Shown here: in pieces, positions 1 through 12,955 of the stretch
How the letters are laid out: each line of letters starts with the position of its first letter
How positions within the stretch are numbered: the first letter of the stretch is position 1
Source: Candidatus Baldrarchaeum yapensis
GTDB lineage: Archaea; Asgardarchaeota; Baldrarchaeia; Baldrarchaeales; Baldrarchaeaceae
DNA length: 12,955 nt
Assembly (NCBI GenBank): GCA_016840465.1
Contig: JAEOSH010000057.1
Coordinates: 1 to 12,955 of the forward strand
Direction of reading: 5' to 3'
Translations under genes and position numbers: made by a program
Notes under the pieces: model-generated
What the model was told of the DNA's origin: nothing
Seen by the model: only the letters and a program-made list of their open reading frames with translations
The model's database searches: none

Positions 1-2
1 GA

Positions 3-812
3 ATATACCCCGGAAAGAAGCACCCCTATGTTGAGTTTTTGGAAGAGGTGCGCAGAATTCTGATAGGCATGGGGTTCCAAGAAGCACGAGGCCCGTACGT
101 CGAACTCGAATTTTACAATTTCGACATGTTGTTTCAGGCGCAGGATCACCCCGCGAGAGAAATACATGACTCCTACCTGTTGAAGTACCCGATGTACGGC
201 GAAATAAGAAACCGAGAACTTCTCGAAAACGTCAGGCAGACCCATGAAAATGGATGGAAAACCGGATCTCGTGGATGGAGATACAAATGGTCCTTCGACC
301 TCGCGAGAAGACTCATCCTAAGGACTCAAACGACGGCCGTTAGCATGCGTTACCTTGTTGAACATAAGAGCCCTCCCATAAAGATGTTCTGCATAGACAG
401 GGTATTCCGACCGGATGTGCTTGATGCGACTCACAGCATGGAGTTCTGCCAGCTCGAAGGAATAATAGTTGATGAGGGGCTCTCGCTAAAGCATTTGCTT
501 GGAGCCCTCAGGGACATTATGAGAGAGCTCGGATTCAAGGAGATGAAATTTAAGCCCGGTTACTTCCCGTTCACTGAGCCGAGCGTCGAGTGTTTTGTCA
601 AACATCCCAAGTTAGGATGGATGGAGGTTGCAGGCTCCGGCCTTTTTAGGCCTGAGGTGCTAATACCACTGGGAATAGACTACCCGAGGGTGCAGGTACT
701 CGCATGGGGGATAGGAATAGAGCGTCTTGCAATGGTCGCGCTGAATATCGATGATATCAGGTATTTGCGAACACATGACCTGGAATGGTTAAGAAATAAG
801 GAGGTGATTTGA
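3..812 (+). CDS. pheS: Phenylalanyl-tRNA synthetase alpha subunit, C-terminal catalytic part (5'-truncated by window edge)
   Basis: Frame is open from position 3 (IYPGKKHPYVEFLEEVRR...). Class II PheRS motifs: FQAQDHPAREIHDS, LRTQTT, motif 2 RVFRPDVLDATHSMEFCQLEG, YFPFTEPS, motif 3 AWGIGIERLAM. Directly followed by pheT. Confidence 0.97.
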   Translation: MYPGKKHPYVEFLEEVRRILIGMGFQEARGPYVELEFYNFDMLFQAQDHPAREIHDSYLLKYPMYGEIRNRELLENVRQTHENGWKTGSRGWRYKWSFDLARRLILRTQTTAVSMRYLVEHKSPPIKMFCIDRVFRPDVLDATHSMEFCQLEGIIVDEGLSLKHLLGALRDIMRELGFKEMKFKPGYFPFTEPSVECFVKHPKLGWMEVAGSGLFRPEVLIPLGIDYPRVQVLAWGIGIERLAMVALNIDDIRYLRTHDLEWLRNKEVI

Positions 813-2504
813 TTGCCGACAATACAGGTGTCCTATAAGGATTTATGTAATCTCATAGGAAAGTCTTTAAGTTTAGAGGAACTTGAGGACATAATCCTGC
901 TGGTGAAAGGAGAACTTGAGGATGCGACGCCGCAACCTGACGGAGATTACGAGCTAAGTATAGAGATAACGAGTGATAGACCCGATATGTTGTCAGCCGA
1001 GGGGCTTGCAAGAACAATAAAAGGCTTTCTCGAGATAGAACTCGGAATTCCAAAATATGAGGTTGCCCCGCCTAAGATTGTGGCTCGTGTTGATCGCTCA
1101 GTGCTCCCGGTGAGGCCATGCGTTGCATTTGCCGTTGTCAGAGGAATAAAATTCAACGATTACCTCATAAGACAGATAATGCAGCTTCAAGAGAAGCTTC
1201 ACGAGACTTACGGCCGAAAGCGAAGAAAGGTCTCCATAGGAATACATGACCTGGATAAGGTAAATCCCCCCTTCAAATACTTTGCTGAAGATCCTGATAA
1301 GATACGCTTCGTGCCGCTCGGGGAAACCAAGGAGATGAGCGGTAGGGAAATTCTGGAAAAACACCCCAAGGGTGTGACATACGGCCACATAATAAAGGAC
1401 TTCAACAGGTATCCTCTGATCATCGACAGAGACGGCAATGTGCTCTCAATGCCTCCGATAATAAACAGCATCGTCACACAAGTGACCGAACAAACACGTA
1501 ACCTTTTCATCGACGTTACTGGAACCGAATGGGACGCGGTACTCTATGCGCTCAATATAATCGTCACAAACCTCGCCGAGCGGGGAGGTAAAATAGAAGC
1601 GGTCCGCGTAGAGCATCCAGAGCGCTCCTTCGTGTCTCCTGACCTCTCCCTCAAGACTATGAATGTGAACATAGATTTCATAAACAAAATACTGGGGTAC
1701 CAGCTGGATGCTCCTCAGATAATAAGATGTCTAAAGAAGTGCCGATTAGACGCCGAACTTGTATCTGAGAATGAAATACGGGTCTATATACCCGCGTATC
1801 GGACCGATTTCCTGCATCCGGTCGATATCGCCGAGGAGGTGGCGATAGGTTTTGGTTATAACAGGATAGAACCAGAAACTCCACCAACTTTGACTTTTGG
1901 GAAGGAACTCGATGATGCAAAGTTCTGCAGAAAAATTCGTGATATTATGGTTGGGATGGGGTTCCAAGAGGTCTACTTCTATGTAATGTCGAGCGAGGAC
2001 ATACAGGTCCATAAAATGAACCTTCCTCGTCTCGAATTAGTGACAATTCTCAACCCTACATCTCAAGAATTCACCGTACTAAGGAGATGGCTATTACCCG
2101 GCTTATTGCTCATATTGAGCAGGAACTCCCATGTTCCACTACCACATAAAATATTTGAGGTCGGCGATGTTGTGGAGATAGATGAGAGTCTGGAGAACAA
2201 GACTAGGAACGTAAAACACGTGGCGGCGGTTATCAGCGATCATAGCACGAGTTATGAAGACATACAGGCAGTCGTGTACGCACTATTACGTTCGCTGGGA
2301 ATAGAGTTTAAGGTGCAAGCCTCTGAACATCCGAGTTTCATAAACGGCAGATGTGCAACAATACTGATCGGCGGAAAAGAAGCAGGGATCATGGGCGAAG
2401 TAAATCCGGAGGTTTTAATGAACTTTGGGATCGAAAACCCGACCACGGCATTTGAACTCGACATCGATGCGCTATTGGCATACTGGAAAGCAAATAAGAA
2501 GTAA
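813..2504 (+). CDS. pheT: Phenylalanyl-tRNA synthetase beta subunit (archaeal/eukaryotic type)
   Basis: 563 aa; DRPDMLSAEGLAR, QEKLHETYGRKR, GIHDLDK, LSMPPIINS, RTDFLHPVDIAEEVAIGFGYN, GEVNPEVL motifs. TTG start abuts the pheS stop; SD GAGGTGA at 801-807. Confidence 0.97.
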   Translation: MPTIQVSYKDLCNLIGKSLSLEELEDIILLVKGELEDATPQPDGDYELSIEITSDRPDMLSAEGLARTIKGFLEIELGIPKYEVAPPKIVARVDRSVLPVRPCVAFAVVRGIKFNDYLIRQIMQLQEKLHETYGRKRRKVSIGIHDLDKVNPPFKYFAEDPDKIRFVPLGETKEMSGREILEKHPKGVTYGHIIKDFNRYPLIIDRDGNVLSMPPIINSIVTQVTEQTRNLFIDVTGTEWDAVLYALNIIVTNLAERGGKIEAVRVEHPERSFVSPDLSLKTMNVNIDFINKILGYQLDAPQIIRCLKKCRLDAELVSENEIRVYIPAYRTDFLHPVDIAEEVAIGFGYNRIEPETPPTLTFGKELDDAKFCRKIRDIMVGMGFQEVYFYVMSSEDIQVHKMNLPRLELVTILNPTSQEFTVLRRWLLPGLLLILSRNSHVPLPHKIFEVGDVVEIDESLENKTRNVKHVAAVISDHSTSYEDIQAVVYALLRSLGIEFKVQASEHPSFINGRCATILIGGKEAGIMGEVNPEVLMNFGIENPTTAFELDIDALLAYWKANKK

Positions 2505-2579
2505 ATACAAGAAACTCTTTCTTCAACATTCTTCCAGAAAAATAGGTGAATGAAATGTATTTGTTTTCTTATTGCTTAA

Positions 2580-2804
2580 TTACTTTCTCATGAACTGGCT
2601 GTATGCCAACTTTATGTCTGCGCCGGTGACCGTCTTTCTTCCGGCATGTGCAGCAATATCCTTGGCTCTTTTCGCGATTTCTACCGCGATGTCCTCGATA
2701 ATCTCTCTTAGAGCCTGCGCAGCTGATGCGCTAACTCGTCTTCCACCAGCGCGTCTCATTATCCTGTCGATTGGTGCGAGTGGAAGTTCGGCCTCCTTGG
2801 GCAT
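2580..2804 (-). CDS. Archaeal histone (HMf family), 74 aa
   Basis: ELPLAPIDRIMRRAGGRRVS...HAGRKTVTGADIKLA histone-fold signature. ATG at 2804 is preferred over GTG 2813 because SD GGGGTGA lies 5 nt upstream of it. Confidence 0.95.
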   Translation of the reverse strand: MPKEAELPLAPIDRIMRRAGGRRVSASAAQALREIIEDIAVEIAKRAKDIAAHAGRKTVTGADIKLAYSQFMRK

Positions 2805-3308
2805 AGCATTCACCCCATGACCTCACGCATTCTAACATTTGTTGCTTACACTCAAGATCGAAATGTGACCTCTTTCCTTTATTAATCTACCGCACAAGAT
2901 TAGCGATAGTAGCTATTTACTACACATACCATCAACCATGATGGGTAGAATGTACTACTAATGAGGCTCATGCATCTTAGTGACCTTTTATAGCTATCAT
3001 CAATCCGTTCCCATATCAATACTTCTTATTACTCCTAGTGTATAGTTTTGCTTGTTTGTAAGCATAATTATCCGACCATATGCATGATGTCATGTCATTT
3101 CTCGATTTTTTCATTATTATAATCTAATATTCAAAGATGCGAAAAATTTAATGTAGAATATACGTCAATTACAATTTTTTCCGTAATATTTAATATAGTC
3201 GTGCAATAAATCCATTAAGCTATCAATTGGTGAATCATTATGTCATTAAGAAGGCATAAACCCCAAGTACCTTCTATTCGTAAACAAATCCATCATTATA
3301 ACTTGTGA

Positions 3309-3563
3309 TAACAACCATGTGACGGAAGTCTTCCGGACTCCCGTGGGGATCTTCCACGAGCAATGAGGTTGTTAAACCGTTCTGACTCTCCGCCACTTTT
3401 GTTGCAATTGACGCGTGCGTGGCGGAGAGCCTTCCCGTCTCGGGGTCCATCGACGGGCTTTCGCGGGGAGCGGTGCTCCGTACATCCATCTGACCCCCTT
3501 CGCTCCGCCCTTTCGGGCCTCCCTCCCTCTCACCGTCCCTCCCACATCCCGGGCGGAGCCCGC
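3309..3563 (-). ncRNA. Candidate structured ncRNA of unknown class (~255 nt)
   Basis: GC-rich island in AT-rich flanks. Stems: 3559-3551/3510-3502 (9 bp), 3479-3475/3471-3467, 3457-3452/3439-3434, 3429-3419/3396-3386 (11 bp), 3374-3367/3316-3309 (8 bp). GAAA tetraloops read on the minus strand; BRE/TATA is correctly placed upstream. Confidence 0.6.
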
Positions 3564-3581
3564 TTAACACAACAGAAGTCC

Positions 3582-3596
3582 TTTATAAGGGTTTTG
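3582..3596 (-). promoter_or_regulatory. Archaeal BRE-TATA promoter (CAAAACCC-TTATAAA) pointing into the GC-rich element
   Basis: Minus strand reads caaaacccTTATAAAggac; the GC-rich stem starts about 22-25 nt downstream of the TATA centre, the expected TSS spacing. Confidence 0.6.
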
Positions 3597-4273
3597 AGGT
3601 TGCAAAGGTGCATGAGGGCAGCAAATGCAACACTATACGTTTCTGCCTCAGCACAATGAAACATATTTCTGATGGAGGATATTACTACCGAAAGGAAGTT
3701 AACCCAAATTGTTACTTAGTTGTTGATAGAGGATAAGTATTGACATCTTGAATTCATAAACCCCGACTATAGCCGCGAATTTGCATTCACGGAGCCTAAT
3801 GGTCACACAGTAAAAAAGAATATCTATGAATACCATCCACGTGGGATATTTATTTGGTTACTGTAAAACTTTCCGGCCAGTATTACCGCTGGCATCCATA
3901 AAGGCTCGCATGGTAACTCCTCTAGCGATGGCCTTCTAACAGGCCAATATCAAGTATAACAGATGACATCACATTAATTAAGAAAATAATGCTTGAAAAT
4001 TCCGAAGATGTCCCCGTGACGGACAAATATGTGGCTACATGGAGGATTTTTGAAGTCGATAATGTTGTTAAGGATTAGAAGTAGTAAGTCTTGCCGCAAA
4101 AAAAGTATTGAGGAACATTGCCTTAAGAATTGAAATGGGAAAATCGTTCAAGGCGAGCGAGGAACAAATTAATATACTGATAAGCTAGTCATCATTGACA
4201 ATCCTTCATTATGCAACTTTCACAAATGAGTTCCAGCGCTTCAATCAGAATCCATACTTTGGAGAGTAGCAAT

Positions 4274-5245
4274 ATGACACATTATGAAAATGTTGTCGTC
4301 ACCGGAGGTGCAGGCTTTTTAGGTAGTCATCTCGTTGACAAACTCATTTTTCGGGGATGCAACGTCACGGTGATCGATAACTTGAGTTCAGGCAAAATCG
4401 ATAATTTGAGAGTCTCGCTTACCAGCGGGCGCCTCAGAGTCGTCATACAGGATCTAAAAAACGTGAATGATGAGTGGATGGCTGAATTTAAAAACAAGGA
4501 CGTAGTGTTTCATTTCGCTGCGAATCCAGAAGTTAGGGTTTCGGTTACCGACCCGCAAATTCACTTTGAGGAGAACCTTCGGGTGACTTTCAACGTGTTA
4601 GAAGCTATGCGAAAATGTGATGTGCCCCTTATAGTGTTCGCCTCCACAAGTACTGTTTACGGGGATGCGAAGAAGATCCCAACACCGGAGGATTATCATC
4701 CTCTGGAGCCGATTTCGGTGTATGGTGCAGTGAAGCTTGCGTGTGAGGTACTAATACAGACGTATTCAAAGCTTTATGGCATCAGGGGATTAATCCTGAG
4801 ATATGCGAATATCATCGGTGCTCGATCAACGCATGGGGTTATAGTCGATTTCATAAGAAAATTGAGGCATAATCCGAAAGAGCTTGAGATTCTCGGAGAT
4901 GGAACACAACGCAAAAGTTATCTGCACGTAAGCGATGCCGTGGACGCCACACTACACGCGCTTGACGTATTTGTGGAGGGCAGCCTTCCATGTGACGTTT
5001 ATAATATTGGGAGTGAAGATTGGATTTCGGTGAGGGAGATCGCGGACATAATCGTAGAGGAGATAGGACTGGAAAATGTAAAGTATGTTTACAAGCCCAT
5101 GACTGCGGATGGAAGAGGATGGCCCGGCGACGTGAAGTTCATGTTGCTGGATATCAGCAAAATAAAAGGGACGGGGTGGAAGCCAAGACTTAACAGCAGG
5201 GATGCTGTAAGAAAAACTGTCAGAGAATTATTGGGGAAAGAATGA
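4274..5245 (+). CDS. NAD-dependent epimerase/dehydratase (extended SDR, UDP-glucose 4-epimerase-like)
   Basis: VVVTGGAGFLGSH Rossmann motif, HFAANPEVR, FASTSTVYG, catalytic YGAVK (YxxxK), GDGTQRKSY. ATG 4274 with SD GGAGA at 4261-4265 is preferred over ORF start 4211. Confidence 0.93.
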   Translation: MTHYENVVVTGGAGFLGSHLVDKLIFRGCNVTVIDNLSSGKIDNLRVSLTSGRLRVVIQDLKNVNDEWMAEFKNKDVVFHFAANPEVRVSVTDPQIHFEENLRVTFNVLEAMRKCDVPLIVFASTSTVYGDAKKIPTPEDYHPLEPISVYGAVKLACEVLIQTYSKLYGIRGLILRYANIIGARSTHGVIVDFIRKLRHNPKELEILGDGTQRKSYLHVSDAVDATLHALDVFVEGSLPCDVYNIGSEDWISVREIADIIVEEIGLENVKYVYKPMTADGRGWPGDVKFMLLDISKIKGTGWKPRLNSRDAVRKTVRELLGKE

Positions 5246-5275
5246 ATTTTTTGCTTACCGATACACCTTGACTCG

Positions 5276-5491
5276 TTATAAGTAACCCAGACTCCTGAGC
5301 CTTCTCTTTATCTCTTCCTCCTCTTCAGGAGAGTACACTTCTTCCTCCTCTTCCTCCTCTAGCACTTCATTAAGGACAAACTCCACAAACTCCTCGATGC
5401 TCTCGAAGCCACCACTCTCCTTTACGTGCTTTTTCAATCTCTCGTAGAGTTCTTTTTTTATGTAAATCGGAACTTTTTCCTCCGACATCAT
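5276..5491 (-). CDS. Small CopG/ribbon-helix-helix-like protein with acidic tract and RLRSLGYL tail
   Basis: VPIYIKKELYERLK...GFESIEEFVEFVLNEVL fits the RHH beta-alpha-alpha pattern; paralogous to the 9384-9617 protein; SD GGGGTGG upstream. Confidence 0.8.
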   Translation of the reverse strand: MMSEEKVPIYIKKELYERLKKHVKESGGFESIEEFVEFVLNEVLEEEEEEEVYSPEEEEEIKRRLRSLGYL

Positions 5492-5506
5492 CCCACCCCT
5501 TTTCTA

Positions 5507-6262
5507 TTATAGCAACAGAATTATTCCCATCATGAAGAGTAGTGCGGAGAGTGTATAGAGTATGTAGCGGTCTGGAATTTTATGGTTTATGAAGAAACCC
5601 ATTGTAACACCGGGTATCGATCCCATCAAAAGCGTGAGAACCAAGAATATGTCGACATTTCCAATGATTGCATGTATGATTGCGGCCAATGACGTGACTA
5701 CAAAACTGTACACCATGTCGGTGCCTACAATCTTTCCGCCCTTCTTCATGAAGCGAAGAAGAACAAGAGCGAGAATCGTTCCACTTCCGACAGATGTGAA
5801 CACCACAACCACTCCTATTAGGAATCCTACAAATACGAAAAACACCCAGTTATACTCCTGAGCACGATATAATCGCTCTTTCTTGTCATTTCCTCTATAC
5901 AATCTGATTATATGAAGAGTAGAAGTTAAGATGAGTATCGACGAGAGCAAGTACCTTATAACAAGGTTCACAATGGTAGATTGCATTATGGTTCGTAGAA
6001 TCAACGCACTAATCACAATGGACGGTATTGTTCCCATCAAGAGGGGAGCCACTATTTTGAATTCGACCTTCCTAGACTTCATGTAAAGTGATGAGCCCAC
6101 CCCTCTTGTTATCGACATGTAAAGAAGATCAGATCCCACTGCGCGTATTGGGGGAACTCCTAGTAGCATGAGAGCGGGTGTAAGGACAGCACCTCCTCCC
6201 ATTCCGCTAAGTCCTATTAACATTCCAATTACGAAACCTAAAAGTATGATAAGAGGGTTCAT
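5507..6262 (-). CDS. Sulfite exporter TauE/SafE family (TSUP) membrane protein
   Basis: Multi-pass hydrophobic protein with duplicated GLSGMGGGAVLTP / TSVGSGTI motifs and AVGSDL / IVGTD repeats; SD GGTGA. Confidence 0.9.
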   Translation of the reverse strand: MNPLIILLGFVIGMLIGLSGMGGGAVLTPALMLLGVPPIRAVGSDLLYMSITRGVGSSLYMKSRKVEFKIVAPLLMGTIPSIVISALILRTIMQSTIVNLVIRYLLSSILILTSTLHIIRLYRGNDKKERLYRAQEYNWVFFVFVGFLIGVVVVFTSVGSGTILALVLLRFMKKGGKIVGTDMVYSFVVTSLAAIIHAIIGNVDIFLVLTLLMGSIPGVTMGFFINHKIPDRYILYTLSALLFMMGIILLL

Positions 6263-6276
6263 GAGTTTTCACCGGA

Positions 6277-6819
6277 TTATTGTAAGCAACCAAGTTTGCG
6301 GAGCGTCTCCAATATTTTCCTAGAACACTCCTCGGGGTTCTCATGTTCTGTATCTACGATAACTTCCGGTTTTTCAGGCTCCTCATAGACGTCCTGTATC
6401 CCAGTCATGTTCTTTATTTCCCCACTGAGTGCCTTCTTATACAGTCCTTTCGGATCCCTGCGTATGCACTCCTCTAAGCTACATTTTACATACACTTCCA
6501 CGAATTTTAACCCCTCCTGCTCGATTATTCTCCTTGCTTCCTCTCTTATGCTCCGATAAGGAGAAACAAAGGACGCTACCACCGCAACGCCATTTCTCGC
6601 TAATAGCTTGGAAACGTATGCAACTCTTCTGAGGTGTCTTTCCCTGTCCTCCCTGCTAAAGCCCGCCTCGGGACTAAGCCACTTTCTTACCTCGTCCCCA
6701 TCTAAAAGTTCAACCTTTAGCCCCATTTCCTTAAGATGTCGCTCAAGGTGTCGAGCAATAGTGGTCTTACCGGATCCAGGCAGTCCCGTTAGCCATACGA
6801 CAAACCCCTTCTCCATCAT
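6277..6819 (-). CDS. cysC: Adenylyl-sulfate (APS) kinase
   Basis: WLTGLPGSGKTT P-loop, LLDGDEVR, GFSREDR, SFVSPY, RRDPKGLYKKA, MTGIQDVYEEP. SD GAGGAGG; ATG overlaps the upstream TGA. Confidence 0.96.
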   Translation of the reverse strand: MMEKGFVVWLTGLPGSGKTTIARHLERHLKEMGLKVELLDGDEVRKWLSPEAGFSREDRERHLRRVAYVSKLLARNGVAVVASFVSPYRSIREEARRIIEQEGLKFVEVYVKCSLEECIRRDPKGLYKKALSGEIKNMTGIQDVYEEPEKPEVIVDTEHENPEECSRKILETLRKLGCLQ

Positions 6820-8204
6820 AACACCTCCTCTATTACCCTCCCCTCCATTGTTGGTGGCACGGAGATCCCCATGAGTTTTAAAACCGTGGGCGCAATATCA
6901 AGGATATTCACATCCACCCTTCTACCGTTTAGGTTTCTACGAGGGTCAAAAAAGATGAAAATTCCATCATAGTCGTGCACCGCATCATCGGGTCCCGTGT
7001 CATTTTCCGGCAGATAAAGGGTATTATGACCTATTGTTCCGGCGGACCTCCAGTAAAGGTCATCAAAGTAGACCATTAGGTCCGGCGGCTCCCCCTTACA
7101 AACGGGGTATAATTCCTCGGGCTTAAAGACCTTAGTGTTCCACTTTTCGCCATTCGGTCCCCTTATATTCAGAATTTTCCGCTTCAGTTCCTCCCTAACG
7201 CGCTCATAGTCTTCCGGATCTACAACTCCACTCTTTTCTCTTCCCTTCACATTTATGAAAATCCTCGCATAGTACCCACCCCATCCCCATGCGATAGTAT
7301 TTTCCCAGTCGACATCCGCCTTTTCGAGATCTGTGACCTTTTCGGGCCGCTTCTTCAGCTTCAGGTACCCCTCCTTTATCAACCACTCATTTATGCAGAA
7401 AGCCCCCTTCATCCTCTTCGCACCATGATCTGATACCACAAAAACCACAGTGTCATCGTCTATCAGCGATAGTATTTCTCCCACTTCTCGGTCGAGGTAC
7501 TTGTAGTAGTCCCTGATCACGTTTTCGTACTTCGTCCCCGGCTGGTAGAGATGATGCTCCTTATCAAAGAACTTCCAGAAGGCGTGTTGTATCCTGTCGA
7601 GACCTATCTCGACAAACATGAAGAAATCCCAGGGCTTCTCTGTCAGAAGGTACTTTATCACCTTAAACCTCTTCTCCGTCATTTCATATATTTCCCTTAG
7701 CACGGCATCCCTATCTTCTCGCCTGAAGGGCACATCTATTATGTACTCGCCCACTAGCCGCTCTATCTCCTCCTTAAGTTCTGGCGGATACGTGTACTCC
7801 CTCTTAGTGTCAGGAGTCATGAGGCAGGAAATCAGCCATCCATTGACGCGAGGCGGCGGATATGTTGGTGGGACACCAACGAGACAGACCTTCCTTCCTC
7901 TCTCACCTATGTAGTCCCATATCTTTTTCACTTTTATCGACCGAGATGATGGTAGAGATATCTCCGTGTACGAGTACCTCTTCCTGTGCCTAAACCCATA
8001 GAGCCCCAATCTTCCTGGATTAACACTCGTAACCATGACTATCCACGCAGGTATCGTTATAGGAGGATCGCAGGATCTCAATTTTCCATATGCTCCCCTC
8101 TCTATCAGCTCCCTCAGGTTCGGGAGATCTTCCCTGAATTGCTCGAAGACAAGTTGCGGAGCTGCGGCATCTAACCCGATTATCAAAACTTTCCTTCCAT
8201 TCAA
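6816..8204 (-). CDS. Alkaline phosphatase superfamily protein (type I phosphodiesterase / nucleotide pyrophosphatase-like)
   Basis: IIGLD first metal ligand, PPITIPAW (Thr nucleophile position), GLDRIQH, VSDHG, DDAVH, DIAPTVL. TTG at 8204 follows SD AAGGAGGT and is preferred over ORF start 8246, which overlaps sat. Confidence 0.9.
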   Translation of the reverse strand: MNGRKVLIIGLDAAAPQLVFEQFREDLPNLRELIERGAYGKLRSCDPPITIPAWIVMVTSVNPGRLGLYGFRHRKRYSYTEISLPSSRSIKVKKIWDYIGERGRKVCLVGVPPTYPPPRVNGWLISCLMTPDTKREYTYPPELKEEIERLVGEYIIDVPFRREDRDAVLREIYEMTEKRFKVIKYLLTEKPWDFFMFVEIGLDRIQHAFWKFFDKEHHLYQPGTKYENVIRDYYKYLDREVGEILSLIDDDTVVFVVSDHGAKRMKGAFCINEWLIKEGYLKLKKRPEKVTDLEKADVDWENTIAWGWGGYYARIFINVKGREKSGVVDPEDYERVREELKRKILNIRGPNGEKWNTKVFKPEELYPVCKGEPPDLMVYFDDLYWRSAGTIGHNTLYLPENDTGPDDAVHDYDGIFIFFDPRRNLNGRRVDVNILDIAPTVLKLMGISVPPTMEGRVIEEVL

Positions 8205-8223
8205 GATATGAACCTCCTTTCGG

Positions 8224-9372
8224 TCACTCCACAAATGGGTTTTCAAATTGGAAAATAGCCTCCGCCACCTCAGGCCTCATGAACTCTGGTGGCGGCGTTT
8301 TGCCGCTCCTTATCATCTCCCTAATCTTTGTTCCACTAAACCGCAACCTAAAGGACTCATCATGAGGGCACACTCTCTCATTGACAATTGCACCACACTT
8401 TCTGCAGTAAAAGAACTCTCTGAAGAAGAGAGGGGTTATCCCCAGATCCGGAAACTCCTTGAATATTTCCTGTGCCTCGTAAGGACCGTAGTAGTTTCCA
8501 ACCCCCGCGTGATCACGCCCAACTATAAAGTGCGTACACCCAAAGTTCTTCCTCATGATCGCATGATGAATAGCCTCCCGGGGACCCGCATACCGCATCT
8601 CATAACGCACTATACTCAAAACCGCAGACTCCCGGGGGTAATAATTTCTAAGGAGAACCTCGTAGGCCGATAGTATAACATCGTCCCTAAAATCGCCGCG
8701 CTTTTTCCTACCTATAACCGGATTTATGAAAAGACCATCCACGAAAACGAGTGCTGACTTCTGAAGGTACTCATGACCAAGATGAGGAACATTTCTTGTC
8801 TGAAATCCAACTACGGTCTTCCATCCCCTCTCCCTGAACAGCACCCGCGTCTCAACCGGCCTTAATGTGTATCTTTCAAAGGGGTTCGGTGGATCATTAA
8901 TGAGATCAACTCTGCCGCCGATCAAGTATTTTCCCATGGAGAAAACCTTCGCAACACCGGGATGTGCGAGATCTGTTGTCTTAAACACGCATCTCGCAAA
9001 TCTTTCCTTGTCATATACGTAAATCTCCTCAACATGCAACACTGCAACTGGAATGTCTTCATAATACAGCATCACATCGTCACCGGGCTCTATTCTTGCC
9101 GCGGTTTTCTCATCAATGTCTAGCACTATCGGAATCGTCCACGGAAGATCATTTGGCAGACGCATGTCATCTAGAACGCTCAGAAACTCCTCTTCTAACA
9201 TGAAACCCTCAAGTGGACTGTATACACCGTAAGCTATGTTCTCGGCATCGAATGCCCTTCCCTGATCAATATTCAACCTTTCGAACTCGTCTACCTCCTC
9301 CAATATTCTCTCTCGCCTCTTGGACGCAAGCACCCTGTTGACAAGCCTACCTCCATGTGGCCTCGATATCAT
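8224..9372 (-). CDS. sat: Sulfate adenylyltransferase (ATP sulfurylase)
   Basis: PHGGRLVNR, YSPLEGFM, FQTRNVPHLGHE (QxRN/HxGH), MRYAGPREA, CTHFIVGRDHAGVG, SGTKIR. ATG 9372 with SD GGGGTG. Confidence 0.97.
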   Translation of the reverse strand: MISRPHGGRLVNRVLASKRRERILEEVDEFERLNIDQGRAFDAENIAYGVYSPLEGFMLEEEFLSVLDDMRLPNDLPWTIPIVLDIDEKTAARIEPGDDVMLYYEDIPVAVLHVEEIYVYDKERFARCVFKTTDLAHPGVAKVFSMGKYLIGGRVDLINDPPNPFERYTLRPVETRVLFRERGWKTVVGFQTRNVPHLGHEYLQKSALVFVDGLFINPVIGRKKRGDFRDDVILSAYEVLLRNYYPRESAVLSIVRYEMRYAGPREAIHHAIMRKNFGCTHFIVGRDHAGVGNYYGPYEAQEIFKEFPDLGITPLFFREFFYCRKCGAIVNERVCPHDESFRLRFSGTKIREMIRSGKTPPPEFMRPEVAEAIFQFENPFVE

Positions 9373-9383
9373 ATTACACACCC

Positions 9384-9617
9384 CTAAAGGTATCCAAGCG
9401 CCTTGAGTTTCTGCTTTATCCTCTCAACATCTTCCTCGGTAAACGGTTCGGAGGATCGCTCTGCCTCGTGCATCGCAACTATTTCCCTCAGAACATACGT
9501 CACATAATCGCTCACGCTCTTAAATCCCGTGTCTTTGATCAGATCCTTTATTCTCTCATAGAGAGATACTGGTATCGACACTGTTGTGTATTTTCTGCGT
9601 TGCTTCTCTTCATTCAC
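9384..9617 (-). CDS. CopG/ribbon-helix-helix transcriptional regulator with KLKALGYL tail
   Basis: YTTVSIPVSLYERIK...GFKSVSDYVTYVLRE is a typical RHH. GTG at 9617 follows SD AGGGGAG and is preferred over ORF start 9653. First gene of the operon. Confidence 0.88.
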   Translation of the reverse strand: MNEEKQRRKYTTVSIPVSLYERIKDLIKDTGFKSVSDYVTYVLREIVAMHEAERSSEPFTEEDVERIKQKLKALGYL

Positions 9618-9670
9618 CTTGAAAACTCCCCTTGCCCGACCGTGTAATGCCAAATCGTCATGGAACGGAA

Positions 9671-9720
9671 TTAATTACTGATAATTATACAATAATTAAT
9701 TATATGTAATTAAATCTTTC
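9671..9720 (-). promoter_or_regulatory. Operon promoter region (GAAAGA-TTTAATTA) overlapped by an array of TAATTA palindromes
   Basis: TAATTA at 9672, 9682, 9693, 9697 and 9707; 8-bp inverted repeat TTAATTAC (9671-9678) / GTAATTAA (9706-9713). Confidence 0.5.
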
Positions 9721-9862
9721 CCCTCCTTGACACTCGGACAAAAACCTCTACTCGTTCAGTTGCTAATTCCGTAAAAGTTCTCATTACATCGATGGAAAAG
9801 TGAAATTCCACGAGCAACTTACATGCCGAATATGGAATTTGAAAAGAAGAAAGACATGCAAG

Positions 9863-9940
9863 TGGTGCGGCCGCCGGGATTTGAACCCGGGTTACCGGCT
9901 CGGAAGGCCGGTGTCCTAGTCCAGGCTAGACGACGGCCGC
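9863..9940 (-). tRNA. tRNA-Gly(TCC), intronless, CCA encoded
   Basis: GCGGCCG acceptor stem, D arm, anticodon arm CCGGC-CTTCCGA-GCCGG, T arm CCGGG-TTCAAAT-CCCGG, ACCA end; 78 nt. Confidence 0.97.
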
Positions 9941-9966
9941 ATCATGTGCATAATTATTTCAAGGCA

Positions 9967-9988
9967 GTGAGTTTAAAAATTTACTCAC
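9967..9988 (-). promoter_or_regulatory. tRNA promoter TATA (TTTTTAAA) flanked by inverted repeat GTGAGT-N10-ACTCAC
   Basis: TATA-like box at 9979-9972, about 32 nt upstream of the mature tRNA 5' end; perfect 6-bp inverted repeat around it. Confidence 0.5.
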
Positions 9989-10109
9989 ATGAACCATCCG
10001 GATCATTTGAACGTAGAAAACGAGTATCGCTACCGGATGACAACACCACATTTGGAGTTGTTCATCTTTTAGAGCCAGCCGACCAAGGTCTATTGCTAGT
10101 GGAAGGATG

Positions 10110-10121
10110 AAAAATAAAAAA
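10110..10121 (-). terminator. Oligo-U tract (UUUUUUAUUUUU) right after the terminal hairpin of the ncRNA candidate
   Basis: Plus strand aaaaataaaaaa; archaeal intrinsic termination occurs at oligo-T tracts. Confidence 0.55.
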
Positions 10122-10283
10122 TGCCCCTTCGAGGGGCAGAACTGATCCGCTACCTTCCGTGGCTCCTCAGGGCCCCAGCCCCTTGGAACCCCGGAAGTTC
10201 ACGGATCTTTGAGCCACCTCTCTGCAGAGTCCTCTCGGACCCTACAGTTTGGTGGCACCGTTCCGCCCCTCGAAGGGGCATTT
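10119..10283 (-). ncRNA. Candidate structured ncRNA (~165 nt) closed by a perfect 19-bp terminal inverted repeat; MITE is the alternative
   Basis: AAATGCCCCTTCGAGGGGC at 10119-10137 is the exact reverse complement of 10265-10283. Internal 11-bp GAGA-tetraloop hairpin (10247-10222) and GUGGCUC/GAGCCAC stem. Wobble pairs are G-U on minus but A-C mismatches on plus. TATA upstream and U-tract downstream on minus. Confidence 0.65.
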
Positions 10284-10302
10284 ATTACTATAGTGCAGGG
10301 GT

Positions 10303-10316
10303 CTAATAAACTTTTG
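10303..10316 (-). promoter_or_regulatory. BRE-TATA-like promoter (CAAAAG-TTTATTAG) for the 10283-10119 element
   Basis: TATA centre about 10307 puts the TSS near 10281-10279, exactly the 5' end of the terminal stem. Confidence 0.5.
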
Positions 10317-10440
10317 TATTACTCAACGACTAAGAGAACAAATTTTTATTTTTGTAAAAATGATGCTTGTCATATGCAAAAGTTTATGGTTAATAAATGT
10401 TGACGAAGAAAATTTCGCATGTAATAAAGGAGTAGTGCTG

Positions 10441-11484
10441 TCACGTTGATGCATATCCTCCGTATTTGAATTCTATTTCTCTGTTCAGTATCTGGCAGGC
10501 GAGTGTGGACTTCTGATAGGCTCTTTCCATCTCGATTTCACAATTCCGTCCATATAACGTAATTATGATTTTGTTTTCGAGGGGTTGCACAGATATTTCC
10601 TCTACATTTTGCTCTTGTGAGTAGTCCAAGGCATCGGATATTCTTAATAGTGCTGACAGTTTTACTATAGTGTCCTTGAATTCCTCCTGAAGTTTATTAT
10701 TCTCACGGGGGTCTCCCGCCTTTGTACGGTGATACAATGCGACCCATTTGATAATTTCCACATCTGATGAGGACAGCACTCCTTTTATCGTTTCTTTCTC
10801 CTTTTCTATTAGGTTAAAAGTATGGATGTGGTGATGTGCTTCATCCACTTGGACTCCTATATCGTGGAGGACGGACGCAAATATTAGATGTCTTAAGGTG
10901 TCCTCTTTCAAATCGAGTTGTGCTTTTAATCCGTCAAACAGCATAATTGAGAGTTCAGCAACTCTAGCCGCATGCTCTATGCCTCTTCCGTAGTTATACT
11001 TTTCAGCAAGCTGAAGCACCGTTTCTATTTCGCGAGATTGAGCGACTGATATGAGCCTCTCGAAGAGTTGCAGCGTTCTTTCCTGCTTCCAAGATTCAGG
11101 AAACAGCAAGATGTCCTTTGCCACCTCATCACACGCCTCTTCGAAACTCTTTTTTCCGAAAAGCATGAGGTATGCTGCGGCAATTGTTCTACTCCTGCCA
11201 ATTCCGCCGTGACAGTGTACAAGCACCTTCTTCTTGTTTCTTATTTTATCAGCAATCCACGAAACTATCTTATAGAGCTGTAGCAGGTTGGGGGCTCCAA
11301 AATCAGGCACTGGAGTATGGAGCACTTCGACTCCATGTTTTTTCCACAGTATTGGGTCATATGTGAGTTCATAGGGCTGCACTAGGATGATCACAGCATC
11401 GAATTCTTCCGAGAGGGATGGAATCTCGCGCTTGGATGGTTGAGGGGAAGTTGCAAGTTTACCCTTTATTATCCAGTTGCACAT
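10441..11484 (-). CDS. Fusion: N-terminal Cys-based dual-specificity/PTP-like phosphatase + C-terminal Ppx/GppA-type HD domain
   Basis: PVPDFGAP acid loop and VHCHGGIGRS (CX5R) in the N half; HAARVAELS, LHDIG, HHHIH, ALYHR, LRISDALD in the C half. ATG 11484 follows SD GAAGGTGA (ORF track start 11502). Confidence 0.85.
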   Translation of the reverse strand: MCNWIIKGKLATSPQPSKREIPSLSEEFDAVIILVQPYELTYDPILWKKHGVEVLHTPVPDFGAPNLLQLYKIVSWIADKIRNKKKVLVHCHGGIGRSRTIAAAYLMLFGKKSFEEACDEVAKDILLFPESWKQERTLQLFERLISVAQSREIETVLQLAEKYNYGRGIEHAARVAELSIMLFDGLKAQLDLKEDTLRHLIFASVLHDIGVQVDEAHHHIHTFNLIEKEKETIKGVLSSSDVEIIKWVALYHRTKAGDPRENNKLQEEFKDTIVKLSALLRISDALDYSQEQNVEEISVQPLENKIIITLYGRNCEIEMERAYQKSTLACQILNREIEFKYGGYAST

Positions 11485-11546
11485 TTGTATCATCACCTTC
11501 ACTGTTAGGGGGTCTTAAACGTTGTAGGGCGCACGTTATATTGGGG

Positions 11547-11834
11547 ATGAGGATGAAATCTAAAACTGACGATTTAAGGGAGAAGGTTATGGCTGCGATT
11601 TCTACGTATAACAGGTACCATGGTGTCGAGGCTCATGCGAGGCTGCTCGAAATGCAAGAGGATTTGATAATTGTGGAAATATCTGGCAGTTTTTGCGCGA
11701 CGTGCGCGCCGGAGGAGTATCCGATCGATCTTCTTTGCGAGTTTATGGATCAGTTAGGGAGGGACGTTGTTTTGGAGTCGGTGGAAATAGACAATGAGGG
11801 AGGACGTGCGATTGCGAAGTATAGGGTTCTCTGA
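11547..11834 (+). CDS. Small conserved archaeal protein with CxxC (GSFCATC), NifU C-terminal-like
   Basis: YNRYHGVEA...VEISGSFCATCAPEEY. The longer ORF (11418) overlaps the divergent phosphatase gene, so start at ATG 11547 or 11553. The fold assignment is from memory of the family only. Confidence 0.7.
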   Translation: MRMKSKTDDLREKVMAAISTYNRYHGVEAHARLLEMQEDLIIVEISGSFCATCAPEEYPIDLLCEFMDQLGRDVVLESVEIDNEGGRAIAKYRVL

Positions 11835-11838
11835 AAAA

Positions 11839-12723
11839 TTAGCGGAGGTAGGTTTCGAGGATTTCTTCGAGGATCGGGAAGTAGTGTTTGGCAAGGGCAT
11901 TGCCGTTCTTCAGAAGAGAATGAGGTACGGGGCGCATATTGAATACTTTGGTGGGAGTCGACTCGGATGCTATCATGGAGAATGTGCATAGGTGGGGGTT
12001 GGGGTTTTTAAGGACAGCCTCGAAGAACTCTTTTGGTTCGTATGTCATTATATACGCGGGAGACACCGATATTACGACGGTTGCATGTCTCACTTCGTTG
12101 CAAGGGTACACGCTGTCGTTGAAGCTTTCTATCACTATGACATCCGGCTCGTATGTCACTAACTTGGAGAATGCGGATGATGTTGCAATAGAGTAGTATT
12201 TTTTGTGAAGTTTTAGGAATTCGTATTCGCTTTTGATAGTGATGAACCTGTCTTTCCCTATAATTTCTATTATGTCGGGTGTTGGCTTGAATAGCAGTTT
12301 CGACTGGCGGCAGTAGAAGACGTGCTCGGGTTTTTCATTCCAAAGTGAGAACCTTCCGGCGTAAAACCACGTGAAGGGGCTGGTAGTCACTAGGGTGCTT
12401 CTGGTATCCATCGGGTATTTAGCGAGGAATTCCATGTTTGGTATCGACATCAGCATATCTGCCGGGTTGATTGCTTCTATTGGTATGTTTCTTTCGGGTC
12501 CTTTGCTTTCACGCCAAAGTTCGAACGCATCTTGGGAGATTATATTCCTCATCCGGACGCATTGGAGGTAGTGGTCGTACTGCCACCAAATGCTGTGTGC
12601 AGAGAGCGGTTTAAACGGAATTACGGTTATTCCCTTGGACAGCAGAAATGCTATGAGCGTGCGACAGAATGTCGTCTTTCCCGAGTTTTCCGGGAGGGTT
12701 CCACAAATGAATACTGTTTTCAT
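11839..12723 (-). CDS. Predicted P-loop ATPase/GTPase (archaeal COG4028-like; dethiobiotin synthetase/CobQ-like N-terminus)
   Basis: VFICGTLPENSGKTT Walker A, FKPLSAH, IEAINPADML, VIVIESFND. ATG 12723 preferred over GTG 12807 because it gives the typical N-terminal beta strand and has an AT-rich TATA-like box about 30 nt upstream. Confidence 0.75.
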   Translation of the reverse strand: MKTVFICGTLPENSGKTTFCRTLIAFLLSKGITVIPFKPLSAHSIWWQYDHYLQCVRMRNIISQDAFELWRESKGPERNIPIEAINPADMLMSIPNMEFLAKYPMDTRSTLVTTSPFTWFYAGRFSLWNEKPEHVFYCRQSKLLFKPTPDIIEIIGKDRFITIKSEYEFLKLHKKYYSIATSSAFSKLVTYEPDVIVIESFNDSVYPCNEVRHATVVISVSPAYIMTYEPKEFFEAVLKNPNPHLCTFSMIASESTPTKVFNMRPVPHSLLKNGNALAKHYFPILEEILETYLR

Positions 12724-12811
12724 CGAGACATCACACGCAGTTGCACATTTAATATTAACGTTCCCAGCAACTGGAGGCTGTTTCATAAATAAATTCAACA
12801 TAAACACTCAT

Positions 12812-12955
12812 GGCTAGGCATCGGCCCGGGGGCGTCGGTCGCTGGTCCGAACGGCGCTGTCCGTCTCTGCCCCCTCGGGCCTCATCCTTTCCGCATCACA
12901 CGCACGTCTTTCCGGTGGCGATCCGCTCCACGTTCAGCGCAAGCGACAGCCACTT
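12812..12955 (-). ncRNA. 3' end of a GC-rich structured RNA, possibly SRP (7S) RNA; truncated by window edge
   Basis: Abrupt GC-rich block ending ...CGCCCCCG-GGCCGAU-GCCUAGCC, which resembles the archaeal SRP helix 1 3' strand, followed by U-rich sequence. No canonical helix-8 motif is visible in the 144 nt. Confidence 0.45.

Follow-up and report, generated by a model that had tools for sequence, protein, structure and literature searches.

The locus

The window, that is, the whole 12,955-nucleotide stretch of Candidatus Baldrarchaeum yapensis DNA analysed here (contig JAEOSH010000057.1 of assembly GCA_016840465.1, a genome of 2.27 Mb in 100 contigs), holds a series of protein genes and a tRNA-Gly(TCC) gene, the sole RNA gene found in it by RNA searches with Rfam (Table 1). 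The feature of interest lies between the divergent histone and epimerase genes, in a spacer of 1.4 kb, where GC content reaches 0.55–0.64 across positions 3300–3600 in comparison with 0.25–0.41 in the flanks. A preliminary description of this DNA had noticed the same GC-rich island in AT-rich DNA, which the composition bears out, and had proposed for positions 3309–3596 a promoter-led, structured and undescribed RNA of ~255 nt, read from the minus strand and linked to the histone gene.

Table 1. Genes and features of the window, ordered by position
Feature	Position	Strand	Remarks
Phe-tRNA synthetase beta	813–2504		context gene
Archaeal histone	2580–2813	minus	context gene; same strand as the element RNA
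8-bp stem closing two hairpins (preliminary description)	3309–3374	minus	flanking DNA outside the element; no repeat elsewhere in the genome
Predicted guide segment, UUUAACAACCUCAUUGCUCG	3357–3376	minus	unique flank; every copy diverges here; role by analogy with TnpB omegaRNAs
Mini-element as a whole, very probably non-autonomous and of the IS607 family	3377–3646	minus	left end, promoter, omegaRNA scaffold and right end; blastn copies
Scaffold 3′ tail AGAACGG, the transposon right end	3377–3383	minus	closes in the GG core dinucleotide; nearly invariant in copies and tnpB-linked homologs
Helix H4, 13 bp	3384–3431	minus	3431–3419 with 3396–3384; covariation
Hairpin H3, CCCGUC/GACGGG, 6 bp	3434–3457	minus	3457–3452 with 3439–3434; covariation
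Hairpin H2, ACC loop	3464–3480	minus	3480–3475 with 3471–3464; covariation
Helix P1, 9 bp	3502–3559	minus	3559–3551 with 3510–3502; inner helix 3544–3541/3517–3514; RNAalifold on mini-element copies
BRE/TATA-like promoter, TTATAAA at 3588–3582	3581–3596	minus	read from sequence; predicted start ~3563–3558
Transposon left end, GCAGAAACGTATAGTGTTGCA..., ~48 bp	3599–3646	minus	homologous to the C96 left end just upstream of tnpA
Left-junction motif GAG	3647–3649	minus	last two bases at the expected IS607 core dinucleotide; TAM-like, adjoins the left end
NAD-dependent epimerase/dehydratase	4211–5245		context gene
TauE exporter	5507–6262		context gene
Type I phosphodiesterase	6816–8246		context gene
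ATP sulfurylase	8224–9381		context gene
tRNA-Gly(TCC)	9863–9940		sole RNA gene found by RNA searches (Rfam)
Dual-specificity phosphatase fused to an HD/Ppx-GppA-III domain	10441–11502		context gene

A repeat with sharp ends

Comparison of the window with its own genome by blastn revealed that positions 3646–3377 of the minus strand are one copy of a 270-bp repeat, which occurs in 10 complete copies, in two more cut by contig ends (C57 and C80) and in at least four diverged or rearranged forms (on C75, twice on C76, and as a second one on C82). The complete copies, on contigs C11, C39, C71, C69, C82, C92, C28, C27, C55 and C89, are 88–97% identical to the window copy. With a longer blastn query the common unit ran from window position 3647 to about 3375, and an alignment that included the flanks showed that every copy begins [GG]GCAGAAACGTATAGTGTTGCA and stops at GGCGGAGAGTCAGAACGG, the sequences outside being unrelated. 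The ends are sharp on all aligned copies, whose final common bases, ...CAGAACGG, are followed at once by divergence.

The same picture was obtained from the contigs of four DNA metagenomes from four studies, in which contigs carrying the flanks of the window stop inside the repeat, the summed depth, taken bin by bin, rises in the repeat to roughly 2–25 times the flank value, and loose contig ends with many different sequences start at 3375/3376. Because of the sharp copy ends and these contig breaks, the unit was placed at 3646–3377 (270 bp). The interval first delimited, 3309–3596, is therefore not the unit itself, which reaches upstream to 3646 and is multi-copy. No contig joining 3377 to 3647, as expected of an empty site, was present in the four metagenomes, a null result of little weight since contigs drop rare variants, and we infer recent mobility only from the copies that are 94–98% identical in different contexts.

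Some copies have peculiarities of their own. Identical sequence precedes the left end in two of them (C39:1-27 and C69:3438-3465), which lie in a larger duplicated segment or nested repeat. The stretch C82:5705-5959 (+) has the left and right ends of the family around a different interior, and at C76:22490-22537 (+) a left-end fragment stands alone, followed 1.7 kb downstream by the internally deleted copy C76:24217-24415.

Kinship with an IS607-family element

One of the repeat matches lies directly downstream of a TnpB zinc-ribbon domain, which a Pfam search of the genome located at C96:27695-27886. The surrounding locus is an intact IS607-family element made up of a left end (GG followed by GCTGAAACGTATAGTGTTGCATTCG...), a 203-aa TnpA with MerR-HTH and Resolvase domains (PF00239 at 91.7 bits; PF12728 was also matched in the element), a TnpB (P0001; PF07282, 76.9 bits) and a right end finishing in ...GGCGGAGAGTCAGAACGG. 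Direct reading of P0001 shows the D, E and D motifs of RuvC (GVDVN, ALESL and ADRDV). According to tblastn this is the sole cognate tnpB in the assembly, and three other IS607-type tnpA/tnpB pairs of the genome belong to more distant lineages. These more distant pairs, three or four in number, were seen at C96:32153-33800 (-), C55:21079-23568 (+), C23:735-2628 (+) and C88:4564-5293, with 27–53% identity to the C96 proteins and, in some cases, internal stops.

This autonomous relative, with its MerR-HTH serine recombinase and its TnpB, has both ends in common with the short form. Besides C96, the left end of the mini-element is homologous to those of loci L026, L035 and L048, and the stretch 3563–3377 is homologous to the 3′ end of the C96 tnpB. 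In a global alignment, the window RNA (3566–3377) and the last 285 nt of the C96 element are 84% identical, the alignment starting in the CPICG codons and the window form showing a 12-nt insertion and a ~75-nt deletion. An alternative placement of the 5′ half of the RNA on the second CxxC of tnpB, suggested by MAFFT and tblastn, was rejected, the CPxCG placement giving 84% identity and preserving helix P1.

The junctions of most copies resemble those known for this family. All copies finish in GG (ACGG) at the right end; at the left junction 12 of 15 have GG, and a left-flank motif NNGGG is found in 11 of 15, with TGG at C96 and GAG at the window copy. IS607 TnpA requires a GG core dinucleotide, and the IS607 element of Clostridium botulinum targets TGGG, which is also the TAM of its TnpB, and has an omegaRNA scaffold that ends in UCGG (10.1101/2023.11.20.567912), while other IS607 TnpBs use AGGAG or GAGGG (PMC11061315). 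The GG right ends and NNGGG left flanks match this GG core, the TGGG and GAGGG TAMs and the UCGG scaffold end described in the literature. In the window copy, on the other hand, the left junction is AG (3648–3647) and the right core is GG. Because of this mismatch of core positions, and in light of the cited excision data, the copy may no longer excise, and the site that it would vacate may lack a TAM.

The tnpB frame of several full-length elements (L020:435-1721, which is the C96 element, L026, L043, L056 and L062) stays open across the entire omegaRNA scaffold, reaching the right end or passing it, and takes its stop codon from flanking DNA, 4 to 121 nt beyond the element, so that the scaffold doubles as coding sequence for the conserved tail of TnpB; in other full-length elements the tnpB stop lies 5 to 152 nt before the end. 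Open frames of 50–98 codons are also present within the mini-element, at 3274-3570 (-), 3363-3659 (+), 3372-3545 (-) and 3415-3567 (+). They are by-products of composition and tnpB ancestry, not genes, and automatic annotation may call them.

Structure of the RNA

The secondary structure was read from two sets of sequences, namely the mini-element copies, which yielded P1 by RNAalifold, and an alignment (A2) of 12 mini-element and 11 tnpB-linked sequences over their 3′-terminal 120 nt, on which the three-hairpin structure of H2, H3 and H4 comprises 25 pairs with 94.9% of cells paired and double changes in 13 of the pairs. None of 500 shuffles reached as high a value, and slid controls were 38–51% paired. 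In H2, 11 sequences have C-G at pair 25-46 and 10 have G-C; H3 has changes on both sides in 4 of its 6 pairs, and H4 in 7 of 12 counted pairs, with 94.5% of its cells paired. The folding z-score was modest (−2.0 to −2.5). A closing helix CCG/CGG between the 3′ side of H2 and the 3′ end of the scaffold, which RNAalifold returned for the mini-element copies alone, was discarded: it clashes with the covarying register of H2 and is not kept in the tnpB-linked homologs.

As for P1, the global alignment to C96 derives it from the tnpB codons for the CPxCG...NGxR segment of the zinc ribbon, and between the window-type copies and the related copy in another genome (G003, see below) it shows three double compensatory changes. 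In full-length tnpB loci it covaries as a 9–10-bp stem (CUCUGCCC/GGGCAGAG, CUAUGCCC/GGGCAUAG and GGUGCCC/GGGCACC). Across the ~95 columns between P1 and H2 of the full-length RNAs, RNAalifold found no conserved helix; since the ~75 nt missing from the mini-element fall in this helix-free stretch, the short form keeps every conserved helix. In addition, the minus strand is set as the RNA strand, as originally proposed, by conserved G-U pairs (for instance G3430-U3385), in whose place the plus strand would have A-C mismatches.

The chain of helices in the preliminary description stood the comparison in its larger part, its 9-, 5-, 6- and 11-bp stems (the last now 13 bp) all being backed by covariation. 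Its final 8-bp stem with two hairpins (3374–3367/3316–3309) falls in unique flank, with a z-score of −2.06 and 7 of 200 shuffles as good. Given that the conserved unit ends at 3377, the structured RNA is a scaffold of ~187 nt with a flank-derived tail, and not the 255-nt structure initially suggested.

Identity of the RNA

A covariance model, R1, was built from the 3′ module in alignment A2. Of 36 archaeal tnpB loci examined with it, 34 have a same-strand match at the tnpB 3′ end. Among its 22 matches in the genome of the window, only the one at C96 adjoins its cognate tnpB. Homologs of the P0001 TnpB were found in metagenome-assembled genomes of Bathyarchaeia, other Thermoproteota, Archaeoglobi, Thermococci and Asgard archaea, one such locus lying on a contig of Candidatus Asgardarchaeum abyssi (G008). 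Because R1 matches the tnpB 3′ end in 34 of the 36 loci, the RNA of the GC-rich island is, as far as its sequence tells, the scaffold of a TnpB omegaRNA (reRNA) in a stand-alone form, the window copy being devoid of tnpB.

Rfam covariance models gave no match to the island, either at gathering thresholds or at E ≤ 10 over positions 3150–3750, in agreement with the expectation of an RNA gene candidate outside the Rfam families. RNase P RNA and SRP RNA could be set aside, as they had been in the preliminary description, since both are present elsewhere in the genome (on C59 and C56, respectively), and a group II intron, a CRISPR leader or tracrRNA, and an IS110 bridge RNA were dropped after the link with tnpB was found. 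The RNA family is absent from Rfam, so that annotators keep meeting an orphan GC island, a situation that model R1 could fix.

Predicted promoter and mini-forms in other Asgard genomes

The near-consensus BRE/TATA originally reported stands at 3596–3581, and its TATA box (TTATAAAGG) recurs in every mini-element copy, even in the diverged ones on C75 and C76. It is also kept in the mini-element of G003, a genome of the same order and another genus, whereas a BRE/TATA at this position is absent from full-length elements. Altogether, these data support a promoter-led, structured RNA gene candidate on the minus strand.

The RNA detected by R1 occurs in 19 of the 151 Asgard genomes searched, with up to 22 matches per genome. 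Ten loci were inspected outside the genome of the window, five of them tnpB-less mini-forms (in G001, G003, G004, G063 and G069) and five tnpB-linked. Although only 67% identical overall, the mini-element of G003 has the same architecture and TATA box, and its P1, H3 and H4 are preserved by compensatory changes (three double ones in P1 and several more in H3 and H4). The preservation of the TATA box and the pairing at such a distance is evidence, at the level of sequence comparison, that the mini-form may be more than debris. We also observed 11–22 copies of related tnpB-less mini-forms in the genomes of loci L078 (G069:C40) and L079 (G063:C14); these have upstream parts of another kind and TATA-like boxes, and many lie at contig ends.

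Alternative explanations

In light of these data, the stretch 3646–3377 of the minus strand is, with high probability, a protein-less mini-derivative of an IS607 element, in which the left end is joined to a BRE/TATA promoter and to a shortened tnpB 3′ end, the omegaRNA scaffold, that runs to ...CAGAACGG. A first alternative would see in it an inert relic, that is, a product of deletion in which the 3′ end of tnpB survives only as subterminal right-end DNA needed by the serine recombinase, with inherited folds, a fortuitous TATA box and no functional RNA. The mismatched left junction of the window copy would suit such a relic, and the copies are young enough (88–98% identical) for a structure to persist in this genome without selection. 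However, the G003 copy, at 67% identity, still has the TATA box and an identical deletion architecture, mini-forms are multi-copy in several Asgard genera, and the double compensatory changes in P1, H3 and H4 are what selection on RNA pairing, and not on protein-binding DNA, would be expected to leave, so that the relic is an improbable reading.

Much less credit can be given to a mobile promoter or regulatory cassette, whose transcripts would read through from the element towards the histone gene, ~560 nt downstream on the same strand. The promoter does point at that gene (2813–2580), and no strong oligo-T stretch comes directly after the guide; yet the other copies lie beside unrelated sequences and in both orientations, and nothing suggests selection for the placement in the window, which makes this a very unlikely role, although one compatible with the mini-element explanation, which it does not exclude. 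The link with the histone gene has accordingly been abandoned, the position being an insertion site and the other copies having unrelated neighbours.

Finally, the opinion that this is a new, host-encoded structural RNA family unrelated to mobile elements, which the lack of an Rfam match and the strong covariation could favour, is scarcely tenable for an RNA that is multi-copy with transposon ends, homologous to the 3′ end of tnpB and tied to tnpB in 34 of 36 loci. Compensatory changes are abundant among its homologs, and they support an omegaRNA and not a new family. What had been taken for an undescribed non-coding RNA belongs to a copy of a multi-copy IS607 mini-element, and has its homologs among the TnpB omegaRNAs, which are guide RNAs of an established kind. 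A false “new ncRNA” is thereby removed, and guide-RNA-only mini-transposons of the IS607 type with a promoter of their own are documented in Asgard archaea.

Comparison with known systems

The C96 parent has the same gene order as the IStron of C. botulinum (10.1101/2023.11.20.567912) and the TnpB/reRNA element ISFba1 (PMC11061315). In IS607 elements with tnpA, tnpB and omegaRNA, the scaffold overlaps the 3′ end of tnpB and stops at a right end ...CGG, as observed here, and the GG at both junctions (on the left, in 12 of 15 copies and not in that of the window), the G-rich motif (NNGGG) by the left end and a predicted guide taken from the flank recur in the present family. Unlike those elements, the window copy is devoid of tnpA, of tnpB and of a group I intron, belongs to an Asgard host, and has a predicted archaeal TATA promoter of its own instead of depending on processing from a tnpB mRNA. 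The window RNA matched neither RAGATH-18, HEARO nor any other Rfam model (E ≤ 10).

Stand-alone, mobilised omegaRNAs that act in trans have been described for OMEGA systems (Altae-Tran 2021, as summarised in PMC10691335), and the PATEs of IS200/IS605 often encode omegaRNAs (Meers et al., PMC10055086). These are likewise effector-less, mobilised guide-RNA loci that coexist with a compatible TnpB borne by the genome, and for which action in trans is expected. They are mostly bacterial and of the IS605 type, with a Y1 transposase and hairpin ends, whereas the mini-element of the window is of the IS607 type (serine recombinase and GG core), with a dedicated promoter and a naturally shortened scaffold. 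Stand-alone omegaRNAs are thus already described, and what is presented here is an IS607-type archaeal case with its own promoter and a shortened scaffold, from a family absent from Rfam. The mini-elements outnumber the cognate tnpB by at least 12 to 1, and by about 16 to 1 when diverged copies are included.

Like MITEs, the mini-elements are short, lack coding capacity, occur in many copies and derive from an autonomous insertion sequence. The marks of a strict MITE were not found in the aligned copy flanks, which showed neither terminal inverted repeats nor a target-site duplication at the ends GCAGAAACG... and ...CAGAACGG; unlike those of strict MITEs, the ends of the mini-element are the asymmetric left and right ends of IS607. 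The natural deletion of the mini-element marks a part of the omegaRNA without a conserved helix, and may hint at how to shorten the guide scaffolds of TnpB.

Possible mode of action

If the mini-element works as its parts suggest, transcription from the internal promoter would start near 3563–3558, as predicted from the TATA box, and would yield the ~187-nt scaffold, reading on into the flank to a predicted 3′ end. By analogy with TnpB omegaRNAs, ~16–20 nt from 3376 downwards would act as the guide. The single cognate TnpB, that of C96, might load the mini-element RNA in trans, although the two scaffolds are only 83–84% identical and the mini-form lacks ~75 nt. As in IS607/IS605 systems, this TnpB would cut the vacated site, made up of the G-rich TAM and the flank, after which recombination would restore the element and so lead to its retention. 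Movement of the mini-element would in turn depend on the TnpA of the full-length element, acting at the GG core dinucleotides.

A more speculative extension, which we regard as doubtful, is that the promoter-bearing mini-elements supply one TnpB with a scattered set of naturally shortened guide RNAs acting in trans, through which that nuclease would reach a dozen or more loci and possibly near-matching host sites, the scaffold shorter by ~75 nt being a functional minimal omegaRNA. A single post-hoc lead in this regard is a near match of the guide at C89:88749 (C89:88744-88768 (+)), which could be a trans target or due to chance. It agrees at 17 of 20 positions, with the first 10 bases identical, and is located directly behind GAGGG; a GGG-flanked match with up to three mismatches was obtained in only 3% of shuffled guide sets. 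The site falls at the 3′ end of a small winged-helix-like open reading frame on the other strand.

Follow-up and report, generated by a model that had tools for sequence, protein, structure and literature searches.

What becomes of the activated sulfate made by an archaeon whose genome encodes no recognisable enzyme to use it, and why does an alkaline-phosphatase-fold (AlkP) enzyme sit between the two genes that make it? Both questions are raised by a sulfate-activation operon of Candidatus Baldrarchaeum yapensis, which lies in the 12,955-nucleotide stretch of contig JAEOSH010000057.1 analysed here in full (hereafter, the window). A sequence-only reading had proposed the AlkP enzyme as the candidate consumer of PAPS or APS. 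We favour a different role, at a probability of roughly 45%: the enzyme would take away pyrophosphate (PPi), so pulling the ATP sulfurylase reaction forward, and would in addition serve as a dock for peptide tails.

The operon, its published relatives and its host genome

Open reading frames and profile searches resolved six minus-strand genes, RHH1, sat, AlkP/NPP, cysC, TauE and RHH2, separated in gene order by 11 nt, 19 nt (the sat-AlkP gap), an ATGA overlap (the AlkP-cysC junction), 14 nt and 15 nt. Coordinates, strands and spacing thereby bear out the earlier description of six tightly coupled, co-directional genes. By its profile matches, the product of sat (8224..9381, minus strand; likely start ATG at 9372) is ATP sulfurylase, which makes APS and PPi from sulfate and ATP (PF01747 ATP-sulfurylase, 5.8e-94; PUA_2, 3.2e-53; NF003166, 551 bits, above cut-off). 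On the same kind of evidence, cysC (6277..6819, minus strand) encodes APS kinase, which makes PAPS and ADP from APS and ATP (PF01583 APS_kinase, 1.7e-62; TIGR00455, 226 bits). The AlkP/NPP gene between them (6816..8204 within an ORF at 6816-8246, minus strand; PF01663 Phosphodiest, 1.6e-47) most likely starts at the TTG at 8204, just downstream of a GGAGG, giving 462 aa.

Next in order is a TauE/SafE (TSUP, DUF81) membrane permease (5507..6262, minus strand; PF01925, 5.1e-35), which may import sulfate or export sulfo-anions; among 80 related loci, about 19 have a TauE-type gene downstream of cysC. The outermost genes are RHH1 (9384..9653, minus strand), whose true start is probably inside its ORF and which combines a Pfam RHH_1 score of 20.2 bits (cut-off 20.5) with alignment to our RHH set, and RHH2 (5276..5491, minus strand), which has no Pfam match and is homologous to that set by alignment.

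The locus is a variant of a known archaeal sulfate-activation cluster (TON_1704-1707; PYCH_17520-17560), and the sequence-only reading took no account of this published cluster or of its NPP member, reported as a pyrophosphatase. In Pyrococcus yayanosii CH1, PYCH_17520-17560 encode copG, ATP sulfurylase, a DHH pApase, a type I phosphodiesterase/nucleotide pyrophosphatase and APS kinase, with a DUF81/TauE gene adjoining (Jin et al. 2021, PMC8268124). The same paper states that the purpose and fate of PAPS are unknown, and the role it gives the NPP protein (“degrades PPi”) is speculation (PMC8268124). A. boonei appears in a published figure of this copG-sat-DHH-NPP-cysC cluster. The window shares the leading copG/RHH-type regulator, the sat gene, the intervening NPP gene, cysC and the adjacent TauE, in the same order of enzyme families, but lacks the DHH pApase gene; tails, fusions and a phyletic survey do not feature in the P. 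yayanosii paper. The Thermococcus onnurineus cluster is likewise a compact operon with an NPP/AlkP-type gene between sat and cysC and without a convincing downstream reductase or sulfotransferase, whereas the window has TauE and a second RHH gene in place of a DHH PAP phosphatase, and an Asgard host. A further likeness is the Methanothermococcus thermolithotrophicus locus, where archaeal Sat and CysC occur with a DHH-type PAP phosphatase (8A8K), an APS-reductase-like PAPS reductase and Fsr (PMC10322725). That pathway runs the whole way to sulfide and lacks an NPP-fold gene, in contrast to the window, whose genome has no detectable sulfite reductase.

The absence of CysH and sulfotransferases, first remarked for the window, extends to the whole 2.27-Mb, 96%-complete host genome. 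Profile searches found neither a reductase nor a canonical sulfotransferase in the window, the sulfotransferase profiles PF00685, PF13469, PF03567 and PF17784 had zero matches across the genome, and Pfam found no sulfotransferase domain (PF00685, PF13469 and relatives), the kind that carries the PAPS-binding 5'-PSB and 3'-PB motifs, in AlkP itself. The genome-wide search for cysH, sulfite reductase and sulfotransferases, which the sequence-only reading had put forward as a check, likewise yielded no PAPS sink: neither a bona fide CysH nor a sulfite reductase (PF01077, NIR_SIR) was found. The sole PAPS_reduct-domain protein, of 664 aa on contig C86, was rejected as CysH, being of the PRK13795 type (PUA-PP-loop-ferredoxin) and scoring 77 bits against a CysH model cut-off of 154. 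A cysC paralog on contig C59 was also rejected as a second sulfate module, as it adjoins SAH hydrolase and MTA phosphorylase-like genes. On the reading preferred below, no gene of the operon would encode the PAPS consumer, and none is recognisable in the host genome. Among known pyrophosphatase families the genome has only a membrane H+-PPase, with no soluble family I or II enzyme found. A full-length DHH PAP-phosphatase homolog (4.6e-21 against the solved 8A8K) is encoded on contig C77, unlinked to the operon; no DHH gene was found within the window.

Fold and genomic linkage of the AlkP enzyme

The AlkP protein is of the COG3379 type (PF01663, 163 bits against a curated cut-off of 23), with a candidate Thr nucleophile in PPITIPAW and, by sequence motif, the full conserved metal-ligand set GLD, DRxxH, SDHG and AVH. 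An alignment of 15 orthologs contains 130+ invariant positions, among them T64 (aligned to NPP T90), D26, D217, H221, D273, H274 and H424; the YGFRHRK loop is also invariant. Its AlphaFold model (pLDDT 97.5) found ENPP1/3/5/6 and Xac NPP as best folds in Foldseek (TM 0.55-0.62, probability 1.00). Sequence search against PDB chains returned nothing at E <= 0.01, a profile search gave NPP and sulfatase fragments only, and ESM Atlas matches were confined to generic “alkaline phosphatase family” clusters. The protein resembles the NPP/ENPP family (Xac NPP 2GSN, ENPP1/3/5/6) in fold, Thr nucleophile and two-metal-site motifs, but is only 13-18% identical to it and about 80-100 residues longer. It further differs in being cytosolic, without a signal peptide, in having an invariant F-R-H-R loop where NPP enzymes place the active-site residue Asn111, and in the peptide tail predicted in its cleft. 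Assignment as a formylglycine sulfatase (PF00884) was rejected: CxPxR is absent, the nucleophile segment is PPITIPAW, and the Sulfatase profile reaches 19.2 bits (cut-off 25) over residues 248-291 only.

Gene-neighbourhood analysis revealed that this AlkP subfamily is tied to sat and cysC, in archaea and bacteria alike, much more closely than chance would allow; neither a lack of this association nor a sulfotransferase or CysH elsewhere in the genome, which the earlier reading had named together as refuting observations, was found. Across 50 module genomes, cysC occurs in 50/50 and sat in 48/50, and in an Asgard sample of 201 genomes sat is present in 55 of the 56 with an AlkP ortholog, while AlkP is found in 1 of the 111 without sat. 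Among loci with enough upstream DNA, AlkP lies directly downstream of sat in 48/68 and RHH homologs precede sat-AlkP in 52/61; AlkP without adjacent sat or cysC occurs at 10/63 loci. The exact order copG-sat-DHH-NPP-cysC recurs in 13/80 related loci, including a DHVE2/Aciduliprofundum-type contig, and only in these is the DHH gene part of the cluster; it matches the PAP phosphatase of M. thermolithotrophicus, whose structure is solved (8A8K), at 1e-79. Carriers of the module span Asgard, Bathyarchaeia, Nitrososphaeria, Thermococcales and Archaeoglobi as well as some bacteria (Aminicenantes and others). A homolog search seeded with the DHVE2-type ortholog returned metagenomic relatives only. 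Distant family members (36-45% identity) lie mostly on short contigs with uninformative contexts.

AlkP also occurs naturally fused to Sat, CysC, pyruvate kinase (PK) or a glycosyltransferase. In the Sat-AlkP, AlkP-PK-Sat and NTP-transferase-AlkP fusions the enzyme is joined to PPi producers, and the pyruvate kinase fusion would mirror the helper enzymes with which biochemists drive Sat/CysC assays. Across the survey, AlkP is bound more closely to Sat, which produces PPi, than to CysC. These linkage counts and fusions, together with the genome-wide lack of a PAPS sink and the tail-docking model described below, are new here.

Predicted docking of C-terminal tails in the AlkP cleft

RHH1 is a small ribbon-helix-helix protein of CopG-like type that has an acidic linker and ends in ...KLKALGYL. 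Its sequence can be aligned with those of 70 RHH proteins from related loci, and it is likely the operon regulator. RHH2 is a second such mini-protein, with a poly-Glu linker and the tail ...RRLRSLGYL. L76, G77 and Y78 of RHH1 are the sole invariant columns among 46 homologs, and LGY stands at the C-terminal end in 70/72 RHH homologs. Genome-wide, the strict tail pattern ends only two ORFs, one of them RHH2, and both are in the operon. CysC ends in a similar ...LRKLGCLQ, with Cys where RHH has Tyr, and G[YC][LIVMC] occurs within the last 14 residues of 36/56 module CysC proteins against 0/58 Sat proteins. LGY-type tails also end 2 AlkP paralogs and, at one locus (L100), a separately encoded peptide of 38 aa.

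A model of the complex places the RHH1 LGY tail in the AlkP catalytic cleft with a score of 0.72, against 0.00 for the best of 3 controls; this mark is reached by 58/80 solved complexes and 2/110 mismatched pairs. At least 96% of the contacts are shared between runs, and the partner pLDDT is no lower than 78. In the model, Tyr78 contacts AlkP Thr50, Ile51, Phe71 and Arg72 (numbering from the TTG start) and so lies against the nucleophile, Thr50, and against region 204/207, where metal ligands sit. Such a pass would indicate a confident interface and says nothing on chemistry.

Tails of this kind have precedents. In the cysteine synthase complex, the C-terminal tail of CysE is inserted in the CysK active site, which the tails of the CymR repressor and CdiA toxin likewise occupy. 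The AlkP-tail model resembles CysE-CysK in that the tail of a pathway enzyme or repressor would plug a partner's active site until displaced by a metabolite; however, the folds and tail motif are unrelated, and the AlkP-RHH contact is predicted only.

Candidate roles of the AlkP enzyme

In the reading we prefer, the TSUP/TauE permease may bring in sulfate, Sat would yield APS and PPi, and the NPP-fold AlkP, by means of its Thr nucleophile and a two-metal site, would hydrolyse the PPi and so pull the very unfavourable Sat equilibrium, with CysC then turning APS into PAPS. PAP would be cleared by the unlinked DHH phosphatase homolog on C77. The two RHH mini-proteins would act as regulators, and the prediction is that their LGY tails, together with the similar CysC tail, occupy the catalytic cleft of AlkP. 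AlkP would thus be both a helper enzyme and a hub or sensor in which a metabolite in the active site competes with tail binding, the serine acetyltransferase tail plugging the CysK active site being the precedent.

Several of the findings above favour this role: the place of AlkP directly behind sat at most loci, the near-confinement of AlkP orthologs to sat-carrying Asgard genomes, the fusions to PPi producers and the host's lack of a soluble family I or II pyrophosphatase. Two published results are also consistent with PPi removal. It is rate-limiting for archaeal ATP sulfurylase in vitro (PMC10322725), and T. onnurineus TON_1705, of NPP type, was reported as an inorganic pyrophosphatase in vitro (Lee et al. 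2009, J Bacteriol 191:3415, as cited in PMC4463584, PMC8268124 and PMC9653972), with a kcat of 2.1/s, a Km of 18.8 uM and a pH optimum of 9.5. PPi hydrolysis by the window's AlkP would follow by analogy: the in vitro result belongs to the T. onnurineus counterpart, with which the agreement is one of synteny and family name only. T. onnurineus also has a canonical pyrophosphatase with a kcat of about 3x10^4/s; since TON_1705 is slow by comparison, cleaving PPi may be secondary for an enzyme whose AlkP fold lends itself to promiscuity. The joining of AlkP to CysC or to a GT2 glycosyltransferase, where no PPi is involved, argues against the PPi role, as do the 10/63 loci at which neither sat nor cysC adjoins AlkP, and a module with its own PAP phosphatase yet without a PAPS user would be incomplete under it. 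A broader version, in which AlkP generally takes the place of soluble pyrophosphatase, is not borne out: in the Asgard sample family I pyrophosphatase occurs in 15/56 AlkP-positive and 76/145 AlkP-negative genomes, which is not cleanly complementary, and one genus has it in 0/16 genomes with AlkP in only 8/16.

The original proposal, that AlkP is the missing PAPS/APS consumer, a non-canonical sulfotransferase with a Thr nucleophile and a glycan or lipid acceptor, now appears unlikely. Its premises of a missing sink and of sat/cysC linkage stand: the host genome has no matches to canonical sulfotransferases, CysH or sulfite reductase, and Sulfotransfer_1/3 are absent from 31/50 module genomes. 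The low rate reported for TON_1705 favours it, as does the PAP phosphatase in the cluster at 13 loci, which suggests that the module itself generates PAP. Sat-positive Asgard genomes carry Sulfotransfer_3 in 32/35 cases without an AlkP ortholog versus 26/56 with one, and AlkP in 30/33 cases without Sulfotransfer_3, a partial complementarity confounded by kinship and genome size.

What weakens the proposal is the published pyrophosphatase counterpart, the closer tie of AlkP to Sat than to CysC, the cleft predicted by the model to hold a peptide tail rather than a glycan or lipid, and the canonical sulfotransferases present in 19/50 module genomes (about 40%), one of them at most 4.5 kb from AlkP (L037). 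A literature search for an AlkP-fold PAPS sulfotransferase found none. Moreover, AlkP enzymes with Thr/Ser nucleophiles transfer sulfuryl groups very poorly, and an attack of the NPP type would strike the phosphorus of PAPS, simply hydrolysing it.

The earlier reading took the convergent sugar epimerase as a hint of a surface-glycan link. This SDR NAD-dependent sugar epimerase/dehydratase (4211..5245, plus strand; PF01370, 1.5e-53; best NCBIfam match galE, below cut-off) is transcribed towards the operon, and 30 nt separate the two stop codons; it is genomic context, and a membership in the operon would be putative. A glycan link does recur at related loci. SDR genes lie 3' of cysC on the same strand in 23/64 loci, mostly of Aminicenantes-type bacteria, where they are TviC-like and accompanied by a TviB-like dehydrogenase. 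An AlkP-PK-Sat fusion sits within a polysaccharide cluster (flippase, GT1, epimerases, PHP phosphoesterase), and an AlkP-GT2 fusion, a single gene cut by the contig end, lies directly downstream of sat-cysC. Together with the partial sulfotransferase complementarity, these contexts provide circumstantial support for AlkP as a PAPS user.

Less likely still, AlkP may add a group to, or remove one from, the LGY-tail tyrosine of RHH regulators, CysC and free tail peptides. Conceivable groups are sulfate taken from PAPS, phosphate taken from PPi and AMP taken from APS or ATP, and flux would be written onto the pathway's own regulators. The modelled position of Tyr78 beside Thr50 and region 204/207, the unique invariance of LGY among the 46 RHH homologs with its terminal position in 70/72, and the like tails on CysC, the AlkP paralogs and the L100 peptide all fit this idea, and AlkP-fold enzymes readily pass phosphoryl groups to alcohol acceptors. 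It leans, however, on the complex model, the window's CysC has Cys rather than Tyr, and pseudo-substrate inhibition or CysE-CysK-like docking explains the tail equally well.

A role as nucleotide hydrolase, converting PAP to AMP or breaking down toxic or excess PAPS/APS, is improbable: the NPP fold has nucleotide-binding relatives (ENPP1/3/4), mammalian NPPs hydrolyse PAPS, the invariant Arg/His-rich loop would suit polyanionic nucleotides and the window has no in-cluster DHH enzyme, but a dedicated DHH PAP phosphatase adjoins AlkP in 13 loci, so that the two are not redundant, the host has its own homolog on C77, breakdown of pAp and PAPS is already the work of the DHH enzyme in T. onnurineus, and APS/PAPS breakdown would make the operon futile. 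On the coexistence in those 13 loci and the C77 homolog, we demoted AlkP as a PAP phosphatase.

If AlkP is a mere helper pyrophosphatase, the finding is ordinary; even then, tail-in-cleft coupling would add a previously undescribed means of regulation, comparable to CysE-CysK. Carriers of the module pay two ATP per PAPS, without a recognised reductase and often without a recognised sulfotransferase. Three leads bear on the job of AlkP and the fate of the sulfate, namely its lock to sat/cysC, its fusions to pathway and glycan enzymes, and the tails predicted in its active site. It is possible, though we hold it only tentatively, that AlkP is not mainly a pyrophosphatase but a new sulfuryl or phosphoryl transferase that spends its neighbours' activated sulfate on a glycan or an LGY-tail tyrosine. 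If true, it would be the first alkaline-phosphatase-fold PAPS-dependent sulfotransferase, and would account for PAPS synthesis without a known user in hundreds of archaea and bacteria.

Operon architecture and published relatives

Profile search of the window revealed six closely packed genes on the minus strand: RHH1 (9384-9653; weak RHH_1 match), sat (8224-9381; ATP-sulfurylase, 5.8e-94), the AlkP/NPP-fold gene, hereafter AlkP (6816-8204; PF01663, 1.6e-47), cysC (6277-6819; 1.7e-62), TauE (5507-6262; 5.1e-35) and RHH2 (5276-5491), which encodes the second ribbon-helix-helix (RHH) mini-protein. The listed AlkP ORF begins at 8246 and so extends into sat; a TTG at 8204 behind GGAGG yields a 462-aa protein, a start with which the N-termini of all homologs agree. 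With this start the operon gaps are 11 nt, 19 nt, an ATGA overlap, 14 nt and 15 nt, bearing out the tight six-gene packing and gap sizes described in the sequence-only reading. An SDR epimerase gene is convergent to the operon, and a tRNA-Gly (TCC) gene lies on the operon's strand ~210 nt upstream of RHH1 (9863-9940, minus strand).

The window operon is a member of an already published archaeal cluster. The P. yayanosii version comprises copG, ATP sulfurylase, DHH pApase, type I phosphodiesterase/nucleotide pyrophosphatase and APS kinase genes with an adjoining DUF81/TauE gene, and the same cluster is listed in Ferroglobus, Aciduliprofundum, Aeropyrum and Ignicoccus; its authors found neither a sulfotransferase nor a reductase, called its purpose unclear, and offered, as speculation, that the NPP gene product 'degrades PPi' (Jin et al. 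2021, PMC8268124). This exact five-gene order occurs in 13 of 80 related loci, including one on a contig of DHVE2 (Aciduliprofundum) type, and the DHH gene of these 13 loci is a 1e-79 homolog of the PAP phosphatase 8A8K. Compared with the published cluster, the window represents a variant that lacks the DHH gene but carries TauE and a second RHH gene. As relayed by papers citing Lee et al. 2009 (Moon et al. 2015, PMC4463584; PMC9653972, 2022), TON_1705 of T. onnurineus is a pyrophosphatase (kcat 2.1/s, Km 18.8 µM, pH 9.5) and TON_1706 a PAP phosphatase; the orthology of the window AlkP to TON_1705 rests on synteny.

The window also contains an archaeal-type pheT, which marks the host as an archaeon, and a 77-aa ORF (2580-2813, minus strand) whose translation, judged by eye, appears to be an archaeal histone of HMf type. 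The 1.3 kb separating this putative histone gene from the epimerase are AT-rich and devoid of credible ORFs, but enclose a GC-rich island (3270-3650, 55-67% GC), the minus strand of which folds better than 100 of 100 shuffles (z = -2.75) and has no Rfam match at E <= 0.1, making it a candidate structured RNA of no known family. At 10441-11502 (minus strand), a 353-aa protein fuses a dual-specificity/PTP-type phosphatase domain to a Ppx/GppA domain III / HD region, an unusual combination; the 322-aa ORF beside it (11839-12807, minus strand) matches no Pfam family.

Linkage of AlkP to sulfate activation

The AlphaFold model of AlkP (pLDDT 97.5) most closely resembles ENPP1/3/5/6 and Xanthomonas NPP (TM 0.55-0.62, 13-18% identity). 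Ortholog alignment revealed an invariant Thr nucleophile and invariant Asp/His metal ligands, and the CxPxR sulfatase motif is absent from AlkP. Profile alignment placed the NPP active-site Asn111 position within an invariant Y-G-F-R-H-R-K loop, which would be well suited to a polyanionic ligand (for example PPi, PAPS or PAP).

Within a family of 15,371 clusters at 50% identity, AlkP orthologs are highly conserved (56-77% identical) and extend across Asgard, Bathyarchaeia, Nitrososphaeria, Archaeoglobi, Hydrothermarchaeota, Aminicenantes and other bacteria. Median identities to the window in the same loci are about equal for Sat (62%), AlkP (60%) and CysC (55%), so that the three evolve together as one module. 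Where a locus had sufficient flanking DNA to judge, sat was directly upstream of AlkP in 48 of 68 cases, cysC directly downstream in 53 of 74, and at least one of the two adjoined it in 53 of 63; an RHH gene was present in 52 of 61. Counting non-adjacent copies elsewhere, all 50 module genomes encode cysC and 48 encode sat (control genomes: 6/14 and 5/14, respectively). Across 201 genomes of the host phylum, with orthologs defined at E <= 1e-89, sat was found in 55 of 56 ortholog-bearing genomes and an ortholog in just 1 of 111 sat-less genomes, a co-occurrence that is uniform across many families in a sample whose genomes are related and hence not independent. Natural fusions join AlkP to Sat or CysC (Sat-AlkP, CysC-AlkP, AlkP-CysC, AlkP-pyruvate kinase-Sat) and to further partners (AlkP-pyruvate kinase, NTP transferase-AlkP, AlkP-GT2, AlkP-methyltransferase).

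Several loci depart from the common arrangement. The 1151-aa AlkP-pyruvate kinase-Sat fusion (L100:7459-10914, a locus of another genome) has no cysC nearby, and its surrounding polysaccharide cluster includes a PHP phosphoesterase gene and a B12-radical SAM gene. Locus L102 and a JGI contig carry Sat, a 75-aa protein, an AlkP-pyruvate kinase fusion and a second AlkP; no APS kinase was seen on either contig, and the pyruvate kinase barrel may thus replace the kinase step or assist it. In Bathyarchaeia loci L010-L015, L023 and L031, RHH-sat-AlkP is followed by a PhoU + TrkA_C protein in the place of cysC, which these genomes encode away from the module.

Conserved tails and predicted docking on AlkP

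In an alignment of 46 RHH homologs, L, G and Y at the extreme C-terminus are the sole invariant columns; of the 72 RHH proteins encoded in the loci, 70 terminate in LGY followed by no more than two residues. The pattern G[YC][LIVMC] occurs within the last 14 residues of 36/56 module CysC proteins, the window CysC ending in LGCLQ, and no tail pattern was found in the Sat, TauE, epimerase or AlkP orthologs of the loci. In the organism's own genome, the strict pattern is confined to the operon's two RHH proteins.

Complex prediction for AlkP and RHH1, both supplied as alignments built in this analysis, scored 0.72 against 0.00 for the best of three controls; 58 of 80 solved complexes attained this mark, as did 2 of 110 mismatched pairs. 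Contacts agreed to at least 96% between runs, with a partner pLDDT of at least 78, and the prediction supports binding of RHH1 to AlkP. The modelled interface on the RHH1 side comprises its last 20 residues: invariant Tyr78 contacts the nucleophile Thr50, Ile51, Phe71, Arg72 and the GGYY loop of AlkP, Gly77 contacts the metal ligand His207, and Leu76 contacts Arg204. This predicted coupling recalls CysK, whose active site is occupied by the tails of CysE, CymR or CdiA.

The tail also occurs outside RHH proteins. A free 38-aa peptide (L100:5478-5594), encoded in the same region as the 1151-aa fusion and upstream of a sulfatase-like AlkP gene, consists solely of an acidic linker and a ...KERLKSLGYLD tail. 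Asgard and Nitrososphaeria loci (L016, L018, L021, L026, L027, L032, L037, L049 and L069) also carry, clustered close to the module, AlkP paralogs of greater length (510-620 aa, 30-36% identity), and such paralogs are present on contigs C89, C65 and C30 of the own genome; two of the paralogs end in an RL..LGY tail and others in a basic helix.

Candidate roles of AlkP and the fate of PAPS

Genome-wide profile searches of the own assembly (2.27 Mb, 100 contigs, 96% complete) identified no NIR_SIR sulfite reductase and no Sulfotransfer_1, _2, _3 or _4 protein. The sole strong PAPS_reduct-domain protein, of 664 aa with a PUA-PP-loop-2x[4Fe-4S] architecture of the uncharacterised PRK13795 type, was rejected as CysH at 77 bits against a model cut-off of 154. 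The lack of a PAPS sink from which the sequence-only reading argued holds for the whole assembly, not for the window alone. The PAP phosphatase with a solved structure from M. thermolithotrophicus has a full-length homolog on contig C77. In the region C59:5232-9000, an APS-kinase-like paralog (49% identical to CysC) lies among genes for SAH hydrolase, an MTA phosphorylase-like protein and a 391-aa protein; the SAH hydrolase and MTA phosphorylase-like neighbours speak against a part in sulfate metabolism, and the paralog probably serves adenosine-compound salvage rather than sulfate activation.

The best-supported account, to which we assign a probability of roughly 0.45, is that AlkP acts as a helper pyrophosphatase and as a docking site: it would remove the PPi made by Sat, while the tails of the RHH regulators and CysC would dock on it. 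Consistent with this account are the relayed TON_1705 assay, the position of Sat, the PPi producer, as AlkP's closest partner, and the fusions of AlkP to Sat and to NTP transferase. The pyruvate kinase fusion likewise matches the helper enzymes of in vitro assays, in which archaeal ATPS/APSK is driven by added PPase and pyruvate kinase and PPi removal is rate-limiting (PMC10322725). Moreover, the own genome encodes no soluble PPase, although a membrane H+-PPase is present. However, the turnover reported for TON_1705 in the citing papers is low (~3x10^4/s for the canonical PPase of the same organism), CysC and GT2, fused to AlkP elsewhere, release no PPi, and family I PPase is not cleanly complementary to AlkP in the phylum sample.

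That AlkP instead spends PAPS as a glycan or lipid sulfotransferase, as first proposed from the sequence, appears unlikely, despite suggestive distributions in the phylum sample: Sulfotransfer_3 occurs in 32/35 sat-positive genomes without an AlkP ortholog and in 26/56 genomes with one, and AlkP is found in 30/33 sat-positive genomes without Sulfotransfer_3. In the separate set of 50 module genomes, 31 lack Sulfotransfer_1/3. Glycan contexts also recur, including TviB/TviC-like genes after cysC in Aminicenantes-type loci, the polysaccharide cluster around the AlkP-pyruvate kinase-Sat fusion (flippase, GT1, aminotransferase, PHP phosphoesterase) and an AlkP-GT2 fusion directly after sat-cysC. 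Yet all of this evidence is circumstantial, subject to confounding by kinship and genome size, and drawn in part from single cases; a canonical sulfotransferase lies 4.5 kb away in module locus L037, and the literature searched describes no AlkP-fold sulfotransferase. Modification of the tail tyrosines by AlkP is less probable still, and hydrolysis of PAP, PAPS or APS the least probable role considered.

Follow-up and report, generated by a model that had tools for sequence, protein, structure and literature searches.

A 157-nt element on the minus strand of a contig of the uncultured Asgard archaeon Candidatus Baldrarchaeum yapensis is best explained as a genuine gene, present once and transcribed on its own, whose product is a stable non-coding RNA with a defined structure. 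This RNA belongs to no described family, is found so far in one species-level lineage and would act as a protein-bound scaffold or decoy. We consider this reading likely to be correct, and most of that judgement falls on the element being a real structured RNA gene. The window referred to below is the whole stretch of DNA that was analysed, 12,955 nt of contig JAEOSH010000057.1. An undescribed stable non-coding RNA had been proposed here in a first-pass annotation, and the proposal is supported, although not proven, by the present analysis: the two computable tests set to refute it, an Rfam search and a count of genomic copies, were negative, and a wobble asymmetry, a candidate promoter, an oligo-U tract and a local island of high GC content all speak for it.

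Candidate transcription signals and predicted fold

Read 5′ to 3′ on the minus strand, the locus consists of a purine-rich stretch joined to TTTATTAG, a 23-base spacer, the RNA body and the tract AUUUUUUAUUUUU (Table 1). The TATA box, AAAAGTTTATTAG, lies 24-31 nt upstream of G10279, with its centre ~27 nt upstream, and tRNA genes in the same genome carry boxes of like type (AAGTTTTTAAAC, AAATTTTTAAAC and AAATTTAAAAC) upstream of short leaders. Canonical archaeal spacing between TATA box and start places the start at the first paired base, to within two bases. The earlier assignment of a TATA box with transcription beginning on the first base of the stem fits this spacing with the same tolerance. 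The match at canonical distance is an argument from consensus, which points to a promoter but does not prove its use. At the other end, the U-tract that had been said to follow the RNA is indeed present, and oligo-T tracts serve as transcription terminators in archaea.

Table 1. Positions of the RNA body, its helices and its candidate transcription signals in the window
Feature	Position	Strand	Description and basis
BRE/TATA promoter, candidate	10303..10317	minus	ACAAAAG then TTTATTAG (10310-10303); consensus match and canonical spacing
RNA body	10123..10279	minus	157 nt; calculated fold
P1 5′ arm	10260..10279	minus	RNA positions 1-20; calculated fold, inverted repeat I1
P2 hairpin	10213..10256	minus	RNA positions 24-67; calculated fold
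P3 rod	10144..10207	minus	RNA positions 73-136; calculated fold
P1 3′ arm	10123..10142	minus	RNA positions 138-157; calculated fold, inverted repeat I1
Oligo-U termination signal, candidate	10110..10122	minus	AUUUUUUAUUUUU directly after the last paired base

A tRNA-Gly(UCC) gene at 9866-9940, 180 nt beyond the RNA, carries its own promoter box. Since both the RNA and the tRNA have promoter signals of their own, we infer that the RNA is transcribed as a separate unit, running from the start of its terminal helix to the end of that helix. It has a GC content of 64%, compared with ~40% in the flanks and 46% genome-wide, while the neighbouring tRNA-Gly reaches 69%. A perfect helix that measures 10 bp or more and ends no more than 3 nt from a run of at least five Ts occurs only here in the genome, bar three exceptions, namely two AT-richer, weakly folding stretches and one tRNA-like gene.

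The calculated fold is a Y-shaped three-way junction composed of a terminal helix (P1) and two arms (P2 and P3). It holds 61 base pairs; 78% of the bases are paired, and the 35 unpaired ones (22% of the 157) lie in stretches of no more than 5 nt. Its minimum free energy (MFE) is -119 kcal/mol, compared with -65 ± 4 kcal/mol in 200 dinucleotide-preserving shuffles (z = -12.6; none of the 200 equally good). The core without the P1 clamp (-76 kcal/mol, z = -10.2), P2 alone (-30.3 kcal/mol, z = -7.1, 96% of the ensemble) and P3 alone (-43 kcal/mol, z = -7.1, 86% of the ensemble) are each significant in their own right, and thus the fold does not depend solely on the long inverted repeat. Two isolated pairs at the junction are all that distinguishes the MFE fold from the centroid fold. 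The predicted fold is unchanged at 37, 60 and 75 °C and persists at 85 °C (-33 kcal/mol), where it has lost the two innermost pairs of P1.

P1 is a blunt, uninterrupted helix of 20 bp with one G-U pair, or of 21 bp if U10280-A10122 is counted. The terminal helix that had been read from the letters, with its G-U wobble, is thereby retained, while its length, given as 19 bp, has to be revised. As an inverted repeat the arms match perfectly for 19 nt, and over 28 nt their complementarity is 93%; they are also 81% alike as direct repeats (direct repeat D1). The first 15 nt of the 5′ arm are near self-complementary (GCCCC-UUCGA-GGGGC), and the GCCCC/GGGGC modules are reused within the RNA. That each arm could alternatively fold on itself was also anticipated in the first-pass annotation, and the corresponding open state has a calculated energy of -99.7 kcal/mol, 19 kcal/mol above the closed form. 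The near-palindromic arms and the reuse of the modules would also fit an origin at the DNA level by inverted duplication.

P2 begins with 6 bp and a 3×3 internal loop (AAA/AGA), continues with 11 bp and ends in a GAGA tetraloop on a closing C-G pair; the 11-bp hairpin, including its two G-U pairs and its GAGA loop, had been described exactly as it appears in the computed fold. P3 has 24 bp in total, interrupted by purine-rich internal loops: 7 bp, a 3×3 loop (GAA/GUA), 6 bp, a G·A mismatch, 6 bp, a 2×2 loop (AA/GA), 5 bp and a UGGG loop. The strands of the junction are 3 nt from P1 to P2, UCAAA (5 nt) from P2 to P3 and a single A from P3 back to P1. A GUGGCUC/GAGCCAC stem enclosing two small hairpins, which had been proposed as part of the structure, must be abandoned, as it gives -76.7 kcal/mol when forced, against -119 kcal/mol for the best fold. 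GGUGGC instead closes P2 in both the MFE and the centroid folds, and the 3′ part of the RNA forms one long rod, P3.

The plus strand folds worse in every piece (-95 kcal/mol for the whole, -56 for the core, -22 for P2 and -31.6 for P3). The earlier remark that the wobble pairs become mismatches on the plus strand can be extended to the entire fold, which contains six G-U or U-G pairs and no A-C mismatch on the minus strand, so that all six would be plus-strand mismatches. A strand-neutral DNA palindrome would lack such a bias (the probability of six out of six is 1/64), and the asymmetry thus favours a minus-strand RNA and points to selection on one RNA strand.

Known families, relatives and a second end-clamped locus

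A search of the window with the 4227 models of Rfam 15 at gathering thresholds returned the tRNA-Gly gene as its sole match and none on the 157-nt RNA. When positions 9950-10450 were searched at E ≤ 10 with permissive filters, the best match (E = 0.17; 13 bits against a threshold of 180 bits) was noise. The models include those for tRNA, 5S rRNA, SRP RNA, RNase P RNA, box C/D and H/ACA RNAs, Hgc RNAs, ribozymes and snRNAs, and the earlier statement that the sequence belongs to no recognisable RNA class was borne out at both settings. The RNase P RNA, the SRP RNA and the permuted 5S gene of the genome all lie on other contigs.

Several particular identities were considered and rejected. Inspection revealed no RUGAUGA motif, no internal loop larger than 3×3, where a pseudouridylation pocket would have 5-10 nt per side, and no ACA tail of the kind expected of box C/D or H/ACA guides, and the guide models of Rfam gave only noise. 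The RNA is not detectably paralogous to any locus of the genome, the 5S gene included, and blastn of the RNA against that 5S gene found nothing beyond 8-nt words. An origin of the arms from CRISPR repeats was dismissed, as no array was detected in the assembly. The loop of P2 (CCGAGAGGAC) was examined as a sarcin-ricin-like element and set aside: the motif occurs seven times in the genome, and the genome's own sarcin-ricin loop is absent from the assembly. The RNA fits no tested family, and its gene is best regarded as a new one for a structured RNA that is unclassified, restricted to its lineage and unusual in its end clamp.

Within the species, seven public contigs from at least six samples span the locus, and the RNA is identical in all of them and lies at the same place. 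These contigs match the window with 99.85-99.97% identity across as much as 5.5 kb, in which 13 sites vary among the population, those nearest to the RNA being 10294, in the promoter spacer, and 10070. That no variant falls within the 157 nt, where ~0.4 would be expected from the population, is uninformative on purifying selection.

Beyond the species, no homolog was detected by blastn of the 157-nt RNA against 40 relatives, by a single-sequence covariance model against 150 sampled Asgard genomes, by the same model against 39 relatives with laxer filters and E ≤ 10, or by a full Infernal search of a genome of the same order, G002 (1.92 Mb in 108 overlapping stretches; 35% GC), which is the closest fairly complete relative. 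The loci around orthologs of the neighbouring phosphatase gene in relatives held no homolog of the RNA, and a scan of the tRNA-Gly loci in the four genomes of the same order, which looked for strong folding and for clamped helices, gave no counterpart. A single 20-mer searched against 185,579 species genomes gave one chance match, in a Streptomyces, and of two patterns searched in JGI metagenomes one gave nothing and the other two chance matches without the fold.

As a positive control, the same DNA search found the SRP RNA in three of the four same-order genomes, at 67-70% identity and with E values from 1e-27 to 1e-38. Since the SRP RNA was recovered and the 157-nt RNA was not, the latter is either young or evolving much faster than SRP RNA. 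Among public relatives the identity of the neighbouring sulfate adenylyltransferase falls from 100% to 73%, and that of the phosphatase from 100% to 43%, which means that the public data hold no closer relatives; the synteny of the locus is absent in the next relatives. Being known from a single species, the RNA may be a young element, a dispensable one or a selfish one.

The genes around the RNA were compared with defence-system and phage families without a convincing match. An 89-aa RHH ORF (9384-9653) gave two marginal Cas7 matches (E 0.002 and 0.0095) together with marginal matches to phage families of unknown function, and the phosphatase gene gave generic phosphatase-domain matches only. 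No functional link was found through the neighbours of the 157-nt RNA, of the sibling locus described below or of a hairpin on contig C71.

A screen of the whole genome looked for perfect, GC-rich inverted repeats with arms of 12 bp or more at a distance of 70-320 nt from each other. The top of the ranking was taken by two contig-end palindromes (141 and 107 nt, with helices of 70 and 26 bp), which look like assembly artefacts, by the 157-nt RNA and by a locus on another contig, C81:15517-15683; the permuted 5S gene and some weaker cases occupied the lower ranks. The C81 locus is 167 nt long with 65% GC, has a perfect 18-bp clamp and a calculated energy of -92 kcal/mol, and, on the minus side, is preceded by a TTTTATAT box that lies 22-29 nt upstream. 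It is present in a single copy, has no Rfam match and no relative that we could find, and shares no sequence similarity with the 157-nt RNA. Unlike the latter, it has T-runs that start only 14 nt or more past its helix. An equivalent screen of G002 returned no end-clamped element. The recurrence of the same end-clamped design in two unrelated genes suggests that the design itself is selected in this organism. A further genome-wide screen, for GC islands, yielded 521 and was too unspecific at 46% GC.

Alternative readings of the locus

One alternative refines the main reading and is compatible with it. P1 would hold the 5′ end near the U-tail, and a ligase would circularise the RNA, turning the U-tail into the loop of an exonuclease-proof dumbbell. 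The helix does begin at the predicted first base and end at the terminator, and the 5S rRNA of this genome is apparently permuted, lying inside a 12-bp clamp. There is also precedent, as circular forms are known for several archaeal non-coding RNAs (PMC3326292), and in Thermococcus C/D box RNAs are circularised by an ATP-dependent ligase (PMC9014305). However, no bulge-helix-bulge is present at either end of P1, which is unbroken over 20 bp and is followed by junction strands of 3 nt and 1 nt that no 4-bp helix separates; in the alternative pairing of the first-pass annotation, both bulges fall, on inspection, on the same strand, where the motif has two 3-nt bulges on opposite strands. A product of bulge-helix-bulge processing was accordingly rejected, and the splicing endonuclease/RtcB route of permuted RNAs is inapplicable. 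The 5′ triphosphate of a primary transcript, moreover, is not joined by ATP-dependent ligases. The genome has only borderline RNA_ligase-family matches (28 bits), all in ORFs of ~620 aa that could encode another nucleotidyl transferase, e.g. a DNA ligase, and no clear Rnl3-type ligase. We regard circularisation by this means as rather unlikely.

The main alternative that does not invoke an RNA gene is a relic or domesticated miniature transposable element, whose arms would be terminal inverted repeats or hairpins of the IS200/IS605 type and whose promoter and fold would be incidental or derived from a guide-RNA scaffold. The long inverted repeat and the capacity of each arm to form a hairpin of its own are what such an element would display. 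The genome is, in addition, rich in miniature elements that carry GC-rich structured RNAs, one of which lies in the window, and a DDE_Tnp_1 transposase gene is found at the contig end, ~2.5 kb from the RNA. Copy number argues otherwise. The 157-nt RNA is present once in the 2.27-Mb genome (96% complete, 46% GC), and, with up to 2 mismatches allowed, the only other match to its P1 arms is one unrelated palindrome. In contrast, the genome has at least 15 copies of the GC-rich block at 3300-3600, which gave 16 further matches distributed over 14 other contigs, and ~10 copies of the block at 12790-12955, a repeated end; as multi-copy blocks were detected in the same window, the test discriminates.

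Sequence comparison and the flanks point the same way. The RNA has no similarity to the multi-copy elements of the genome, and the repeated end of the nearest transposase has none to the P1 arms. By reading, the flanks (…AGUAAUAAAU / RNA / AUUUUUUAUUU…) hold no direct repeat that would represent a target-site duplication, and the AAAU/AUUU extension at the flanks belongs to the inverted repeat. The test for a MITE that had been suggested at the outset, by copies and target-site duplications, thus revealed a single copy and no visible duplication; multiple copies, a target-site duplication and a transposase with matching ends were all missing, and membership of a MITE family was rejected. An omega RNA of TnpB or IscB was likewise rejected, as there is no tnpB or iscB neighbour, no similarity to the multi-copy omega-type elements of the genome and, with both ends paired in P1, no single-stranded 3′ portion that could serve as the guide of an omega RNA. 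Two exact patterns from the RNA had zero matches in viral contigs, the element is fixed at one locus in all seven same-species contigs that span the site, and the 6:0 wobble asymmetry, as a sign of selection on one RNA strand, also speaks against this reading. The mobile-element origin is disfavoured and, in our estimate, unlikely.

A broader interpretation would take the 157-nt RNA and its C81 sibling as the first members of an archaeal 'end-clamped' class, each with a perfect helix of 18-21 bp beginning at its predicted transcription start, and as functional analogues of clamped Pol III RNAs (of Y, vault and VA type) or of short-hairpin precursors, in which the helix is read by a dedicated end-binding, end-joining or dicing activity. 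We hold this wider grouping to be doubtful.

Another proposal makes the RNA a small-RNA precursor, its 20-21-bp helix and 3′ U overhang resembling the stem of a short hairpin or pre-miRNA that would be cut to load an Argonaute protein. The length of the helix and its blunt or overhanging geometry would suit such a substrate, the clamp of the C81 sibling is likewise a perfect 18 bp, and a Piwi-domain (Argonaute) ORF exists in the genome (C97:96-326). That ORF, however, belongs to a different contig, whose end cuts it short, a search of the 96%-complete genome returned no domain of the RNase III or Dicer type, and no complement of either arm that could serve as a target occurs elsewhere in it. 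The proposal appears very unlikely.

Less probable still is a leaderless mRNA, in which an ATG at 10281-10279 would open a frame of 43 codons reaching a TAG within P3. The ATG does have the position seen in leaderless mRNAs of archaea, ~25 nt downstream from the centre of the TATA box, but an open run of this kind has an estimated chance probability of ~0.3 at 64% GC, the start codon would be buried in the 20-bp GC-rich helix of a -119 kcal/mol fold, and the 43-residue peptide has no Pfam match.

A retron msr/msd, in which the end repeats pair, the G following the arm primes, P2 represents the msr and P3 is the template hairpin, is effectively refuted, although the topology (a 20-bp end helix, G21 right after it and two hairpins) is compatible with it, if not specific: the 96%-complete genome has no RVT_1 match at E ≤ 0.001, with control genomes positive, the RNA is followed by a terminator and not by a reverse transcriptase gene, and the neighbours match no defence model except for the two marginal Cas7 hits on the RHH ORF.

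Comparison with known RNAs and proposed mode of action

The stable structured RNA gene that we favour can be set beside several known systems. Hgc RNAs of Methanocaldococcus and Pyrococcus, which are included in Rfam, were reportedly found as GC-rich islands in AT-richer genomes. Like them, the present locus is a stand-alone gene with a putative promoter and oligo-T stop, forms a GC-rich island, folds strongly and has a narrow distribution; unlike them, it matches no Hgc family of Rfam at E ≤ 10. We know of no Hgc RNA with a blunt 20-bp end clamp.

In overall build the RNA also recalls the Y, vault and adenovirus VA RNA I molecules, eukaryotic and viral products of RNA polymerase III, which are 100-170 nt long, have their ends paired in a long terminal helix, carry an oligo-U tail and are branched or looped in the centre. 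VA RNA I, of ~160 nt, combines a terminal stem with a three-way central domain and an apical stem, and Y, vault and VA RNAs act as protein-bound folded RNAs and not via base pairing. In contrast to these RNAs, however, the 157-nt RNA gave no sequence or covariance-model match to them, and a Y RNA of a Ro ribonucleoprotein was rejected since the genome has no TROVE (Ro60) match, control genomes being positive. The resemblance to the Pol III RNAs would be one of design and not of ancestry.

Closer to hand, the permuted 5S gene of the same genome (C56:97630-97789) likewise measures ~160 nt and has a GC-rich helix joining the ends of the transcript. Its clamp contains a bulge-helix-bulge and its halves match their family, whereas the helix of the 157-nt RNA is uninterrupted and no part of it matches a family. 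With 5S rRNA in general the RNA shares a three-way junction with two arms on a terminal helix, one arm bearing a purine-rich symmetric internal loop and a tetraloop, and a core of 117 nt; it differs in lacking any RF00001 match in the region and a large loop C. The multi-copy element at 3300-3600 resembles the 157-nt RNA in being GC-rich and structured, in having a promoter but no protein gene and in lying in the same window, but the 157-nt RNA is single-copy, is unrelated in sequence and has no unpaired 3′ guide. Among the catalogued archaeal families we have not seen the design in which both ends are sealed in a blunt 20-bp duplex.

In the mechanism that we propose from the predicted structure, transcription would start within 1-2 bases of G10279, ~27 nt downstream of the centre of the BRE/TATA element, and would stop within the oligo-U tract. 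P1 would then join the RNA's own 5′ and 3′ ends, and P3 may stack coaxially on P1 across the one-base junction, producing a rod of ~50 layers from which P2 would branch off sideways, its GNRA loop possibly docking on P3. With no unpaired stretch longer than 5 nt, a base-pairing role as an antisense or guide RNA is excluded, and the RNA would act as a folded object. It is probably protein-bound and would most likely serve as a protein-binding scaffold or decoy. Loops rich in purines are able to form non-canonical G·A and A·A pairs and are typical protein-binding sites, and the regularly spaced internal loops (GAA/GUA, AA/GA, AAA/AGA and G·A), together with the GNRA loop, may provide the sites of recognition. 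The host is probably a heat-loving archaeon, in which, at high temperature, the clamp would guard the two termini against exonucleases and keep them adjacent, and in this way could make the RNA stable in the cell.

Asgard archaea are the archaeal group closest to the eukaryotes, and, as almost all of them are known from metagenomes alone, their repertoire of non-coding RNAs is almost unexplored. The confinement of the RNA to one species means that its function cannot be generalised yet. It nevertheless offers a cleanly delimited candidate, with a putative promoter, a 157-nt body and a putative terminator, and with an extreme and strand-specific fold. If it is expressed, it would raise the questions of which protein recognises the RNA, and of whether the clamping of its ends serves thermostability, circularisation or processing.

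Neighbourhood of the end-clamped RNA

The promoter core of the end-clamped RNA, AAAAGTTTAT (10306-10319), recurs as an inverted repeat 54 nt upstream (10374-10387, plus strand), pointing toward the phosphatase gene's 3' end; this second copy may act as a divergent or antisense promoter. The phosphatase gene itself encodes a fusion of two domains, a cysteine phosphatase of dual-specificity type and the HD-type domain III of Ppx/GppA. Its orthologs in other Baldrarchaeia-like genomes share 39-43% identity, and beside none of these was an adjacent RNA found. The 95-codon ORF is probably a spurious gene call, since it overlaps the tRNA-Gly gene on the opposite strand and matched no family.

Features located in the window and elsewhere in genome G000
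Feature	Position	Strand	Remarks
GC-rich 'structured RNA' block	window 3300-3600		upstream of histone-like gene; repeat member
95-codon ORF	window 9823-10110	+	annotated as gene on public contigs
Phosphatase gene	window 10441-11502	-	upstream of the end-clamped RNA; fused two-domain protein
Truncated 'SRP-like' GC-rich block	window 12790-12955		contig end; repeat, about 10 copies
Near-copy of P3 apex, GGaUUCCAAGGGGCUGGGGCCCU	C71:7856-7878 (L004:1501-1523)		22/23 nt identical
Second end-clamped RNA candidate	C81:15517-15683 (L042:1018-1184)		167 nt, 65% GC, about -92 kcal/mol
Perfect palindrome, 70-bp	C74:1-141		contig start
Perfect palindrome, 26-bp	C38:1-107		contig start
C, contigs of G000; L, loci.

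A second end-clamped candidate and a recurring apex

The second candidate, on contig C81, is closed by a perfect terminal helix of 18 bp whose palindromic arms include CCCCGGGG and GGATCC, and TTTTATAT lies 22-29 nt upstream on its minus side. It is present in a single copy between convergent genes, ferredoxin-like and VWA-domain, one on each side. No Rfam match and no relatives were found for it, and compared with the RNA of the window it showed no sequence similarity. A 23-nt stretch at the apex of P3, the long rod-like arm of the latter, recurred once in the genome, on C71 (E-value 0.001-0.04 for the genome); there, 125 nt downstream of a PIN-domain gene, it caps another hairpin. This near-copy could reflect chance, a small duplication or a common protein-binding hairpin.

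Repeated blocks, contig ends and the tRNA set

The block at 3300-3600 belongs to a repeat of ~225-270 bp with at least 15 copies (77-98% identity) on C57, C39, C71, C82, C69, C92 and others, a finding that marks it as a miniature mobile element. A longer contig of the same species (L021) has a DDE_Tnp_1 transposase gene that spans the point matching the 'SRP-like' block; the contig end at window position 12955 is a break within an insertion sequence. The genuine SRP RNA of the genome was located on C56. Both palindromes look like assembly artefacts (fold-back ends). In this 96% complete genome ARAGORN detected just 32 tRNA genes, including three to which it assigned no definite type, and none for Met, Cys, Trp, Tyr, Pro, Lys or Asn; this organism probably has many tRNA genes that are interrupted or rearranged in ways the program does not recognise.
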